Shown here: piece by piece, positions 1-64,000 of the stretch
Layout of the letters: each line of letters opens with the position of its first letter
Position numbering within the stretch: position 1 is the first letter of the stretch
Source of the DNA: a virus
Lineage: Duplodnaviria > Caudoviricetes
Length of the DNA: 64,000 bases
Virus record (IMG/VR): IMGVR_UViG_3300020356_000001
Span: 1 to 64,000 of that record
Reading direction: 5' to 3' (one strand)
Made by a program: the position numbers and the translations under genes
The notes under the pieces: model-generated
What the model was told of the DNA's origin: nothing
Databases searched by the model: none
The model's input: only the letters and a program-made list of their open reading frames with translations

Positions 1-110
1 GAAAACCACATCTGCGGCAGATGGTGTTGCTGTACCAAGAGCAACCCACGCTTCACCATCAGTGAGAACGCCATCAACTATGTAATCGGGTGTCGCTGTG
101 TTTACTGTCA
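1..110. repeat. Direct repeat of 38277-38386 (offset 38276)
   Basis: First 72 nt identical; mismatches at 73, 88 and 94; similarity decays in the adjacent glycine-rich genes. Confidence 0.95.
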
Positions 111-111
111 T
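1..111 (-). CDS. 5' part of tail-associated protein (runs off window start); near-identical to the 37803-38387 gene
   Basis: ATG at 111-109 overlaps TAA of the upstream gene; reads MTVNTATPDYIVDGVLTDGEAWVALGTATPSAADVVF, the same as the start of 37803-38387. Confidence 0.85.
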   Translation of the reverse strand, partial: MTVNTATPDYIVDGVLTDGEAWVALGTATPSAADVVF

Positions 112-1076
112 TACGCCACCTCGTATCTGATTAGAACCATGCCAGTAGAGCCAGCACCGCCCGCATAAGAACCAGTATTGTTCAAAGTGCCACCACCACC
201 TGAGCCAGTATTAGGAACGGCGCTTTGATAACCAGCAGGAGTCGAAGTGCCAAATCCTGAATCTCCTCCAAGACCAGTAGTGGTACCCTGACCTTGACCT
301 GAACCTGCACCACCTTCACCGTAAGCCCGTGCAGTAGCGCTAATACCTATATGGTTTGCACTAGCACCGCCATCTCCACCGTTTGCTAAACCGTCTGTTC
401 CTGCGGCTTCTCCGACACCACCGATACCACCACCGCCACCAGATTCATACCAACCGCCATTAGTTGTATAATTGGTTGCTGTACCTCCTGCGTTACCTGT
501 GTGCGAACCTGTTGCGGTACCTCCAGCCTTTGTGCTGTCATTGCCACCATCCTGACCACCGCCACCGCCGCAACCTAAACTGTTACCAGCCGAGCCAGTT
601 CCACCAGCGCCGCCTCCGATAGTAGTCACACTTAAAGCGGAAGAAGATGCACCATTAACACCTGCGGTAGTTGTTCCCACCCCACCTGCACCAACAGTAA
701 TAGTATAAGAACCAGCGGATATTGCCGCTGTACCTGTGGAAACTTCACCAGCACCACCACCACCACCACCGACATATGACCCATTATTAGCGCCACCAGA
801 AGCACCGCCACCAATAATCATATAAGTAGCATCGCCAGAACCAGCATGAACAGTCAACGTGCCAGAACCCCTGAAAGCATGAACACGGTATGTCGTACCA
901 GAATCTTCGTATTGTGTGATAATCCCACCGAAAGCAGTAATTGGGTCAAGGGTGCCACCCAAACCGCCATTCATCCACGCAGAAACAGCCGTAGACGGAT
1001 TAGCCCTTGGCAAATCCTTCCGAGCCTTCCACGTAGAAACCGCAGTACTAGGGTTAGTCCTATCTTGTCGAAACAC
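111..1076 (-). CDS. Glycine-rich tail/virion protein
   Basis: 321 aa with GGGGG runs; shares TAFGGIITQYEDSGTTYRVH and the C-terminal G.VLIRY with 38387-39238. Confidence 0.8.
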   Translation of the reverse strand: MFRQDRTNPSTAVSTWKARKDLPRANPSTAVSAWMNGGLGGTLDPITAFGGIITQYEDSGTTYRVHAFRGSGTLTVHAGSGDATYMIIGGGASGGANNGSYVGGGGGGAGEVSTGTAAISAGSYTITVGAGGVGTTTAGVNGASSSALSVTTIGGGAGGTGSAGNSLGCGGGGGQDGGNDSTKAGGTATGSHTGNAGGTATNYTTNGGWYESGGGGGIGGVGEAAGTDGLANGGDGGASANHIGISATARAYGEGGAGSGQGQGTTTGLGGDSGFGTSTPAGYQSAVPNTGSGGGGTLNNTGSYAGGAGSTGMVLIRYEVA

Positions 1077-1087
1077 TATAAGACCTC

Positions 1088-1441
1088 TTAAGCAGTTATT
1101 CTATTTACAAAACCATTGATGTTAACAACATTCGCAGCCGCAGCAAAAGCCTTGACTACAAGACCATTTTGCAAAAGCAATCCGGGGCATACAAGCACCC
1201 AACCTGCTTCGGCTGTAATGGTAATTTCTGTTAATTCATCTGGTGCTGTTGCACCACCGTATTCAATCGTCAGTTTCCTGTCCGTTGAATCAGTGTTACA
1301 CGCATACAACCAGATTTCATCTTTGTTAGATGTACCCGATACGGCGGTATGAATAGTTGTACCAGCAGTAGCCGTAGCCGCCACCTTAATATTCTTACCG
1401 TTAGTGCCGCCTGACAGTAACTCTTTTGAATATGTCGCCAT
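1088..1441 (-). CDS. Small virion/tail-associated protein
   Basis: 117 aa ORF with AAGG RBS, located in the tail operon. Confidence 0.7.
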   Translation of the reverse strand: MATYSKELLSGGTNGKNIKVAATATAGTTIHTAVSGTSNKDEIWLYACNTDSTDRKLTIEYGGATAPDELTEITITAEAGWVLVCPGLLLQNGLVVKAFAAAANVVNINGFVNRITA

Positions 1442-1457
1442 ATTACCTTTCCTTTAT

Positions 1458-1841
1458 TTAACTGAAAATTTGGTTATTCAGAAGTAGTTGATCATTGTTA
1501 GTAGTTACAGAAATAGCAGGAGTAGCGCCCCCTGTAGAAACAATAGGAGCCGTGCCTGTAACAGCAGTCACTGTTCCAGCAGTAGCAGCAGCCCATTTCA
1601 AACCTGATGCTTCAGAAGAATCCGCTGTTAAAACATAAGTATTACTACCAACCGCTAAACGTGTTACCGCATCAGAACCAGTAGCAACAATAATGTCACC
1701 CTTAGCATCAACAATGTCTTTCTGCACAACACCCGGAGTTGTATTAACAAAAGTTTCTATATCCGTAAAATTGGTGTTCATTTCGCTGGCAACTATTGTT
1801 GTTCCAGCGGAAAAATCGTTTGTAACTGCTAATGTCGCCAT
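1458..1841 (-). CDS. Tail-associated protein (paralog of 35179-35559)
   Basis: DAKGDIIVATGSDAVTRLAVGSNTYVLTADSS motif shared with 35179-35559. Confidence 0.75.
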   Translation of the reverse strand: MATLAVTNDFSAGTTIVASEMNTNFTDIETFVNTTPGVVQKDIVDAKGDIIVATGSDAVTRLAVGSNTYVLTADSSEASGLKWAAATAGTVTAVTGTAPIVSTGGATPAISVTTNNDQLLLNNQIFS

Positions 1842-3425
1842 TTATCGCAATCTCCTCGGCGTGTATGTGAAAGCCAACGCATTTACTTCCCAATGATTAT
1901 TTGTGGAAGGTCCGTTTACCTTCATACTAATACTCTGTGCTGTCCCAAGTGTGGGCAAATTAACAACATCTGCTGTTAAATTACGGGCAATAGCATCCCA
2001 TTTCGCTACATATGCTGATGCCTCATCAGCATCATCCCATTTAGCGGTACCCCACAAAGAATCAGATGTTTTACCAGTAATAGACAAATCGAAACTATTA
2101 GTTTGAGATGACTTATCGTAATCTTTATAAATTTGTATAGGTAAAGTAAGCGTAGTTTCTGCTGATAACACCACTCTTGGGCGACCCCAACGCTTTTTAA
2201 CAATAGGATCACGCCCAACTACCCACCTAGTAGTGAAATAAGACGTTATATGTGAAACCGCAGTAGACGCATAACGGTCAGTTGTACGATTCTGTGCATC
2301 TTCCACATCGACCACAACGCCAGTATTTGCTACGCATCCTGCGTAAACTGTAGGCGAAGAATTAGGTGGACGATACGCATACAGTGGGCCAGCATCAATG
2401 TCACTCATAGTCCAAGAACCACCTTCACCCATAGTCGGGTCATACATGAAAGTTCTTCGAGTAGTAGCGCCATCTTCAGTCCAGTCAACTGAAACATATA
2501 ATTTGTTGTTACCCCACGCTAACTGCGGGGGGTTACTAGTTAGGTTATCTATACGCCCATCTTCAATAGCGGGCTGTAATTTGGAAAACAACCATATAAA
2601 TTGTTGCCCATCATAAACGTAAACTCCTTGATCTGCGTGCCAAAAGAAAGTTCCAAATGTTGAAGAAACAGGGGAAGATTCTGGTATTGAACCAACATTG
2701 TTAGTTGCTGTTGTTACTTGAAAAGAATCAGAATCGAAACCGTAAACAGCGTAAACACTATTAGATTTGAAAACTAGAAGCCTGTCTCCTGCTGGTACAA
2801 GCCCTGTAATATAGTCACCATGCTCCCCTTTATCAATATCAACATAATCAGACGCAGACCACTTCTCGGGATCATTCGCATTGGACCATCTGAGTCGGTA
2901 CTTGTATCCGGTACTACCCTCATACGTATACCCTGCCCACGCAAAATTGTTCCAAAACGCTACGTATTGCGCTTGAGGGAAGTTCCCAGCGGAACCATCG
3001 AGAGTAGTTCCTAAATCTGCACCTGAAGAACCATCCCATTTAAAAGACGGTTTATCGTAAGAAACACCGTAAGCGATGTTATTCATGGTCATGCCATAAA
3101 CACGCGAACCGCTAGTTCGCGCTGTTATTCCACTAACAGTAGTGAAATTAGTAGACGCAGAATGAGCAACAGTAGTTCCGTAATTAACTAACAGTTGGCT
3201 AGTTCCACTATCTGTGTACAAAGCCCACATGCCTTTAACATCAGCACTTAATGCTGTTGTGTTGCGTCTGTCAACACCATCACGTTGACGTATCCCACCA
3301 CGAGGGTCAACAGTGACATTAAGCATGTCAGGGGATTCGTTTTCAGCGAGATTAAACTGATCGGAACGAAAGTTAAGACCACCAGTGAAGGCTTCTAGAA
3401 CTTCAAGTTTGAATTGGCGTGCCAT
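1842..3425 (-). CDS. Tail nozzle / tail tubular protein B-like (P22 gp10/T7 gp12-type beta-propeller)
   Basis: 527 aa, beta-rich, LRWSNANDPEKW motif; follows the adaptor gene in podovirus order. Confidence 0.7.
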   Translation of the reverse strand: MARQFKLEVLEAFTGGLNFRSDQFNLAENESPDMLNVTVDPRGGIRQRDGVDRRNTTALSADVKGMWALYTDSGTSQLLVNYGTTVAHSASTNFTTVSGITARTSGSRVYGMTMNNIAYGVSYDKPSFKWDGSSGADLGTTLDGSAGNFPQAQYVAFWNNFAWAGYTYEGSTGYKYRLRWSNANDPEKWSASDYVDIDKGEHGDYITGLVPAGDRLLVFKSNSVYAVYGFDSDSFQVTTATNNVGSIPESSPVSSTFGTFFWHADQGVYVYDGQQFIWLFSKLQPAIEDGRIDNLTSNPPQLAWGNNKLYVSVDWTEDGATTRRTFMYDPTMGEGGSWTMSDIDAGPLYAYRPPNSSPTVYAGCVANTGVVVDVEDAQNRTTDRYASTAVSHITSYFTTRWVVGRDPIVKKRWGRPRVVLSAETTLTLPIQIYKDYDKSSQTNSFDLSITGKTSDSLWGTAKWDDADEASAYVAKWDAIARNLTADVVNLPTLGTAQSISMKVNGPSTNNHWEVNALAFTYTPRRLR

Positions 3426-3431
3426 TAACCT

Positions 3432-4157
3432 TTACCAAATAACCCCGCCGGAACTGCTGTAACGTAAACCGCCTGTACCCACAGCATAACGTGTCGCTAT
3501 GCGACTGTTAGCCACCATAGGTTGAGGTGCTGGAACGTCAGCGTACCTACGACCAATATTATCGAGATCAGTTTGGAATTGTATTAAATATTGTTGAGCC
3601 ATCACAGGATCTTCTTGCTGTAAATAGGCTTTAGCAATAGCGTAAGTTACAAGAATAGGGTGAAAAGGTGCAGGTAAATCAGGTGAAGAACCTGATGCTG
3701 AACCAACACCAAAATCTGTTGGGTTCCGCATTACACGAGCATAAATAGTAGCGGCACCATCAGGAGTTGGATACAACGTAACCGTGTCGTTCCAGAAACT
3801 CCACTCCCAAGGTTGACCACTTGTAGTCACATTAAGAGGGTAAATAAAATCTGCGTTGTCGTTACCAATAAACTCAAGGACATGATCGTCATTACGTAAC
3901 GACATTATTTCACGAACACCTTGTGTAATAGCGTCAGGGGAACCTGCGATACTAGCAAGAGTGTAAGTTTTTGTTCCACCAACTGTGTTAAAAGTTGTTG
4001 ATGTTTCAAAAAATGGCCAGCGTTTTTCACTGTAAACAATCGTGTCAAAACCTTGACCGATCATATTGTCAAGAACAGTGTCAGATATGTCAGTTGCATC
4101 AATGTCAACAACTGAACGAACCTGATCGCGCATTTGTTGCAAGGTCATTGAAGTCAT
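3432..4157 (-). CDS. Head-tail adaptor / tail tubular protein A-like
   Basis: 241 aa; WPFFET, TLYPTPD and PFHPILVTYAIAKAY features; lies downstream of MCP. Confidence 0.7.
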   Translation of the reverse strand: MTSMTLQQMRDQVRSVVDIDATDISDTVLDNMIGQGFDTIVYSEKRWPFFETSTTFNTVGGTKTYTLASIAGSPDAITQGVREIMSLRNDDHVLEFIGNDNADFIYPLNVTTSGQPWEWSFWNDTVTLYPTPDGAATIYARVMRNPTDFGVGSASGSSPDLPAPFHPILVTYAIAKAYLQQEDPVMAQQYLIQFQTDLDNIGRRYADVPAPQPMVANSRIATRYAVGTGGLRYSSSGGVIW

Positions 4158-4411
4158 TAAACAGCCGCTTTCTGTCTAGTGTGTCCAATACAAAGCGATG
4201 TACCCGTGACGGGGTGCGCTTTACACGCAGTCCCGCCACGAGTCGTCGCAGAGCAAGATCCGTCTAGAAAGTCGGGAGGTGCCTCAGCAAAAGACGATGC
4301 TGGTCTAGACCCAGCCACCTGACCGGCGGCATAAGTACTAGGTGTGGAACCGCCGCGCGAAGCGGCAAGTTCAGCATTTCGACCATGTGCGAGGGCAAAC
4401 TCTCTACCCAT
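4157..4411 (-). CDS. Small protein with C-terminal Cys/His cluster
   Basis: AAGGAG RBS; CSATTRGGTACKAHPVTGTSLCIGH. Confidence 0.65.
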   Translation of the reverse strand: MGREFALAHGRNAELAASRGGSTPSTYAAGQVAGSRPASSFAEAPPDFLDGSCSATTRGGTACKAHPVTGTSLCIGHTRQKAAV

Positions 4412-4456
4412 TTCTTACTCCTTTGCTTGCAATTGATACAAGAGGTAAACCCTTAC

Positions 4457-5422
4457 TTAAGCAGGGGTTATACCGTAGATGTATCCTTGACGAGCGCGGT
4501 TGCTGATCGTCAAGTTTCCGTAGCACAATATTTGTGCGTAACGTGCATCTTGGTTCGTTGGTCGCACGAACGGAGTCGGCTGGAACCAAGTGTCTGTGTG
4601 AGCAACAAGACGTAGATACTTAGTGTTAAGCATGTACATTTTGCCTTCACCGGCTAGTGTGCCGTCATAAGTTACAGGAGCGCCCTTGAACAGAAGGTTC
4701 TGGAAACCAGCATCTGCTGTCTTAGCGTCTGTGTAACGTAGTTGTGGCTGAAGCAATGCTTCATATGCCTCATACTGTGACTGTCCAGTCATGATAATCG
4801 TAGGCTGATCGTTGCCAACCGATACGTCATTGTAAGTATTTGACATTTGAGCAAGTGTTATAGCACCAGACATGTTATGAACTTTTGATCTCCACCAAGA
4901 GTTATCTGAATCTGTTGCATCAATTCCACCGAAAGAGGAACCACCTGCGTCATTACCAAGACCTACGCAGGCTGAAAGCCCAAGCATGTCTTTACCACTG
5001 TTACCTGTACCATTGCCGAAAAGCATGGTGTTAAGGTTTTCAATAATGGTTTCTTCCGTCTGCATGATCTTTCCTTCGAGAAGGTCGATTACTTGCTCTG
5101 GTCCATTATTTTTTGCTTCTTCAATACCAGTTATTGTTACAGTTGCAGCATACTGTTTCCAGTCGAACTCAGCGGCTGTGATGCCTGTCTGAGCAGTTGT
5201 GGCTATAGTATCTGATCCTGAGTAAGAACCGGCTGTTGAGTTTGATCCATAAATTATTGGAACAACGATCTTTGCTCCGCCACTTACGCGCCGAATGGTT
5301 TGTCCATTGGTAAGCGCATAAAACAGTGGGCGAGCAGTAAACACGTTATCCGCAAGTTTAGGAACATAATTATTCAGCGTTGTGCTGAGTATCTCATCAA
5401 AGTTGGTGTTACCCGCTACCAT
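4457..5422 (-). CDS. Major capsid protein (phage A)
   Basis: 321 aa after scaffold and portal; WKQYAATVTITGIEEAKNNGPEQVIDLL and WFQPTPFVRPTNQDA motifs typical of a widespread MCP family. Confidence 0.85.
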   Translation of the reverse strand: MVAGNTNFDEILSTTLNNYVPKLADNVFTARPLFYALTNGQTIRRVSGGAKIVVPIIYGSNSTAGSYSGSDTIATTAQTGITAAEFDWKQYAATVTITGIEEAKNNGPEQVIDLLEGKIMQTEETIIENLNTMLFGNGTGNSGKDMLGLSACVGLGNDAGGSSFGGIDATDSDNSWWRSKVHNMSGAITLAQMSNTYNDVSVGNDQPTIIMTGQSQYEAYEALLQPQLRYTDAKTADAGFQNLLFKGAPVTYDGTLAGEGKMYMLNTKYLRLVAHTDTWFQPTPFVRPTNQDARYAQILCYGNLTISNRARQGYIYGITPA

Positions 5423-5437
5423 TTGATTTTTCTCCTA

Positions 5438-6142
5438 TTAGTTGTTTGATAATTGTTCGTTCGCCAGCGCAAAAGCATCCCGAATTGAATTAATTGCCTT
5501 GTTAGTATTCGTTTCCTGAGTGGCTGAAGGACTCCCAACCGTAGATTCAACTACGTTCGCGGCACGTTTCTCCTCGATAATGTCAGCAGTTTTTGCTTTG
5601 TCTTGAAGATCGCCGTACGTCATATGGGCGTAAGCGGCTTCAAGGTTGCCGATATTATGTTTCAAAGCGTGACTATAAAGTGCCTTTTCATCAATCTCAG
5701 TGTTGAATTTATTAGACAATTCTTCCACTTCTTTTTGCATATTTTGCTGTCTGTTAGCGCGATTCTGTTCTTCAATGGATTGTTCAATTCGCCGCAAGCG
5801 TGCTTCTTCTGGGTCCAAATCCTCTACCAGTTCATCCTGATCGGTGTTTTGATTACCCATGCTGACTCCAAAGGCATCGGCTAAAGCCGAAACTGCACCT
5901 TTTGGGTCAGACTCTAATGCTTGGACAATTGCCTCTCCTTGAGCCAACCTTTCGCGTTCTGATGCCAACTCTTGCGTTTTACGGGTGTAATCCGCTTGAC
6001 GTTGATATCCGTTTTGAAGTTCCTCCAATGAAACTTGTTGCATTTCACCATCAACTTTGACGGTGTATGTGTCTCCTGTTGCAGTAACTTCTTGTGAAAC
6101 GTCTGGAGTGCTTTCTGCTAGTTCCTGTGTTTCGTTTTCCAT
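5438..6142 (-). CDS. Capsid scaffolding protein
   Basis: YTVKVDGEMQQVSLEELQNGYQRQADYTRKTQELA scaffold signature; acidic coiled coil. Confidence 0.85.
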   Translation of the reverse strand: MENETQELAESTPDVSQEVTATGDTYTVKVDGEMQQVSLEELQNGYQRQADYTRKTQELASERERLAQGEAIVQALESDPKGAVSALADAFGVSMGNQNTDQDELVEDLDPEEARLRRIEQSIEEQNRANRQQNMQKEVEELSNKFNTEIDEKALYSHALKHNIGNLEAAYAHMTYGDLQDKAKTADIIEEKRAANVVESTVGSPSATQETNTNKAINSIRDAFALANEQLSNN

Positions 6143-6192
6143 GTGGAATCCCTTCGGTTGTTCCTATTATGAGACATATTTTGTCCCGTAAA

Positions 6193-8094
6193 TTACATAT
6201 TAGGTAACTCAAGCCCCATCTGGTTCTGGAGTTGCGCTAATAATTCAGGCGGTACCCCACCTGTTGCCTCAAATACCTGATCGGGAATCGGACCCGGATC
6301 CATCCCGCCTGTAACGGCTGGTGGTTGCATGCCCGCTATTTCCTCACCGGCTGCGGCTTCACCCTCAGCGACCATAGGTTGCTGTTGGATAATAAATTTT
6401 TCTGCATCGTCAATACCAAACCCGTATTGCAGAACGTGTTTCACAAGTTCTGCTGGATCAACGACTACGCCTACAAGTGGTGCCATAGCATTCATAAGAG
6501 ACACGGCTTGTTGACGGCGCGCAGTTTCATTCAAAGGCTGGGTCGACCCGCCTTCTACGGAAAAATCGTATTCACCAATAATGTCATCACGCGTGTAAGC
6601 GATGAAATATTCTTGGTCGTCTTTTCCTGTTACACGAATCATTTGCGCTTCGGTCATGTACTGCTGCATTAGTTGCATAACCATGCGAGCGACTTTAGAA
6701 ATAATGATTTCAATAGTTGCTAACTTGTCAGCAGCACGAGCGTTACCAGCGTCAGCAATAATGCTGGCTTCCGTAGCGGTACGCCTAGTTTCAGGCATTT
6801 GACCACGCTGATATTCGGAAACCCCACTCACTGTATTGATGTCAGCCTCAATGAGATGGGAATGATTGTACATTTCTGGAGCCAAAGGCGTTTGAGCAAG
6901 AGGAACGACTATATCTCCAAGGTTTCTGTTTTCATCCACAACGGGTACGAAACGTCCATCTTCGTCAGATTCTAATGCTTCACGACCTTCGGGTCCAAAA
7001 GAACGCTCATGGTATAAATATTTCCGAGCGTAGCGTTTACGATGGTTCACCATCTGTGAACGCGTTTTATTTAATTCTTCTTGCAAAGACTCTATTTGTG
7101 ACAGATCCCCAATCGGATAGAACGTATCTGGCACATCATAATTGCGTAACATCACGTAAGGATGTCCGAATGAATAAGGCATAGGTGTTGGATCTAATAA
7201 AAAATCGCTACCTGTTTGACTAAGTACACACATGGTGCCATCTTCAATGTTGTAATATTCAAAGATACTTACACGTTCAACAAGATCCGAGTATTCTTCA
7301 CGTTCCGTGTCATTATTCCAACGGTAACGAACACCCGAATCTGCTTCCAAACCTTGACGGACACTACGTTTAAACCTTTTATCTTTTTTGACTTCATGCA
7401 AAGGACGTACAATTCTTTGCACAATCCATTTAGCGTCCTCTAAACAAGTTGCTTCAGGATCAACCAACATATCGAAAGGGCTTATCCTCTCGACAAAAGC
7501 CTGATCTTCAACTATTTCCATTCTCGTATTAGGGACACTCGCAGCGATATCTTCATCAGAAGGCAAATCTTGAGCCATGTCAGGATTCATGTAAGCGAAA
7601 TCCTGAACTTCTTCAGCCGCAGTAACGATCTGCTGATCGCGTTCCATAGGACTTAAAGGACGTTCCTGTTCAACGAAACGCCAACCTACTTTTATCCAAG
7701 CGTGACCAAGAATAAGAAAATCTTTAACAGCACGCCTGAAAGGTTTCCTGTAATCGTGATGCCGCCACAAATAATTGATGATCGCTTCGTTGAAAACGGC
7801 GCGATCTTCGTCACCTTCTTTGTTCGCTGTAACCGTTATTTTTGGATGGTTAACAGCAACAGAAGGAGCGATAACATTAATAGTACTAAAAGCAAGATTC
7901 ACTGAAATGCGGTCATAACTCACATTGCCTGAATAACCCGCACCTAAAGTGTCACCGTGATAAGTTTTACCACGATACAAGTCGATCATCCTGCGCCATA
8001 AAGCGTCATAACCTTCATCAACACGCCAACGATGTGTCATCTCGATACGGTCTTGTATCTTAGCGAATTGTTCTGCTTTAGTTTGTCGCGCCAT
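6193..8094 (-). CDS. Portal protein
   Basis: 633 aa; ERISPFDMLVDPEA, SGVSEYQRG and RRTATEA portal motifs; lies between terminase and scaffold. Confidence 0.85.
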   Translation of the reverse strand: MARQTKAEQFAKIQDRIEMTHRWRVDEGYDALWRRMIDLYRGKTYHGDTLGAGYSGNVSYDRISVNLAFSTINVIAPSVAVNHPKITVTANKEGDEDRAVFNEAIINYLWRHHDYRKPFRRAVKDFLILGHAWIKVGWRFVEQERPLSPMERDQQIVTAAEEVQDFAYMNPDMAQDLPSDEDIAASVPNTRMEIVEDQAFVERISPFDMLVDPEATCLEDAKWIVQRIVRPLHEVKKDKRFKRSVRQGLEADSGVRYRWNNDTEREEYSDLVERVSIFEYYNIEDGTMCVLSQTGSDFLLDPTPMPYSFGHPYVMLRNYDVPDTFYPIGDLSQIESLQEELNKTRSQMVNHRKRYARKYLYHERSFGPEGREALESDEDGRFVPVVDENRNLGDIVVPLAQTPLAPEMYNHSHLIEADINTVSGVSEYQRGQMPETRRTATEASIIADAGNARAADKLATIEIIISKVARMVMQLMQQYMTEAQMIRVTGKDDQEYFIAYTRDDIIGEYDFSVEGGSTQPLNETARRQQAVSLMNAMAPLVGVVVDPAELVKHVLQYGFGIDDAEKFIIQQQPMVAEGEAAAGEEIAGMQPPAVTGGMDPGPIPDQVFEATGGVPPELLAQLQNQMGLELPNM

Positions 8095-8354
8095 TAAGAC
8101 GATGCCCTCTCTACTTGAATACCCTGCGCTTCGGCTTCGGCAATAACTTTCTTTTCGCGTTCACGTAAAGTTAAATGCTGCTCATCGGGCGGCAACTGGG
8201 AGCGGTACCCGCTGCCAGTCACAACCCTAAGACCTAAAAGTTTTTGCCTCCACTCCCACAATTCTTCAAGTTCTTTATCAGTTTTAGGACCCTTATGGGT
8301 TTCAACGTATTCTGCGAACTCTTTAAAAGAAGCGTTAGGAGGTAAAACAGCCAC
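8094..8354 (-). CDS. Hypothetical protein
   Basis: 86 aa, translationally coupled on both sides. Confidence 0.65.
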   Translation of the reverse strand: MAVLPPNASFKEFAEYVETHKGPKTDKELEELWEWRQKLLGLRVVTGSGYRSQLPPDEQHLTLREREKKVIAEAEAQGIQVERASS

Positions 8355-8584
8355 TACCGAGGGGCGGGCTGATGTGCAGGCTCTACTTTTCCTGTATGCC
8401 CATGCTGGTTGAAAGGTGTTTCACGTGCAGCCTGCTCATTGCTTGCTTGCCTTGAACCGCCTTCATCGCTTCTTAAAGTCGCCTTTTGCGAACCAGTCTC
8501 AGTAGGAGGACCAAACTCAAGAACATTAGTATTCAAGTTAGGTTGCGCTCCCATGCCAGAGGCATTGTACTTATTTTTACTCAT
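8354..8584 (-). CDS. Hypothetical protein
   Basis: Likely start MSKNKY at 8584; coupled to the next gene. Confidence 0.6.
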   Translation of the reverse strand: MSKNKYNASGMGAQPNLNTNVLEFGPPTETGSQKATLRSDEGGSRQASNEQAARETPFNQHGHTGKVEPAHQPAPR

Positions 8585-8624
8585 AAAGGACTCTCCGTTC
8601 AATAGTTATGTCCTAAACAAATGC

Positions 8625-9293
8625 TTAAGGTGTCCCACGCACATTGTTTAAACCGATGGTATCAGTAATCGGAGCGTTCTTGGGGATTTGTCTACGCCAC
8701 CAATCAAACGTCCAAGTATCATCAACTTCCTGCACATACTCAGGAATAAACGCATACTTTCGCATCTGATTAGCCAAAGCAAGCGCCATAACACGGTCAT
8801 CATGCGGAGAACCAGACATGGTACCCCTTTCATTACGAGTAAAAGTTCTCAACTCCTGCAACGTAAACTCGTCATGCAACACTAATTCTTCGTTCTTTAA
8901 CGCCATACCAAGATCATCAATCATCAAAGGCTTAGACGTACGCGTAGTTTTCCACCCAAACTCCTGAGACATCTTATTAGTCTCATTATTCAACGAACGC
9001 CTACGAAAAAGATTAGGGTACCCCAACTGTCTCAACTGTGTGATAGTAGTTAAACCATGGTTATTAGACTCAACGCAACACAAAGCGTTCCCATACCAAA
9101 TACCAATATTGTAAACCTCATGCGCTAACTCATCAGGCGGTATACGCCCATGCCACACCGCTACCTGCTCACCATTCTTAGCGTCAATAACCTGAACACA
9201 AGAATAATCGCCATGACCCAACCCCTCAGCAGTATCAACACCCAACGTGTAACCACTCCAACGCTCAGGAGGAGTCCAAATTGTTAAATTCAT
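8625..9293 (-). CDS. terL: Terminase large subunit, C-terminal nuclease domain (separate ORF)
   Basis: LGVDTAEGLGHGDYS, VESNNHG and HDDRVMALALA RNase H-fold terminase motifs. Confidence 0.85.
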   Translation of the reverse strand: MNLTIWTPPERWSGYTLGVDTAEGLGHGDYSCVQVIDAKNGEQVAVWHGRIPPDELAHEVYNIGIWYGNALCCVESNNHGLTTITQLRQLGYPNLFRRRSLNNETNKMSQEFGWKTTRTSKPLMIDDLGMALKNEELVLHDEFTLQELRTFTRNERGTMSGSPHDDRVMALALANQMRKYAFIPEYVQEVDDTWTFDWWRRQIPKNAPITDTIGLNNVRGTP

Positions 9294-10177
9294 GTCCTAA
9301 ACTCTAAAACTCTTGGTTGAAGTTCGTGTAAATAACCTGTTTCACCGCGTCTAACATGCTTAGACATAGCATCCAAAACGTTAAGATCAAAGACAGGATT
9401 ACCAGAACGAACAAACGCTTCTTCGGGACTGGTTGGATACTCCTGTGCAAGTTGCCACGGCAACATAGACTGTTTCTTCGACTCATACCAAGACTCATCT
9501 CTGTCCTCTGAAGCAGACCACGGAAAAAACATAGCATCAAAACGGTTATTGCCAGTTACAGCACCATTCCAAAGATGATGAAAGAAATTCCCAGACCCAT
9601 TAGCAGTAGACAACCCGATAATCCGACCGCCAACATCAGCCACTGGCTCGATAGAAGCCCATGCTTCCTCAGGGTTAGGAAGGAACGCCCATTCGTCAAC
9701 CACAACCAACGAAGCCGACTCACCACGAGCAGGATCGGATGCCGAAGGCATCGAAGTAACCTGTGAACCATTAGAAAACACCATCCTTTGCTGATGCTCA
9801 ACCTGCTGAGTGGGACCACGCTCCAACATCCAATCAGGCAAATGCTTAAACCCATACTTAGTTTTACGCAGCAACAAAACCGCTTCACGCTCTGTACGCG
9901 ACAAATCAATAATGTTCTGATCTTCCTTAAAAAAAGCGAGCCAAAACTGGTGAGCGGCTATAAGAGTCGTCCAACCAATCTGACGAGCCTTTAAGGTAAG
10001 ACTGTAACGGTTGTCACCCCATCTTTGTAAGGCTTGCTCTTGTGCGTCCCGTAAACCAAAAAGGATACGACCATGAGCAGGATGAGCGATATGCCAATAC
10101 TTACGTAAGAAATACGACTCATCCTTTTGACACTTTCTCCACTCTGCTTCCTGCTTTAACTCTGATACACGCGCCAT
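9290..10177 (-). CDS. terL: Terminase large subunit, N-terminal ATPase domain (separate ORF)
   Basis: LKARQIGWTT Walker A, VVVDEWAF Walker B, LSTANG coupling motif; stop overlaps the next ATG (ATGA). Confidence 0.85.
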   Translation of the reverse strand: MARVSELKQEAEWRKCQKDESYFLRKYWHIAHPAHGRILFGLRDAQEQALQRWGDNRYSLTLKARQIGWTTLIAAHQFWLAFFKEDQNIIDLSRTEREAVLLLRKTKYGFKHLPDWMLERGPTQQVEHQQRMVFSNGSQVTSMPSASDPARGESASLVVVDEWAFLPNPEEAWASIEPVADVGGRIIGLSTANGSGNFFHHLWNGAVTGNNRFDAMFFPWSASEDRDESWYESKKQSMLPWQLAQEYPTSPEEAFVRSGNPVFDLNVLDAMSKHVRRGETGYLHELQPRVLEFRT

Positions 10178-10180
10178 AAA

Positions 10181-10360
10181 TTATCCGGGATGATTATTAA
10201 TAAACTGCTCATACTTCTCAGGCGAATCCAACACTATCGTAGTGTAAGAATACTTAGCGTTATCATCACCCTTTCCAAGAGTAACAGTAATCGCCCCTAT
10301 CAAAGTACCAACAGCCACCAACAAACCCGTAATAGCCGTAATAATCTTAACTGCGCTCAT
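10181..10360 (-). CDS. Conserved single-TM peptide next to ferredoxin
   Basis: 59 aa from ATG 10360; highly similar to 61867-62049, with mostly synonymous differences. Confidence 0.8.
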   Translation of the reverse strand: MSAVKIITAITGLLVAVGTLIGAITVTLGKGDDNAKYSYTTIVLDSPEKYEQFINNHPG

Positions 10361-10602
10361 TAACCCGCCTCCACAAAAATACACTCACCCGGACATTCTT
10401 CAGCAGCATCAATAACAGCCTCCGCTAAATCATCAGGAACATTCACAGAATCCGCCATCTTATGAGTAGGTTCTTTAGGAATCTCAGACCCCGCTTCTTT
10501 AACATAAAAAAGCCCGTCATCATGTCCGTGAAAAATGCTTGGACAAATTTCCTCACACAACCCATCTCCTGTACATAAATCTTGGTCAATCCAAACCCTC
10601 AT
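10360..10602 (-). CDS. Ferredoxin (single cluster, CxxDxxC...CP, actinobacterial type)
   Basis: DQDLCTGDGLCEEICP...AAEECPGECI. Confidence 0.9.
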   Translation of the reverse strand: MRVWIDQDLCTGDGLCEEICPSIFHGHDDGLFYVKEAGSEIPKEPTHKMADSVNVPDDLAEAVIDAAEECPGECIFVEAG

Positions 10603-10704
10603 CTAACCAAACCACTCTCGTAACATCCGCGCTAACACCCCAACCACTAACGCTGTAGACAATATAAGGCACACCATTATCGCCGCTGCAAGATAGTCGT
10701 CCAA
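10603..10704 (-). CDS. Small membrane peptide (33 aa; not in ORF track)
   Basis: TTG start; MDDYLAAAIMVCLILSTALVVGVLARMLREWFG; stop abuts the ferredoxin ATG. Confidence 0.55.
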   Translation of the reverse strand: MDDYLAAAIMVCLILSTALVVGVLARMLREWFG

Positions 10705-10718
10705 ATTCCGACTTCTCT

Positions 10719-10832
10719 TTAACCGCACGCTTCGCACTCCTCTGGGTTCTCCAACCCACAAACAAGTTCTTCATCATCATCCAACCCGTCAAGAACCTCC
10801 CAAGCCTCAACAGAGAAACCACCCGCGCTCAC
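10719..10832 (-). CDS. Acidic mini-protein ending in CxxC (37 aa; not in ORF track)
   Basis: GTG start overlaps the previous TGA; MSAGGFSVEAWEVLDGLDDDEELVCGLENPEECEACG. Confidence 0.65.
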   Translation of the reverse strand: MSAGGFSVEAWEVLDGLDDDEELVCGLENPEECEACG

Positions 10833-10942
10833 TTGCGCTTTTTAGAATGAGTTATCTTCTTGCCTGTGCGCTTAGAAGCAGCCTTAGCCGCAGCACGCCC
10901 CTTAGCCGTATACGAATAATGTTTACCACCAACCTTAGGCAT
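10829..10942 (-). CDS. Lys/Arg-rich basic peptide (37 aa; not in ORF track)
   Basis: MPKVGGKHYSYTAKGRAAAKAASKRTGKKITHSKKRK; AAGGA upstream. Confidence 0.65.
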   Translation of the reverse strand: MPKVGGKHYSYTAKGRAAAKAASKRTGKKITHSKKRK

Positions 10943-11393
10943 CTTTAACCATCCTTAAATTAATCACCTCAGCCTCTAAAGCCTCAGCAAGTTCCTCATC
11001 TGAATAGCCTTCAATGTCCCGTTCGTCATCCACAACAACTTTCCGCTTAGGAGTGAACTTGTCAATATATTGCAAATACAAAGAAGCAGCCTTCACATCG
11101 CCATCGGATGCCCTCTGCCAGAGCGAATCAATCACGCTCTGCACCCTTTCAGGGTTGATGTTCAGTTCCGCTGCGCGCCTATCCCACTCTTTAATGAAAC
11201 GTGCGTCACGTTTTATTCGCCGGATTGAATCCTCGTGGATTTTATTTTCTGAAGCCCAGTCTCTTTGCGTACGCGGTTCACGTTCGTTTCCTTGTAGGAG
11301 CCAGTCCAGAAGTTTCTGCCAATTCTTTGGCATGACATGCTGTCCTGTTTCTTCGTCCCACTTCCAACCTTTTCCTCCACCGTTTTGCGGCAT
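10935..11393 (-). CDS. Terminase small subunit-like HTH protein
   Basis: 152 aa upstream of TerL; SLWQRASDGDVKAASLYLQYIDKF helical motif typical of TerS-like proteins. Confidence 0.65.
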   Translation of the reverse strand: MPQNGGGKGWKWDEETGQHVMPKNWQKLLDWLLQGNEREPRTQRDWASENKIHEDSIRRIKRDARFIKEWDRRAAELNINPERVQSVIDSLWQRASDGDVKAASLYLQYIDKFTPKRKVVVDDERDIEGYSDEELAEALEAEVINLRMVKDA

Positions 11394-11567
11394 TTATTCA
11401 TCCTTTGATTCCCAGTCGCTAATAAGATTAGACATCATGTTCATCGCGTCTTGAGGATCTTCAAAAAGTTCCCTGACACGGTTATCTTGAATAACCGCCC
11501 AGTGGAAGTATCCAACATGATCTAAGACCTTTTTCACTTCTACTTTTGTTTTGAGGTTGGTATTCAT
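11394..11567 (-). CDS. Hypothetical protein (57 aa; not in ORF track)
   Basis: MNTNLKTKVEVKKVLDHVGYFHWAVIQDNRV...; stop abuts the TerS start; TACAAT just upstream. Confidence 0.55.
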   Translation of the reverse strand: MNTNLKTKVEVKKVLDHVGYFHWAVIQDNRVRELFEDPQDAMNMMSNLISDWESKDE

Positions 11568-11569
11568 AT

Positions 11570-12100
11570 GACATCTATTGTATGCGATAAGTGTCCCATT
11601 CGGGCATTCATAATAAAGATAGCACTATCTGAAATACATATCAAAAACTTTGTAAAAGATCGGGACAAAACAACTATACTGTAGTACTAGTACTTAGTAT
11701 CATCCTCAGCCCCTCAGGCAGAGGATGGTACTAGAATCCTTACTAAATCCCTTCGGCGCATACAGGCACCAAGTATGAGAAATATACAACCGCAGGGGAG
11801 TCTATGGGTATCTATACATATACTTAGAATCGTAGGGTACCCCCCGCAGGGGGGTGGGGTGCGGTGGTTCGGCGTGCGCGCGCGCTAGAGGTTCGTACTA
11901 CGTACGAAAAGCGCTAGAACTAAACGAAAATTGCCTCGCACACGCACGTATACGTACGCATAATGCACGGGCAAGCGGACATGCGGGAGACTCTGGCAAC
12001 CCTACGTAGTAGATGGTGGCTGGCTGGCTGGCTACTTCTCCTCTGAGTTATTTCCTCTTGAACGAAGTGAAAGAGGTAAATAACCTCAGAAGGAGAAAAG
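11570..12100. promoter_or_regulatory. Divergent control region / probable genome-end region of phage A
   Basis: Non-coding gap between divergent operons; ACCCCCC-GCA-GGGGGGT hairpin at 11839-11855; GC-rich tract; (TGGC)4 at 12017-12032. Confidence 0.6.
12036..12097 (+). promoter_or_regulatory. Conserved-loop hairpin 1 (loop TGAACGAAGTGAA, 12059-12071)
   Basis: ~22-bp imperfect stem whose 3' arm contains the AGGAG RBS of 12102. Confidence 0.8.
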
Positions 12101-12101
12101 A

Positions 12102-12428
12102 ATGAAAAACGAAAATGTGGAAATTTTGAATCTCGGTTCAGCATCGGGGATTCGCTATGAACTTCGGATCATAAGAGATGAAGTTACGCCTACAACTCCG
12201 AAGGAGTCGGTTCGTCCTGTTGTGAAGATGACGAAGGCTGACCGTAAGGTCAAGAATCAGAAGTTAATGCGTAGCATTAATGGGAAGTTGGCGGCTGCTA
12301 CTAAGGCGACTGATAAGGCTAAAGCCTTGGTGTTCTTGAAGGATGCTCAGGCTTTGACTCCAGCAAACTGGAGTGGTGTTCAGGCTCAGATAGAGCGCAA
12401 GTATGTGGCTCTGGGACTAGGTAACTAG
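12102..12428 (+). CDS. Early basic protein (paralog of 13713-14081)
   Basis: RKVKNQKLMRSINGKLAAATKA vs RKAHNQRLNRKINGMLANATKA. Confidence 0.75.
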   Translation: MKNENVEILNLGSASGIRYELRIIRDEVTPTTPKESVRPVVKMTKADRKVKNQKLMRSINGKLAAATKATDKAKALVFLKDAQALTPANWSGVQAQIERKYVALGLGN

Positions 12429-12602
12429 TCTCGGGGTTTGGTGTGGGTCGTGTGGATGCGATCAACTTTGTTCCAGTGTGAGAGATAACTGGTTAGACCC
12501 ACACTTTTACCTACGGTATTGTCTCCGATTTGACAGCCGTTCGGTTCGGACATATAATGTAAGGATGCGATTGCAAAAGTTGCTCTCGCCGAAAGGAAAA
12601 TA

Positions 12603-12830
12603 ATGAATACAGATACAAACACAACTACAGACACGATTGATGTCGAACCTAATTGGAAATTCATGAAAGAATTTACCAAGCGTGCTATATGCGAAGGCTC
12701 GATTGCAGGTGTAACCGTGACCGCAAAAGGGCGTGAGAATATGGAAGCCATGCTCGCCTCATATGAGGAAATTGTGGTCTACCTTGCTTCTGATGCAGGT
12801 CAAGCACGGGAGAAGGAAAGGGGGTTCTAA
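12603..12830 (+). CDS. Early hypothetical protein
   Basis: 75 aa with AAGGA RBS. Confidence 0.7.
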   Translation: MNTDTNTTTDTIDVEPNWKFMKEFTKRAICEGSIAGVTVTAKGRENMEAMLASYEEIVVYLASDAGQAREKERGF

Positions 12831-12885
12831 GTCTTAATAAAATCTCTTTGAACAAAGTGAAAAGAGATTTTTTAAGAACTTAGAA
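12825..12885 (+). promoter_or_regulatory. Conserved-loop hairpin 2 (loop TGAACAAAGTGAA, 12849-12861)
   Basis: ~24-bp imperfect stem; precedes 12905. Confidence 0.8.
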
Positions 12886-12904
12886 TCTCAACGAAAGGAA
12901 ACAT

Positions 12905-13195
12905 ATGAAACAAAGCAATTTAGCAAATTTGGTAGACGATGCGTTCTATCATGGTGATGCTCAGGCATCAGGGTACAGGTGGACAGCCAAACGCCATCCT
13001 ATGTCTGTAATAATCACGCATCATTCGACACCTATGTTCAAGGTGTGGTTCTCAAACGTGGGTGGCATAAATGCCCATAGCGTTGAGGCTATAGACAGGG
13101 GTTACGGCTCCATGTCAGACAGGTGTGGAGTTCGTAGAATCACCGAAGGTGCCGGTGTTGGCATCGGATATAAGGAACTCTACGACGAGGAGTAA
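12905..13195 (+). CDS. Early hypothetical protein
   Basis: 96 aa with AAGGA RBS. Confidence 0.7.
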   Translation: MKQSNLANLVDDAFYHGDAQASGYRWTAKRHPMSVIITHHSTPMFKVWFSNVGGINAHSVEAIDRGYGSMSDRCGVRRITEGAGVGIGYKELYDEE

Positions 13196-13199
13196 AGTT

Positions 13200-13244
13200 T
13201 CGGTACTTAGTACTTTGAATGAAATGAAAAGTACTAAGTACCGA
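13200..13244 (+). promoter_or_regulatory. Conserved-loop hairpin 3 (loop TGAATGAAATGAA, 13216-13228)
   Basis: Perfect 16-bp stem TCGGTACTTAGTACTT/AAGTACTAAGTACCGA. Confidence 0.8.
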
Positions 13245-13296
13245 GTACTTTCTACAAAAAAAATCGTTGCGGCTTCGCCGCAGGAAGGAAATAACA

Positions 13297-13617
13297 ATGG
13301 AAACAATGCAAACACAATTACATAAGATTGCTCACCTGTTGTCATTCGATTATGACGCATACAAGGCTGTACCTAACATAAGTATTGGTATGAAGCGGGA
13401 AGCGTGGCGTTACGAGTTGTCTAACAACGAGCGTTTACGTTTGTATGGGGTGGACTTTAACGAATCGCCTATGCCGAATATGAAAACGGTTAAGGCATCA
13501 ATGGTACAGGAAGTACCTGCGTGGGGTATGACGTTGGTCGAGTATGAGCAATGGCACGCACAATCAGAGTTGGACGAGCAGGCGGCAGAGCCTGCCTATC
13601 TGCAAGAGGTGGCGTAA
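13297..13617 (+). CDS. Early hypothetical protein
   Basis: Likely start METMQ after an AAGGA RBS. Confidence 0.7.
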   Translation: METMQTQLHKIAHLLSFDYDAYKAVPNISIGMKREAWRYELSNNERLRLYGVDFNESPMPNMKTVKASMVQEVPAWGMTLVEYEQWHAQSELDEQAAEPAYLQEVA

Positions 13618-13631
13618 GCGAAGATCGGAGT

Positions 13632-13689
13632 ACTGACTCTTAATAAATCTCTTTGAACAAAGTGAAAAGAGATTGATTAAGAAGTCAGT
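13632..13689 (+). promoter_or_regulatory. Conserved-loop hairpin 4 (loop TGAACAAAGTGAA, 13654-13666)
   Basis: ~22-bp imperfect stem; precedes 13713. Confidence 0.8.
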
Positions 13690-13712
13690 CTAAGAAAATA
13701 GCAGGAGGTGCT

Positions 13713-14081
13713 ATGAGTAAAATGCAAAGCAGGATTGCGTTCGAGGGTGGTCACATTGATCTACCTGAGGGTGTGGTTTTGTCCGCAAAAGAGGAGCAAC
13801 TGATCGCTGCTGCACTTAAGGGTGTGATGGTGGACAGTTCTCAAACAGCGCAGGCTGAGGTAAGTAAATTACCTAGAGCCCAGCGCAAAGCACATAACCA
13901 ACGGCTGAATCGTAAGATCAACGGCATGTTGGCTAATGCAACCAAAGCGAGCAATGGCACGATTAAAGGTGGTGACAATAAGGTACGTGAGTATCTTAAT
14001 AACGCCGCTAAAGCATGCCCTTCGCATTGGGATAGTGTGCGCATTCGTATCGAGAATAAAAGGCTTGCCCTTTTAGGTTGA
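13713..14081 (+). CDS. Early basic protein (paralog of 12102-12428)
   Basis: AGGAGG RBS; shared C-terminal domain. Confidence 0.75.
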   Translation: MSKMQSRIAFEGGHIDLPEGVVLSAKEEQLIAAALKGVMVDSSQTAQAEVSKLPRAQRKAHNQRLNRKINGMLANATKASNGTIKGGDNKVREYLNNAAKACPSHWDSVRIRIENKRLALLG

Positions 14082-14154
14082 TGCGAGGTGGGTGCCAGCA
14101 GGAATTTGTAACTCCTGTATAGCAGGCGAGACAGCATTGCGACTGTCTTCCTGC

Positions 14155-14293
14155 TTGGTAGGGGTATAGTCGAAGTCAAGTGAGATATCTCTTGACGAGG
14201 GATGCAGGAGGACACTTTAAGAGGGCAATTCGCTTACTGAATTAAGCGAAACGACTGTCTTTTGATTGATCGGGTTCGAATCCCGACTACCCA
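14155..14293 (+). ncRNA. tRNA-like structured RNA (acceptor + long central domain + T-arm; no D-arm)
   Basis: T-arm TCGGG-TTCGAAT-CCCGA at 14270-14286; TTGGTAG/CTACCCA acceptor-like pairing; ATAGTCG/CGACTGT helix enclosing two hairpins. Confidence 0.5.
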
Positions 14294-14495
14294 CAATGCT
14301 ATGTGAGTAAGAGAACGTGACGGGTTAGCGCTCGTTAGGTGGAGTAGTACTGAGACACCAGCGTTGATGAAAACAAAGCAGGGGATACACATTTGATTCG
14401 ATAAGGAGATATCTTTATGTGGAATACACAGAACAGGGTACGAACATGCTCTCTACCGTCTGCTGTGGTTGTGTGTCCCCGACTTTTTCGCACAA

Positions 14496-14652
14496 GTTCT
14501 GCTAAAGCAGGAGTAATGGATGACTGTGGCGGTGTGCGCACGGTACTGGTCCCGAAGGGAGAATGTACTTGACCGAGTAGCAGAACAACATAATGGCAGG
14601 GTGCCAGTAAATACGGGGTCTTTCATTCCCCTTCCTTCGCTGGCATCCTGCC
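14496..14652 (+). ncRNA. Conserved two-domain structured element, copy A
   Basis: 72 of ~75 core nt identical to 47777-47929; covarying terminal stem; second hairpin with shared AATACGGGG. Confidence 0.75.
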
Positions 14653-14683
14653 TGTTACAACAGTTCACTAGGAGGTGAAGATT

Positions 14684-14896
14684 ATGCCATCATTGGCAAG
14701 TAAAAAAGTTAAAGCGTTCATACGTTTCGAGTATGAAACTGAAATGATTATTGACATGCCCGCAGAGGAAAGTGTTAGTTGCGTGAGAGATCATATTAAA
14801 GTTCCTTTGCCTGAAACTTTTGACAAGTTGGAGTGGATAGACACAGTTGTGTACAGGGCAGAGGGTGTGGATACTAATGAAATATGGGAGTTATAA
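14684..14896 (+). CDS. Hypothetical protein
   Basis: AGGAGG RBS; ATG at 14684. Confidence 0.65.
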   Translation: MPSLASKKVKAFIRFEYETEMIIDMPAEESVSCVRDHIKVPLPETFDKLEWIDTVVYRAEGVDTNEIWEL

Positions 14897-15154
14897 ATGT
14901 TATTAGCAGTTTATGAGGCTTACGCTAATTGCACGGCGGCAACTCCGTGCGAAGATAAAAGTTCGTTAACTATTAACGATTTCGTAGGCGAGGCATGGTG
15001 GTTTATCGCCGGTGTTCTCGTAACTGGATGGGTGTATGAACTCGTCAGACGTAAACGATTAAAGCGCTTACGTAAGAAGTCATACCGTTCAGGGTTGGAG
15101 GCATTACGTAATGTCACAGGCAACGTCTACGATGATAAGAAAGACAAACACTAG
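14897..15154 (+). CDS. Single-TM membrane protein
   Basis: AWWFIAGVLVTGWVYEL followed by a basic cluster. Confidence 0.7.
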   Translation: MLLAVYEAYANCTAATPCEDKSSLTINDFVGEAWWFIAGVLVTGWVYELVRRKRLKRLRKKSYRSGLEALRNVTGNVYDDKKDKH

Positions 15155-15164
15155 GAGGTGTGTG

Positions 15165-16193
15165 TTGAATTTAAGTACAATAGATAATCGTGCTGAACAT
15201 GAACACAACTGGATACAACGTGTTAATGATGCGTTGCCACGTTCTGTTCACGCACAAGCAACGGCTGTTGACGCAAACTTTGATGTCCTTTATGAGACAT
15301 TAGGGTGGCAACATCCAGACACTTCGCATTTTGTGTGGAATACATACAATCGAGGTGCATATAAGGGGCAACCAACCGATCAGGTTATTCTACGTGCAGA
15401 TAATTACCTGCCGATGGGTAACGTATCAGGTCAGTACCCTGACCGTGACGGGTATCGTCATGTCTACGATGTGTTAGAGGACATGTTCCCACAGAGTTGT
15501 GAGAGTGTGACCATGTACGGTGGTGGACAGCAAGTGGTTGTTGAGCAGGTGCTTAACGATGAAGAACCCATTGACTTAGGTGATGGTGATGTGTTGCAAC
15601 CTTTCATTTATACTCGTATGAGTTTGAATCAGGTTTGGAAAACTGAAATCATTCCTGTGTCTAAGCGTCTGGCGTGTGAGAACATGCTGGGTACTGGTGG
15701 TCACATCATTGGTGTGCGTGCTACTAAGAACCACGATCAGATTCTTTCGCAGAAAGTTGTGGAAGAATCACAAAAGCAAGGGTTGATTATCGCAAGGATG
15801 GCTCGTGTGATGAAAGATAAACCTTTCACAGACAACCAGTTCATGTCGATGATGGATTCGTTGTTGCCTTTATACACAGTGGTCGATGATGTCACTGAAC
15901 GTACTCGTCAGAACATATTGAATAAGCGTACTGCTATACGTCAAGCATGGAGACAAGAACATCCTAATATGTGGGGCGCATACAACGCTTTTCAAGGTGC
16001 TGAACAGCATCGAATAAACATCGGCAACTATGCCGGTACGAACAAACAGTTTCGTGTGCTGGGAGAAACAGTAACTGCACAGGAAAAGTGTTTGCTCAAA
16101 ACTTTAGATGCTAAGGGAACCAAGATAGCGGACGAGGCAGAGGCTTACTTACAAGGTCTGATTAGTTACGCTCACTCAGAAGAACCTTTTTAA
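15165..16193 (+). CDS. DUF932/DUF945-like phage/plasmid protein
   Basis: RLACENML, RATKNHD and NMWGAYNAFQGAEQH motifs; start placed after AGGAGG. Confidence 0.7.
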   Translation: MNLSTIDNRAEHEHNWIQRVNDALPRSVHAQATAVDANFDVLYETLGWQHPDTSHFVWNTYNRGAYKGQPTDQVILRADNYLPMGNVSGQYPDRDGYRHVYDVLEDMFPQSCESVTMYGGGQQVVVEQVLNDEEPIDLGDGDVLQPFIYTRMSLNQVWKTEIIPVSKRLACENMLGTGGHIIGVRATKNHDQILSQKVVEESQKQGLIIARMARVMKDKPFTDNQFMSMMDSLLPLYTVVDDVTERTRQNILNKRTAIRQAWRQEHPNMWGAYNAFQGAEQHRINIGNYAGTNKQFRVLGETVTAQEKCLLKTLDAKGTKIADEAEAYLQGLISYAHSEEPF

Positions 16194-16304
16194 TACTACA
16201 CTGGTAGTCAGATGGTCGAGGTATCCACCTCCCCCTCCGACTATCTCGCAGGGGTGCGTCTGCGTATCAACGCACTCAACAATCCACTACTTTAGGAGGT
16301 AATT

Positions 16305-16775
16305 ATGTGGACATTTACAACTGACGGATTCTTTTCCGTTGTCGCTCATAAAAGTATGAAATTAAAGCACACTCATCTTATGGTGCGTGCGCGTGACAAA
16401 GAATCTTTAGAGAATCTTGCGTACAAGTTGTCTCAATTAACTAAAACATTACCTGCATATAATGCAGAGCATAAGTTTATGAAACCTGTTCAGGCTAATG
16501 ACTTTTGGCTTGACAAAATAAAAGAAAGTCCAAATGCAGATTATCCTTACAGGATGACCATGTTGCGTGAAACATGGGCGCAGTACATGAGCCTGTACAT
16601 AGAGAACCATAATCATATTAACTTTGATGAGCGTAAGGCTGACTTGCAGTACACAAACTTTAAAGATGCGTGTGATAGGGCAGGTTTTGATGCGGCTAAA
16701 CTTATTGCGTTACATAGGGTGTGGGAAACTATGGCATATGACTGGGATGACGCTCGATTTATCACAAGCAAATGA
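16305..16775 (+). CDS. Conserved phage hypothetical protein
   Basis: MWTFTTDGFFSVV...VRAR...ADYPYR pattern; AGGAGG RBS. Confidence 0.75.
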   Translation: MWTFTTDGFFSVVAHKSMKLKHTHLMVRARDKESLENLAYKLSQLTKTLPAYNAEHKFMKPVQANDFWLDKIKESPNADYPYRMTMLRETWAQYMSLYIENHNHINFDERKADLQYTNFKDACDRAGFDAAKLIALHRVWETMAYDWDDARFITSK

Positions 16776-16903
16776 TTAAAGAACTTTGTTCTTTGTGCAA
16801 ACAACAACTACATTCAGATGATCTAGGACATGAACATCCAGAAACATATGAACCTATTTGCACTGAATGTAGGTTTGCTGTTCAATCAGATAGGAAATTA
16901 TGA
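16772..16903 (+). CDS. Small CxxC...CxxC zinc-ribbon peptide (43 aa; not in ORF track)
   Basis: MIKELCSLCKQ...PICTECRF; ATGA overlaps at both ends. Confidence 0.55.
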   Translation: MIKELCSLCKQQLHSDDLGHEHPETYEPICTECRFAVQSDRKL

Positions 16904-17277
16904 TAACTAAATTGTTACTCATAGGAGCGTTAAGCATAGGAGGATGCTCGTCATTAAGTGAATACATCCAAGTGTATTTCGCTCCCGAAGATCACGACCT
17001 TATGGAACAGATCGCATGGTGCGAATCGTCTGCTGACCCAAACGATTCATACTCTGTTGCAATCAACCCTAAGAGTGGTGCAACAGGCTGGTTTCAGCAC
17101 TTGCCTAAGTGGTGGGATGAACGCAGTAAGAAAGCAGGGTTTGAGGGGGCGCATATCCTTGACCCTGAAGCAAACGTAGGGGTAGCAAGTTACCTCTACT
17201 ACAACATGAATAGCAATCCCAGATGGGGTGGTGCTAGTCATTGGTATCCCTCGCGTAGATGTTGGGGAGGAAAGTAG
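16900..17277 (+). CDS. Lipoprotein lytic transglycosylase (SLT/lysozyme-like fold)
   Basis: IAWCESS catalytic Glu, ATGWFQH, DPEANV, SHW; lipobox IGG-C. Confidence 0.75.
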   Translation: MITKLLLIGALSIGGCSSLSEYIQVYFAPEDHDLMEQIAWCESSADPNDSYSVAINPKSGATGWFQHLPKWWDERSKKAGFEGAHILDPEANVGVASYLYYNMNSNPRWGGASHWYPSRRCWGGK

Positions 17278-17281
17278 AACA

Positions 17282-17590
17282 ATGGAAATAGATAACAACA
17301 AACCGTTATGCGAATACATACCGGATGAAATACACAAAATGTTTGGTGACCCTGATCTTCCGCAACACCAGTTGCTTGAATCATTATGGTTAACATGCAA
17401 CGAGTTAGCAGTAGGTGCATCAGTCAACGTAGCGGCTATATCTTTTATCGCTCAACAAACAGGGCTTGAAGATGCTTTGACAACACACATGCGCGATAAT
17501 GTGTTTACTCATCCAAGCATGCAAGAACCTGAACCTGAACCATCAAGTCCACCTAAGTTACACCTTGTAGGCGATGTTAAGGATGACTGA
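17282..17590 (+). CDS. Hypothetical protein
   Basis: Start MEIDNN after a GGAGG RBS. Confidence 0.65.
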   Translation: MEIDNNKPLCEYIPDEIHKMFGDPDLPQHQLLESLWLTCNELAVGASVNVAAISFIAQQTGLEDALTTHMRDNVFTHPSMQEPEPEPSSPPKLHLVGDVKDD

Positions 17591-18033
17591 TGCGAAAACG
17601 TACAACAGGAATGACGTTACCTGAGAAGGTAGATTTCTGGTTAGACCCTGTTAATAAGTGGTCACAATGGGAAGATGATTGTCTGATTTGGTTAGGCAAA
17701 CTTGCATGGAATGGATATGGATGCGTTAGCCACACACATGAACACGGCAGAAAGTATCACATCCTGTCACGCCTTGTCTGTATTGTGAAGAATGGTGAAC
17801 CACCAGCACATAAAGACAGCGCCGAACACACTTGTGGTAGGCGGGCTTGTATAAATCCTAAGCATTTGTATTGGGGTTCAACTAAAGACAACAATAGGGA
17901 ATCGCGTAGGAATCGCAGGCAAGCAGAAGAATTGCAAGAGTTAAACGAGGATGTTAAGTATATGGAAGCAAGAATCATACAGTTAGAACATGAAAAAAGT
18001 TTTCATCTAAGACAGAAAGGTTGGCATAGATGA
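17590..18033 (+). CDS. HNH / His-Cys-box endonuclease
   Basis: CLIWLG...GYG...AEHTCGRRACINPKHLYWGSTKDN. Confidence 0.8.
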   Translation: MRKRTTGMTLPEKVDFWLDPVNKWSQWEDDCLIWLGKLAWNGYGCVSHTHEHGRKYHILSRLVCIVKNGEPPAHKDSAEHTCGRRACINPKHLYWGSTKDNNRESRRNRRQAEELQELNEDVKYMEARIIQLEHEKSFHLRQKGWHR

Positions 18034-18233
18034 GTGGTGGTTGGAAGCATGAGCAAGGAACGCTTACAAGAGAAGAATGGTTACATTATCGTAACATAGA
18101 TGCAAAGAAGTTACGAAGCAAGAACGTAATCGTAAACGAATCTTCACCTAAAAAGAAATTTCAATAAGTAGAATAGTAAGTACTAAGTATCTTTTTAGTG
18201 TAACTAAAAAGGTACTAAGTAAGGGAGGTAGTA

Positions 18234-19040
18234 ATGAACTTAGATTACCCGTTGCATTTAGATGCAGATGGTAGGTGGGTACACACTTGGGTTAGACAAT
18301 CGTCTATTAAAACAGCAGATATGTGCATGGAGAAATGGCGCACCGACATTTTTAATGTTGTAAGCGAACCGTTGAAAGATGCCAGTGAATTAGGTACTGC
18401 ATGTCATGCGGCTGTTGAAGATTTATTAAACGCACGCATAGAGAACCAAGGTGAAATGTCCTTGCCGGATATGCTAACTGCGTTTGAACACTATTGGTTT
18501 GATGTCGTTGATGACATAACAGTATGGAACAAATTCACGGCTGCGTCTGGGTACGAAGCAGGGTTATCCAAACTTAAAAACTGGTACGAAGAAATCTACC
18601 CGCAGTTAAACCCTGTTGAGGTAGAACACACGTTTAATGTGCCTCTAATAGAGGATGAGTTTAGAGTTGTCAGACTCACAGGTACTGTGGATCTGATTGA
18701 AAAGGATCGCTGTTGGGATTGGAAATTTCCTAGCAGAGACTATACGAAACAGGCATGGGAGTATCACAGATGGGATGTGCAATCTATTGCATATGCTTTC
18801 GCTACTGGTATCCCTGACTTTTCGTATGCGGTGATGCACCCGAAAGGTGCTAGCCGAATGGATCTTGTGCGTGACGAGGAGCATTTTGCTTGGTTACGTC
18901 AGAAGGTTCTAGCATTATGCAAACTAATCGAAAGCAATCATCGTGGTCCTTACCCGTTGAATGACAACGGTTGGTGGTGTAGTGACAAATGGTGTGAAAA
19001 TTTCACACGGTGTAAAGGTGCAACGATAGGAGGCACATAG
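18234..19040 (+). CDS. PD-(D/E)XK (RecB/Cas4-like) exonuclease
   Basis: GTACHAAVE, TGTVDLI, DWKF, QSIAY, terminal WWCSDKWC...C. Confidence 0.8.
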   Translation: MNLDYPLHLDADGRWVHTWVRQSSIKTADMCMEKWRTDIFNVVSEPLKDASELGTACHAAVEDLLNARIENQGEMSLPDMLTAFEHYWFDVVDDITVWNKFTAASGYEAGLSKLKNWYEEIYPQLNPVEVEHTFNVPLIEDEFRVVRLTGTVDLIEKDRCWDWKFPSRDYTKQAWEYHRWDVQSIAYAFATGIPDFSYAVMHPKGASRMDLVRDEEHFAWLRQKVLALCKLIESNHRGPYPLNDNGWWCSDKWCENFTRCKGATIGGT

Positions 19041-19042
19041 AT

Positions 19043-19738
19043 ATGGCATTTAAGCCTATGGCTCCACATGAAAGAGCCAGTATAGAAGCGCAGGTTTGTC
19101 TTAAGGGAGGCGTGGAACTTGCGTGCGCAGAAATAGCAAGCAACCCTGATGGGGTGGCTGTTACAAGCGCAGTGGAAAACGCAAAGGTTTTGGCTGATGC
19201 GTTGTCAGACCTCAAGACAATTCTTGCAGGTACAGAAATAGCAATAGCCCCTAGTAATGGTGATATGGATGCCGCGATTGCAAAGTCAAGCGCAGTAATC
19301 TCTGAAGCATTCGAGGGGACAACACAAGTAAGTACATCCAAACCTACTGCCAGTAAGTATGTGGATGATACGGATTACCCTGAGATACATAAATTGTTTC
19401 TCGCTGAAAGCGCATCGGGTATCAAATACGGATCTAAAGACAGTATGTTTTTAGACAACGTAGAGATAAGAGAAGCCTTTCAAAAAGGAGTAAGAACTTA
19501 TCCTGCCGACTATTGGATGGAGTCAATGAGAGGCGCAGATATACCTGTTACTAAGCATGGTAAGTGTGCGTTGGGTGATTTTAAAGTTAAGAAAGGTGTG
19601 AGCATCAATTCAGATGGTGCGCCTATTCTTACTAGCGGTGAAGGTAACCATCCTCTTGCTAATAAGAGTGGTTACTTTGCTGGACTTGTTAATCATTCCC
19701 CGTTCAACTGGGCAGACAAGGAAAAACTTCTTGCCTGA
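19043..19738 (+). CDS. Hypothetical replication/recombination protein
   Basis: 231 aa between the exonuclease and the helicase. Confidence 0.7.
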   Translation: MAFKPMAPHERASIEAQVCLKGGVELACAEIASNPDGVAVTSAVENAKVLADALSDLKTILAGTEIAIAPSNGDMDAAIAKSSAVISEAFEGTTQVSTSKPTASKYVDDTDYPEIHKLFLAESASGIKYGSKDSMFLDNVEIREAFQKGVRTYPADYWMESMRGADIPVTKHGKCALGDFKVKKGVSINSDGAPILTSGEGNHPLANKSGYFAGLVNHSPFNWADKEKLLA

Positions 19739-20735
19739 TGAAATAAGTCTTGAGGATGCGCAAGCACTCATAGCAGGGGCGGGAGCAACCGCGGCTCCCG
19801 TTCCTGCGCCACCCTCGGAGCCTCCAGCAGAAATAGAGGGGATATCATCTGCTGATCTACAAAGATTATTTACACCTAAAAAAGAACAGGTGCGCCGTAT
19901 GCGGCACGACCTGCAAGTAGGTAACGAATGGTCATTTGGAGTTCGTGCGTTTGATGATGCCACATTAGGTGGTGCAAGAGGCGGTCAACTTGTGACCGTC
20001 ATAGGTAGATCACACACAGGTAAAACTTTACTTGCGTTAAACATGGTGGCACGTAATCGTAACCATCGAACCTTATGGGTAAGCCCTGATGAAACAGAAA
20101 CAATGTTTTGGGGTAGATACGCAGCCATCAGGTTAGACACAGACCAGAAAGAATGGATCAACAAACTGATCCGTGAAGATCCAAAGGCATGGGAACGAGT
20201 AGAAGAAATAATGCGGAAAGATACCAACCTGCATTTTGAATCCACTGGAATGACAGTTGATGATCTAGATAAAGCAATGCGTATCGCATCAGTGGAACTA
20301 TGGGATGGGCAAAGACCAGACGTAATCGTGTACGACTACCTTGAATTGATAAGAGGTGGAGGAGCAGGAGATGCGGCAAGTGTGCAAGCAAAAATAGAAT
20401 CCTTCAAACAACTAGTCTCTGACTGGCGTGTTGTAGGCGTAATGTTGCACCAGTCTGGGCGTGGTTCAGGTAATCGCGGTAAAGCAGGTGGCATAGAAGC
20501 AGGGCGTTACGCATCCACAAGTGAAAGCCATTTTCTTATAGAAACATGGCGCAGATGGGATGACACTAACCTTGAAGATGAGGTTCGTCACCATTACGAA
20601 GATGAAATTAGCGTAGGCTTATGGAAGAACAAATCAGGGGACGGCGAAAAAGCAGAAACTAACCTAAGAATAGGATCAAGCGGACGCTTGTTAGAACCCG
20701 GAATTGTGTGGGAGCAGATGAATTTCGATGAGTGA
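19731..20735 (+). CDS. DnaB-like SF4 replicative helicase
   Basis: GRSHTGKT Walker A, VIVYDYLELI Walker B, LHQ motif; probable TTG start at 19731 after AAGGA. Confidence 0.8.
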   Translation: MPDEISLEDAQALIAGAGATAAPVPAPPSEPPAEIEGISSADLQRLFTPKKEQVRRMRHDLQVGNEWSFGVRAFDDATLGGARGGQLVTVIGRSHTGKTLLALNMVARNRNHRTLWVSPDETETMFWGRYAAIRLDTDQKEWINKLIREDPKAWERVEEIMRKDTNLHFESTGMTVDDLDKAMRIASVELWDGQRPDVIVYDYLELIRGGGAGDAASVQAKIESFKQLVSDWRVVGVMLHQSGRGSGNRGKAGGIEAGRYASTSESHFLIETWRRWDDTNLEDEVRHHYEDEISVGLWKNKSGDGEKAETNLRIGSSGRLLEPGIVWEQMNFDE

Positions 20736-21753
20736 TTTAATAAATACATTTGGGTTACTGTTCAGGGGTTTCATGTCAGCACATGGAACAGATGAAGGTG
20801 GATGTAAATGGGCGATAGTAAATCGCACAACATTTGAACGTCACATATCAGGCGAAGAAATGATTGGGATTTACCCAATGGTTTACAACCCTGAAAATAC
20901 AACAGCAGAATTTAACTGGGAAGAAAACGAAGATAATAACCGTTATTATCCAGATATGCAGCCAGACTTATGGCATTGCAAGTGGGGTGCTATAGACATA
21001 GACGAAGGAGATGACTCACTAGTCTTAGCAAAGAATGTGAGTGTGGTCTTGTCAGCATTAAACATTCCTAGTTGGGTGGAACTATCCAGAAGTAAAGGAT
21101 GTCACGTATGGATCTTCAATCAACAATGGACACGTTCATCTGTTATGCGCAGAGCAATGAAAAGCGCATTGCAACTATTAGAAATACCTTACGATGCTGT
21201 CTACCCTAAACAAGATTCACTGATGGGACCGCCCGGAAATTACATGCGTATCCCTTATGGTGGGAAACGACCAGAAGGCAGACAAGAAGTTTTTGATTCA
21301 GAAGGCGAACGCTTAACTCTTGAACAATTCGTTGAACAAGCAGACAACAATCGTGCATCTTTAGAAGCAATAGAACACGCCGCAACCCTGTATAAAGAAC
21401 CACAACCAGTGGTTCCAGACTTGCCACCTAAACGAGACTACAACAAAGAACCATTAATGAACCCTGATGGGTCACGCTTACGTGGACTATCATCACAAAT
21501 GTTTGATAATGGACCCGTCCCGTACTACAAAGAACAAGGAGCAGGCAGAGGCAGACACGGATTTCTCAACAGATTTGCACGATCTATGTTTGAATCCGGC
21601 TATAACCATGTTGATGTCGTATCATGGACTAAAGACTTAGACTCAAGGTTAGGACAGTGGTGGGATGACGGACCAAAATTCCAAGGCAGGCACGACTGCG
21701 AAAGACAAATCGAAAGACTTGTCCAAGAAGCAAAGCAAAGAGCAGCCAAGTGA
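20728..21753 (+). CDS. Archaeo-eukaryotic-type primase (AEP) with helical C-terminal domain
   Basis: AIDIDEG (DxD), SRSKGCHVW motif II, YMRIPY motif III; adjacent to the helicase. Confidence 0.75.
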   Translation: MSDLINTFGLLFRGFMSAHGTDEGGCKWAIVNRTTFERHISGEEMIGIYPMVYNPENTTAEFNWEENEDNNRYYPDMQPDLWHCKWGAIDIDEGDDSLVLAKNVSVVLSALNIPSWVELSRSKGCHVWIFNQQWTRSSVMRRAMKSALQLLEIPYDAVYPKQDSLMGPPGNYMRIPYGGKRPEGRQEVFDSEGERLTLEQFVEQADNNRASLEAIEHAATLYKEPQPVVPDLPPKRDYNKEPLMNPDGSRLRGLSSQMFDNGPVPYYKEQGAGRGRHGFLNRFARSMFESGYNHVDVVSWTKDLDSRLGQWWDDGPKFQGRHDCERQIERLVQEAKQRAAK

Positions 21754-22093
21754 ATACTCATTTGTTGTTGAAGGCAGACCCAAACCTAAAGCAAGACCAC
21801 GCATGTCACGCAAAGGAATGGTTTACACACCTAAAGAAACAATCATTGCTGAAGAAGCCTACGTTCATGCACTCGGAGATGACTGCCCTGTGTTTGAAGG
21901 ACCAGTGGAAGTGGAGATGACATTTTGCATAGATCAGACTCTAGTAACAATCAAATCAATACCCGAATCGGAGACAAAACTCAGAGGGGATCTGGACAAT
22001 TATGTGAAAACGTGTCTGGATGGATGTCAAAGAGCAGGGATAATACCCAACGACAGGCTAGTAATGAGAATCGAAGCAGAGAAAACCATATGA
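21665..22093 (+). CDS. RusA-like Holliday junction resolvase
   Basis: GRPKPKARPR...VYTP, GDLDNYVKTCLDG, NDRLV; exact start uncertain. Confidence 0.8.
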   Translation: MTDQNSKAGTTAKDKSKDLSKKQSKEQPSEYSFVVEGRPKPKARPRMSRKGMVYTPKETIIAEEAYVHALGDDCPVFEGPVEVEMTFCIDQTLVTIKSIPESETKLRGDLDNYVKTCLDGCQRAGIIPNDRLVMRIEAEKTI

Positions 22094-22614
22094 TAAAAAT
22101 AGATTTAGAACCATGGGAATACGAATGGGCATCTCATGTAGGCGCAAGACGTTACATAGAAAACTGGGATAAAAACGATGCCCTTCATTATGACAGAAGT
22201 CGAATGCAAGACGACAGAACTGCACAGGTCGCAGCCTGTGTAGCAGAACTAGCAGTAGCCAAACATACAAACAAATACTGGTCAGGTCATGTTTGGAAAG
22301 TAGACAAACATGACCAGTACAAACACATTGCTGACGTAGGTAAAAACATAGAAGTTAAACGCGTACGAACCAGCACCAATGCAGCCGTTAGACGTAAACA
22401 AAACGGATTAGGTTTAGTCCTGTTTGTTGTGCGAGTTGTTGAACCAGAGTTACGTTCAGCAGAAATACTCGGTTGGATAAGTCAAGACTTAGGTTGGGCT
22501 AAAGGTTTACCCTCAGATTATGACCCTGAAAACACACGAGTGATAAAGGAAGAATATTTAAACTCTCCAATGAACTACAATAGTGCATATGGCGAAGAAG
22601 GAATTTCCGTTTGA
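22090..22614 (+). CDS. Hypothetical protein, possible restriction-endonuclease-like fold
   Basis: AELAVAK...ADVGKNIEVKRV; start MIKIDL at 22090. Confidence 0.65.
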   Translation: MIKIDLEPWEYEWASHVGARRYIENWDKNDALHYDRSRMQDDRTAQVAACVAELAVAKHTNKYWSGHVWKVDKHDQYKHIADVGKNIEVKRVRTSTNAAVRRKQNGLGLVLFVVRVVEPELRSAEILGWISQDLGWAKGLPSDYDPENTRVIKEEYLNSPMNYNSAYGEEGISV

Positions 22615-22954
22615 TCCCCTTAAAGGTTTACGGGGGGCATCCTACGCCGAGATTCGAGGAGCGCCCGACACACTCGTACAAGCATTACAACAAGCAAGCC
22701 CCTTCAGCGAACCGCGCCTCTCAAAAGAAGAAAGCACGGCTCGCCACGAGGTTGTTCTTGACGCGTTGGAAACGCTCGAAGATTGGGAACTCTGGTTACT
22801 AAACGCAGTTCTATTTGAACGCATGAGTTTGCGTCAAATCGAATACGTTATGGGCATACCTAAAACTACAGTCGCACGTAAACGTGACAAGATCTTAGAC
22901 AAATTAAAAACCTATCTAGAAGATCATCCTGTAATTAAAGAATACTTATCCTAA
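22589..22954 (+). CDS. Sigma70 region-4-like HTH protein (candidate late regulator)
   Basis: FERMSLRQIEYVMGIPKTTVARKRDKILDKLK. Confidence 0.7.
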   Translation: MAKKEFPFDPLKGLRGASYAEIRGAPDTLVQALQQASPFSEPRLSKEESTARHEVVLDALETLEDWELWLLNAVLFERMSLRQIEYVMGIPKTTVARKRDKILDKLKTYLEDHPVIKEYLS

Positions 22955-23259
22955 TCTTGAAAATCTTCTAACGCGTCAGCGGATCTCATAATCAACTGGC
23001 TGATTGTAGAAAATACATGCGAGTGTAAAGGGCTGTTATCAAAATCGTTTATCAGATTCTCAGCAGCGAATGCCATTACGTGTTCGTAAGGCAAAACAAT
23101 TAACACACCCAAACTATCTTCATGCCATTTAGCATGGTTGTTATCAGCCATCTCCATAAGATGTGAAGTATCTCTCATATCTTCCATGATTTCAGTAGCA
23201 ATGTAATCGTATTCGTCTGTAAAAATTTCAAACTTTTGATTAACCTGCTCCTGATTCAT
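22951..23259 (-). CDS. Hypothetical acidic protein
   Basis: 102 aa; last gene of the late arm. Confidence 0.65.
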   Translation of the reverse strand: MNQEQVNQKFEIFTDEYDYIATEIMEDMRDTSHLMEMADNNHAKWHEDSLGVLIVLPYEHVMAFAAENLINDFDNSPLHSHVFSTISQLIMRSADALEDFQD

Positions 23260-23261
23260 AG

Positions 23262-23438
23262 TTACTTATCCTTTGCTACCTTGTCTTTAACAATAGTCTT
23301 AAGTACAGAAACGGCAGCAGCCAAACCTGCAATGCCCGCTCCTTTTGCTGATGACAAATCAGCAACTACGAATGTTCCAAGAAACGCTTGAGCGAAAGTC
23401 CACCCCGCACGTTCCAACATATCCATCATATTTTTCAT
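23262..23438 (-). CDS. Putative holin (actinophage-type)
   Basis: LERAGWTFAQAFLG...AGIAGLAAAVSVLK; two hydrophobic segments; follows the endolysin; homolog at 62817-63005. Confidence 0.7.
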   Translation of the reverse strand: MKNMMDMLERAGWTFAQAFLGTFVVADLSSAKGAGIAGLAAAVSVLKTIVKDKVAKDK

Positions 23439-24190
23439 ACTGTCCACAATACCTTCCATGTGTTTTTGTCAATAATGTTATTGACTTTCATAGCATAATT
23501 TGATTTGAATTTTTTAACTGCCATACCAGTTTTTCTTCCGTAAATTCCATCCACTTTCAAATCTGCTTTAACTAAATCGTTTAATCTTTTCTGCGCTAAT
23601 GAAACCAACTCACCCTTACTGCCTCTTTTGAGTACACGAGTGTTCAAATACGCATCACCCTTCTCTAATATGTAACGTAAAATAGCCTCAAAATCTATTG
23701 CTACATTAGATGGGCTGTCCTCCACGTTTGCGCCTGAATAAATCCATTCAGCCAGATTCTTGCCGGGGCATGTTGTGCTTGAGAAATCTTTGTGGCACTT
23801 GACCCACAAGTGATCTCCATACTTTTTTCTGATTGCCCCGACAACGGTAAGAATTGTTTCTTTACCGATAGGAGTTAAGTTTTTATCTGAATCACCTACG
23901 TAAGAAATTGAAATAGTTTTAGAGTTCCATCCCCTAGTAGCCGCACCTACTTTCCAGCCGCGACCTTCAAAAATTTCACCAGTCTCACCTGATACCAACC
24001 AGTTGTAACCAATCGAATCGTAACCTCTGGTTCTAACATGGTACCTGTCATGTCCTCTCACACGGTTCCACGGGTCGTCTGACGGCCCCGTAGTGTGATG
24101 GATGACTATTCCTACTATTTTTCTACGAAAGTTCTTGAGAGGCTTACCAGAGTCAATCGCCCCCCAATTAGATCTTGAGATGTATTCCAT
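23435..24190 (-). CDS. Endolysin: N-acetylmuramoyl-L-alanine amidase + peptidoglycan-binding domain
   Basis: VIHHT, IGYNWLV, GAATRGWN, HKDFSSTTCPG; LKRGSKG...VDGIYGRKT. Confidence 0.9.
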   Translation of the reverse strand: MEYISRSNWGAIDSGKPLKNFRRKIVGIVIHHTTGPSDDPWNRVRGHDRYHVRTRGYDSIGYNWLVSGETGEIFEGRGWKVGAATRGWNSKTISISYVGDSDKNLTPIGKETILTVVGAIRKKYGDHLWVKCHKDFSSTTCPGKNLAEWIYSGANVEDSPSNVAIDFEAILRYILEKGDAYLNTRVLKRGSKGELVSLAQKRLNDLVKADLKVDGIYGRKTGMAVKKFKSNYAMKVNNIIDKNTWKVLWTV

Positions 24191-24210
24191 ACCCTAAGGA
24201 TAGTTTGTCC

Positions 24211-27200
24211 CTAACGCAATCTCGCTCCACGTAAAGATTTTTCTTGGCTAATCTCATCACGCATTTCATAACCACGACTAATTAATTCCATCTGCTGCTC
24301 ATACTTTGTGTTAGTTCTAAGCCCAATACCAAAAGCAAACGACATCCAACTAGACAACGTACGTTCTTGATAACGCTGCTCATCAGGGAACAACCTGCGG
24401 AAATCAGTGAACGTAGGTAACAACTGTGCCATCGTGTGCAACTCATAATCTTTCATAGCCCAATCACCCTGATCGTTCTTAGCCGCAAGACCACCCATAT
24501 TCAACAAAGGCATAAGACCCGGAATCATCGCGTACGCACGAGGAACAACCTCATACCTGCCATCAAAATTGTAATCCTTCCACAAATTTTGCTTTGCTTT
24601 CCATTCGTAAGGAGCCTTAATCAAAGGAGTAACTTGTGTACCGAAAGTACCTAACGCTATTTGAACACGATCAACAACAGACAAATCTTTATCAAAAGCC
24701 AACGCAGGATCAAGCAATTCCAACGGAGCCTTAAACGGCATGTCAGGAAGAATAAACATATCCTCCCCTTCAAACTTAAACGGCAACTGAATAGCACCTT
24801 GACGTTGCATCCAACGAGGATAAACAGAAGGAGGACTCTCAGTCGTAGCCTCAATCTCCTTCTTCAAACTGTTGTAACGATTGAATACAGCAGGCTTACG
24901 AGCAAACATTTCAAACATCAACGGCATGTTCTTACGAGTCCACGTATAAAAAGGAATTACTTTCTTAACAACATTGCGTTCAAAATCAGACAAGTCATCG
25001 TAATCGAAATGAAACTTCATCACATTATCAAACGCCTCATCAACAGCGCCACCCTTATACAGTGTGTCGAACCCTAAAGAACCACGCACAAAAGTTTCAG
25101 TAGCCATACCCAAATTACGAGACAACCTTAAAGGAGCGTTACGACTAGACGCAGGATTCATAGCATCTATCAAATTAATTTTCTTACCACGAATAGTTAC
25201 ACTAGGACCAATACCTTTACCACCAGTCTCAACAAACTCAGTTGCAACCTGACCACCAGCAGCACCCAAAGCACCACTCTCAGACAACTGCCTTATGTAT
25301 TGCACATGCTCAGGATTAACATTATTAGGATTAATACCACGCGCTTTCATAGCCTTACGCATACTGCTAGCACGATCAGTTAAACCTAAACGAGTTGCTT
25401 CTTCTTCCTGAAACTTCCAATACGAACGCATAAACCTACGGTAATTAGACCAATTCATACCAGACAAATGATTCATAAACACAGCAGACATAAAGTTCCT
25501 GCCATGAAATCCGGGCTTTGCAATCATGTAAGCGCGTAACAAATTGTGCAATTTGTCATACTTGCGGAAGAAACCAGCAGCACCACCCCTAGCAACATAC
25601 CTTTCAGCAGCAACCATTGATTCAACAATCGCTTCAGGACCCTGCAATGTAGCACCAATAGGTTTAAAGCCAGAACGGAACACAGTGTCTAACACTTCTT
25701 CACGTTTAGGAATCCTATGCAAATCATCAGCACCTTCAGGGAACTGAGACACCAACTCCAACCAATCATTAGCGCCTTCCTCGAATTGATCCAAAGCAAG
25801 GTTCAACATCTCTGCATCATTATCAATAAGAGCGCCTACAGCCAACCGAATCTCAACAAGATCATCAGGTATATCTTCCAAAGGAACATTCTCAGGCGCA
25901 CCCAACCGAGCAAGAGTTTCTTTTGCTCGATCAATCTGTCCCTGTTTCTGAGCCAATGCAGTATCCAAAGCCCATTGACTCATGCCAGCATTAACATCTG
26001 TCCGTCCTTTATCGGCAACAGCATTAGCAAATTTTCTGCTAAGTTCTGCATGCACTACAGAAACTTCTTCTAAATTTTGTGTAAGTAAAGCACGTTTATT
26101 AACGAGTGCTTCCATTAAATCAATCTGATAAGCATTAGGTCCAACGCCTTGATAATTAGGACCCATGTAACTTTGTGCTTGTCCATCCCACCAGTCTAAA
26201 AACGAGGCTGCGTCTATAAATTTTGTTTGACCTTCTGCTGCTCCCATTGAACCTTTGCCAATAATAGTTTCAATGGCTGCCGCTTCATCTTCCCATAACT
26301 CACCAGCAGTTTTAAGAACATTTGATTCATCATCAGGATCAATTATCATAGGCATATCAGGGTCATCAGGGTAAGGATTATGCAACCTGCGTGCAGCATC
26401 ATCACTTAAATCGGCGCTATCAAACGCAGCGTCACTAGCAATACGAGAAATGTTTCTGTGTGTAGTCATCACATCAGAACTGTGTACAGCAAGAGGATTT
26501 GTAACCATCATGTTTGCCCAAAGTTGTGGCGATGGCGAAAATCTTTTTCCTTGAAAAGGAACTGCTTCAGAAAGAGCATTAGCGCTCATTGTTATTTCTT
26601 CTTCATTAAACCAAGCAGTAGCGTTATACCCATCCGCACTTAAAGAACGGCGGTAAGTTTCATAAAAGTTTTTAAACAACCACTGTTGAGGTTTAACTGC
26701 TTTATCAGACAACTGGCTAATAGGAGTACCCGAAGGTTGCATAGTAAATAGCAACGCATCTATACCACCAGCAAAACGAGAAAGCATAAAATTGTTTTTA
26801 GCAATTTGACCAGCCCAACCATCAGGATTTATAGCACTATCTATTTGACCTAAATAAACAGAAAGCATTTCAGGTACATCACCTGTTTTAATATTTAATT
26901 CTTTCCGCAACTCAGTAGATAATTTTGCTATATTTTTTTCCCAAGGGTCTGTCAATCTGGGGCGCATAATCTGACCTTCAGTCAAACGTCTAGAAACTTG
27001 CCCCCCACCAGAAGTATCAGTCATCCAAATAGCAAAACGTAAACGTTCCTCGAAACTCATTGAGTTTAATTTCTGAACCATTTGCGCACGTTGAGGATCA
27101 ATACCAAACGCACTTGTAGGAATTGCAATATCACCCATCTCTAAAGCCATACGAACAACAGCCGCAGATTTACTAATCTGTTCACGCCTTAAACTGCCAG

Positions 27201-30200
27201 CAGCAAAACCACCACTTAACATATCGGGAAGATCTTTAGCAGTTCGCTCCCAAACTCTTAAAACTTTTCTAAGCAACTCAGGGTCAGCGTCATGTACGCG
27301 AGCAATCTGATCCAACATCATATGACCAGCACCAGAACTTACTAAAGGATCAGCAGCAGCCAAATAACCACCCCTTCCACTTCCTTTAATAATGTCGTGC
27401 ATTTCAATAGCAAATCGTTCTATATCTTCAGGCGATTCAATACTTGTCTGACGCATCATCAATTCTGCTACACGCACTTCAGTGTCAGCATGTAAACCAT
27501 AAACCTTAATATTTTTAGCACCCAACGGAGTATCTAAAACAAGGTTGTAACTATAAGGAGACGTATTATCTACATACATTCCATCCAAAGTCACATTAAG
27601 AGAGGGCTTATCAGCCCACGCCAACTCAGGGCTACCATAACGCAAAGACGGAGCAAGAAAAGAACTGTTACTCTGATGCAACAACCTTGTTGCAGTACCA
27701 TTCTTAATAGCCTCATCAATAGTTCTTTGAGGAACTGAACGAGCAGCCAACGTAGCACCAATCAAATCATCAGAACCCTGAGCAAAAAAAGGCTGATTAA
27801 ACTTATTAGCCAAAGCCTCTAATCTAGATTCAAGAAAATCTACATAAGAAGCCTGTTCCTCTGCTGCTAATCCGGGCATGTGACGGCGAACAAAATTTTC
27901 CATACCACCCATACGGTTACGCAAATCTAACAACTCTCTTACTTGATTACCTAACGCTCTAGTAAGGTCACCATCTACAACACCGCCCTTAACTAAATCC
28001 TCGTATGCGAAACGAGCGCTTTGTAACATGCTGTCAATATCTTCTTCAGGATCTAAATAATTCCAACCAATATTTTCTTTCAAAGCGCCTTGAGCGCGGT
28101 GAAAGAAAGAACCCCCGTTATCAATACGTGTAACACCATCCAAAGCAGAAACGCCTACATTGTCAAACCCTGTGCCTAACACATCCCAGTTAGATAACAA
28201 CACATCAGCCGCTAAACCGCGTGCTAAAACTTCAACAAACGGAACACCAACAGCATCAACTTGTTGCACCCTTGGGTCAGTTGGATCAGCAAGAAACTGC
28301 ACACCATTACCATCCGTGTAAACCCTTGCAGTAGCAGGATCTAAACCACTCTGTTGAATTGTAGTTAAATCATCAAGCCAAGGAGACACATGATATATAG
28401 AACCATCCGATGCCCTAGAAGCATAAGACGCAGGAGCAGATAAACCTAACTCCCTGTATAAAGCATTAGACAAAACCTCACCAGTGACACGATCACGCCC
28501 GTTACCATTACGGACAAAAAAACTTTCCCCAGTTTCAGGGTCAAACGCTTCATCACCATACTGTTTAACATAATAAACTTTGTCACCCAACTGATACTTG
28601 CCACCAACATTCGTTCCTAATGGACCCTCAAGTAAAGTTCCATTAATAAGAATGTCATCAATGCTTACACCAACAGGACCAGCAGGTATCTGAGAAGTAG
28701 TAGGCACATTTTGCATAGCCTGAAGATTTTTTTTCAACTGAACAGCATCTCTGACTGTCATAATAATTGGTTCACCACCATTAGGAGGTTGAACTACTAA
28801 ACGTAAAGGCTGACCCGCTGCTTCCGCAGCATCTTCTAAATCTCGGATAGTTGTAGCGTAGTAATCTATTTGAATATCAAGAGCCTCATCTATCTGCTGA
28901 ATCATCTCACTCATTTCACGACCATCAAACAAAGTCGCGCGAGCAGGCAACCCACTACCAGCATGATATGTGTACAACAAATCCATAACATCAGGAGAAG
29001 TTAAAACCTCATCCAAAGACCGACCATCGGCAATACCCTGATCTAATGCTTGAAGAATCCCTGCTTTAGCAGTCGTCACATTATCAGGAGTAGGAATATC
29101 TAAAACATCAACATCAGCAAACTCTGCATAATCATCAATAACTTTAGTTGCTTCTTCCATATCTAAACGTATGCGCTTTAATGACCAGTCAAGTTTGTAA
29201 GCAGCATTACCCGTTTCCCACCCAGTAAGAACAGCATCTGCTGCACCTGTTGTTGGCACTTCAACCTTTGGTTGACGAGCCAACACATCTAATTCACGTT
29301 CAACACCAAGCCAAACACCAATACCTTTTTCATCAGACTGTTGAAGAATCCCATCCATATTCCCAAACAACAACTCAACATCAGATTCAAAACCTGCTTC
29401 ACCAACAAAAATAAACCTGTCACCCTCTTGTCTTAAGAAAGAAGGCAACTCATTAGCAGCAGCAAACGCAGCCAAATCAGCATTAGGATCAGCAGGATTC
29501 AACCCACCCAACTCACGCACAAACAAATCAAAATTATCAGAAGTCTTAAACACACTAGTAATAGCACGCTCTAAAAAAAGTACCTGAGCAGTACCACTAC
29601 CCAAAGTCTCATAAGCAAAACGCAAAGATGTTTCATCCATAGCCAAAGACTTACTCTTATCAACAAGCCTTAAACGTTCTTCTTCCAACTTAACAATGTT
29701 TGCCGCATCAGGATTATCTTCAATGTCTTTGGTCAACCTTGCTATCTGCTCATCAACTTCGGCTCTTTCAGCCTGAACAGCCACATAACTTTCTTCTTGA
29801 CGAGTAATCTCATCCGCATAACGCCGTTGAATAGCATCCGCTTCCAACACTTCACGTTCAGCCTGATCTACAACAGCCTGCAACTCCTCAATGTTCTTAT
29901 CAACAACAGCCTGATCGCCTACACCTGCTGATTTACGGTTCATAGCCTCCATCAAATTAGATGTAGCATTCATCCACGCAGCCTGAGCATCTCTAAAACG
30001 GCGACCTGCTTGCACAGCACGAGAACTAGGGAGTTTAACAAACTCAGCCATCCTGTCTATAAGAATACCCTCAGAAAACAACAGGCTTTCCGTGTAAACC
30101 TCACCAGCACGTTTAGAAATCTGATTAACATAACCACGCATAGCAGTCTCAATGTCATCAACAAACAAAGAATAATCCCCACCATTACGTTCAATAATGT

Positions 30201-32184
30201 CAGTGATCTGCTTCTCAATAGAACCCCAAGTACGCCCATCAGGATCACCAGCGATTTTAGATCCGGGTTTATTTAACTTCTCACCCCAAAAATTGTCAGC
30301 AATATCACCTTCTTCTTTAAGAAGTTTCCGTGCCTCATCAGGAGTAATCTTCTCACTCTTAACACGAGCAGCGACAACAGCCTCAAACTCATCAGGATCA
30401 ACATACTTACGTCTAAGTTCAGGACCTTGAGGTTTCCATTTACCACGAGACTTATGTATGCGCCTACTGTATTTACCTGACTTAGCCCACGCTTCCTGAA
30501 TCGCTTCTTGCGCCTCGTCAGTTAATTGGCGAGGCACATAATTATCTATAAAAGACAACCAATCTGCCCCACCACCAGCCCTGTTAGCCTCCACTCTTAA
30601 CAACTCAAAAGTATCTCTACCTTTCTGCAAAAGAGCATCATCTATACCAGCAGCAGCATTAACATCACCAGCCAAAGCATGATACATCTGGCTAACATCT
30701 ACACCTGCTTCGTCAACATCATTCAAAAAATCGTTAGCGATACGGCTCAACTGAACTTTAGTACTACGACCTTTTGAATTACCTCGCGCGACAGCATGTA
30801 TAACACGTTTACCTTGCTGAATAAAAACAGAATCAGAAGATTCACGAATAGCAGTTTTCAACTCAGGCAACCGACCAGCAAAACGACCCTTAGTAACCAT
30901 ACGAGTCAACCCGCCACGCTGACCTATAATACCGTTACGTAAACCTTGCGGGATGCCTGTAACTAACTTGCCTAAAATAGGAGTTTCAGAAGTCATAATA
31001 CGCATACCGACAGGAGCCTGAACTCCTTTACGAGTAACCTTATTAATAGCCCTTTCAATAGGATCAGCAACTCTTAAAGCCCTACCCACTGGACCCGTAA
31101 ACGGAACCTTCATACCAAAAGACAATTTCATTTTGGCAGCATCATCAGCAGTTAAAAAAGCACCTTTAAAACCTTGTTCTGCTTGACGAAAACCTTGACG
31201 TAAAGGATCAGTAAAAGCATCATCACCAAATCTTGCAGCACGATCCAAACCACTATCAGCCCATTTAGAAGCAGCAAAACGAAGATCATCACCATCAACA
31301 GATGTCGCACCTTTCTTTTGCGCACGCGCACCTATCTCATATAAACGCTCTAAATCAGCAACTTCCTGATCCGTAAACTTAACAACTAAAGACTGTGCAT
31401 CTTCACCAATTTCTTCAACCGCTGTTCTGGAAGTCCACTCCCAGCCATCATCAACTTTTTTCAAAGAAGATTTACCACCCTTGGCTATATCACCAGCAAT
31501 GTCATCCGCTAAAGCAGACCAATTAGCGTTATCCATTTGACGGGCGACATAACCCATACCTTCATCACCAACTGTTTTACTAAGATTAGTTAAAGCAGAC
31601 TTACGAACAAGTTCTCTACCTACTTCACGCGCACCTTTTCGAGCCAACGCACTACTAAACGCTGCACCTTTACCTACAAGACCCAGATAAGACAAAGGAT
31701 CTAAAGCAACGTCACCAATAAAACCTAAAGCAGCAGCACCAAATTTTTGCCAACCACTATCACGATCCTGCATGACATCATAGTCATGCAACAAACGACC
31801 AAAAGTATAATTGTCATTAAACTGTTTTTTAAAATCACCCCAACTGGCATCCTGCCCAGTAAAAACATCAATAGTTTCTTTTAACGCAGAACTAGTAAAA
31901 GCCAAAGGCTTTTGAATAACATTAAGAAAGCCGCCTACAGGTCCCTTAGTTAAAGCATTTACATACCAAGGAGTGTTTGCTTTAATGTACCGTTCATTAG
32001 CCCACGCAACATTGTGACGAGAAGGAGCAATAGTCGTAGACAAAGGCGCTCCTGCGCTTTTGCCAAGAATTGATTCTAAACGACCACGATCAGTAACTTC
32101 ACCTACACCAGATATATTACGTTTTTCGCCAAGTATGGCGCTTAATCTGCCTCGGTCTGTGGATGTAGGAGTTTCATATGCCAT
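24211..32184 (-). CDS. Giant internal virion/ejection protein (large polyvalent type) with an internal HipA/PI3K-like kinase domain
   Basis: 2657 aa; C-terminal FDYDDLSDFERNVVKKVIPFYTWTRKN segment typical of podovirus ejection proteins; kinase motifs at ~27780-28640. Confidence 0.75.
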   Translation of the reverse strand: MAYETPTSTDRGRLSAILGEKRNISGVGEVTDRGRLESILGKSAGAPLSTTIAPSRHNVAWANERYIKANTPWYVNALTKGPVGGFLNVIQKPLAFTSSALKETIDVFTGQDASWGDFKKQFNDNYTFGRLLHDYDVMQDRDSGWQKFGAAALGFIGDVALDPLSYLGLVGKGAAFSSALARKGAREVGRELVRKSALTNLSKTVGDEGMGYVARQMDNANWSALADDIAGDIAKGGKSSLKKVDDGWEWTSRTAVEEIGEDAQSLVVKFTDQEVADLERLYEIGARAQKKGATSVDGDDLRFAASKWADSGLDRAARFGDDAFTDPLRQGFRQAEQGFKGAFLTADDAAKMKLSFGMKVPFTGPVGRALRVADPIERAINKVTRKGVQAPVGMRIMTSETPILGKLVTGIPQGLRNGIIGQRGGLTRMVTKGRFAGRLPELKTAIRESSDSVFIQQGKRVIHAVARGNSKGRSTKVQLSRIANDFLNDVDEAGVDVSQMYHALAGDVNAAAGIDDALLQKGRDTFELLRVEANRAGGGADWLSFIDNYVPRQLTDEAQEAIQEAWAKSGKYSRRIHKSRGKWKPQGPELRRKYVDPDEFEAVVAARVKSEKITPDEARKLLKEEGDIADNFWGEKLNKPGSKIAGDPDGRTWGSIEKQITDIIERNGGDYSLFVDDIETAMRGYVNQISKRAGEVYTESLLFSEGILIDRMAEFVKLPSSRAVQAGRRFRDAQAAWMNATSNLMEAMNRKSAGVGDQAVVDKNIEELQAVVDQAEREVLEADAIQRRYADEITRQEESYVAVQAERAEVDEQIARLTKDIEDNPDAANIVKLEEERLRLVDKSKSLAMDETSLRFAYETLGSGTAQVLFLERAITSVFKTSDNFDLFVRELGGLNPADPNADLAAFAAANELPSFLRQEGDRFIFVGEAGFESDVELLFGNMDGILQQSDEKGIGVWLGVERELDVLARQPKVEVPTTGAADAVLTGWETGNAAYKLDWSLKRIRLDMEEATKVIDDYAEFADVDVLDIPTPDNVTTAKAGILQALDQGIADGRSLDEVLTSPDVMDLLYTYHAGSGLPARATLFDGREMSEMIQQIDEALDIQIDYYATTIRDLEDAAEAAGQPLRLVVQPPNGGEPIIMTVRDAVQLKKNLQAMQNVPTTSQIPAGPVGVSIDDILINGTLLEGPLGTNVGGKYQLGDKVYYVKQYGDEAFDPETGESFFVRNGNGRDRVTGEVLSNALYRELGLSAPASYASRASDGSIYHVSPWLDDLTTIQQSGLDPATARVYTDGNGVQFLADPTDPRVQQVDAVGVPFVEVLARGLAADVLLSNWDVLGTGFDNVGVSALDGVTRIDNGGSFFHRAQGALKENIGWNYLDPEEDIDSMLQSARFAYEDLVKGGVVDGDLTRALGNQVRELLDLRNRMGGMENFVRRHMPGLAAEEQASYVDFLESRLEALANKFNQPFFAQGSDDLIGATLAARSVPQRTIDEAIKNGTATRLLHQSNSSFLAPSLRYGSPELAWADKPSLNVTLDGMYVDNTSPYSYNLVLDTPLGAKNIKVYGLHADTEVRVAELMMRQTSIESPEDIERFAIEMHDIIKGSGRGGYLAAADPLVSSGAGHMMLDQIARVHDADPELLRKVLRVWERTAKDLPDMLSGGFAAGSLRREQISKSAAVVRMALEMGDIAIPTSAFGIDPQRAQMVQKLNSMSFEERLRFAIWMTDTSGGGQVSRRLTEGQIMRPRLTDPWEKNIAKLSTELRKELNIKTGDVPEMLSVYLGQIDSAINPDGWAGQIAKNNFMLSRFAGGIDALLFTMQPSGTPISQLSDKAVKPQQWLFKNFYETYRRSLSADGYNATAWFNEEEITMSANALSEAVPFQGKRFSPSPQLWANMMVTNPLAVHSSDVMTTHRNISRIASDAAFDSADLSDDAARRLHNPYPDDPDMPMIIDPDDESNVLKTAGELWEDEAAAIETIIGKGSMGAAEGQTKFIDAASFLDWWDGQAQSYMGPNYQGVGPNAYQIDLMEALVNKRALLTQNLEEVSVVHAELSRKFANAVADKGRTDVNAGMSQWALDTALAQKQGQIDRAKETLARLGAPENVPLEDIPDDLVEIRLAVGALIDNDAEMLNLALDQFEEGANDWLELVSQFPEGADDLHRIPKREEVLDTVFRSGFKPIGATLQGPEAIVESMVAAERYVARGGAAGFFRKYDKLHNLLRAYMIAKPGFHGRNFMSAVFMNHLSGMNWSNYRRFMRSYWKFQEEEATRLGLTDRASSMRKAMKARGINPNNVNPEHVQYIRQLSESGALGAAGGQVATEFVETGGKGIGPSVTIRGKKINLIDAMNPASSRNAPLRLSRNLGMATETFVRGSLGFDTLYKGGAVDEAFDNVMKFHFDYDDLSDFERNVVKKVIPFYTWTRKNMPLMFEMFARKPAVFNRYNSLKKEIEATTESPPSVYPRWMQRQGAIQLPFKFEGEDMFILPDMPFKAPLELLDPALAFDKDLSVVDRVQIALGTFGTQVTPLIKAPYEWKAKQNLWKDYNFDGRYEVVPRAYAMIPGLMPLLNMGGLAAKNDQGDWAMKDYELHTMAQLLPTFTDFRRLFPDEQRYQERTLSSWMSFAFGIGLRTNTKYEQQMELISRGYEMRDEISQEKSLRGARLR

Positions 32185-32192
32185 AACATTTT

Positions 32193-34766
32193 TTAATTGC
32201 CAATACCTGTTGCGCCTTCATATTCAAGGAAATCAGCAAAAGTCTCACCTTCAAATTTAGGTTTAGTTTGTTTAACAGGTTCAGGATTTAACGGAGCATA
32301 ATTAGGAACCCAATCCCATTCACCACCAAAATTCCTATCAAACCATCCACGATTATCACGAATCTTTTGACCATTTGCACCTATGTAATAATAACGTATC
32401 CCATCATGATAACTTTCTATATAAATAGGACGACCATTTACCCATGAGTCAGGAGTTATAGCAACACCTGCTGCATTTTGTTCATACATTTGAATAGGTG
32501 CTTGTTTACCTGTTTTTGGTTCCATCAAATTATCTCTTGAACCGTAACCGCCTTTTTCAAAAGTAATTCCTTGACCAGTTTGTTTTACTGCATCAGTTTC
32601 TTTACTGCCCATACCGCCCGTTTTAGGATCAGTAGTAACTTTTGGACCTGCATCAGTAGCCATACGAGCAAAATCTTTTCTTTCTGCTGCAAGTTCAGCA
32701 TCAATACCTGCTGCCTCTGTTCCAAAATTAGGTTGATTATAAGGAGCGGCGGCTTCTTCACGGGCAGTTGTTAACTGCCCCATTTCACTAGCATAAGCCT
32801 TAATAAGAGCAATATCTTCTGTACTCATTTGCTTGCCTTGACCTAAAGCATCTGTTTCTGCAAGACCAGCAAAAAATCCTTCTTGGTCATTTTCGTTCAT
32901 ACCTGCTGCTTCTTGAGCCAAACGAATTAAAGGAGCCTGATTCTCACCATAACGGCGAACCATGCTTTCATAAGTACCTTCATCACCAAACTGACCATAC
33001 AAAGCACGATCAGCAATATATTGATCGCGTACAGCCTTACGTTCAGAAGCACTCATCTGATCCCAAAGGATCTTACCCATTTCAGGATTACCACCACCAA
33101 GACCATAAAACTCTGCTGCTGCTAAAGAACCAGCAGCCTCAGCCTCAGCAGCCGCATTGTCTGCCAACCTTGTTGCTTCTTCTTCAGTTTTAGCAGCCGC
33201 TATTTCAGCATCATATGCTTCTTTACGGAACTTGTAATCACGAGCATCTTCAAATCTACGTGTTCTTTCAAACGTATCTCGTTGGTCACGATCCAACTCT
33301 GCTTCACTTACACGCAAAGCACGATCCAAAGCAGACTCACTTACACGCAAAGCACGATCCAAAGCAGACTCACCTTCACGGAACTCACGATCCAATGCAG
33401 CCTGACCGGCCTGATAATCTTGCCCTTGTAAGCGTATTCCTTCATCAACCAAGAATTGTTCACGGCGCATTTCATCACCAAGCAGAGCATTAATCATATC
33501 CTCATCACGAGCCTGATTAAATTGTTCCTGACGTAACTGTTCTGCCAACAAACGTTCAGATTCCTCAGCATTCAAACCTTGCAATACTTGGAACGCCTCG
33601 TCACCCAAAGCCAAACGAGACTCAGCAGCCAACTGTGCAGGCGCAGCCTGTCTTTCAGCCGCAGCCATATTCGCTATCTGAGCAAGACGCGACATAGCAT
33701 CCTGCGAAGAAGCGGCTTGCGAACTAGCAAGACCAGAAGCCAAAGCAGCAGCCTGCTCAAACTCGTCTGTAACCTGTGGACCCAAAGCCTGCCTCGCGGC
33801 AGCAATACGATCCTCTGAACCAGTAGTTAAACCAGTAGCACGACCAGCAATAGCATCAATCAAAGCCTGTTGTTGTGCCGTACGATCTGTTTCCAAAGCG
33901 CCAATATCACCAGTTAAAGTTCTAGCAATCTCACCAATTTGCTCATTTCGTCTAGCCTCAGCATTACTTAAACTTGTGCGTCTACCAGAAATTAAATCAA
34001 TAATATTCTGAGACAAATCTGTTGCTTGACGTTCACCAAACAAATCACGAATAGTTTCTTCCATATCAGCAGGACGATAATATTCATCGCCTACACCACC
34101 ACCTGTAACTGCACCTACACCAGCAGGAATACAAACACCATTTGCCCAAGTCCCACCAGTAAGCGCACACGCTATTGCTGGATCAAAAGTAGGAGGAGGA
34201 TCATCACCTCCACCAACAGGAACCTCGATTTCAGGGTCAACAACTGTCTCTGCCGCAGCAGCAGCATTCTGAGCATCAATACGTCTTTGAACTTCTTCCC
34301 AATCAACATCACCCAAACCTAAAGTTTTAGGAACCGGCACGCCAGCAGCATCACCATAACGCTCAGGCACAACCTGACCCGCAGGAACCTGCGCAAACCG
34401 ATCACCATACTGCTTCTTCAACTCACGCAACTGAACAGCAGCCGCACGAGGATCAGCAGTTCTACCCGTCATAGCCAACTCTTTACCAGCAGTCATAGCA
34501 CTACCAGCAGGACGCATCATAGAACCACGTTGAGCAGTTCTGTAATTAAACGGAACATTAGAACCAGCAGGCAACTGGCTAGTAGGAGAATCATATTTGT
34601 TTTGCAAAAACCTTAAAGTTTCTGCTTGACCAACATCACTTCCTTTAAACCCTGCCGCTCTAGGATCAGCACTTATTTGAGCCGCCGCATTTTTAGCAGC
34701 ATACTCAGCAGCAGTTTTAGCCAAAGCATCATCAATTAACTTTTGAGTTCCTGCACCAAAAACCAT
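32193..34766 (-). CDS. Internal virion/ejection protein (helical, Ala-rich)
   Basis: 857 aa coiled-coil-rich; upstream of the giant protein. Confidence 0.65.
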   Translation of the reverse strand: MVFGAGTQKLIDDALAKTAAEYAAKNAAAQISADPRAAGFKGSDVGQAETLRFLQNKYDSPTSQLPAGSNVPFNYRTAQRGSMMRPAGSAMTAGKELAMTGRTADPRAAAVQLRELKKQYGDRFAQVPAGQVVPERYGDAAGVPVPKTLGLGDVDWEEVQRRIDAQNAAAAAETVVDPEIEVPVGGGDDPPPTFDPAIACALTGGTWANGVCIPAGVGAVTGGGVGDEYYRPADMEETIRDLFGERQATDLSQNIIDLISGRRTSLSNAEARRNEQIGEIARTLTGDIGALETDRTAQQQALIDAIAGRATGLTTGSEDRIAAARQALGPQVTDEFEQAAALASGLASSQAASSQDAMSRLAQIANMAAAERQAAPAQLAAESRLALGDEAFQVLQGLNAEESERLLAEQLRQEQFNQARDEDMINALLGDEMRREQFLVDEGIRLQGQDYQAGQAALDREFREGESALDRALRVSESALDRALRVSEAELDRDQRDTFERTRRFEDARDYKFRKEAYDAEIAAAKTEEEATRLADNAAAEAEAAGSLAAAEFYGLGGGNPEMGKILWDQMSASERKAVRDQYIADRALYGQFGDEGTYESMVRRYGENQAPLIRLAQEAAGMNENDQEGFFAGLAETDALGQGKQMSTEDIALIKAYASEMGQLTTAREEAAAPYNQPNFGTEAAGIDAELAAERKDFARMATDAGPKVTTDPKTGGMGSKETDAVKQTGQGITFEKGGYGSRDNLMEPKTGKQAPIQMYEQNAAGVAITPDSWVNGRPIYIESYHDGIRYYYIGANGQKIRDNRGWFDRNFGGEWDWVPNYAPLNPEPVKQTKPKFEGETFADFLEYEGATGIGN
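33304..33373. repeat. Exact 33-bp in-frame tandem duplication
   Basis: TCACTTACACGCAAAGCACGATCCAAAGCAGAC x2; encodes SESALDRALRV repeats. Confidence 0.9.
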
Positions 34767-35179
34767 TACAACAACCCCTGCAACGTCTGCGAAATAGCAA
34801 ACCTTCTCATAGCATTAGCAATCTGATCGTCAACCAAACCGCCATACAAATTCTCATCCAAAATAGCACGCTGCTTATCTAATTGGCGTCTCGCCTGCTC
34901 CGCAGAAGACTCAACACCAGTCAAAGCCAACTCCGCTTCACCCGCTGCTATTTCTCTACCCCTGCGAAATAAGCCAGAATCCAACATCCCACGCCTATTA
35001 AACTGACCCGGCAATGTACGAGCAGCATTCTTAATCTGCTGATTAGTTCTAAAAGTATTCATCGCTTGGTCACGACCCAAACGTTCAGAGGCACGCTGAA
35101 TATCATCCATGCCGTAACCGTACTCTTGTGTACGGCGACCCATCGAACCTTTACGTTCGGTGTACCCCGAATAAGCCAT
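34766..35179 (-). CDS. Small internal virion protein
   Basis: 137 aa; FNRRGMLDSGLF motif; precedes the ejection proteins. Confidence 0.6.
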   Translation of the reverse strand: MAYSGYTERKGSMGRRTQEYGYGMDDIQRASERLGRDQAMNTFRTNQQIKNAARTLPGQFNRRGMLDSGLFRRGREIAAGEAELALTGVESSAEQARRQLDKQRAILDENLYGGLVDDQIANAMRRFAISQTLQGLL

Positions 35180-35559
35180 TAGTTAAATACTTGCCCTGAT
35201 AGTAAAAGAGTTGCTGTTTCAACATTAACATTAACAGTCACATCCCCGCTTGCACCCCCGCCGCTGATCGCAACACCCGCAGTCACACCTGTGATATCGC
35301 CTGTTGTAGGAGCAGTCCACGACAACCCAGATGCTGTTGACGAGTCCGCAGTTAACACATGTGTATTTGTTCCCACTGACAATTTCGTTGCAGCATCCGC
35401 ACCCGTTCCGACAATCAGATCCCCCTTGGCATCCGTGTCCACAGTCAGAGTCACAGCACCCTCGCTGCCGCCCCCCGCAAGACCCGACCCCGCAACAACA
35501 TCGCTGATATCGCCCGTCTGACCCTGAGTTAACCTCTGATCTATTCTCTGTATACTCAT
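35179..35559 (-). CDS. Tail-associated protein (paralog of 1458-1841)
   Basis: DAKGDLIVGTGADAATKLSVGTNTHVLTADSS. Confidence 0.7.
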   Translation of the reverse strand: MSIQRIDQRLTQGQTGDISDVVAGSGLAGGGSEGAVTLTVDTDAKGDLIVGTGADAATKLSVGTNTHVLTADSSTASGLSWTAPTTGDITGVTAGVAISGGGASGDVTVNVNVETATLLLSGQVFN

Positions 35560-35567
35560 GTCGTTCC

Positions 35568-35861
35568 TTATTGTCCAAAGTAAGTAATGTGAATAGTGCT
35601 GCTTGAAGAACCAACGCGAATAAATTTCACATCCGCTAAGTCATCTTGGTACAAATCTAAAACACTGTAAGGATTTAGATAATGCCCCACAGAAGCAGTT
35701 GGTGTACCCCAACGCACCCTTATAGGTTCCGCCCCATTAGTAATCATGCACGCTACTGAACCTGCTGGAACTGTTAAAGCCACAGCACTATCGGCAACTG
35801 TAAGCGACTGATCTCCTACAAGATTTCCGTATGCTGAAGCCGCTTGAATTATTCCTGCCAT
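35568..35861 (-). CDS. Small virion-associated protein
   Basis: 97 aa ORF in the late operon. Confidence 0.65.
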   Translation of the reverse strand: MAGIIQAASAYGNLVGDQSLTVADSAVALTVPAGSVACMITNGAEPIRVRWGTPTASVGHYLNPYSVLDLYQDDLADVKFIRVGSSSSTIHITYFGQ

Positions 35862-36008
35862 TTAATTTCGCCTTCCGAAAATATTCATATTTGCCACCAT
35901 TTCTATTTCTTCTATACTTTGGGACAACTTACGAAGTTCGTATTCAATACTTACTGCGTTTTGTCCCAAAAACTTGTGAGAAGGTCTATATAAAGTAGAA
36001 GTTGTCAC
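35862..36008 (-). CDS. Hypothetical 48-aa protein (not in ORF track)
   Basis: GTG overlaps the upstream TAG; MTTSTLYRPSHKFLGQNAVSIEYELRKLSQSIEEIEM...; stop abuts the next ATG. Confidence 0.6.
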   Translation of the reverse strand: MTTSTLYRPSHKFLGQNAVSIEYELRKLSQSIEEIEMVANMNIFGRRN

Positions 36009-36436
36009 TAATCCTCCAACTCATCTATACGCTCATGCACCATCGTAAACTCTGTAGGAATCCACGCGAGTCCAGCAACAATTTCTTTCATATCATTAAC
36101 TTCTCTTATTACTTGATTCATGTCAGATGCCATTGCCTCTACCACAAGAGAAGGGGCGAATCTGTCCAAATCATCAAGACGAGCAGCGCGTACATCACTA
36201 ATAGAATCCGCATTTTCTTCGACACCATTTTGAATCTCATCCAGTTTCGCTAAAACACTGGAATCAGTACCAGTATTCTGTTCAATAACAGCAACCTTCG
36301 CTTCCAAATCAGAGATTTGGTTAGCGACTGATGCGGCTTTCCAAACGACCACACCTGAGATGGAGGCTACAGACATGATGAGTCCAAGCGTTAGTCTTGA
36401 TACTCCTATTCGTTTTATGTCTGTTACGTCATCCAT
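36008..36436 (-). CDS. N-terminal TM + coiled-coil protein (homolog of 62042-62518)
   Basis: VSRLTLGLIMSVA...NTGTDSSVLAKLDEI shared with 62042-62518. Confidence 0.75.
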   Translation of the reverse strand: MDDVTDIKRIGVSRLTLGLIMSVASISGVVVWKAASVANQISDLEAKVAVIEQNTGTDSSVLAKLDEIQNGVEENADSISDVRAARLDDLDRFAPSLVVEAMASDMNQVIREVNDMKEIVAGLAWIPTEFTMVHERIDELED

Positions 36437-36440
36437 TTAG

Positions 36441-36749
36441 TTATTCGGCTGCCTTTGCTGCTGCTGTAGGAGGATCATCAGGCCAAACAACTTCGGACAC
36501 CTTGCTAAAACTAGCAGGTAAGTCACGTAGTTCTTGTCTGTATGTCGCCCATTCCTCAGCGGTATGATCGCCTAATGTTGCGTCTGCTATTTGAGTCCAG
36601 TCACAATCACGCAACAATGCGTTACGATGCACTCTGGTAAAAGTGAAATCCAGATCCATTGCTGTGGCTCTATCTTCCATTTCTTTTATTTCTTCTGCCG
36701 TGAGTTCGATGTACTCACCGTTCACGACCTTATATCTTGGTTCTGCCAT
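36441..36749 (-). CDS. Tail fiber assembly-like protein
   Basis: RNALLRDCDWTQIAD...WATYRQELRDLP...WPDDP. Confidence 0.8.
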   Translation of the reverse strand: MAEPRYKVVNGEYIELTAEEIKEMEDRATAMDLDFTFTRVHRNALLRDCDWTQIADATLGDHTAEEWATYRQELRDLPASFSKVSEVVWPDDPPTAAAKAAE

Positions 36750-36757
36750 ATTTTCTC

Positions 36758-37285
36758 CTATCCTGCTCCATTTATTCCATATAATGTAAAAGTGCTGTAT
36801 TGCACAAAATCTCCACTGGCGCCATAAACTATGTATTTAAAAGCGTTAACAGCGGCAGTATTGTTCCAAAGAGTTCCCGCCATATCAACAACGATTTGAC
36901 CACCTGTAGTCGAATTATTAGGTGAAGTGGCTCTTGACAACACAGATTTTTTATTAGTGCTGTTTGCATAGTTAGGTATCCACATTTCCACACAACCAAA
37001 AGTGTCCGCTAAAACAGAAGCGGCGGGACAATAACCGCCCCAAGCATACGCTCCAAAACCTGTAGAACCTGTCCCACTGTTAGCATATAAAAACTGATAA
37101 TCATAATTAACATCTGTTGTGTCTCCATTCAAAGCAAAATGACACCAATCTTCATAAGCGCTAGTATCTGCTCTAACTGAGGCTACAAAATACAAATGAT
37201 CGTAAGACGAAGGGATCGAAGTTTTCTCATAGTAATTAGCCGCTCCGCTAAACTCTGTGTGATCTATAACATTCCAAACAGCCAT
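36758..37285 (-). CDS. Tail-associated protein, tandem paralog 3
   Basis: SIPSSYDHL...IPNYANSTNKKSV...LWNNTAAV...STFTLYGI. Confidence 0.7.
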   Translation of the reverse strand: MAVWNVIDHTEFSGAANYYEKTSIPSSYDHLYFVASVRADTSAYEDWCHFALNGDTTDVNYDYQFLYANSGTGSTGFGAYAWGGYCPAASVLADTFGCVEMWIPNYANSTNKKSVLSRATSPNNSTTGGQIVVDMAGTLWNNTAAVNAFKYIVYGASGDFVQYSTFTLYGINGAG

Positions 37286-37803
37286 TATGAACTCTTTATC
37301 CCATATAGTGTGAACTCTGAACCACGCCTCATGTTTCCGTTAGCAGGCGTAAATTTTATTTGTGTAATAGCCGCCGTGTTATCCCAAAGACCGCTACCCC
37401 ACCAGATCCTTCTATTAGTATTACTAATCGACTGACCGCCAAATAATAAGACGCTTGTATTTTTGTTCGTGTTCGTATAATCCAAAACATCCATTATCAT
37501 CGTTGCATATTCACTGACATCAGTATTGACACCCTGAGTGCCATCCCAAATTTTAACATATGCCTGAGAAGTCAAAGCATCTGCATACTGGGTGGCACCG
37601 CTTCCCCTCCAAATAAATGATGAGTAAGCCGTTCCAGCCGATCCGTTAAATTCAATGTAAAAAGCCTGACCAGTAGACGCCCCTGTTGCCGCATCCGATC
37701 CACGTACTTGCAAATGCTCGTATGTTGCAGGAATAGACGAGAACGTTACTGACGCAGCGTCGGCTTCTAAATACTGTGTTGCGATTGCTTCCATAATAGC
37801 CAT
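37285..37803 (-). CDS. Tail-associated protein, tandem paralog 2
   Basis: SIPATYEHL...LDYTNTNKNTSV...LWDNTAAIT...SEFTLYGI. Confidence 0.7.
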   Translation of the reverse strand: MAIMEAIATQYLEADAASVTFSSIPATYEHLQVRGSDAATGASTGQAFYIEFNGSAGTAYSSFIWRGSGATQYADALTSQAYVKIWDGTQGVNTDVSEYATMIMDVLDYTNTNKNTSVLLFGGQSISNTNRRIWWGSGLWDNTAAITQIKFTPANGNMRRGSEFTLYGIKSS

Positions 37804-38387
37804 TATGCTGTCACCATCCTTGGGAGAATCCCAAACAAATCAAAACGTGTACCTGCCTCTCCAGCAGCAGCACTTACACCTGTAAGATCAATTTCCGTAA
37901 TTGGTGCTTCATATTTCCACACATTTGCAAAAGTAGCGATGTAATTAGTGACATCATTAGTCTCACCAGACCATGCCATAACGGACTTGAATTTACCGCT
38001 GTTAATGTCAAACAAATCTATAACCACAGTCGAAAAAACGTTGGCAGTAGCATTGTCACCTGCAACCCATCCTGCATAAGCATAAGTCGTTGTGGCTGTA
38101 CCAGAGGCAACAGTAGTACCACCGCCGTATAAATACTGCATGGAGTAGTTGTTGCCGTAATCATTGTTCAAATTTAATAAAAGAGAAGTTGATACTGCGG
38201 CTTTGGAAGTTCGCACATAGCCAATAATTTTAAGATCCATGTACTGTGACCAGTCGTTAGCACCAGTCGTAGAAGTGAAAACCACATCTGCGGCAGATGG
38301 TGTTGCTGTACCAAGAGCAACCCACGCTTCACCATCAGTGAGAACGCCGTCAACTATGTAATCAGGTGTTGCTGTGTTTACTGTCAT
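37803..38387 (-). CDS. Tail-associated protein, tandem paralog 1; spans the A/B junction
   Basis: DWSQYMDL...FDINSGKFKSV...TRFDLFGI; ATG at 38387 overlaps TGA. Confidence 0.75.
   Translation of the reverse strand: MTVNTATPDYIVDGVLTDGEAWVALGTATPSAADVVFTSTTGANDWSQYMDLKIIGYVRTSKAAVSTSLLLNLNNDYGNNYSMQYLYGGGTTVASGTATTTYAYAGWVAGDNATANVFSTVVIDLFDINSGKFKSVMAWSGETNDVTNYIATFANVWKYEAPITEIDLTGVSAAAGEAGTRFDLFGILPRMVTA
38277..38386. repeat. Direct repeat of 1-110
   Basis: 107/110 identical. Confidence 0.95.
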
Positions 38388-39238
38388 CACGCCACCGCAT
38401 ATCTGATTAGAACAATACCCGTTGCGCCCGCTGCTGAAACGGTTGATGAATAACCGCCGCCCCCGCCACCACCAGTGTTGGGGACACCGCCTCTGGCATA
38501 ACCCGCACCAGCGGCACCGCCGCCACCGTCACCGCCGAGAGAATCGCCACTACTTCGACCGCCACCGCCACCGCCCGCATAATATGGAGTCGTAGCAGTG
38601 ATTCCATAACCCGTGGCACCGTCGCCGCCGTAACCCGCAGCATCAGTACTGCCCGCTTCGGCTTTGCCGCCACCACCGCCGTAAACATAACCAGCAGGAA
38701 TGTCAACAGCGCCGCCTGCGTTACCCTGACCTGCTGTACCAGCCCCAGCCGCTCCTACACCAGAAGCAGTAGTGTTCCAACCAGCGCCGCCGCCAGAACC
38801 ACCTGCTGAGCCGTCATAACCGCTTGTGTAACTGTTTCCTCCGTGACCTCCACCCGTCGCTGTAACACTCAACGCTACAGAGTTAGCCCCGTTGGTGGCT
38901 GTCCCTGTCGCACCGTTTTCTCCACCGTCGCCGCCTGTACCTACGGTGATTGTGTACGGACTAGAAGCCGCATCAACGGTAACACTTGTACCTGTCAACA
39001 TACCACCAGCGCCGCCGCCACCTCTGCCACCGCCACCAGCGCCTCCTGCGACTATCAGATAGTCAACGTCAGCGGAACCAGCAGAAACAGTTAATGTGCC
39101 AGTACCCCTGAAAGTATGGACACGATATGTTGTACCAGAATCCTCATACTGTGTGATAATCCCACCAAAAGCAGTCATAGGAATAGCACCAGCACCACTA
39201 GCGGAAACCGAACCAGCTAAAGCATGTATGAGAGACAT
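38387..39238 (-). CDS. Glycine-rich tail protein
   Basis: 283 aa; homologous to 111-1076. Confidence 0.8.
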   Translation of the reverse strand: MSLIHALAGSVSASGAGAIPMTAFGGIITQYEDSGTTYRVHTFRGTGTLTVSAGSADVDYLIVAGGAGGGGRGGGGAGGMLTGTSVTVDAASSPYTITVGTGGDGGENGATGTATNGANSVALSVTATGGGHGGNSYTSGYDGSAGGSGGGAGWNTTASGVGAAGAGTAGQGNAGGAVDIPAGYVYGGGGGKAEAGSTDAAGYGGDGATGYGITATTPYYAGGGGGGRSSGDSLGGDGGGGAAGAGYARGGVPNTGGGGGGGYSSTVSAAGATGIVLIRYAVA

Positions 39239-39239
39239 G

Positions 39240-40082
39240 TTAAGCCTGCAAAGCGCCGATAAGCTGCCAAGTATCTGTAGCTGTCTTAATTATCGTCACC
39301 GAAGCGTGTTGCCCATCAATCGCCTTCTCACTGTCTTTACTGTTAATCGTCACTCCTGACCCTTGAGCCAAAGTTACTTTACCAGCACCTATACCAATAA
39401 TCGTGATAGCTGTACCAACATCGAAAGCCACACTTGAATTAGGTGGAACAGTGTAAGTCTGAGCGGAACCGTTACTAGCTGTAACAAGTTTACTTGCGTC
39501 AGCGGCGACAAAGGTATATGTAGTTCCTGTTTGAGCGTTTATAGCAAGAGGAGCAACGACACTACCAGCAGTCACAGCACCAGTAACAGTTAAAGAAGTA
39601 AGAGTACCAACAGAAGTAATCGCCGATTGAGCCGCTCCAGTAACAGTCGCGGCTGTACCCGAAGCGTTACCAGTAACATTACCAGTAAGAGGACCAGAAA
39701 AAGCTGTCGCTGTTAAAGTCCCAGTCCCAGCATTATAAGTTAAACCCCCATCCGATTTAGGAGCAAGATCACCAGTAGCTGATTCAAACAAAGCCACCGA
39801 ACACGAAGTATCAGTAGTGTCCGCTACCGTAATAGCAGTAGGTGTAGCAGGAGCATTCCAAGCTGTCGTTCCGCTACCTGTATGAGTCAAAATAGTGTTA
39901 GCTGAAGCTGAAGCGGCGTTTGCTGAACCTATACCAACTTTGGTTTCAAGTTCAATAATGGCATCAGAATGGTTCGTGTGAACCAAGTGATGCTCGTAAC
40001 CGGATGCGTCAAGGTCAGTTGTCGCTCCGGGAGCCGGTTGCTGTGTCGCTGTATCTAGTGAGGTCGGGTAATTACTTGCCAT
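39240..40082 (-). CDS. Tail fiber-like protein (paralog of 41427-42440)
   Basis: MASNYPTSLDTATQQP; INAQTGTTYTFVAADASKLVT C-terminal domain. Confidence 0.75.
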   Translation of the reverse strand: MASNYPTSLDTATQQPAPGATTDLDASGYEHHLVHTNHSDAIIELETKVGIGSANAASASANTILTHTGSGTTAWNAPATPTAITVADTTDTSCSVALFESATGDLAPKSDGGLTYNAGTGTLTATAFSGPLTGNVTGNASGTAATVTGAAQSAITSVGTLTSLTVTGAVTAGSVVAPLAINAQTGTTYTFVAADASKLVTASNGSAQTYTVPPNSSVAFDVGTAITIIGIGAGKVTLAQGSGVTINSKDSEKAIDGQHASVTIIKTATDTWQLIGALQA

Positions 40083-40123
40083 AGTTATCTCCTAGCATAA
40101 AGTAGATTCAATTTGAAATCCAC

Positions 40124-40504
40124 TCATATCTGATCCCAAGTTTGTGTATCTTCGTTCCATTCATAAAACGTGTCTATAAACCCTTTTTCGTTTGGTTCAC
40201 CAATAGGTCGAGCGACAGGTGGTTGCCACCGAAAATTTTCATCTAAAGCCCACGATGGGAAAGGTTGTGGTGCATGAAAAGCATCATTACTTGGATCGTA
40301 AATGTGATTTATTCCTGCATAATTAAAACGCATGTTTTTGTTATAAGATGTTTGCACCCATGTTCCAGAATCAGGTAATAAGTCGTTAAGAAAATCAATT
40401 CCTAACTGTTCGTTTTCTACACCGTCAACAGTAGTTATATCGTTACTAATAACAAGCACTTGAAGGACTTTGTTGTTTTCGTCTAGTTCCGCGAAATGAG
40501 CCAT
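40124..40504 (-). CDS. Conserved tail-associated protein
   Basis: MAHFAELDENN...WVQTSYN...YAGI...PQPFPSW...WQPPV family, commonly next to glycine-rich genes. Confidence 0.75.
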   Translation of the reverse strand: MAHFAELDENNKVLQVLVISNDITTVDGVENEQLGIDFLNDLLPDSGTWVQTSYNKNMRFNYAGINHIYDPSNDAFHAPQPFPSWALDENFRWQPPVARPIGEPNEKGFIDTFYEWNEDTQTWDQI

Positions 40505-40506
40505 AC

Positions 40507-41427
40507 TTACCCCAATGCCGCTGTTAAGAAACGAACTACAACAATTCCAGAACCACCAAGCGAGTCAGCGCTGTAAGCTGAACCGTCATAACCGCCGCCA
40601 CCGCCGCCTGTATTAGCAGTTCCAGATCCGGGGTTAGTAGAATTTTGTTCACCGGCACCCCCACCGCCAGTACCGCCGGTACCATAACCACTCTGACCGC
40701 CACCACCGCCACCCCCACCGGCGTAAGCTATATTTGAGCCTGTCCGATAATCATTATTTGAACCATTACCACCTGCTCCTGCCGCCGCTGGCCACCACAT
40801 CCAACCATTCCAAGAGCCATAACCTCCATAACCAGTCTGACCGGCACCGCCACCACCACCAGAAGTAAACGGACCACTTCCACCAGCGGCGGCACCAGCA
40901 CCGCCGCCATTTCCTTGAGATGGACTTGTTGAAGGAGTATTACCCGAAGCACCATATTTGTTGTAACCGCCACCGCCACCTGAACCACCTGCTACGGCAA
41001 GATAACCTGTAGCAGAGTGACCGCCACGACCACCACCATTACTTGTGTATGATCCGAACGAAGTGTCGCCACCCTGATTTGGCGACCCAGTAGTATTAGA
41101 AGCAAAACTGCCTGCTCCACCAGCCCCGATTGTAACTGTGTAAGTTTGAACCGTTGGAATTAAATTAACCGTACGCAAACCGCCAGCACCACCACCACCT
41201 GTAGGTGAACCGTATTCAATACTTGCCGCTCCACCGCCTACAATTAAAACATCTATAGCGGCTCCAGCACTATTGTCTGTTACTTGAAAAGAACCTGAGC
41301 CTTGAAAAGTAACCGAAGTGTAAACGCCGTGAGTTTGTGGTGTTTCATTACCTGAAGCGGTATAAGCGAGAACACCACCTGCACCAGATTCTTGAATCGC
41401 TCCCACTATAAGTGGATTAAAAGTCAT
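40507..41427 (-). CDS. Glycine-rich tail protein
   Basis: 306 aa; DVLIVGGG...NTGGGGGG...GGSGIVVVRF. Confidence 0.8.
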   Translation of the reverse strand: MTFNPLIVGAIQESGAGGVLAYTASGNETPQTHGVYTSVTFQGSGSFQVTDNSAGAAIDVLIVGGGAASIEYGSPTGGGGAGGLRTVNLIPTVQTYTVTIGAGGAGSFASNTTGSPNQGGDTSFGSYTSNGGGRGGHSATGYLAVAGGSGGGGGYNKYGASGNTPSTSPSQGNGGGAGAAAGGSGPFTSGGGGGAGQTGYGGYGSWNGWMWWPAAAGAGGNGSNNDYRTGSNIAYAGGGGGGGGQSGYGTGGTGGGGAGEQNSTNPGSGTANTGGGGGGYDGSAYSADSLGGSGIVVVRFLTAALG

Positions 41428-42440
41428 TACTTCAGCTTACCGATAAGTGTCCAAGCATCAGTGGCAGTTTTAATCAAACATGCCGAAGCGTATTGACCGT
41501 CGATCTCTTTGTTGGAATCAACAGACGTTATCGTCACCCCGGAGCCTTGAGCCAACGTGCAGTTAGCTGAACCAATGTTCTGAACAATGATCTGAGTACC
41601 CACATCAAAAGCAACCGACGAGTTCGGAGGAACCGTAAAAGTTTGCGCTGAACCGTTAGAAGAAGTAACAAGCTTACCAGCGTCTGCGGCCACGAAAGTG
41701 TAGGTGGTTCCAGTCTGGGCGTTTATCGCTATGGGAGCTACTACGCTTCCACCAGTTATAGCGCCTGTCACAGCAAGATCATCAGCGACGGTAACATTTC
41801 CGTCAGCGATATCTAACGCTGTCGCAGAATTAGTACCTGTTATCGTGAGTTTCTCCTCAGAAGCATCCCACACCATCGAATCGCCAGCAGTGTCAGAGTA
41901 GAAAGTAACATCCCCACCCGTACCGTCACTACCTACAGTCAAACCTGTTAAAGCCCCCAAAGAAGTAATAGCTGTTTGCGCCGCGCCTGTGACAGTAGCC
42001 GCAGTACCAGAAGCATTCCCGGTCACGTTACCTGTCAAAGCACCAGCAAAAGCAGTAGCAGTCAAAGTACCACTACTCGCATCGTACGTGGCACCACCAT
42101 CAGTTTTCGGAGCGAGATCGCCAGTAGCGGACTCGAACAAAGCGACACTACAAGACGAATCCGTAGTATCCGCAACAGTGATAACAGTAGGCGTTGCCGC
42201 CGCAGGAATAGCCTCCCACGCTGTACTACCATCAGCCTGCCTAGTCATAACATGACCGTCAGAAGCGTCTGCCGCCGCAGAAGCCCCAATACCCAGCTTT
42301 GTTTCTAACTGAATTAAAGCACCAGAGTGATTCGTGTGAACCACATCATGTTCCAAACCTGAAGTGTTTAAATCATCAGAAGCAGAAGGCGACGGTTGTT
42401 GCGTCGCCGTGTCAAGCGAGGTCGGATAATTTGTAGCCAT
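41427..42440 (-). CDS. Tail fiber-like protein (paralog of 39240-40082)
   Basis: MATNYPTSLDTATQQP; same C-terminal domain, with an insertion of about 55 aa. Confidence 0.75.
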   Translation of the reverse strand: MATNYPTSLDTATQQPSPSASDDLNTSGLEHDVVHTNHSGALIQLETKLGIGASAAADASDGHVMTRQADGSTAWEAIPAAATPTVITVADTTDSSCSVALFESATGDLAPKTDGGATYDASSGTLTATAFAGALTGNVTGNASGTAATVTGAAQTAITSLGALTGLTVGSDGTGGDVTFYSDTAGDSMVWDASEEKLTITGTNSATALDIADGNVTVADDLAVTGAITGGSVVAPIAINAQTGTTYTFVAADAGKLVTSSNGSAQTFTVPPNSSVAFDVGTQIIVQNIGSANCTLAQGSGVTITSVDSNKEIDGQYASACLIKTATDAWTLIGKLK

Positions 42441-42826
42441 TAAGCAAGGGTAACAGTTAGCTGACCTGCCGCGAGGGAAATCGTGTCACCAGAAGCCACA
42501 GCCTTAGAAGAAGACACAGCACCATGATACAAAAGATTCCCCGAAGAAGAAGCATCCCAAATACCTATATGCGTAACAGTACACGCAGGCATATCAGTAA
42601 ACTCCTCCGCAGTTGAATTAGTCACCGCACCACCTGTACCAGCGGCGGCATTAAAATCAATAGTCTGCCTAGCGTAAGACCCACCAGAACACTCCGCACC
42701 CGAACCAGCATCAGTCGGATCGGCAGTATGCAAAGCAAGATACGCTTGCGAAGGATGCGTAAAAGCGGCAGTCCCTAAAGTATGGTCAAGAAGCTTACGC
42801 TCCAAATAATCTGACATCGCGGCCAT
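42440..42826 (-). CDS. Tail fiber-associated protein
   Basis: MSDYLERKLLDH...YLALHTADP...GGSYARQ...GNLLYHG family; AGGAG RBS. Confidence 0.75.
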   Translation of the reverse strand: MAAMSDYLERKLLDHTLGTAAFTHPSQAYLALHTADPTDAGSGAECSGGSYARQTIDFNAAAGTGGAVTNSTAEEFTDMPACTVTHIGIWDASSSGNLLYHGAVSSSKAVASGDTISLAAGQLTVTLA

Positions 42827-42829
42827 AAA

Positions 42830-43830
42830 AAACTCCTATAAAGGTTTGAACATGTTCCAACCCATGATATAAATATATAGCCCCTCCGTCCATACTACAG
42901 AGGAATAAATAAAAACGAAGTATGCGGACCCTTATCAGGTTCAGTTCGCCCGTCAGAAGGGCATCCGCCCCCTGCAATCAAGTCAAGCAGAGGCAGAGTA
43001 AAACGTGATCGCTCGAACTCGAAGTGGAGCCGTACTTAAAACGGTCGGAAGGCACACCCAGGGGAAACAAGGCTCAAAAACAACCAACGGTGGTGTCCAC
43101 GAAAAGAACAACACCTCAGACATTTGTCTATATCTAGGGGGTCTGGTACATGGGGGGGATGTCGGGGTAAGAAAGGTAGCGTAGCGTACCCTTTCTTAGG
43201 GCGACGCTCTTAGAAATCGCGTCGATATCTGAAGAGGCTATGCCTCGATGATATCGGCTCACGGGTTTTAAAGAGAGGCGGATGCTAAAATGCGAAGCCT
43301 TTAGGCTTCAGCATCCGCCGAACGCATGAGCGCCGAGTATAATAGGAGCCGAAGGCTCACTCGGCGCGAATAAATCGCACACAGAGCGACGACAGGTCGC
43401 TAGAGGTGCATAAGTGCAGGTCAGAGTGTCTGTGGGGTTGTGTGTGGACAGCGCCTGTCGGGGCTGTGTGTGCGTAGAAAAAAGGGCGCCGGTAGGCGCA
43501 CCGTTTTGGGTGGGGTCGAGGGGTCGCCGTAGGCGAGGGCTCGCAGGAAATGAGGCGAGCTTCGCTCGGCATTAATCAAAGGGGTGGGGCTTCGGGCGAT
43601 TACGGCGAGACCGTTGGCTTTGCCAGCTGGTCGCCGTTATCGGGGGAAGGATTTTTGTGGGGTGTCGGCGAATAAAAGAAGCTCTATTTCTGCGGTTTTC
43701 GCTTGCGAAAAAGTCCAAGTGAATGTTCTCTTTCATTCACCTGGACTAGTAGAAATGGCGCTTCTTTTGTGGAAACACTGCTATAATTTAAGGGTAGTCA
43801 CAAAGGCTACGAAATATAAATAAATGAAAA
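42830..43830. promoter_or_regulatory. Phage B divergent control region with dense short hairpins
   Basis: Non-coding; many 5-10 bp inverted repeats and GNA triloops; G-rich tract at 43135-43167. Confidence 0.6.
43779..43787 (+). promoter_or_regulatory. Extended -10 promoter TGCTATAAT
   Basis: Exact TGnTATAAT 50 nt upstream of the 43838 ATG. Confidence 0.65.
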
Positions 43831-43837
43831 GGCAATA

Positions 43838-44701
43838 ATGACAAACAAGAGTTCGAGCGGAACTAAAACGCAAACCAAAAAATTGATTTCACCTGAAGAT
43901 CAATTTGCTAGAGATCCAAACGCTAACCCTGAAAAGGCAAGCACTGGGCTCGATCCTATTACAGATGCAAAGCTAGAAATCCTTTCTACCGTTGCATCTG
44001 CTCCGGTGTTTTTTACTCCGGCGATAGCAATACCCGAAGCAATTCAAAACCTTTTAACTTGGGAAGATTCCAACTTGGAAAACGAATTGTATAGCCGAAA
44101 TTTTAAGAACGTAATTTTGTCTAGAATTTCAGGCACTCCAACCAAGTTGGAAACTTATCAGGAAGCCAACAAAAAAACCGGAGAACTAAAGGACAAGACA
44201 CGAGTAATAAGTAACGTGACAATGCCTCATTCTTCGGGTGAGATTGTTGGACTTGAGGAAAACGGCAAACAGAAAAGGGAACTCGCCTTTGCTGGTGGTC
44301 GTCTAATTCAAGTTAGCCTCACCGAACTAGGTGAAGCTTGCCCTTATTCAAAAATGACAGAAGGAACGGACACGGTAGAAATGGTGGTGAATTTCTTCGA
44401 ACTTCACCACGACCTGCGTCTATGGTGTGACGTTCACGAAGTCGGGCAACCAGTCCGAGAGGGAGTAGAAATAAATCTACGACCAGCACAAGGCAAAGAG
44501 GAAAAAGTTTTTGCCTGTGGTGTTGAGATTCTCCCACCTGATGAAAAGACGGGCGGAATGCGTACCCGTGCTTGGTGGGTTGCTCATGTTCCCGATTTCT
44601 CACATGAGAAACATGTGGAACAGGTCAACTTGAAGCTAGGCGCAAAACGTGCGACAGATAACGCACGCCAGCCGATGCCAAGCGAGCCTGAAAACTGGTA
44701 A
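43838..44701 (+). CDS. Orphan 287-aa protein in its own transcription unit
   Basis: Long ORF with a promoter upstream and a terminator downstream; no motif recognised. Confidence 0.75.
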   Translation: MTNKSSSGTKTQTKKLISPEDQFARDPNANPEKASTGLDPITDAKLEILSTVASAPVFFTPAIAIPEAIQNLLTWEDSNLENELYSRNFKNVILSRISGTPTKLETYQEANKKTGELKDKTRVISNVTMPHSSGEIVGLEENGKQKRELAFAGGRLIQVSLTELGEACPYSKMTEGTDTVEMVVNFFELHHDLRLWCDVHEVGQPVREGVEINLRPAQGKEEKVFACGVEILPPDEKTGGMRTRAWWVAHVPDFSHEKHVEQVNLKLGAKRATDNARQPMPSEPENW

Positions 44702-44710
44702 AAAATTTAA

Positions 44711-44743
44711 GGCGGGGGGCTTCGGCTCCCCGTCTTTTTTTTT
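44711..44743 (+). terminator. Intrinsic terminator
   Basis: GGCGGGGGGC-TTCG-GCTCCCCGTC followed by T9. Confidence 0.85.
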
Positions 44744-45109
44744 GCGCCATAATTCGCAAGCAAATTACGCCGCTACGAAAAAAAACCGCCAAACCTCTCC
44801 GTTCCTGCCATCTCTTTAAAAACGGAGCCGTCGGTTGCTTTGCCGGTGACGGCGAACTGCTGAACAACTTTAAATAACTGACCAGCTATTAACATTCAAG
44901 ACCAGTAAAGCTTTTGTTGTAATGCCGGAAGCGAAGGAGGCATTACATAAGAAAGCTTTAAATTAGAAAAGGATCGCCGAAGGCGAGTGATATAAAAAAA
45001 ATTTTTCCTCGCTACGCTCGGAGATAAGACCGAACCTTCGGTTCGACTTATTTCTTTCAGCCCTTTGCTCGTACCTCGCAAACCCCTGCCCCACCCTTAA
45101 ATACTTTGG

Positions 45110-45196
45110 TTCAAGGTTATGAGTCTATAAGATTGGGATTCAAGGTTATGATTCTATAGTAGTGGGATTCAAGATTATGAGTCTATAGGAGTGGCA
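45110..45196. repeat. Three tandem 29-bp iteron-like repeats (fourth copy at 45317-45345)
   Basis: TTCAAGGTTATGAGTCTATAAGATTGGGA / TTCAAGGTTATGATTCTATAGTAGTGGGA / TTCAAGATTATGAGTCTATAGGAGTGGCA. Confidence 0.85.
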
Positions 45197-45523
45197 TGTC
45201 ACGAGTTGATTTTAAATATAAAGATGATAAGTACACATATCTTTCAGGCTTTCATGGTAAAAGCTGGGGTATTTCTTTAACAGATTTTATACTCGGTTGC
45301 GTTTCACGCACCGAGTGTCAAGGTTCCGATTCTATAGGAGTGGCAGGTAGATAATCGTTTCCTCTTGTGTGTTTCGGATTGCCACCATATCAGCCCGCTC
45401 GTACCTCACGGGTTCCCGGCTTCGCCGGCTGATTTGTATGGTGTCATCCGCTCCCCACAAGAGGAAAAGATATGGTTTTGTGGGGAGTGGGTGTATAATA
45501 AATGATAATAATAGGGAGAAGAA

Positions 45524-45691
45524 ATGAATACAATTAATGGAATTGATTTCTGTTTAATGGTTCTTTGCTTTGTTTCTTATTGGTTGGGATACATGAGAGC
45601 TAAGCATGTAGCTCAGAAGATAAGAGATTCAGAAATGAATCGTTACTATCAGGACTACGCAAAGATTCGTAGAGAAAGGGGTGATTGGTAA
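45524..45691 (+). CDS. Small membrane protein (55 aa; not in ORF track)
   Basis: TATAAT at 45494-45499; GGGAG RBS; IDFCLMVLCFVSYWLGY. Confidence 0.6.
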   Translation: MNTINGIDFCLMVLCFVSYWLGYMRAKHVAQKIRDSEMNRYYQDYAKIRRERGDW

Positions 45692-46005
45692 TGAGTTTGA
45701 ATTGGGATATAAGCAAGTGTAAAAACTGGCAACGCCTGATGAAAGAAGATGAGTACCCAATTACTGAAGCCTTGATTCATTGGATGATGGTGATTGGTTT
45801 CAAAAGTATTACTGAAAAGAATTGGGGTAAAGTTTTCGCACGACTTGAGATGATGAACAAAGACAACTTCACAGTTGACGAGGTTTATGATCGGATTGGG
45901 CTATCAACTAATTGCTCTGAATTAACTGATGCTCAATGGGCGAAGCAACAGATAACAACAAAGATTAATAGCCGTGCTATTGAAGTAATAGAAGGGAGAA
46001 AGTAA
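45691..46005 (+). CDS. Early hypothetical protein
   Basis: TAATG coupling; MSLNWDISKC...IGLSTN. Confidence 0.7.
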   Translation: MSLNWDISKCKNWQRLMKEDEYPITEALIHWMMVIGFKSITEKNWGKVFARLEMMNKDNFTVDEVYDRIGLSTNCSELTDAQWAKQQITTKINSRAIEVIEGRK

Positions 46006-46322
46006 TGACAATACATATAAGCGTGACTATACCTGATGAGTACTACACATCAGAGGTAGAGAAACTTATTAATGAATGCCAATCAGCAGTTGGTTTGCTA
46101 TGCAATGAAAAGGATAGCTGGGCTGAAAGTACATGGAGAGATCGATGACAACATGTAGATACTGTGAACAAACAATAGACCATGATGGGTTAAATGATTT
46201 ATGGCGAAGCAGGGAGGGCGGCAAGCTTTCATGTCGAGCGCATACTTCTCGTGGTTTATATAGATTTATGCATCAGCCTAAATCACTTAAAGAAATTAAA
46301 CCCAATATGTATATGGAGGTTG

Positions 46323-46649
46323 ATGATGTTTGAAGAAAGAAACATACCGAAGGTAACTCATCCAACAGATAAACATAATTTCTTTATCATACATACACAT
46401 GACTTTGAAATAGGTTACTCATACAGTACACCTATTGCATTCAATGAATGGAATGGTAAAGGTTGGGTAGTCAGAGTTAATGACTGGTCAAACACAACAG
46501 GCAAACACTTGAATTGGTTTGAAGTACCAGCTAATCAACGTATACCAGGATGGTCATTCATGGATCAGTTAATTAAAGCATGTGATAAAAGGTACGTGCG
46601 TATTGAAGAAGATGTATATGAAAGGGATGATGAGAATGAATCATGTTGA
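46323..46649 (+). CDS. Conserved phage hypothetical protein
   Basis: YSYSTPIAF...NDWSNTTGKHLN family pattern; GGAGG RBS. Confidence 0.7.
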   Translation: MMFEERNIPKVTHPTDKHNFFIIHTHDFEIGYSYSTPIAFNEWNGKGWVVRVNDWSNTTGKHLNWFEVPANQRIPGWSFMDQLIKACDKRYVRIEEDVYERDDENESC

Positions 46650-46944
46650 TGAATACGGAAGGGTAATGATTGATATGTATCCTTCTGATTGGACACAGTT
46701 TCATAAGAAGAATCCTCAAGTATATGAATGGTTAGTTAAGTCAGCTATGCAGTTACAAGCTAACGGTCATAAGAAGTGGGGTATGAAATCTCTCATTGAA
46801 GTAATGCGTTGGCAGGTAGCTATGCAAACTACTGATCCTATATTCAAGATTAATAACAATCATGCACCATATTATGCGAGGTACATAATGCACATGAATC
46901 CATCATTAGATGGGTTCTTTAATATAAGGGAGACAAAGCGATGA
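46627..46944 (+). CDS. Conserved phage hypothetical protein
   Basis: FHKKNPQVY...EVMRW...FKINNNHAPYYAR family pattern. Confidence 0.7.
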   Translation: MMRMNHVDEYGRVMIDMYPSDWTQFHKKNPQVYEWLVKSAMQLQANGHKKWGMKSLIEVMRWQVAMQTTDPIFKINNNHAPYYARYIMHMNPSLDGFFNIRETKR

Positions 46945-47138
46945 AGGTTAATGAAATGATAATTAAAGACTTTCAACCTGATGATGGAATGCAGGATGAA
47001 GGGTCAGAGATACAAGCAGTTGTTATTAATTTGTTTATTGAGGCTACAAGTGATTGGAGTTCAGAAGAATATCTGATTGCATTGCGTAGCTTACGACACA
47101 GGGTTGACATATATATAGATTCAGCAGGAGGTGAGTGA
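46941..47138 (+). CDS. Hypothetical protein
   Basis: 65 aa, coupled. Confidence 0.6.
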   Translation: MKVNEMIIKDFQPDDGMQDEGSEIQAVVINLFIEATSDWSSEEYLIALRSLRHRVDIYIDSAGGE

Positions 47139-47320
47139 TGAGTGATAACTGGAACATACAAATATGTTTAGGTAATTGGAGAGGTTCAGTTCAGATACCT
47201 AAGTCAGTGATACCTGATGCTTATGATGCTAACCAAAAGGTTATTGACCTTGCATGGGATTGGGTAAATGAACAACAAAAAGCAATATGTTCTCCTTATA
47301 AAGTGAGAGAGGTGAGTTAA
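47135..47320 (+). CDS. Hypothetical protein
   Basis: 61 aa; AGGAGG RBS. Confidence 0.6.
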   Translation: MMSDNWNIQICLGNWRGSVQIPKSVIPDAYDANQKVIDLAWDWVNEQQKAICSPYKVREVS

Positions 47321-47474
47321 TTATGCATGCAAATTCAGAAGCGTTATGTCAATTATGTGATTCAGTTATTGCAGAGGTAGTTACCAGCTCAACTATTGCT
47401 GGTGTTACTGAGATGGTTGATGATGCCATTGTTTGTAGTAAATGTTTCGATGAAGAAAGGGGGGATATATATAC

Positions 47475-47768
47475 ATGACTGGTAGAATGAAAGAATATAT
47501 GATGGAGATGGAGGAGGAACAGATGAATGAACCTGACTTAAGCTCTGTCTTTGGTGCTGACATAGAAATCTATTCACCTTCTGCGATCTTAGAAATTGCA
47601 GGATGCTATGACGTAAAGATAAGAGAACACATAGCTTTATATGGCAGAGCAGAAATTAATCATGCACATTTTACAGAACGTGTTACTTACTACCAAGCTA
47701 GAAAGAGAAATCTTCTAGTGTTATGGGCTGAAGTAACAGATAAAAGAAGGGAGTCAGAACCTTTCTAA
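47475..47768 (+). CDS. Hypothetical protein
   Basis: 97 aa ending in ESEPF. Confidence 0.65.
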   Translation: MTGRMKEYMMEMEEEQMNEPDLSSVFGADIEIYSPSAILEIAGCYDVKIREHIALYGRAEINHAHFTERVTYYQARKRNLLVLWAEVTDKRRESEPF

Positions 47769-47776
47769 ATTCGCAC

Positions 47777-47929
47777 ATGTTCTACTAAAGCAGGAGTAAT
47801 GGATGACTGTGGCGGTGTGCGCTAGTACTGGTCCCGAAGGGAGAATGTACTTGACCGAGTAGTAGAACATTGATAGTGGCAGGTGGAATACGGGGATAGG
47901 AAACTATAGGTATCCACTTGTCACTATCA
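47777..47929 (+). ncRNA. Conserved two-domain structured element, copy B
   Basis: 10-bp terminal stem ATGTTCTACT/AGTAGAACAT; core near-identical to 14496-14586; second 17-bp hairpin containing AATACGGGG. Confidence 0.75.
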
Positions 47930-48041
47930 CAATTATTCATGGTTCACCCCTCTATATAGAACGAACATAGAACCATGAACGAGTAGAGCAAATGAGTTTT
48001 ATTTTCATTTCCTCAAGGGCTGATTGTAGTGACCTTTAAGT

Positions 48042-48094
48042 GTGAGTAATCATGGAAGGCGCTATGAGAGTGGGTTCGATTCCCACCTACTCAC
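48042..48094 (+). ncRNA. Minimal (53-nt) D-arm-less tRNA-like element
   Basis: GTGAGTA/TACTCAC acceptor, CATGG/CTATG arm, T-arm GTGGG-TTCGATT-CCCAC. Confidence 0.55.
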
Positions 48095-48120
48095 GCACTT
48101 AAACAAATAGAAAGGGGTGC

Positions 48121-48528
48121 ATGATGAGAGATATAACTCTTGTTGGTAATTTAACTCGTGAGTTCGAGTATAAAGCATTGAGTAATGACAGCGTTGTAGC
48201 TAATGGTTCAATGGCTGTTAACTCCAGGACTAAAGATCCTAAGACAGGTGAATGGGGTGATGGTGACCCACACTTCTTTAACCTTGCAGTATGGGGTGAA
48301 GTTCAAGCAGAGAATGTAATCGAGTCTCTTGATAAGGGGACTAGGGTTATTGTTAACGGACAGATCAATATGAAAACTGTTACTGATGATGATGGTAATA
48401 AGAAAACATATAGTGAAGTTAGAGTTGAACACATTGGCCCTGAATTGAGATGGGCTACATGTTCTGTTGCTAGAAACGCTAAAGGTAACAGTACTTCTAA
48501 GTACAATACACCTGAAGAGAAGTTCTAA
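48121..48528 (+). CDS. ssb: Single-stranded DNA-binding protein
   Basis: ITLVGNLTR...FFNLAVWGE.QAENVIESLDKGTRVIVNG...IGPELRW. Confidence 0.9.
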   Translation: MMRDITLVGNLTREFEYKALSNDSVVANGSMAVNSRTKDPKTGEWGDGDPHFFNLAVWGEVQAENVIESLDKGTRVIVNGQINMKTVTDDDGNKKTYSEVRVEHIGPELRWATCSVARNAKGNSTSKYNTPEEKF

Positions 48529-48812
48529 TGGAGCCTGCGAAAAGGCAGGCAAGAAGATTATCTGACATTCATAAATTAATTAAACAATTTAGTACAGCTT
48601 TGGAAGTTGATCCCTTTGATAGTAAGAGGGATCAAGCCAAAGTTAATGGATTAATTAATGACATAAGAAAAGTGTTGGGCGGCGAAGTGCTACCTAAACA
48701 ACCAGTTCAATACACATATTATGAACCTGAACAAGTGGAGCCTCAAGATCCAGCATTAGCTATGGAATGGATAGATAAAATAAGAAAGGAAAAACGTGGA
48801 ACGATTGAGTAA
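48528..48812 (+). CDS. Hypothetical protein
   Basis: 94 aa, coupled. Confidence 0.6.
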   Translation: MEPAKRQARRLSDIHKLIKQFSTALEVDPFDSKRDQAKVNGLINDIRKVLGGEVLPKQPVQYTYYEPEQVEPQDPALAMEWIDKIRKEKRGTIE

Positions 48813-49107
48813 TAAAGAAGCTGAAGAGTTTCTTAATAGATATACAACCAAGCCTAAGTACCCTTGGGATGAATGGTTAGATATGGATGTAGATGAGTGG
48901 AGTGTACTTGCTAAAGACATTGACTTTGCATGTTCACTTACATCTATGAGGAACCAGTTATATAGGCAAGCGGATAAAAGAAATATTCGTTTGCAGATAG
49001 TTGCAATAGTAGCTGGTGAAACAGTGAGTAGTTTAAAGAAGGACTGCTTAATATACAGACAAGTGGAACGTGATAAACGTTCCTATATGTTGGGAGAAAA
49101 GAAATGA
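48796..49107 (+). CDS. Hypothetical protein
   Basis: KYPWDEWLD motif; 103 aa. Confidence 0.65.
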   Translation: MERLSNKEAEEFLNRYTTKPKYPWDEWLDMDVDEWSVLAKDIDFACSLTSMRNQLYRQADKRNIRLQIVAIVAGETVSSLKKDCLIYRQVERDKRSYMLGEKK

Positions 49108-49349
49108 ATAATGTAGATGCATGGCCGGAAGGTCGTACGATTGTAAAGATTAGACCAGCTACTGATAAAGATTTAGAGTTACATGGCTTTGAATTTAATA
49201 TAGATAGTGGGATAGTCCTGGTGCTTGATGATGACAGCACACTTATTCCTTCTATGGATGAAGAAGGTAATGGATGTGGTGTTTTGTTTGGTGAGCGTGA
49301 TAATAAATCAATGCAGGTTGTTGCTGAGTGGGTGTTATCAAATGAATAA
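49104..49349 (+). CDS. Hypothetical protein
   Basis: IVKIRP...LVLDDDSTLIPSMDEEGNGCGVLF phage family pattern. Confidence 0.65.
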   Translation: MNNVDAWPEGRTIVKIRPATDKDLELHGFEFNIDSGIVLVLDDDSTLIPSMDEEGNGCGVLFGERDNKSMQVVAEWVLSNE

Positions 49350-49596
49350 AATATCTACTAAAGGTTACATGTCACCTGATTTTCCTAAAGATAACTTTCA
49401 TTGGCAATCTCTTGTATACATACATGACATTGATCCAAAAGAATTAAAACTTATAGGTGATCGTTTAACTCCACAAAGGTTAGAAAGGATTTGGGCTGAT
49501 CATATACTAGGTATAACAAGTGATAATGAACATGCCATTCTAAGTAATGAACATGCAGATAAATACATTTGGGAAGGGAGCAATGAGAGTAAATAG
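49342..49596 (+). CDS. Hypothetical protein
   Basis: Start MNKIST at 49342. Confidence 0.55.
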   Translation: MNKISTKGYMSPDFPKDNFHWQSLVYIHDIDPKELKLIGDRLTPQRLERIWADHILGITSDNEHAILSNEHADKYIWEGSNESK

Positions 49597-50482
49597 TAAA
49601 CAACCATTCTTAGTGCAAAAACTAGCTGAACAATGGAGTGAAAATAATGAAGCTCCATCTATGCCGGATGATAAAAGTTGGCGTGGTTCAATGGCAGGTA
49701 GCTGTGCTAGGCAAGTGGCATACAGGTTGAGTGATACTGAAGCATCTGATCCTATTGACTTGGCTGGGTTCTGGAATATGGGACTGGGTTCAATGATTCA
49801 TAATGAATTAGAACAAGCGATACATGATTGGGCTGACAGTCAACCGAATGTAGAAGTTATTGCGGAACATGAAATGGAACTGGGCGAACGTGGCTATGGT
49901 CATGCTGACACATTAGTTATCATGGACATTCCTTGGGTTGGCAAAGTCAAGGTGTTATTTGAATTGAAAACTGTTGGTGGTTTCGGTTACAAGAACATGA
50001 TTGGTTTGAACAAAAACAAGTATGCGGAAGGACCGAAGTGGAGTGCATTCGTACAAGGTGCGATGTATGCAAGTGCTGTTGATGCTGATTTGTTAGTCAT
50101 CGGTTACTTGGCACGTGAGGGTGTCAGTAAGAACATGGCAAAAAACTACAGCAAGTCAGAGATAGAGCGGATGGGGGCAGAGTGGCACTATACAAAGGAG
50201 CAGTACATGGTAGTAGCCGCCGAGGAAATCGAACGGCTCGATGGGATATCGGCGGCAGTAGCGGAAGGGAGAACTCCATCTGAAATACCAGCTAGGTTTT
50301 CTAAGAGTGACCCTGAGATCCCATTCCCTGCTGAAGTTACACATCCTGAGAAGGGAGCGTGGAGATTGTATGCAAAAGATGGAAGCTTAGTGAATGCAGG
50401 TACTACTTGGATGTGCAACTATTGTCAGTTTCAACAACAATGCAAGGGAGATACTGATGACGTTTTATCTAGGGACGCATGA
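49583..50482 (+). CDS. Cas4/RecB-like PD-(D/E)XK exonuclease
   Basis: GSCARQ, GHADTL, ELKT, QGAMYA, CNYCQFQQQC (four-Cys Fe-S pattern). Confidence 0.8.
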   Translation: MRVNSKQPFLVQKLAEQWSENNEAPSMPDDKSWRGSMAGSCARQVAYRLSDTEASDPIDLAGFWNMGLGSMIHNELEQAIHDWADSQPNVEVIAEHEMELGERGYGHADTLVIMDIPWVGKVKVLFELKTVGGFGYKNMIGLNKNKYAEGPKWSAFVQGAMYASAVDADLLVIGYLAREGVSKNMAKNYSKSEIERMGAEWHYTKEQYMVVAAEEIERLDGISAAVAEGRTPSEIPARFSKSDPEIPFPAEVTHPEKGAWRLYAKDGSLVNAGTTWMCNYCQFQQQCKGDTDDVLSRDA

Positions 50483-51185
50483 ACCACACTGGTTAGGAAA
50501 TGTAGACGTACCTTTATTTGTATCACGTAGAAGATTAGATAGATTAAACAAGCTACCAGTAGCACTATGTCAGTGGTCTTTGGATAGCGGAGGGTTTACT
50601 GAACTACACCAATATGGTGGCTGGCAATTATCTGCTACTGATTACGCATCAAAAGTAAAAAGATATATAGATGAGATAGGTAATCTAAATTGGGCGGCTC
50701 CTCAAGATTGGATGTGTGAAACAACTGCCTTAAAATCTACGGGGTTAACTGTTCACGATCATCAAGTTTTAACTGTTGATAACTTTCTTGAGCTTAGACA
50801 ATTATTAGGTGAAGTTGTTGTTCCAGTTCTACAAGGATGGGAGTATGACGATTACCATAGATGTGTAGAGATGTACGATAAAGCTGGTGTTGATCTTTCA
50901 TCTGAACCTACTATCGGATTGGGTTCTGTTTGTAGACGACATGCTTTAAAAGAAATAACTCATATCATTACCAGCCTTCAACCTCTTAAACTACATGGGT
51001 TTGGAGTTAAAGGAGATGGATACAAAGCTAACTTACATAGATTAGTTAGTGCTGATTCAATGGCTTGGTCATTTGGTGCAAGATATAAACCACCTTTAGA
51101 TGGATGCACTCATAAGACTTGTGCTAATTGTAAACGCTTTGCTTTGTTGTGGAGAGATCAAATGTTAAATGGATTAGAGGATTAA
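50457..51185 (+). CDS. DpdA/queuine tRNA-ribosyltransferase-like (TGT-fold) protein
   Basis: LDSGGF, PQDWMCE, GLGSVC, HGFGVK, SADSMAW, terminal CxxxxCxxC. Confidence 0.7.
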   Translation: MTFYLGTHEPHWLGNVDVPLFVSRRRLDRLNKLPVALCQWSLDSGGFTELHQYGGWQLSATDYASKVKRYIDEIGNLNWAAPQDWMCETTALKSTGLTVHDHQVLTVDNFLELRQLLGEVVVPVLQGWEYDDYHRCVEMYDKAGVDLSSEPTIGLGSVCRRHALKEITHIITSLQPLKLHGFGVKGDGYKANLHRLVSADSMAWSFGARYKPPLDGCTHKTCANCKRFALLWRDQMLNGLED

Positions 51186-51187
51186 GG

Positions 51188-51745
51188 ATGCAATTTGTTT
51201 TAAATCTTTGTGCTTTGATAGCTAGCCTAATTCAAGTACCAGTTATAGCTGATGTTGAATACAGATACTATGAGAGTGGTTCTCATATAGTTGAACTACA
51301 AGAGTGGCTTGGTGATGTCCAGGTCGATGGAGTGTATGGCCCTAACACACGCAAGGCGCACATGAAATCGCTAGGCTCTAAAGAGATGGCTTATCACCGA
51401 TGGTACGGTGGAGGAAAAATTGGGGAACCGGAAAGGCTTGATGTTTTGGTAAGAGAATACTTCTTGCCGGAGCATCAGCCTTGGGCTATAAGAGTGGCAA
51501 TGTGTGAGAGCAGTACACAGCCATGGCATACAAGCAACTATGCTATATCTCCTGCGTTAGCTGTCGGAGTTTTCCAACATTTAAGCAAGTACTGGGATTC
51601 GAGATCAACTGCCGCTGGCTGGGCTGGCTACTCACCGTACGATATGCGAGCGAACACAGCTACTGCCGCTTATCTCTTCTATAACTCTGGCGATCATCAT
51701 TGGAATCCATCACGTTCCTGTTGGGAAAAGGCTATACTACAGTAA
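51188..51745 (+). CDS. Secreted peptidoglycan-binding + lytic transglycosylase protein
   Basis: Signal peptide; VDGVYGPNT; VAMCESS...GVFQHL...RANTATAAYLF...HHW. Confidence 0.75.
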   Translation: MQFVLNLCALIASLIQVPVIADVEYRYYESGSHIVELQEWLGDVQVDGVYGPNTRKAHMKSLGSKEMAYHRWYGGGKIGEPERLDVLVREYFLPEHQPWAIRVAMCESSTQPWHTSNYAISPALAVGVFQHLSKYWDSRSTAAGWAGYSPYDMRANTATAAYLFYNSGDHHWNPSRSCWEKAILQ

Positions 51746-51764
51746 CAACTAAAAGGGAGAACCA

Positions 51765-52625
51765 ATGGTACGTGAGGTAGTACCTGTAGGTACGAACTAC
51801 AGGATTCCTGAACAGGGAAGAATAAGACTTGGTGTGAAGACAGAACGTGCAATGAAATCCATTGACAAGTTCCGGTTCACATCATCAGACAAATCAGCTA
51901 TTGAAGCAATCGCACAGTTACATGGAGGCACAGTTAACGAGTGGACTCCACCTCGTTCACAAGAACAACAATGGGAAGTTATCACTCAAGTAGATGAGAT
52001 ACGTGTGTTCCTTCCACCTAACAGTATCAATGTGACTTACGAAGAATGGTCTGGCGGTGGACTGGTACGTAGATGTGATGGTATACAAATGGAGATCGGT
52101 GTCGATGGACCTGAAGGTAAAGAAATGGATGTGGCTCCATGCTGGTGCAAGTCTGAACTAAACAAACAAGATAAACCAATGGCATGTAAACCATATACAA
52201 GACTTAACGTCATATTACCTGACATAAAGTTTGGTGGAGTATGGAGATTAGAAACTAAAAGTTGGAATGCCGCTCAAGAACTACCCGGAATGGCACAGAT
52301 ATTAACTCAGTTGCAAGCTCAAGGTATTCTTGAAGGTTACTTACAAATAGATAAACGTGAGAAGATAACTGATGGTAAGAAAAGAAAGTTTATTGTTCCT
52401 AAACTTGTAACTACTAGCACTCCTGCTCAGATATTAAGTGGGGGTTCAATGGTCGAAGCGATAGAACCAGCAAGACCAGCTTCTTCAGAATCACATAGCA
52501 CTATGGAATTGGGCGCTGTCGTTGATGCAGAAATAGTTGAAGACTCTTGGGATAAGCCACCAATAGGAGTTAAAGTAAAGAAGAATCCTGATCCGAATGG
52601 TTTAAAATATGTACGAGCAGATTAG
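51765..52625 (+). CDS. Gp3-like / recombination-directionality-factor-like protein of actinophages
   Basis: GRIRLG, FRFTS, YEEWSGGG.VRRCDG, CKPYTRLNVILP, GVWRLETKSWNAA. Confidence 0.75.
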   Translation: MVREVVPVGTNYRIPEQGRIRLGVKTERAMKSIDKFRFTSSDKSAIEAIAQLHGGTVNEWTPPRSQEQQWEVITQVDEIRVFLPPNSINVTYEEWSGGGLVRRCDGIQMEIGVDGPEGKEMDVAPCWCKSELNKQDKPMACKPYTRLNVILPDIKFGGVWRLETKSWNAAQELPGMAQILTQLQAQGILEGYLQIDKREKITDGKKRKFIVPKLVTTSTPAQILSGGSMVEAIEPARPASSESHSTMELGAVVDAEIVEDSWDKPPIGVKVKKNPDPNGLKYVRAD

Positions 52626-52692
52626 AGAGGGGGTCGTTGTACCGCACCCCACGCATAAGGTAGCTCCCTGCCTTGTCCAACGATCCCCTCTC
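52625..52692 (+). other. 15-bp stem with 38-nt loop, intergenic
   Basis: GAGAGGGGGTCGTTG / CAACGATCCCCTCTC. Confidence 0.7.
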
Positions 52693-52697
52693 GCTCA

Positions 52698-53057
52698 ATG
52701 AGTAATATCTATGGAAAAGGAGCAAAAGGAAGAGCTACTAAACTTCATGCTCAGATCATTAGGAATCTTGGCTATTGTGAGTCTTGTGGGTCTGGCCATA
52801 ATCTCCAATGCGCTCATATAATCTCACGTAAATACTCTCAGACTAGAACCTCACTAGATAATGCGTTCTGTTTATGTGCCAGTTGTCATGCACGTTACAC
52901 AGATCATCCGGTTGAGTTTGGAAAGTTTGTTACTGACATGATGGGTGAAGAAAAGTACAATGAACTTAGGCAGTTAAGCAACTTGACAGACAAGGTAGAT
53001 TGGGAAGCAGAAGCTGACCGTCTAAAAGAAATAGCAAAGGAAGAAGGGATTATCTGA
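52698..53057 (+). CDS. NinG-like HNH nuclease
   Basis: CESCG...LQCAHIISR...SLDNAFCLCASCH. Confidence 0.75.
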   Translation: MSNIYGKGAKGRATKLHAQIIRNLGYCESCGSGHNLQCAHIISRKYSQTRTSLDNAFCLCASCHARYTDHPVEFGKFVTDMMGEEKYNELRQLSNLTDKVDWEAEADRLKEIAKEEGII

Positions 53058-53305
53058 TGGACGATTCATATTTAGAGGAACCATTTGGTATAACTCTTGA
53101 GCTTGAACCAGACACTCGTGTCTTCAATCTTCATGGCAGAGCGTCAGCTTCGATGCTTCTGTTTTTTTTAATGGATGCATCTGAAGGTGGGTTGTTAAAC
53201 AAATTACAAGAAGAAGTATCGTTTGATAATTTGTTAACTGGATACCACACGAACGGCAAAGAACCTGAAGGAGATGTAGATGACGGAAGCACCGAAGAAG
53301 AATAG
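53057..53305 (+). CDS. Acidic hypothetical protein
   Basis: 82 aa, coupled. Confidence 0.6.
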   Translation: MDDSYLEEPFGITLELEPDTRVFNLHGRASASMLLFFLMDASEGGLLNKLQEEVSFDNLLTGYHTNGKEPEGDVDDGSTEEE

Positions 53306-53435
53306 TAAATACGTTCAATGTTGGAACTGTGATGGTTACATTGGGAGAAAACTTTTAACAAGAGAAGAGTACAATAATACGTGTCCCCTATGTGAAGCTA
53401 CCGAGGTTATAGATGGATTGGGAACCACCACTTGA
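53280..53435 (+). CDS. Small zinc-ribbon peptide (51 aa; not in ORF track)
   Basis: AAGGAG RBS; QCWNCDG...TCPLCEA. Confidence 0.55.
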   Translation: MTEAPKKNSKYVQCWNCDGYIGRKLLTREEYNNTCPLCEATEVIDGLGTTT

Positions 53436-53589
53436 AATAACAAGATGGAATTTTATACAAGATAAATCTTTCGAGAACATGAGTGGCCTACCTGCTGAAG
53501 CATGGGTTGAAATGTTTATGACACCGTTAGATTCTTTAAAAGGTAAAAGTGTTTACGATAAAATCCGTGAAGATTTAGGGTTAGATTAG

Positions 53590-54651
53590 TTACCAGCCCT
53601 CATCTTTTCTGTCTTCAACTAAGATAGGAGTTTGCCAAAGTATTCCTTTCTCAGGTACATTGATCCATAGAGCTTGTTGTGGAACCTCGAAAGGAAAGTT
53701 CTCCACTGAAGCGTACTCATCGTAACCCTTAAGCGAACCGTTCATTATAAAACCAGATGAAGGAGCTAATATTAATTGATGGAAATGACCCAGGACCATG
53801 CAGGTGAAGTCTGAGTTATTTCTTTTACGTGCCACTAGCCTCATTATTGGAGGCCAGATGCCACCTATCCCACCACCACCACGAGCTTGATCGCCGTGAG
53901 TTAGGAGATAAGTAGAATCATGGATAGTAACAAAACAATCAGGACTGTCAGGAATATTAAAGGTAACTCGATCATCGCCAGCCCAGTGCGATTCGAGAGT
54001 CTTAGCGAGGAACCAATCGAAGTTGTCTCTAGCTCTGAGTTTAGATCGGGGCTTCCTCGTGCGTCTGCCATGATTACCGACGACGCATGGAACATGCACG
54101 TTACCAAATTCATCGGCAAGCATCCCGATACCAGAGGAGAGTTGGTCTGCCCAGAAGAGAACAGAACCGAGCATGGTGTCTTCGTTGGTTTCTGTGAGTT
54201 CGGTGTGGATATCCCCACTGAACAAGTCACCTCCAAGAAAAAGGACACAGCCCGAATAATCCAGACCGGCGAGATAATCATTGGTGAGAAGGACAATCTT
54301 CTCAAAGAACTTTCGGAGTCTCTTGACCCCGATGTCTCTGTTGTATGCGTTGCGCCCTTGGATCTCGTCAGGGTTGACGACTTCATCAAAGTGTGTGTCC
54401 GAAAGCACAGCACAAACTATGCCAGTTTCCTTGCCTTGCTTCTTGGGACGGAGCCACGAGGGTGGCTTGACCGAACGGCTTTTAAGATCAGCAAGAAGAT
54501 TAACTTGGCTGTCAAGAATTTCAATCTCTTTCGTAAGCGCTTTAACTTGAGACTTAGCCGTTAAAGCTTCAGTTTTATAACGAGATGCTTCTCGTAAAAC
54601 TTTAGTTATATCTTCACTTGCCGTGAAGTCTTCTAAGTTAACGTCTGGCAC
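53590..54651 (-). CDS. Calcineurin-like metallophosphoesterase with N-terminal coiled coil
   Basis: SDTH, GGDLFSG, GNHG, THGD, GHFH motifs. Confidence 0.85.
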   Translation of the reverse strand: MPDVNLEDFTASEDITKVLREASRYKTEALTAKSQVKALTKEIEILDSQVNLLADLKSRSVKPPSWLRPKKQGKETGIVCAVLSDTHFDEVVNPDEIQGRNAYNRDIGVKRLRKFFEKIVLLTNDYLAGLDYSGCVLFLGGDLFSGDIHTELTETNEDTMLGSVLFWADQLSSGIGMLADEFGNVHVPCVVGNHGRRTRKPRSKLRARDNFDWFLAKTLESHWAGDDRVTFNIPDSPDCFVTIHDSTYLLTHGDQARGGGGIGGIWPPIMRLVARKRNNSDFTCMVLGHFHQLILAPSSGFIMNGSLKGYDEYASVENFPFEVPQQALWINVPEKGILWQTPILVEDRKDEGW

Positions 54652-54859
54652 GAGTAAGGATCGCCGCTATCTTACCTTGAGTGGCATCAGGATAACCTTC
54701 AGAGTGTAACCATCTGGCTATCATTATCTTTCCTATATGCATATCATTATGTATCGCATCCCATACTTGATTGTAAATCTCGTCAGGTAATGTATCTATC
54801 CAAGCTCCAGGTGATCTACGTCCATCACTTGCAAAGTTTTCTAAAGTCCTAGAGCCCAA
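54638..54859 (-). CDS. Small helical (HTH-like) protein
   Basis: 73 aa; coupled to the phosphoesterase. Confidence 0.6.
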   Translation of the reverse strand: MGSRTLENFASDGRRSPGAWIDTLPDEIYNQVWDAIHNDMHIGKIMIARWLHSEGYPDATQGKIAAILTRARR

Positions 54860-55592
54860 TAGGTATCTCCGGTTTCCACATTGCAGTCCATGTCTTATGA
54901 TCCATAATCCCGCTTTCTTTTATTAGCATCGTACGTTGTAACATCAACACAGCTTTTAAAGTTTTGCGTCCGTATACCCCGTCGGCTATTCCGCAATTAA
55001 AGTCTAACGAGTTAAGCTTTGATTGCACAACCTTGACGATATCTCCTTTAGATCCTCGTCTTAATGGAGACATACCTACCTGTCTGCCCATGTCATCTAT
55101 GATTGCTTGGATACCAGTCCAGTTAACCTCTGGTTCTGGTGGTTCTTCTGGTCTACCAAGAAAGACTGAGCCTGTTCTGTTGAACCAACTGTTGCCGTTA
55201 CGTGGTTGGAAATGCCACCATTCCCCTTTAACAGTGGGACGTATACCGTACCTGTGAGCAACATTTGTTACTTCATCTGTTGTTATACCTCGTTTAACTA
55301 TACGAAAGTCAACTGCATACGAATATCCGTCCGGTTGTTCTTGATGAAACGACCCACGAAAGAAACCATCCGGTCTTTTCCAATCAGGGTTAGCCGCAAG
55401 GTTACCTTTACCTCTCTTGTAACGGTCGTAGAGGGCCTTCTGAGCGGCGTACGACCTGCAACCTGAACATATTGCCACTTTGTTACCTATGCGCCCGTCA
55501 GAGAAGAAATCCTCTAATCGTTGTACAAACCTAGGGTGCAGTAAACTTAGATCAATGCTCTTATCAGTTACCGGAAGTAGGGGGTTGCTCAT
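54849..55592 (-). CDS. Endolysin: M15 (D,D-peptidase-like) Zn peptidase + peptidoglycan-binding domain
   Basis: SGCRSYAAQ, SFH...AVD, EWWH; LRRGSKG...ADGVYGRKT. Confidence 0.85.
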   Translation of the reverse strand: MSNPLLPVTDKSIDLSLLHPRFVQRLEDFFSDGRIGNKVAICSGCRSYAAQKALYDRYKRGKGNLAANPDWKRPDGFFRGSFHQEQPDGYSYAVDFRIVKRGITTDEVTNVAHRYGIRPTVKGEWWHFQPRNGNSWFNRTGSVFLGRPEEPPEPEVNWTGIQAIIDDMGRQVGMSPLRRGSKGDIVKVVQSKLNSLDFNCGIADGVYGRKTLKAVLMLQRTMLIKESGIMDHKTWTAMWKPEIPIGL

Positions 55593-56562
55593 GGATATCC
55601 TCTGGTTCAGCCGTCGGAGTATACTCTAGTATAAGTCTACCATCATTGTCAGTACTATCCGTGTCAATCATGTGTTGATCTTTACGTTCACCTATCACCA
55701 TCCATTGACAAACTGTTCCTTCATCCCCAGTGATAGTCAGCTTGCATTCATCTAACGACCATTCAACCAGCTTGCCTGATGCTGAAACCATAGACCAAGG
55801 GTTAGTATTCAATGCTTTCCATGTGCCTTCAGCCATACCATACTGTTCATCCATGCAGATAGTTACTGGTTCTGCTCCTAATGTCACAGTGCCTCTGTAT
55901 ATTAGATCAGCATACGGTCCCTCTATGAAAGAGTGGCGTAACCTTTTACCTTCTGTTACTGGGTGGGGTATGTCGAATGACCCGGAACCTTTAGACAATG
56001 AGCCTGTAATAGCTAGATTACCTGAACTGTTAAGTGTCATTAAAGTTGTAATTGAACCAGTATCAGGAGCGTCATACCAATTATGTGCTTGAGCATAAGA
56101 ACCTATTAGACTGGTTCCATCTGCATAATGTGACCAGTAAGTAACAGCTTCTCTACCATTAGTAGTCCCACTATTTAATACACCACTAGCCCAGAAGCAA
56201 CGGCCTCCATAGCTTTGAGAGTTATCGTATTCTCTACCCCATGCGTAAGCACGAATATTATCATTGTGCATTACAGGAGCACCTATTTGTATCTGAGCAT
56301 AGTCACCGTAATTAGTAGGCGATGTCACAGTGCCAGAAATAGAAGAAACATATCCATTATAAATTTGACTGTCATGCCCAGTATCAAACGATACGTAACC
56401 GTAAGCATCAAGAGTATCAAATGGATGATCTATTACACCAAGTTTTATACTGCCTCCGCCATCAGATGATGAGCCTTTGTACTGTGTATAACCACCAGTA
56501 CCTACACGTTGTTGCGCTCTACGTGGAGGCGTACCGTAACCGTAACTAGGGAAAAACCTCAC
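55564..56562 (-). CDS. Tail fiber/spike protein
   Basis: C-terminal KGSGSFDIPHP...LRHSFIEGP...IYRG domain typical of fiber tips. Confidence 0.7.
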   Translation of the reverse strand: MRFFPSYGYGTPPRRAQQRVGTGGYTQYKGSSSDGGGSIKLGVIDHPFDTLDAYGYVSFDTGHDSQIYNGYVSSISGTVTSPTNYGDYAQIQIGAPVMHNDNIRAYAWGREYDNSQSYGGRCFWASGVLNSGTTNGREAVTYWSHYADGTSLIGSYAQAHNWYDAPDTGSITTLMTLNSSGNLAITGSLSKGSGSFDIPHPVTEGKRLRHSFIEGPYADLIYRGTVTLGAEPVTICMDEQYGMAEGTWKALNTNPWSMVSASGKLVEWSLDECKLTITGDEGTVCQWMVIGERKDQHMIDTDSTDNDGRLILEYTPTAEPEDIHEQPPTSGN

Positions 56563-58394
56563 GATCCTTGCACCGTTACAACAGAAACAGTTAACACTCC
56601 TTCAAACCATCCATTGTCATCAGACCATTTACCAATAGATCCCTGTTCATATGACACACCTGCTATATAAACTGTTTTAGATTCGTCACCCATTTTGAAA
56701 GTAACAAGCGAACGATCTTCTAACAGCGAACGTATGTACGTGTAATCATCCCATGTGTCTTGATATATATCACGATTACCATACTGTGTTTGTGTTGTGA
56801 GAATGACAGGTAGTTGTATTACCTCAGCTACGAATGGCATAGGTATAGCACGTACAGTCCATCTGTGTAATGTCGGTGTTGCAGTTGAGCCTGCTCCAGT
56901 CAGTGTGATAGTAGGAGTTATGTATTCTCCTGTCACACCAGAGATAGATTTAATACCTGATGTGTAAGTAGCATCAGTATCAGAAGTTACAGTAGCTGTA
57001 GTTGTATCATCAGAAGTTACTGTGATAGCTACTGCTTCACTTGCCGCAAGACTACTGTGCCGTAGTTCAACAGACACAGGAGCTTTAAGTTCTGTCACAC
57101 CCCACCTGAACCTACCTTCGTCAACACTCCCAGTTGTTAGATAGTTAGCGGATTCTTTGTATACACCTGCGCCACTAATACTGAACAGTAGATTGCCTTG
57201 ATCCATTACTATTCCCTGCACAGCGGCGGTACTACTAGCCACCATAATGTCACTAGCGTAAGCTGGTGTTAAAACATCTGTTAGTTCAGCAAGACTTATC
57301 TTGCCTAATCCTGAACGGGTAGTCGTATCAAACGGGGAATCATAATTGTCCCAGTTGAAGTAAACAAACTCTCCTTGTGGTAGTAGATAATTAACACCAC
57401 CACTTATTTCAACAAGAGGACCATATGTTATGTACCCTTGTCCTTGTATCTGAGCTAGACGTATACCTTTAGAAGTGCCGATAACAAGCAAACCACCATA
57501 CTCTGTGATTGCATTAACTGTTTCACCTACTGGTAGTTCAGCGGCTATAACAGGAACATTCAAAGCAGAAGTCGAATCGTTAATACCTATGTAGTAGATG
57601 CGTCCTTGAACACCTTGGTTGCCAGCCGCGAATATACCTACAGGTGAGCCAACAACAGACACCCAGGAATCAACTTGGTTAAAACTAGAGCTAGCTATAT
57701 CAGCATTAGTACTAGCTACAGAGCCAGAAGAAAGAACAGTAAGCCTGTCAGCTACCGAAGCTATGAGATAACCGTTAGCTACCCACACACCATCAGCGCT
57801 ATTCAACATCCAATGGTCAGTACCATCACTAGAAGTAGCAAATGTAGTTCCAGTTACTTTAACTATCTTCGCATTAGCGGCTGTATGACCTACTACATAA
57901 ACATTAGTACCATCACTAGCTATGCCAAGTATGTCATCGCCACAAGGATTAGTAATTGCAGTAGCAGATCCAAACGAATTAGAAGAAGCCTGTATATTAG
58001 GACCGTCACACATATAAGCATATGAAGTGCCACCAGATTTAGCTGTAGCCATATACAGATTCGTAGAACCATCAGACCAAGCACGGTCTGTGTCTTTCAA
58101 TAAAGTAAGTTCATTCTTAACCCACACGTTGACACCAGTGGATTGGTAAAACCTTCTCAACCCAGACTCAGGAGTATCAGACTCACGCTGACCACCACCC
58201 AACTCCCAATCATCACGGCTACGTTTCCAAACACCAGCCTGATTCAAAGACTGCTCACCGGGAGTACCCTGTGTGTCAAGCCCTTGTCGTATAGGGTCAA
58301 CCGTTGCTCTTGCTAATCGGCTAACATCTATATTATAACGGCGGTTACCTAAACGAATAGGGAGCGCATCACGAACAGATTGGTGAAGGGTCAT
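56559..58394 (-). CDS. Tail nozzle / tubular protein B-like (phage B)
   Basis: 611 aa, beta-rich; follows the adaptor. Confidence 0.65.
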   Translation of the reverse strand: MTLHQSVRDALPIRLGNRRYNIDVSRLARATVDPIRQGLDTQGTPGEQSLNQAGVWKRSRDDWELGGGQRESDTPESGLRRFYQSTGVNVWVKNELTLLKDTDRAWSDGSTNLYMATAKSGGTSYAYMCDGPNIQASSNSFGSATAITNPCGDDILGIASDGTNVYVVGHTAANAKIVKVTGTTFATSSDGTDHWMLNSADGVWVANGYLIASVADRLTVLSSGSVASTNADIASSSFNQVDSWVSVVGSPVGIFAAGNQGVQGRIYYIGINDSTSALNVPVIAAELPVGETVNAITEYGGLLVIGTSKGIRLAQIQGQGYITYGPLVEISGGVNYLLPQGEFVYFNWDNYDSPFDTTTRSGLGKISLAELTDVLTPAYASDIMVASSTAAVQGIVMDQGNLLFSISGAGVYKESANYLTTGSVDEGRFRWGVTELKAPVSVELRHSSLAASEAVAITVTSDDTTTATVTSDTDATYTSGIKSISGVTGEYITPTITLTGAGSTATPTLHRWTVRAIPMPFVAEVIQLPVILTTQTQYGNRDIYQDTWDDYTYIRSLLEDRSLVTFKMGDESKTVYIAGVSYEQGSIGKWSDDNGWFEGVLTVSVVTVQGS

Positions 58395-58396
58395 GT

Positions 58397-59329
58397 CTAA
58401 CGAAGAGTGGTCGGAAAGACTGAAGAACCGGCAGAACCAGTCCTCACGCCGTAAAGAGACATTAACCGACGAGCTTCCTCACTTACCCGACGATCATATT
58501 GCGCCTGTAATACCAATGAATACCTCGCCCGATCTCCGGGATTCAATGCTCCGTCACCCCTCGAATCACCAGCGGAATGAAGGTCAAGCCGCAGACTTTC
58601 TTCTCCAAGAACAAGCCGTGCCGCTCCTCCTAATGCTGGAATATCACGCATCGAATCCTGCATTCCGACAGTGGTGTCAAGACGAGTACCCATATCTAAT
58701 GCACTTACTGTAAACGGATGAGCATAACGCATGTTCACAGTTACAGCTTTCTCAATACCTTCTTGCCTGATTACTTTAAATGTTCCATCTGTTTGTCTTT
58801 GAACTGTCACATTCATATTAAGTAAACGATCTTCAGAACTACGTGCAGTACGAGTAGCAGAAATAATATGATAAAACCCTGTACTCGCTAGGTCAGTGGC
58901 AGTTACAGATTGAGTGCTAGTGCTGGCAAATGTCACACTTGTAGTTCCAACTGCATAAAGATTATTAGGTAATGAATAAATAGAATCACGAACTGCTTCT
59001 AATATTTGGAACCCAGTGAAACGTGGTTCTACTTCTATTTTAGAATCAGCAGTCCAGGCATAGCCAGCACTCCCATCTATGCCACGTTGAACAGTTGCAT
59101 ACTCACCGTTACGAGCATGAACATACATGGTTTCTGGAGGGTTGGTTCCATCTTCTACAGAGATATAGGAACCTGCACGAATACCATCGGTCTGATATTT
59201 CAATCGTATCGTTGTATCACTAGCACTAATGGTTGTATGAATAGCGTCTAATTCAGTACGAGTATTACTATTTAATAACCTTTTTGTGTGTGTAACACAA
59301 TCAGCGATGGTAGGTGCGGTATAAGACAT
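58397..59329 (-). CDS. Head-tail adaptor-like protein (phage B)
   Basis: 310 aa directly downstream of the MCP. Confidence 0.6.
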   Translation of the reverse strand: MSYTAPTIADCVTHTKRLLNSNTRTELDAIHTTISASDTTIRLKYQTDGIRAGSYISVEDGTNPPETMYVHARNGEYATVQRGIDGSAGYAWTADSKIEVEPRFTGFQILEAVRDSIYSLPNNLYAVGTTSVTFASTSTQSVTATDLASTGFYHIISATRTARSSEDRLLNMNVTVQRQTDGTFKVIRQEGIEKAVTVNMRYAHPFTVSALDMGTRLDTTVGMQDSMRDIPALGGAARLVLGEESLRLDLHSAGDSRGDGALNPGDRARYSLVLQAQYDRRVSEEARRLMSLYGVRTGSAGSSVFPTTLR

Positions 59330-59352
59330 ACTTTGATATTAGCGCGTTGAGA

Positions 59353-59375
59353 GGGGTGAGGCTATGCCCCACCCC
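59353..59375 (-). terminator. Hairpin after the MCP (partial terminator)
   Basis: GGGGTGGGGC-ATA-GCCTCACCCC on the minus strand; no U-tract. Confidence 0.45.
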
Positions 59376-59397
59376 CAACAACTTGTTAATACGGTAC

Positions 59398-60573
59398 TTA
59401 GTCCGAGTATCCTGTTAAGGTAGTGAACTTGCCCATATGCTGTTCGCCCTTCACTTGAAGGCCCTCTTCACATACGATTTGTACCTTGTCGCTGTCGCCT
59501 GTTTTAGCGAGAGCCTCGACAACGAGAGGTTGCATAACTCTACGAGAGATGCCATCCTTCGCGACCAAGAACGCTGTCTCAGCGTGACACCAACGGTTCC
59601 TGAGCATCTGTGTTTCACCAAACTCGGTGAAGACGGATGCTACAGGTACACGGCCACGGCGAGGATCATCAATGACTGTGCGTACACGGCCACTATCTGA
59701 TACTGCGTTGAGTGTAGCAAACGAGGCAGGGTTAGCGATCAAAAGATCTGGCATACCGCCTGCGTTGTAGCATTTCTGCTGTAGTGCTTCCAATGCGGCG
59801 ACAGTCAACGTGGTTGTTGTATCGGTATTGGAAGTAATGTGGTAGTTAAGCCCACCAGTTGAACGACGCTTGTTTGAAGTGTCATTGTTGTACTGACCAT
59901 ACAAGAAAGCCTGTTCACGAGTTATCACGTTCTCAACTGAGCGGCCATAAACTTGCTTGGCGAACTCATCAGATACACCATAACGTGATACCTGCTGTTC
60001 AGTACGTGACATGTGGATAGGGGTAGGTCCGAAGATTTGGGTGCAGTTTGTGCGGATCGTGCGATCTGCTGAACGTGCTTCTCCCGGATCGGAACCTTCA
60101 ACCAATGCAGTACCTACACAGATAACTGTGTCTGCATGTGCGGCTGTTGTTGCTGGCCAATCAGCAGAGTTTGCCCAGTCAGCAAGAGTCAAAACACCAG
60201 CGGTGTTGTTGACATGCGTAACGCGCTTTACTGCCGCATTAACGGCGGCATCTGCTTCACCTATGGTGATTAGGTCATCAACTTGGAATTTATACGAGTC
60301 TGCGGCAGATACAGTAACATCGGTTGCTCCTGCTCCTGCGGCTCCTGTATCGGTTACGGTTGCACGAGGAATCAAAAGTTCTTCGTCCATCCATTTAAAC
60401 TCTTGCTGATCTACGGGAGAACTGCCAAGAAGTTGCCTTCCATCAGTTCCAATACCGTTGATAAACGGAGAGTCTGTGGGTGAAATCATGTAAATGAGTT
60501 CATCCATGTTGATCTTAACGCCAACGGCAAGATCATATGAGGTTACTTTACCTCCATAGCCAACTATAGCCAT
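59398..60573 (-). CDS. Major capsid protein (phage B; DUF5309/SU10-like)
   Basis: ISPTDSPF, EFKWMDEEL, ALVEGSD, NCTQIF, RSTGGL, GDSDKVQIVCE.GL. Confidence 0.85.
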   Translation of the reverse strand: MAIVGYGGKVTSYDLAVGVKINMDELIYMISPTDSPFINGIGTDGRQLLGSSPVDQQEFKWMDEELLIPRATVTDTGAAGAGATDVTVSAADSYKFQVDDLITIGEADAAVNAAVKRVTHVNNTAGVLTLADWANSADWPATTAAHADTVICVGTALVEGSDPGEARSADRTIRTNCTQIFGPTPIHMSRTEQQVSRYGVSDEFAKQVYGRSVENVITREQAFLYGQYNNDTSNKRRSTGGLNYHITSNTDTTTTLTVAALEALQQKCYNAGGMPDLLIANPASFATLNAVSDSGRVRTVIDDPRRGRVPVASVFTEFGETQMLRNRWCHAETAFLVAKDGISRRVMQPLVVEALAKTGDSDKVQIVCEEGLQVKGEQHMGKFTTLTGYSD

Positions 60574-60585
60574 GTTATCGCTCCT

Positions 60586-60954
60586 TTAATTAGTAGTGGA
60601 TTGTCTGTTCTTTCTGTCCCGCAACAGCCCTTCATACTTTGAGCGATTATCAGCAAATTCTTTAATAGGTATGGTTGAACCATCAGCCTTACGGTATGGG
60701 ACAAAAGACCCATCCGCCCTATGTTCACCGGCTCTTCCTTTTTCCCAATTAGGCTCTGCCTTTCTTGGAGGAATCTTATTCCGTCCCCTGTTCGGAGTAG
60801 CATCAGCGGTTAAAGCTGGTGACTGAAGAATCCGCTTCGCGGAATCCTTGCCACAATGTGGGCAAACCTTTACAGGTTCGTCCTTCATGCTTTGTACTAA
60901 CTCCCAAAGAGAGGGAGGAGTACACCCCTTACATTCGTAAACATATGTAGGCAT
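60586..60954 (-). CDS. FmdB-family zinc-ribbon protein
   Basis: MPTYVYECKGC...SMKDEPVKVCPHCGK...RILQ. Confidence 0.85.
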   Translation of the reverse strand: MPTYVYECKGCTPPSLWELVQSMKDEPVKVCPHCGKDSAKRILQSPALTADATPNRGRNKIPPRKAEPNWEKGRAGEHRADGSFVPYRKADGSTIPIKEFADNRSKYEGLLRDRKNRQSTTN

Positions 60955-61427
60955 TAGTCAGATAAGACTCGTTCGTCGTTTTGACTAGCGGCTTCAAGAA
61001 CAGTGTGTACAAATCTTGCCGCCGAATCTTCCTTCGGCGTACCTGCATCATACGCTTTTTTAAATTCTTGGAACCCTTGTTCATAAGGACTTTGAGTAGT
61101 TGCTTCTACTGAAACACTTTCATCAGCTAAAAGTTTTCTCTCTTCCATTACTTTAACGTCAGTCTCATTAACAATTTCCTTCGCCGGTTCCGGTTCTACA
61201 ACGGGATCCGGGGACGGAGCTAGTTCCTGCCACTCACTTTTAATAGAGTCTGTATCCAGTTCTCCATCATAAGCTTTGAATAAGAGTTGCCCTGCTTTTG
61301 AATCAGTATCAACACCTGCTTTCATAAAAGCTACCTCTCGTTTAAGTAGATCACGTTCAGCTATTGCTTCTTTACCACGATCTGCCGCATCTCGAAGTTC
61401 TTTTATGCCACCAGTTTCATCTTCCAT
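60954..61427 (-). CDS. Scaffolding protein (phage B)
   Basis: AAGGAG RBS before MEDETGG; acidic; LKREVAFMKAGVD; upstream of the MCP. Confidence 0.7.
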   Translation of the reverse strand: MEDETGGIKELRDAADRGKEAIAERDLLKREVAFMKAGVDTDSKAGQLLFKAYDGELDTDSIKSEWQELAPSPDPVVEPEPAKEIVNETDVKVMEERKLLADESVSVEATTQSPYEQGFQEFKKAYDAGTPKEDSAARFVHTVLEAASQNDERVLSD

Positions 61428-61621
61428 ATCTACACTCCTTTGCTGTCGCACATAGTCGGAGGAACTATGCGGTGCGTGACTAAATTTGTCTCCCCAGTCG
61501 TCACTAGCTGGTTCAACCTCCACTACATACTCATCAGGTGCGTGGGTAATCCCGACGGCTATAGCACACACCCGGCCAGTAATAGCTCGCAGGCGGCCAA
61601 TAAGATTATTATAACCTAATA

Positions 61622-61867
61622 TCAGTCAGGATCAAGGAATATGCACTCTCCAGGGCATTCTTCTGCCGCTTCAATAACACTTTCTAACAAGTGGTCAGGT
61701 ACTTTAACTGACTCTCCCATACGGTGAGTGGGTTCTTTAGGTACAGGAGTGCCTACTTCTCTTACATAAAACAAGCCGTCATCATGCCCAAAGAATACAT
61801 CGGGTGCTATCTCTTCGCACAAGCCATCGCCTGTGCATAAGTCTTGGTCGATCCAAACTTTTGGCAT
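61622..61867 (-). CDS. Ferredoxin (CxxDxxC...CP)
   Basis: DQDLCTGDGLCEEIAP...AAEECPGECI; ortholog of 10360-10602. Confidence 0.9.
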   Translation of the reverse strand: MPKVWIDQDLCTGDGLCEEIAPDVFFGHDDGLFYVREVGTPVPKEPTHRMGESVKVPDHLLESVIEAAEECPGECIFLDPD

Positions 61868-62049
61868 TAACCGGGATGATTCTGTATGAACTGCTCGTAT
61901 TTTTCTGGGCTATCTAGAACTATTGTGGTGTAAGAATACTTAGCGCTGTCATCACCCTTACCTAAAGTAACAGTGATCGTTCCGATTAAAGTACCTACAG
62001 CTACTAACAAGGCTGTTATAGCAGTAATGAGCTTAACAGTCTTATTCAT
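61867..62049 (-). CDS. Conserved single-TM peptide next to ferredoxin
   Basis: Ortholog of 10181-10360. Confidence 0.8.
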   Translation of the reverse strand: MNKTVKLITAITALLVAVGTLIGTITVTLGKGDDSAKYSYTTIVLDSPEKYEQFIQNHPG

Positions 62050-62518
62050 TTTCGTTGTAGAATTTCTCTCCCCACGCTTTACTTTGGATAGCTTCTTCAG
62101 CTAGATAGATACGATCCCAGATCGTACTAAATTCTGAAGGAACCCAAGCCATAGAAGCAATGATCTCTTTCATCTCATCAACATCATCTCTGATTACTTC
62201 TAAGTCAGCCGCCATAGCGCTTGTAATGTGAGCAGGAGTAAAACGGCTAAGGTCATCGACCCTAGCGCTCCGCAAATCATCAAGACCGCCAGCATTTTCC
62301 ATGACACCTTGAGATATTTCATCAAGTTTTGCCAAAACTGTACTGTCTGTCCCAGTGTTTCCTTCAATTACCTGCACCTGTTTTTCCAAATCATCTATCC
62401 TACCAGCGATACTAGCCGCATTCCATACGACTACTCCACTGGTGATAGCCACGGACATGATAAGTCCGAGGGTTATCCTAGATACTTTGACTTGCTTCAG
62501 GTCGGTAATGTCAGTCAT
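62042..62518 (-). CDS. TM + coiled-coil protein (homolog of 36008-36436)
   Basis: VSRITLGLIMSVA...NTGTDSTVLAKLDEI. Confidence 0.75.
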   Translation of the reverse strand: MTDITDLKQVKVSRITLGLIMSVAITSGVVVWNAASIAGRIDDLEKQVQVIEGNTGTDSTVLAKLDEISQGVMENAGGLDDLRSARVDDLSRFTPAHITSAMAADLEVIRDDVDEMKEIIASMAWVPSEFSTIWDRIYLAEEAIQSKAWGEKFYNENE

Positions 62519-62817
62519 TATTGAGAGCTTAACTTTTTTCTAATAGCGTTTTTTGCTTTAGTTCTTGCTAGTTGTTGTGCAGTACTAACACGATTTGATT
62601 TGCCGCCCTTTGAATATCTATCAAAAAAACCTTTACGAGCCATAGCTACTTCTAAAGGCAACTCGCTAGGTTTTGAAGCTTTATAATTTTTGCTTCTAAC
62701 AGACTTACTTGGCATACCGCCACGCTCACCCGGATCTCTAGTTTTCCCAGAGTATCTATGCCCTAAAGCAATAGCGGCATTATGGCCGAATACTTTTTTT
62801 CTAGCCTTTCTAACCAT
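62518..62817 (-). CDS. Highly basic protein
   Basis: 99 aa, K/R-rich, coupled. Confidence 0.65.
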   Translation of the reverse strand: MVRKARKKVFGHNAAIALGHRYSGKTRDPGERGGMPSKSVRSKNYKASKPSELPLEVAMARKGFFDRYSKGGKSNRVSTAQQLARTKAKNAIRKKLSSQ

Positions 62818-63005
62818 TAGCTTGCCGCTGAAGCTGATCCGTCACCAAACTGCTTGGCAACAACGCTCTTAACAAGGCTGAGAACAGCAGTAGCTCCTGC
62901 AAGTCCAGCCGCTTTCATGCTTCCCATGTCACCAATGGTGAACACAGCAAGGAATGACTGCGCGAATGTGGCAATCACTCTCTCAAGTACGTCTTTGTTA
63001 AACAT
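62817..63005 (-). CDS. Putative holin
   Basis: DVLERVIATFAQSFLA...AAGLAGATAVLSLVKS; homolog of 23262-23438. Confidence 0.7.
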   Translation of the reverse strand: MFNKDVLERVIATFAQSFLAVFTIGDMGSMKAAGLAGATAVLSLVKSVVAKQFGDGSASAAS

Positions 63006-63088
63006 TATTTACGTTTACCTTTCTTTACCTTCTTGTATGGTACTTTCTTAGCCTTCCCTTTGGAAGAGCTAGTTGCATATTTAGGCAT
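63005..63088 (-). CDS. Lys-rich basic peptide (27 aa; not in ORF track)
   Basis: AGGAG RBS; MPKYATSSSKGKAKKVPYKKVKKGKRK. Confidence 0.6.
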   Translation of the reverse strand: MPKYATSSSKGKAKKVPYKKVKKGKRK

Positions 63089-63096
63089 ATATTCTC

Positions 63097-64000
63097 CTAT
63101 CTATTTGCGCTCCCGAATCCAGTAGCACCTCTTTGCCCTACGACAGCACCACCTCCACCACCGAAAGCGGCTCCACGTTCTTCAATTCTTTGTTCAACTG
63201 TATTCATAGCTCCTGTATCAACACCGAATGCAGATGCGACACCTTCTGTTTCAATTCTCAAATCAGTATCTTCAGTTATTTTTTCAGCGTACAAAAGTTC
63301 CTGCCTTGACAAATCTCTGAACTGGCGGTACTGAGCTTCCTGAGTCATACCAAGATTAGCTATATTCTTAGCGACACCTTTAGTTATACGCTCACCTAAA
63401 ATCTGGTCAGCCGCCGCTTGAGTGTAAGCTTCCTTAGCTACCTGTTCCAAATCAGTGAAGTCCTTATTAGGATCAAGAAGAACACTAGCTAACATGCCGT
63501 CACCAGCTTGACCGTACTCGCTCATAAACCAACTCTTAACATCAACAGGTGCGTTAAGAATCTCATCGTAAGCTATCTGCAAACGATCACGAACCTGCTG
63601 GATACTAATGTTCCCACCCATAAGTGTAGTAACAAGAGTATCAACATTACCTACAGTCTCTCCGGGTAACCATTTGTCAACGAGTTCACGTAACGAATCT
63701 TCGTACATGATGTACTCGTCAGGTGAGGGAGGGCCATAGCCTGCGTCAATAGCGGCTTGCATTCCGGGAAAGCGAGCTTTGAATTGTGGCTGGTCCATGA
63801 TTAAAAGAAGTATTGAATCTGGTGGTACTCCTGCTTGTATCTGTGTCTGCACCCAACCTGCTAATCCTGATACTTCATCGGCTGAGAAACCCCATCGTCT
63901 AAGTGTGGATGTGATTACTGCTGTGTCACCGGGAGTTCCTTTAGTGTCAGTAGTAGTACTGCTTTGAGCGCCACCACCACCTTCACCACCATATATTGGA
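63097..64000 (-). CDS. Internal virion protein-like (5' end outside the window)
   Basis: Frame of the 251-aa ORF stays open to the window end. Confidence 0.6.
   Translation of the reverse strand, partial: PIYGGEGGGGAQSSTTTDTKGTPGDTAVITSTLRRWGFSADEVSGLAGWVQTQIQAGVPPDSILLLIMDQPQFKARFPGMQAAIDAGYGPPSPDEYIMYEDSLRELVDKWLPGETVGNVDTLVTTLMGGNISIQQVRDRLQIAYDEILNAPVDVKSWFMSEYGQAGDGMLASVLLDPNKDFTDLEQVAKEAYTQAAADQILGERITKGVAKNIANLGMTQEAQYRQFRDLSRQELLYAEKITEDTDLRIETEGVASAFGVDTGAMNTVEQRIEERGAAFGGGGGAVVGQRGATGFGSANR

Follow-up and report, generated by a model that had tools for sequence, protein, structure and literature searches.

Four long hairpins, H1 to H4, stand in the early region of an uncultured marine podophage (genome about 40 kb; 39.9 kb as contig k119_1849887 of ENA ERZ27286492), and each ends in the same small cap built on tandem G·A pairs. 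The same cap sits on similar hairpins in both related and unrelated phages, so the capped hairpin is a real element, one that is absent from the Rfam catalogue and most likely belongs to early messenger RNA. H1-H4 are read here as intercistronic RNA hairpins of a host-transcribed early operon, serving as cut-and-protect sites like the RNase III sites of T7 and carrying a new conserved cap; this reading has about an even chance of being correct. More broadly, message processing or translational control appears to be the leading option for their function.

Phage early operons time the take-over of the host, and little is known about the processing of their messages beyond T7, T4, and lambda. The element has a searchable signature consisting of a long helix, tandem G·A pairs, two covarying pairs, and a loop of 3-4 nt. 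Should the element serve RNA processing or control, it would mark the early transcription units of uncultured phages and add a new case of a hairpin cap with sequence specificity. As a DNA signal, it would connect phage genomes with the recently found world of Ssn hairpin nucleases.

The four hairpins and their genes

The analysed window is a stretch of 64,000 nucleotides, positions 1 to 64,000 of an 81,361-bp record (IMGVR_UViG_3300020356_000001). The motif TGAAYRAARTGAA matches exactly at 12059, 12849, 13216, and 13654, all on the + strand and all where a preliminary description had placed them. No other exact copy occurs in the whole record, and a reversed control pattern gave none. With one mismatch allowed, the motif has five matches against 1.18 expected, a count reached in 0 of 100 shuffles.

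Each of the four copies caps a hairpin of 22-28 pairs with an RNA minimum free energy (MFE) of -23 to -30 kcal/mol and a z-score of -5.5 to -9.5, which none of 200 shuffles equalled. The hairpins fold as DNA too. An unbiased scan for perfect stems of at least 9 bp returned about ten places in 81 kb, three of which are these hairpins. The features of the region are as follows.

12036-12097, + strand: hairpin H1, cap TGAACGAAGTGAA at 12059-12071, in the leader of the first early gene
12102-12428, + strand: ORF1a, 108 aa, the first early gene, a member of the ORF1 family
12530-12558, + strand: sigma-70 promoter of perfect consensus (TTGACA-17-TATAAT), kept in the relative G005
12603-12830, + strand: ORF2, 75 aa
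12826-12884, + strand: hairpin H2, cap TGAACAAAGTGAA at 12849-12861, after the stop codon of ORF2
12905-13195, + strand: ORF3, 96 aa, 3' of H2
13194-13251, + strand: hairpin H3, cap TGAATGAAATGAA at 13216-13228, beginning within the stop codon of ORF3
13297-13617, + strand: ORF4, 106 aa, 3' of H3
13629-13691, + strand: hairpin H4, cap TGAACAAAGTGAA at 13654-13666, between ORF4 and ORF1b
13713-14081, + strand: ORF1b, 122 aa, a paralogue of ORF1a, 3' of H4

H1 has 24 pairs and three bulges in its 3' arm (MFE -30 kcal/mol, z -5.5), and the AGGAG of ORF1a lies inside that arm, buried as the preliminary description had it. H3 has a perfect upper stem of 17 bp (z -9.5), and pair 5-9 of its cap is U-A rather than C-G. 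The stems had been called partly or wholly different, which holds apart from H2, an 88% copy of H4. Three of them were also said to share a similar single 3' bulge; H2, H3, and H4 do have one 3' bulge each, but H2 and H4 also carry one mismatch, and H1 has its three bulges. The placement of every hairpin upstream of an ORF (12102, 12905, 13297, and 13713) is borne out, with gaps of 5-46 nt between hairpin and start codon.

The early region gave no match to GenBank phages by blastn. Proteins of the ORF1 family vary at the N-terminus, have a basic linker, and keep a conserved bundle of three helices at the C-terminus; the basic helix is conserved, with an invariant Asn. The predicted bundle of ORF1a spans residues 45-103 at pLDDT >90. 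A fold search of ORF1a against the PDB returned nothing at E up to 0.001 and only generic helical bundles, and weak fold matches of an ORF1-family protein include chains of ribosomal protein bS20. A word-based search for ORF1b homologues found only near-identical, nameless proteins. The phage family is abundant, with at least 598 terminase-related loci, and the exact ORF1b protein occurs in 71 blocks of the assembly collection. The phage also encodes an archaeo-eukaryotic-type primase (AEP; 20728-21753) and a DnaB-like helicase, with no polymerase seen, and a non-coding block at about 11.7-12.0 kb is conserved.

Structure and covariation of the cap

The 13 nucleotides at the top of each hairpin were first described as an open loop and prove to be a structured cap. 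The cap consists of a closing pair, tandem G·A/A·G pairs, an A-U pair, a C-G (or U-A) pair, and a loop of 3-4 nt. Across 40 distinct copies from relatives, positions G2, A3, G11, and A12 are the same in every copy. At pair 4-10, 39 copies have A-U and one has G-C; at pair 5-9, 32 have C-G and eight have U-A. The 3-4 bases of the centre are variable, and about 70% of the loops are GNA or GNNA.

The stems of these 40 copies are paired in 95.5% of cells and have compensatory changes at 16 of 16 pairs, whereas slid controls were just 41-52% paired and 0 of 500 shuffles did as well. The median helix is 20 pairs under the cap plus 4 cap pairs. Stems are perfect in 13 copies and imperfect in 28, and in 22 of the imperfect ones the first irregularity falls 9-14 pairs below the cap, with a peak at 13 and often as T·T. 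G·U is tolerated, with 10 G·T against 2 A·C within the first 14 pairs. The two arms differ in composition: the 5' arm is 71% pyrimidine and the 3' arm is 71% purine. Because most copies of a genome sit on unrelated stems that stay paired through compensatory change, the pairing reflects long-term selection on structure and not recent copying. These data support the view that the hairpins are structure-plus-conserved-top elements under selection. The earlier suggestion is supported in that part: the cap is kept in relatives on unrelated stems and sits non-randomly before early genes.

Several known RNA motifs were considered for the cap. A kink-turn, K-loop, or box C/D likeness was rejected because no bulge adjoins the tandem G·A and because pairs 4-10 and 5-9 covary, which means that the helix continues through the G·A pairs. 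The likeness of CUGA...GAA to the hammerhead core was also set aside, as the UGA of CUGAUGA is absent. A search of positions 11400-15200 with Rfam covariance models gave nothing at E up to 1, and a literature search with the motif strings returned primer coincidences only.

Placement, gain, and loss among relatives

All 41 capped copies are sense-oriented and intergenic, with the preceding stop codon about 23-47 nt ahead of the hairpin centre and the following start codon about 50-80 nt beyond it. Five first-gene copies have their start just 32-44 nt from the centre, which places the ribosome site within the 3' arm. Between 15 and 17 of the 41 capped hairpins directly precede an ORF1-family gene, including both paralogues in this phage, and the ORF4 family has a capped hairpin in front in five relatives.

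ORF1-family genes were followed over 38 loci and nearly always have a long hairpin upstream, even where they are the first gene. At 18 loci ORF1 comes without a G·A cap, and the top of the upstream hairpin is either a Watson-Crick TCAY-loop-RTGA or unrelated. Equivalent gaps also hold other loop classes on stems of equal length, which leaves the long helix as the shared feature.

Gene content beside the hairpins changes among relatives. The relative G005, at 93% identity, lacks ORF2 and H2, and the extra block of this phage consists of a promoter copy, ORF2, and H2. G005 in turn has an additional 102-aa ORF before H4. Exchange points between G000 and G005 are at gene starts, with no fixed point within the hairpin. 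In G001 a block is flanked by two hairpins of identical stems, and G001 and G003 arrange their hairpin-plus-gene modules in different orders.

The same cap in other phages and in bacteria

The hairpins had been taken for a phage-specific system, which no longer fits, given that the same top occurs in unrelated phage lineages and on bacterial repeat hairpins. The early regions of unrelated phages hold such capped hairpins too, between co-oriented early genes for anti-restriction, a sigma factor, and an exonuclease. All 15 of the loci with several matches have them on one strand. These cap-bearing lineages have no ORF1 homologue, and an AEP-TOTE primase was not found in five of their records (26-60% complete).

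In bacteria, the identical 19-mer CTCTGAACGAAGTGAAGAG forms the top of a repeat that occurs in at least 50 loci of many phyla. The bacterial G·A-capped repeat is GTCACTCTGAACGAAGTGAAGAGTC with an inverted partner, is dispersed, and has SRM-like flanks (GTCA...GAGTC/GAATC). At five of its loci a small GIY-YIG gene adjoins the repeat. These look-alikes had no match in Rfam at gathering score, and the phage copies, unlike the bacterial ones, never form inverted pairs.

Transcription context

The perfect sigma-70 promoter at 12530-12558, kept in a relative, the presence of a gene resembling sigma region 4, and the lack of a detected T7-type RNA polymerase together point to transcription by the host enzyme. 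The polymerase search (PF00940) had no match in this phage, and the control genomes likewise gave none. No promoter was identified upstream of H1, and no promoter-like site lies in the gaps of 5-46 nt between hairpin and start codon. A sigma-70 promoter inside the hairpins was considered and rejected, because its -35 element (TTGAAC or GTGAAA) is inconsistent over the four copies and only one weak site was listed. A lambda boxA was rejected as a general feature, since the boxA-like CTCTTAA is found only in the 5' arms of H2 and H4.

Proposed role in early messages

RNase III cuts T7 early mRNAs at intercistronic hairpins, and in the lambda N leader its cutting relieves a buried ribosome site. 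A similar scheme most likely applies here, with the hairpins as cut-and-protect sites that also gate translation; we infer transcription through the hairpins, their cleavage, and the role of the cap. The early operon would be read by host RNA polymerase through the hairpins, and each helix of 20-30 bp would become a substrate for host cleavage of the RNase III type. The cut would fall in the lower stem, at the mismatch or bulge that recurs 9-14 pairs under the cap, after which the capped hairpin would stay as the protective 3' end of the upstream message. Cutting may also free the downstream ribosome site, which the 3' arm buries in first-gene copies. The invariant G·A pairs could help a widely shared factor, probably one of the host, to recognise the hairpin or to position itself.

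RNase III requires no conserved cap, so the cut-and-protect reading in itself leaves the invariant G·A pairs unexplained. Two further observations sit poorly with it. RNA chosen for a stable lid should rather use GNRA or UUCG loops, and the pyrimidine and purine bias of the two arms has no explanation under such a reading. Very stable DNA mini-hairpins are typified by C-GNA-G and GNNA loops and by Y-GA-R tandem G·A pairs, which are much less stable as RNA (PMC13037366).

Alternative readings

The hairpins could instead act as a single-stranded DNA signal of the sense strand, in which the + strand hairpin is read by a hairpin-specific DNA enzyme. Such a hairpin might form, for example, on the lagging-strand template with the replication fork leaving the non-coding block at about 11.7-12.0 kb, and the enzyme could be the phage AEP primase (compare RSF1010 ssiA/ssiB) or an Ssn-type nuclease of the host. 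This is the main rival reading, and it is unlikely. The cap is identical to two classic motifs of stable DNA: the mini-hairpins GCGNAGC and GCGNNAGC (including GTTA) melt at about 70-76 °C as DNA and an RNA counterpart at 39 °C, and such mini-hairpins are found at G4/St-1 priming origins, RSF1010 ssiA, and N4 promoters (PMC13037366). The prevalence of GNA and GNNA loops agrees with it, as do the folding of the hairpins as DNA and the primase and helicase of the phage. G·A on one strand is C·T on the other, so a good hairpin forms on the + strand only. The 19-mer also occurs on bacterial repeats that resemble NTS/SRM hairpins, five of them with a GIY-YIG neighbour, and NTS/SRM hairpins are cut as single-stranded DNA by Ssn nucleases (PMC11893778).

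The association with genes argues against a DNA signal, as the hairpins accompany particular downstream genes, five of them bury the ribosome sites of those genes, and loop classes without DNA-type caps fill equivalent gaps. Neither the phage hairpins nor the bacterial G·A-capped repeat matches the SRM pattern, and the phage hairpins have no GTCA flank and no inverted pairs. Searches for a GIY-YIG gene in five phage records and for an AEP-TOTE primase in the five partly complete cap-bearing records of other lineages came up empty.

A wider proposal, rather doubtful, is that the G·A cap is a strand-specific recognition module common to phage early-operon hairpins and bacterial Ssn-like repeat hairpins and read by a widespread single-strand enzyme. 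Phages of several lineages would then plant hairpins for a host nuclease or for their own primase, with replication priming, a recombination nick, or decoy and evasion of a host system as possible purposes. Apparent mRNA spacers would thus conceal a DNA-level signal.

Binding of the RNA by a phage protein, as an operator or antitermination site, is improbable. The prime candidate would be the basic helix of the ORF1 family, which would bind the groove widened by the G·A pairs and cause ORF1 autoregulation or read-through of the early operon, in the manner of lambda N-boxB or Rev-RRE. The 15-17 of 41 capped hairpins that directly precede an ORF1-family gene favour this idea, together with the invariant Asn of the basic helix, the confident three-helix bundle, and the weak bS20 fold matches; the layout of hairpin followed by first gene resembles nutL-N. 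The preliminary description had named the products of 12102 and 13713 as candidate binders, but protein and cap type do not co-vary: conserved residues are the same across cap types, including the 18 ORF1 loci without the G·A cap. Unrelated lineages bear the cap without an ORF1 homologue, and a nut-like site does not need stems of 20 bp.

It is more doubtful still that the hairpins are module junctions or selfish hairpins. In that view they would mainly be boundaries prone to recombination, or small mobile elements, by which early-gene cassettes pass between phages, and would themselves do little. The extra block with H2 in this phage and the extra 102-aa ORF of its relative, the identical-stem hairpins around the G001 block, the changed module order between G001 and G003, and the dispersed bacterial look-alikes would all suit such elements. 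Against them, unrelated stems within a genome stay paired through compensatory change, and exchange points between G000 and G005 fall at gene starts and not at a fixed hairpin point. An integrase, a GIY-YIG gene, and an attC-type core were not found in the sequences searched, and the attC-like cassette site proposed earlier is dropped for lack of an integrase and of GTTRRRY cores.

Promoters of the N4 type, formed by DNA hairpins and used by a virion-packaged RNA polymerase with the 2657-aa virion-type protein as candidate, are highly improbable: C-G-closed three-base loops of GNA type as in N4 promoters (PMC13037366), a position at the start of the early region, and the giant protein itself speak for them, but relative to the downstream genes the purine cap belongs to the non-template strand, a start placed as in N4, about 11 nt off the loop, would land within stems of 20 bp or more, the giant protein has no Pfam or PDB sequence match and a tail fibre as its sole PHROG match, no T7-type polymerase domain was found (a weak point, as the control search gave no match anywhere), and the perfect sigma-70 promoter and sigma-like gene indicate the host polymerase. 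The cruciform promoter of the preliminary description is not supported, on the same strand, polymerase, and promoter evidence.

Comparison with known systems

N4 promoters have stems of 5-7 bp and a purine-centred 3-nt loop on the template strand, whereas the present stems have 20 bp or more and the cap is on the non-template strand. Integron attC sites carry R''/R' cores (RYYYAAC ... GTTRRRY), and none of the four hairpins contains GTTRRRY. The integrase IntI (PF00589) had no match in G000, G001, or G002, with the control positive in 14 of 14 genomes. The PeSL (promoter-early stem-loop) cassettes of T4-type phages, reportedly described by Arbiol et al. in 2010, are said to have an early promoter after the stem-loop. 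As in PeSL, stem-loops here part small, variable early genes and the adjacent gene content changes; unlike PeSL, no promoter lies between hairpin and start codon, a gap of only 5-46 nt.

The Ssn NTS/SRM hairpins (PMC11893778) are approached by the bacterial SRM-flanked repeat, which has the identical 19-nt top and in some cases stands beside small GIY-YIG genes. The repeat fails the published SRM pattern, which leaves resemblance and the GIY-YIG neighbours as the grounds for its SRM status. Unlike SRM, the phage hairpins have much longer stems and neither the GTCA flank nor inverted pairs. The SRM consensus HGTCWY...RNCYNB, with its GTC flank 5' of a stem of about 9 bp, has 0 matches in the whole record, and GIY-YIG (PF01541) has none in G000, G001, G002, G006, or G007, with the control positive in 13 of 14 genomes.

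The DNA mini-hairpins d(GCGNAGC) and d(GCGNNAGC) (PMC13037366) share with the cap a phage setting and a strand-specific functional form, and the loops C-GAA-G, C-GTA-G, C-GGA-G, and T-GTTA-A permit sheared G·A pairs. The mini-hairpins have short stems and belong to origins and promoters, whereas stems of 20-30 bp are found here between translated genes and tied to ribosome sites.

The intercistronic C(UUCG)G hairpins of phage T4 are alike in placing one special small top on differing intergenic stems. UUCG is an intrinsically very stable RNA tetraloop, whereas the present cap combines G·A pairs with GNA triloops and is more typical of DNA; Watson-Crick pairs would be at least as stable as its G·A pairs.

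The early RNase III sites of T7 and T3 (R0.3, R0.5, R1, R1.1, and R1.3) and the lambda N leader are likewise long, imperfect hairpins in the leader and intergenic positions of an early operon. In both cases one hairpin precedes the first gene, an irregularity lies in mid-stem, and the ribosome site can be buried. T7 sites do without a conserved motif at the apex, whereas an invariant tandem G·A cap is found here across lineages. The upper stem is also longer than in T7 sites, with about 17 pairs from the loop to the first irregularity, cleavage here being presumed. Further features shared with T7-type sites are a sense-strand leader or intergenic placement in 41 of 41 copies and a helix of about two turns or more.

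Capped hairpins of the early operon

The full IMG/VR record comprises 81,361 bp, and the window covers its bases 1-64000. A pattern search places TGAAYRAARTGAA at 12059, 12849, 13216, and 13654, in each case on the + strand, and finds no further copies in the rest of the record. Every copy is the top of a long hairpin with an RNA minimum free energy of -23 to -30 kcal/mol and a z of -5.5 to -9.5. Perfect stems of at least 9 bp are scarce, occurring at about ten places in the record, three of which are hairpins of the H1-H4 set. The four hairpins of the preliminary description are borne out, with exact positions, and extended.

12036-12097, + strand: hairpin H1
12102, + strand: ORF1a, ORF1 family
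12530-12558: sigma-70 consensus promoter, 12/12 (TTGACA-17-TATAAT, 17-bp spacer), within the early region
12603, + strand: ORF2
12826-12884, + strand: hairpin H2
12905, + strand: small ORF
13194-13251, + strand: hairpin H3
13297, + strand: small ORF
13629-13691, + strand: hairpin H4
13713, + strand: ORF1b, paralogue of ORF1a

H1-H4 occupy the gaps of this + strand operon of small ORFs. The AGGAG of ORF 12102 sits within the 3' arm of H1, confirming that H1 buries it, as had been proposed. In the related genome G005, a diverged copy of the promoter lies immediately 5' of the ORF 12905 homologue.

The non-coding block 5' of H1 contains a CCCCCC-GCA-GGGGGG hairpin (11840-11854) and a TTGCCTCGCAC...CGCATAATGC stretch (11930-11965), both also present in the relatives G001, G002, and G004. 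Many related contigs terminate near this block, which may represent an origin, an unusual promoter region, or the end of the genome. Between H3 and ORF 13297, on the - strand, a GCGGC-GAA-GCCGC hairpin with a C-GAA-G triloop is followed by a T run (13268-13282) and looks like an intrinsic terminator of antisense transcription. At 13699-13712, and 5' of many early genes in relatives, the loop of a small 4-6-bp hairpin just 5' of the start codon often displays a GGAGG Shine-Dalgarno, as in gcaGGAGGtgc or ttgactTGGAGGtcaa.

Cap structure and covariation

An IMG/VR pattern scan finds the same top on long hairpins of differing stems in G001-G005. Together with further loci, located by way of the terminase and of an early 360-aa protein that is conserved, the total comes to 41 distinct capped copies. 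The 40-row alignment spans 14 stem pairs, two G.A positions, two inner pairs, and the loop. Its structure is 95.5% paired, with compensatory changes at 16/16 pairs; shuffled versions all fall short of these figures, and slid partners pair at 41-52%.

G2, A3, G11, and A12 of the cap never vary; at pair 4-10, 39 rows have A-U and one has G-C, and at pair 5-9, 32 have C-G and eight have U-A. The centre varies (GAA, AAA, GTA, ATA, GGA, TCT; four-base forms TAAA, GTTA, TTTA). Because the G and A positions are invariant and the inner pairs covary, the supposed 13-nt loop is a structured cap, in which the closing pair is followed by tandem G.A/A.G, then by two Watson-Crick pairs, and finally by a loop of three or four bases. 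The earlier picture of one conserved top on differing stems therefore stands, while its open loop does not and its centre varies.

A Watson-Crick version of the cap, TCAY-loop-RTGA, is found 5' of some genes. This sister class of the G.A cap, with the forms CCCC-CTCATTTATGAG-GGGG, TCAC-GTA-GTGA, and TCAC-GAA-GTGA, stands in several relatives 5' of their first gene of the ORF1 family (L135 2139-2171; L155 4833-4869; L157 4678-5575; L056, L096, L115, L163). The 3' half, RTGA, is constant, and the 5' half alternates between GAAY and TCAY.

Stems and gene context

Stems below the cap have a median of 20 pairs (41 copies). Going down from the cap, the first irregularity mostly falls at 9-14 pairs, with a peak at 13, and is often T.T. 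Pyrimidines make up 71% of the 5' arms and purines 71% of the 3' arms, and in the first 14 pairs G.T outnumbers A.C by 10 to 2. All 41 capped copies are intergenic and in sense orientation, with the preceding stop about 23-47 nt 5' of the centre and the following start about 50-80 nt 3'. In five first-gene copies the start is only 32-44 nt from the centre, which places the ribosome site within the 3' arm.

The early regions of relatives (L137, L139-L146, L153-L162) contain more long hairpins with other tops and the same arm bias. Among them are (TC)n/(GA)n stems with TCTTTT loops and GC-rich stems with TGAAG or TAAAG loops. Hairpins of 17-23 bp with 3-4-nt loops also stand back to back in arrays, at L159 3227-3541, L162 3758-4041, and L163 136-396.

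The host genome of the hairpins

The first ~36.7 kb show gene-by-gene synteny with the complete 39-41-kb contigs G001 and G002. In a 39,907-bp ENA contig, the ORF 13713 protein is identical and the local gene order is unchanged. It follows that the hairpins are those of a podophage with a genome of ~40 kb. The remainder of the 81-kb record is another phage. The junction is a common 309-bp ORF (36441-36749 / 81014-81322) whose two copies share 95% aa identity, and the record appears to be a join, at this point, of two different phage genomes of ~40 kb each. The CheckV value of "100% complete" therefore describes the join and not a single genome. The closest GenBank phage has a terminase identity of only 54%. 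Genes of the podophage include:

split large terminase, T4-type
portal
2657-aa protein, virion-type
exonuclease, PD-(D/E)XK
helicase, DnaB-like
20728-21753: primase, archaeo-eukaryotic type (AEP; Pfam AEP-TOTE, E 7.6e-16)
small protein, sigma-region-4-like
endolysin

No DNA polymerase gene is seen from base 1 to about 36.7 kb.

ORF1 family and gene turnover

An ORF1-family gene lies directly 3' of 15-17 of the 41 capped copies. Its product combines a basic linker with a C-terminal three-helix bundle that is conserved (predicted structure, pLDDT above 90), and a fold search gave no specific structural match. An HMM search places the family in 38 loci, 18 of which have no G.A cap and instead carry the Watson-Crick version or another long hairpin upstream. 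Since a hairpin lies 5' of ORF1 whatever the cap type, the long hairpin is, judged by position, part of the ORF1-family leader. The ORF1 protein as cap reader finds no support, its conserved residues staying constant across cap types with no co-change.

Compared with the 93%-identical G005, the window phage has an extra block consisting of the promoter copy, ORF2, and H2, which is an 88% copy of H4. G005 has an extra 102-aa ORF that ends in H4. Hairpin-plus-gene modules follow one order in G001 and another in G003, and exchange points between the window phage and G005 fall at gene starts.

Caps in unrelated phages and bacteria

A second IMG/VR scan, with CTCTGAAYRAARTGAAGAG, and a search with R1, a covariance model of the capped hairpin, find clusters of long hairpins with the same cap in contigs with no proteins in common with the window phage, so the G.A cap extends beyond its family. 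Loci with 2-5 same-strand capped hairpins are L300, L317, L323, L312, L295, and about 20 more. In 15/15 multi-hit loci, all hairpins share one strand. They separate small, co-oriented early ORFs, and the genes of these regions code for an anti-restriction protein, a sigma factor, exonucleases, and DNA polymerase.

A bacterial genome scan finds GTCACTCTGAACGAAGTGAAGAGTC at 50 or more loci in many phyla (L172-L291, MAG loci, e.g., L232, L243, L253), among them Ignavibacteria, Kapaibacteria, Chloroflexi, Patescibacteria, Omnitrophota, and Desulfobacterota. It is usually paired with an inverted partner, GTCATTCTGAGCGNAGCGAAGAATC, 20-45 nt apart, has tandem G.A pairs in its stem, is multi-copy in some genomes, adjoins a small GIY-YIG gene at five loci, and matches no Rfam family.

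RNA or DNA

The capped hairpin probably acts as RNA. It is sense-only and linked to stops, starts, and ribosome sites; it co-travels with particular downstream genes, tolerates G.U pairs, and has a helix length matching the size cut by RNase III. The same slots are taken by other loop classes, and host-type promoters are present. An RNA processing or gating site would have about an even chance, and an operator read by a protein is a slim prospect.

That the hairpins are instead a single-stranded DNA signal is unlikely, though several features favor it. C-GNA-G or GNNA loops and Y-GA-R tandem G.A pairs are classic features of very stable DNA mini-hairpins, whose RNA forms are far weaker and which mark priming origins (G4, St-1, ssiA) and N4 promoters (PMC13037366). 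The strand specificity of the hairpin arises from its G.A pairs, the phage itself encodes an AEP primase, and the bacterial look-alikes belong to a type with demonstrated activity as single-stranded DNA.

Comparison with known systems

The capped hairpin is new and uncatalogued. The gap separating a hairpin from its downstream gene accommodates no promoter, which counts against PeSL identity. An N4-type promoter is disfavored by the purine cap, which is on the non-template strand, and by the stems of 20 bp or more. No T7-type RNA polymerase was found in the phage, with control genomes likewise unmatched in the same search. The attC-type reading also fails, as no integrase was found in the window record, G001, or G002, and integrase and core-site searches gave no recombinase or attC-type core. 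Kink-turn identity fails because inner pairs 4-10 and 5-9 stay paired with covariation.

Small GIY-YIG Ssn nucleases cleave NTS/SRM hairpins as single-stranded DNA (PMC11893778). The bacterial GTCACTCTGAACGAAGTGAAGAGTC repeat is similar in look yet fails the published SRM pattern; the phage hairpins also leave it unmatched and lack the GTCA flank, so SRM identity is rejected. No GIY-YIG nuclease was found in the window record, G001, G002, G006, or G007. The phage element probably works in a manner closest to that of the RNase III hairpins in T7 early transcripts, a model that leaves the conserved cap unexplained.

Follow-up and report, generated by a model that had tools for sequence, protein, structure and literature searches.

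The nested double pseudoknot of HDV-like ribozymes is built in the order P1 5', P2 5', P3 hairpin, P1 3', P4 and P2 3'. In classical H-type pseudoknots, loops of 1-2 nt span the deep groove. The EAR element of Bacillus is both intercistronic and pseudoknotted. The putRNA of phage HK022, a nascent RNA of the early operon, acts alone on RNA polymerase and suppresses pausing and termination (PMC9378689). In T4-type phages the PeSL, which are small conserved cassettes, drive the shuffling of modules (Arbiol et al. 2010, PMC2839356). The element described here is a real, strongly constrained and previously undescribed structured RNA family of marine phages. It was analyzed in a window of 64,000 nucleotides, the first 64 kb of an 81,361-bp IMG/VR record, where it is present in two copies:

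14488..14586, + strand: core element, copy A, in phage unit alpha (129 bits with covariance model R1, and pair counts)
47771..47868, + strand: core element, copy B, in phage unit beta (128.7 bits with R1, and the ORF list)

The first-pass annotation had located both copies correctly, and the flanking DNA of the pair is indeed unalignable; the segments 14487-14600 and 47770-47883 are 91% identical over 115 nt and contain the two identical 36-nt blocks that it had reported. Its terminal-stem pair that is G-C in one copy and doubly changed to A-T in the other (14501/14581 in copy A, 47784/47863 in copy B), the pair at the base of the inner hairpin that is G·U in one copy and A-U in the other, and the 1-nt indel in a junction (ACG versus TA) were likewise found. 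The core stands as it was placed, but its true 5' start is 8 nt earlier (TCGCACA at 14488-14494 and 47771-47777), and the terminal stem exists with a length of 9-10 bp instead of 8. The copies had been attributed to two early regions; they come in fact from different phages, related to each other, whose genomes are joined in a single record. Over 36.4-81.3 kb each gene of the record has its syntenic counterpart in G001 and G002, both complete relatives of 47 kb. The terminal 340 nt are a repeat of 36444-36788 (93%) and the initial 155 nt a repeat of 38277-38431 (92%), and several gene families are present twice. Hence the record comprises two phage genomes that are related yet distinct, alpha at about 1-36.4 kb and beta at about 36.4-81.4 kb, joined via a shared tail-gene cassette and carrying one copy of the element each. 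Alpha, beta and G001 have little in common beyond replication genes.

The element measures about 100 nt and its invariant core about 68 nt. Its parts are listed below with the numbering of copy A, in which position 1 is 14477:

12; 14488 (A), + strand: invariant U, the first conserved position
13-18; 14489-14494 (A), 47772-47777 (B), + strand: pseudoknot strand a, CGCACA, the 5' partner of a'
20-28; 14496-14504 (A), 47779-47787 (B), + strand: 5' strand of P1, pairing with 102-110
31-51; 14507-14527 (A), 47790-47810 (B), + strand: P2 hairpin, with a GCAG/CUGU stem and the 13-nt invariant loop GAGUAAUGGAUGA
54-56; 14530-14532 (A), 47813-47815 (B), + strand: 5' strand of helix c, CGG, pairing with CCG 97-99
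57-62; 14533-14538 (A), 47816-47821 (B), + strand: pseudoknot strand a', UGUGCG, pairing with 13-18
63-95; 14539-14571 (A), 47822-47853 (B), + strand: P4, a replaceable hairpin closed by the invariant pair C63-G95
96 (14572 in A) and 100-101, + strand: linkers A96 and AG
97-99; 14573-14575 (A), 47855-47857 (B), + strand: 3' strand of helix c, CCG
102-110; 14578-14586 (A), 47860-47868 (B), + strand: 3' strand of P1

The pseudoknot is established between CGCACA of the 5' flank and the internal TGTGCG (14533-14538; 47816-47821). Since helix a/a' crosses P1 and c alike, the fold is a double pseudoknot. P1, the closing helix, has 9-10 bp, the tenth pair (19-111) being present in most sequences. A single nucleotide, A96, would have to span the 6-bp a/a' helix. 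This bridging is judged possible by analogy with H-type pseudoknots, whose short loops cross the deep groove, and the helices would then be sterically compatible.

In the 24 distinct core sequences, not one cell of the 23 core pairs departs from standard pairing (100%). At four of these pairs both partners have changed in compensation: the pseudoknot contributes 15-60, P1 contributes 20-110 and 25-105, and helix c contributes 54-99. At 15-60 a C-G pair is replaced by U-A in four of the distinct sequences (rows L004, L026, L019/L054 and L052), and the double change of 54-99 is seen in L016. All the controls, consisting of shuffles and slid registers, fell below the observed paired percentage and double-change count, the slid registers reaching at most 48% paired. 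Each of the helices P1, a/a' and c is thereby shown to be backed by compensatory changes, and the covariation that had been anticipated for a larger alignment is found in three helices. The events are few, one lineage for the pseudoknot a/a' and one for helix c, and the fold is partly supported by covariation. P2 never varies and its pairing is unproven, the sole support being that L034 and L052 have whole hairpins inserted into its loop. RNAalifold, limited to structures free of pseudoknots, proposed a small alternative hairpin between 53-55 and 61-63 (G53-G55/C61-C63) that competes with the pseudoknot and with c; it was rejected as an explanation because it leaves the co-changes at 15/60 and 54/99 unexplained.

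One-sided changes all yield G·U pairs when read on the + strand, and never A·C. In 19 of 20 loci the + strand of the 200 nt located 3' of the core has a predicted fold more stable than that of the - strand, by about 12 kcal/mol. G·U accounts for 152 of 1232 pairs in the folds of the former and 77 of 1118 in those of the latter; a bias in base composition may contribute to this advantage. The first-pass annotation had proposed either RNA or ssDNA. As the G·U wobbles occur on the + strand only, RNA is favoured: it is very likely that the element works as RNA, and a strand-specific ssDNA signal keeps a small share of the probability.

Mean pairwise identity over the 68 core positions is 95%, compared with 41% in the 11 columns upstream of U12, so that conservation begins abruptly at this nucleotide. 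Helices and junctions alike are nearly invariant, and the junction strands and the P2 loop are invariant. The core is about 95-99% identical where the adjacent WhiB-like and SSB proteins are only 43-47% identical. The neighbouring hairpin cassettes provide an internal clock: they have drifted with compensatory changes while the core remained static, which implies an unusually strong constraint on the latter. The proposal of a strand-specific, functional, structured nucleic acid under very strong sequence constraint is thus borne out by 24 distinct homologues with full conservation of pairing.

The periphery of the element is modular. P4 exists in at least six unrelated versions among the phages, and the TCCC-GAA-GGGA helix, initially counted with the core, is outside the invariant part, in a peripheral module that is replaced or relocated in other phages. 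The segment UGGUCCCGAAGGGAGAAU is located inside P4 in most phages and inside the P2 loop in L034; a GAAA-capped module forms P4 in L021 and occupies the P2 loop in L052; and a three-way-junction module (ACAUGGAGGACAUGCA...UGUUGAAUCUUGU) appears either as P4 or as the first hairpin 3' of the core. Invariant junctions and loop, together with the variants of P4, the hairpins inserted in the P2 loop and the modules that change place, point to a functional RNA with a tertiary fold. Within 2-7 nt, the core is followed by one to four very stable long hairpin cassettes that lack U tracts, many of them with the arms GAUAGUGGCAGGG/CCCUGUCACUAUC, and in several phages cassettes also precede it. The structures neighbouring the two copies in the window are:

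14595..14652, + strand: long hairpin cassette directly after copy A, from the predicted fold, with arms GGCAGGGUGCCAG / CUGGCAUCCUGCC; relatives carry one to four such cassettes
47872..47928, + strand: hairpin cassette after copy B, from the predicted fold, GAUAGUGGCAGGUGGA... / ...UCCACUUGUCACUAUC, with two G·U pairs
47936..47979, + strand: second hairpin after copy B, from the sequence, UUCAUGGUUC ... GAACCAUGAA, with the loop motif CUCUAUAUAGA
48042..48094, + strand: tRNA-like minihelix in the intergenic region of copy B, with a 7-bp acceptor-like stem (48042-48048/48088-48094) and a canonical T-arm (48070-48086)
14270..14294, + strand: T-arm-like hairpin (14270-14286) plus CUACCCAC (14287-14294), from the sequence, about 200 nt upstream of copy A

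The cassette at 47872..47928 is a member of the GAUAGUGGCAGGG/CCCUGUCACUAUC family seen in most relatives, and the loop motif CUCUAUAUAGA recurs in core-adjacent hairpins of L017, L059 and L022. The minihelix at 48042..48094 gives a partial match to the T-arm of the Rfam tmRNA model (15.5 bits); whether this minihelix and the segment 14270..14294 are parts of the element is uncertain. At default settings ARAGORN found no tRNA or tmRNA genes. A tmRNA or an intron-containing tRNA in both intergenic regions was discarded, the ARAGORN calls appearing only at thresholds of 60-80% and with implausible tags. A reading of the tRNA-like 3' fragments as attP is not supported by a search for tyrosine integrases, which found none in the record.

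The core is present on about 50 marine viral or metagenomic contigs, which yield the 24 distinct sequences. Exact-word scans detected it in IMG/VR contigs and in 25 marine metagenome stretches, and a phage-like contig of 10 kb, assigned by binning to a Flavobacteriaceae MAG of GTDB, also carries it. The model R1, built from 21 sequences, gives full-length copies 69-134 bits and matches the core in 10 contigs from ENA, to which the only route was a WhiB-like protein sharing 47% identity with its G001 counterpart. The search for the core elsewhere, suggested by the first-pass annotation, was thus productive, and recovery of the same core at such scores from IMG/VR, from JGI/ENA metagenomes and from the GTDB MAG contig excludes chance similarity. 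The carriers are a group of uncultured marine phages of about 47 kb; G001 and G002 have one copy each. The element was unmatched among the INPHARED phages by blastn, and a search for related loci starting from a single SSB protein returned nothing. A 20-mer scan of 185,579 species genomes (GTDB) found identity or complementarity at 20 nt only in the one phage-like MAG contig and in four weak matches, three of them with at most 14 bits and one without a match, which provide no host clue. In L069, ssb and the whiB-like gene are 5 nt apart and the element is absent; in 13 relatives to which the exonuclease led (32-44% identity), the element is missing and so is any comparable gap between genes. 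Its absence from these other relatives indicates a portable accessory cassette.

At every locus the core is co-oriented with the flanking early or replication genes and lies on their sense strand. It is positioned 2-3 nt past the stop codon of ssb in G001 (L039), G002 (L042), L009, L021 and L032, and past that of another ORF in L022 and in copy B of the window, where the upstream ORF has its stop codon at 47766-47768 and the core begins 3 nt later; the distance between stop codon and core is at most 3 nt in 8 contexts. The next gene downstream varies, being WhiB-like, a Cas4-like PD-(D/E)XK exonuclease, ssb or a small ORF. The replication genes in the neighbourhood encode SSB, a PD-(D/E)XK nuclease, a DnaB-like helicase and an AEP primase. 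The flanking genes differ among phages, with the element at mosaic junctions. In G001 and G002 the core is about 6 kb into the early gene block, away from the start of the block. No promoter-like sites were predicted upstream of either window copy, nor any terminator-like sites on the + strand. The element is an intercistronic part of the early mRNA, independent of gene identity. Regarding the hosts, the nearest cultured relatives of the portal-like protein are from Streptomyces phages (26-28% identity), and a WhiB-family protein occurs in many relatives (PF02467 on P0001 and P0003); whiB is absent from the two phages of the window. The affinity of the portal and the WhiB proteins of the relatives suggest that the hosts are probably marine Actinobacteria.

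The earlier impression that the element fits no known class agrees with the comparison to Rfam 15 (4227 models). The whole window gave no match at the gathering threshold, both element regions gave at E<=10 only chance matches of at most 19 bits outside the core, and ten variant loci gave zero matches at E<=1. Likenesses noticed by eye to Y RNA (UGGUCCGAAGG / ACUUGAC), loop E of 5S rRNA, c-di-GMP-II, ZTP and the hammerhead (CUGAUGAG in the L004-type P4) had no Rfam support at E<=10, and they were rejected because the resembling segments are in replaceable modules or have different partners. The strand order a, P1 5', P2 hairpin, a', P4, P1 3', backed by the pair counts, is the nested double-pseudoknot order of the HDV-like ribozymes, including the theta ribozymes of gut phages. 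In both, the 5'-most strand pairs with a segment after the internal hairpin, a variable peripheral P4-like hairpin precedes the closing strand, conservation sets in sharply at the 5' helix, and occurrence is intergenic in phages. However, an exhaustive search for a 3-bp P3 partner of 53-56 within 29-52 found none; the HDV-like P3 contiguous with the P1 3' strand, and L3/P1.1, cannot be drawn in the element, and membership of the HDV-like family is rejected on this ground. In addition, HDV-like ribozymes close P1 with a G·U at the cleavage site, whereas the element has C13-G62 and G14-C61 in 24 of 24 sequences; it also has an extra helix, c, between the J4/2-like segment and the segment preceding a', and far more invariant nucleotides.

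Resemblance to the remaining systems concerns setting more than structure. The put RNA and EAR are, like the element, cis elements of nascent RNA in early or long operons, whatever gene lies downstream; they differ from it in sequence and fold, put being a two-stem-loop, and the element is not promoter-proximal and its downstream hairpins lack U tracts. PeSL cassettes are likewise small, highly conserved, non-coding, situated at the borders of variable early genes and a likely recombination substrate, but each consists of a sigma-70 promoter and a terminator stem-loop. The element possesses instead a pseudoknotted fold with about 68 constrained positions; a PeSL-type cassette was rejected in view of the lack of a promoter-like site upstream of the window copies and of a + strand terminator. 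ROOL, GOLLD and the RAGATH motifs, ornate orphan RNAs of phages or bacteria, share with the element a high degree of structure, modularity, carriage by phages and peripheral hairpins capped by GNRA loops; the element differs in having no Rfam match, a much smaller core (about 100 nt) and a narrower taxonomic range. The T4 gene 32 mRNA, in which SSB autoregulation operates, also has a pseudoknot beside a phage ssb, but the element is mostly downstream of ssb or not adjacent to it and has no A/U-rich unstructured leader. SSB autoregulation, stop-codon read-through and a frameshift stimulator were rejected as a general function, since the element does not keep a fixed place with respect to ssb or to stop codons.

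A gene-independent intercistronic site, a compact pseudoknotted fold, an abrupt 5' boundary of conservation and interchangeable peripheral hairpins lead us to favour, tentatively and from sequence comparison, a putative cis-acting self-cleaving or self-processing RNA within a polycistronic early transcript. The element would be transcribed as part of the early/replication mRNA with no terminator after it, the core would cut this mRNA at or near its own 5' boundary, and the flanking stable hairpins would then protect both cleavage products, so that expression of the upstream genes would be uncoupled from that of the downstream genes. The sharp onset of conservation at U12 fits ribozymes that cleave at their 5' edge, which show such a pattern. 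Against self-cleavage, a cut directly after the stop codon would leave an mRNA ending at the stop, which is awkward for termination. Furthermore, near-invariant helices are unusual for small ribozymes and could instead reflect alternative conformations, a recent horizontal spread or a conserved partner that recognizes the element. Such recognition is the basis of a rather doubtful alternative, a trans-acting non-coding RNA excised by host RNases that would bind a conserved partner of host or phage as a decoy, sponge, scaffold or anti-defence RNA. The near-invariance of helical residues beside drifting cassettes suggests a sequence-specific partner, the position-shifting peripheral modules fit protein-binding or docking modules, the flanking hairpins and, in the window, the tRNA-like minihelices could serve as processing signals, and the patchy distribution, with absence from L069 and the 13 exonuclease-reached relatives, is typical of host-interaction or anti-defence cargo. 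A promoter and a terminator of its own were not found for such an RNA, no protein gene specific to the element-bearing phages is evident from the gene content common to alpha, beta and G001, and the 20-nt scan gave only the phage-like MAG contig and the four weak matches. A conserved target, in this case the host RNA polymerase, would also account for sequence invariance if the RNA modified the transcribing enzyme in cis for processive antitermination of the put/EAR type through the following hairpins. The following hairpins could be U-tract-less 'I-shaped' terminators of the kind that may act in Actinobacteria, the likely hosts, and the core, always sense-strand within early operons whatever the gene, always has its very stable hairpins 2-7 nt beyond it. 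The putRNA of HK022 is a precedent (PMC9378689). Nevertheless this mode of action is unlikely: the hairpins have no U tracts and zero + strand terminators were predicted, several phages have hairpins 5' of the core too, the core of G001 and G002 is not beside the start of the early block, and the fold does not resemble the two stem-loops of put.

Action as DNA, either as a strand-specific, single-stranded origin or initiation site used by the AEP primase and the DnaB-type helicase of the phage or as a boundary sequence for modular crossover, is distinctly unlikely. C-GAA-G and C-GAAA-G loops form very stable mini-hairpins in DNA too, the surroundings are rich in replication genes and the site is at mosaic junctions. 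Identical cores are ideal recombination substrates, several contigs terminate inside the core, and PeSL offer a precedent for conserved cassettes that drive shuffling (PMC2839356). On the other side, about 12% of the predicted pairs are G·U on the sense strand, a compensated pseudoknot with a swappable periphery is typical of RNA, the promoter and terminator that define PeSL were not found, and absence from close relatives with the same replication genes is unexpected for an origin. Aptamer-like features, namely the nearly invariant nucleotides, about 68 in number, the pseudoknot and the closing helix P1, are also those of a riboswitch in which a small ligand controls elongation or translation of the downstream early genes, and the hairpin G53-G55/C61-C63, competing with the pseudoknot and c, could act as a switch. 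But the downstream genes are functionally unrelated, one to four autonomous hairpins intervene between the core and the next ribosome-binding site, and neither an expression platform overlapping P1 nor a + strand terminator is predicted, so we consider a riboswitch very unlikely; a downstream context independent of gene identity speaks against a classical riboswitch and is compatible with a processing device of generic type. A CsrA/Rsm-type protein sponge, as the first-pass annotation had suggested, or a small protein-coding gene is hardly credible. Two GGA motifs are invariant, CAGGAG and AUGGAU, the latter in a loop, and AGGAG followed 6 nt later by AUG resembles a translation start. The third GGA is within the replaceable P4, however, and CsrA (PF02599) is absent from the record and from an actinobacterial control genome, Actinobacteria being the probable hosts. 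In agreement with the earlier claim that the copies share no reading frame, homologues have in common only 8 codons (MDDCGGVR) without synonymous variation, followed by stops or divergent frames, and for this reason the coding gene was rejected.

The core may possibly represent a new class of catalytic or ligand/partner-binding RNA fold, a double pseudoknot in which about 68 nucleotides are constrained and docking modules can be exchanged, and which as an ORF-less cassette would move horizontally among marine actinophage-like viruses and process or reprogram their early transcripts. New natural RNA folds with such a density of constrained nucleotides are rare, and past cases have been ribozymes, riboswitches and RNP cores. 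The element is small enough for direct biochemistry, and its natural variants already map the dispensable parts. Its carriers are abundant uncultured phages of the ocean, probably of marine Actinobacteria, in which gene regulation is almost unstudied.

By analogy with the PeSL cassettes of T4-type phages, the identical core would very probably act as well as a point of homologous crossover between co-infecting phages, and a portable cassette without ORF that is also a likely recombination hinge bears on the shuffling of phage early regions. Identical cores also break or mis-join metagenomic assemblies, the present record being two genomes joined. A 94-kb metagenome contig, about twice the length of the 47-kb G001, contains two identical copies together with the core and flanks of G001, and is probably a two-fold concatemer of that genome.

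The 81-kb record consists of two related phage genomes, one of about 36.4 kb and the other of about 45 kb, with a repeated tail-gene cassette as their junction. Positions 36444-36788 of the window are repeated, with 93% identity, at 81020-81361 of the whole record (G000), and positions 38277-38431 match positions 1-155 of the window with 92% identity. The 47-kb relatives share synteny with the second unit. Either the assembly is chimeric, or the two genomes form a natural heterodimer. The ultra-conserved core of the RNA element acts as a repeat breaking the assembly graphs of co-occurring phages, and metagenome contigs start or end inside it in the related loci L033, L046, L049, L054, L007 and L023.

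Each unit encodes one giant virion-type protein:
window 24211-32184, minus strand: 2657 aa, first unit
G000 68121-76097, minus strand: 2658 aa, second unit

The two are nearly equal in length and show no similarity to each other by BLASTP at 1e-5; the protein of the second unit shares 27% identity with its counterpart in the complete 47-kb relatives G001 and G002. An SSB-like C-terminus is found in the following early proteins:
window 47475-47768
window 15111-16193
window 48121-48528
L022 (a related core-bearing locus) 531-773

This ending, an acidic tip and then Phe (..ESEPF, ..SEEPF, ..PEEKF, ..KQPF), occurs in several unrelated early proteins, which suggests competition among them for shared SSB-tail docking sites.

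Both core-bearing intergenic regions of the window contain tRNA-like pieces:
window 48042-48094, copy B region: perfect T-arm (GUGGGUUCGAUUCCCAC) and 7-bp acceptor-like stem
window 14270-14294, copy A region: UCGGGUUCGAAUCCCGA and CUACCCAC

Neither piece received a tRNA call, and a T-loop-like motif was found in none of the 16 related loci checked. Reading the pieces as attP is unsupported, because the 81-kb record carries no tyrosine integrase; they may be processing signals for RNase P or the CCA enzyme.

Two further motifs were located:
window 47950-47962: palindromic loop motif CUCUAUAUAGA(U)A, also next to the core in loci L017, L059 and L022
window 45110-45350: a 29-31-nt repeat (UCAAGGUUAUGAGUCUAUAG...) present four times, close to where the early region of unit beta starts

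The former, found again in core-adjoining hairpins of several phages, is a candidate protein site or promoter-like element. Three copies of the latter stand in tandem at a spacing of 29 bp, and the fourth lies some 150 nt downstream of them; these repeats look iteron-like and may mark an origin or an operator array.

In most relatives a WhiB-family gene, absent from both phages of the window, lies directly 3' of the RNA region:
L039 (core locus of G001) 6191-6520
L042 (core locus of G002) 6457-6789
further loci outside the window

The assignment rests on a four-Cys pattern and on PF02467 in cluster representatives. These genes, together with a weak similarity of the portal to Streptomyces phages, suggest that this group of marine phages has actinobacterial hosts.
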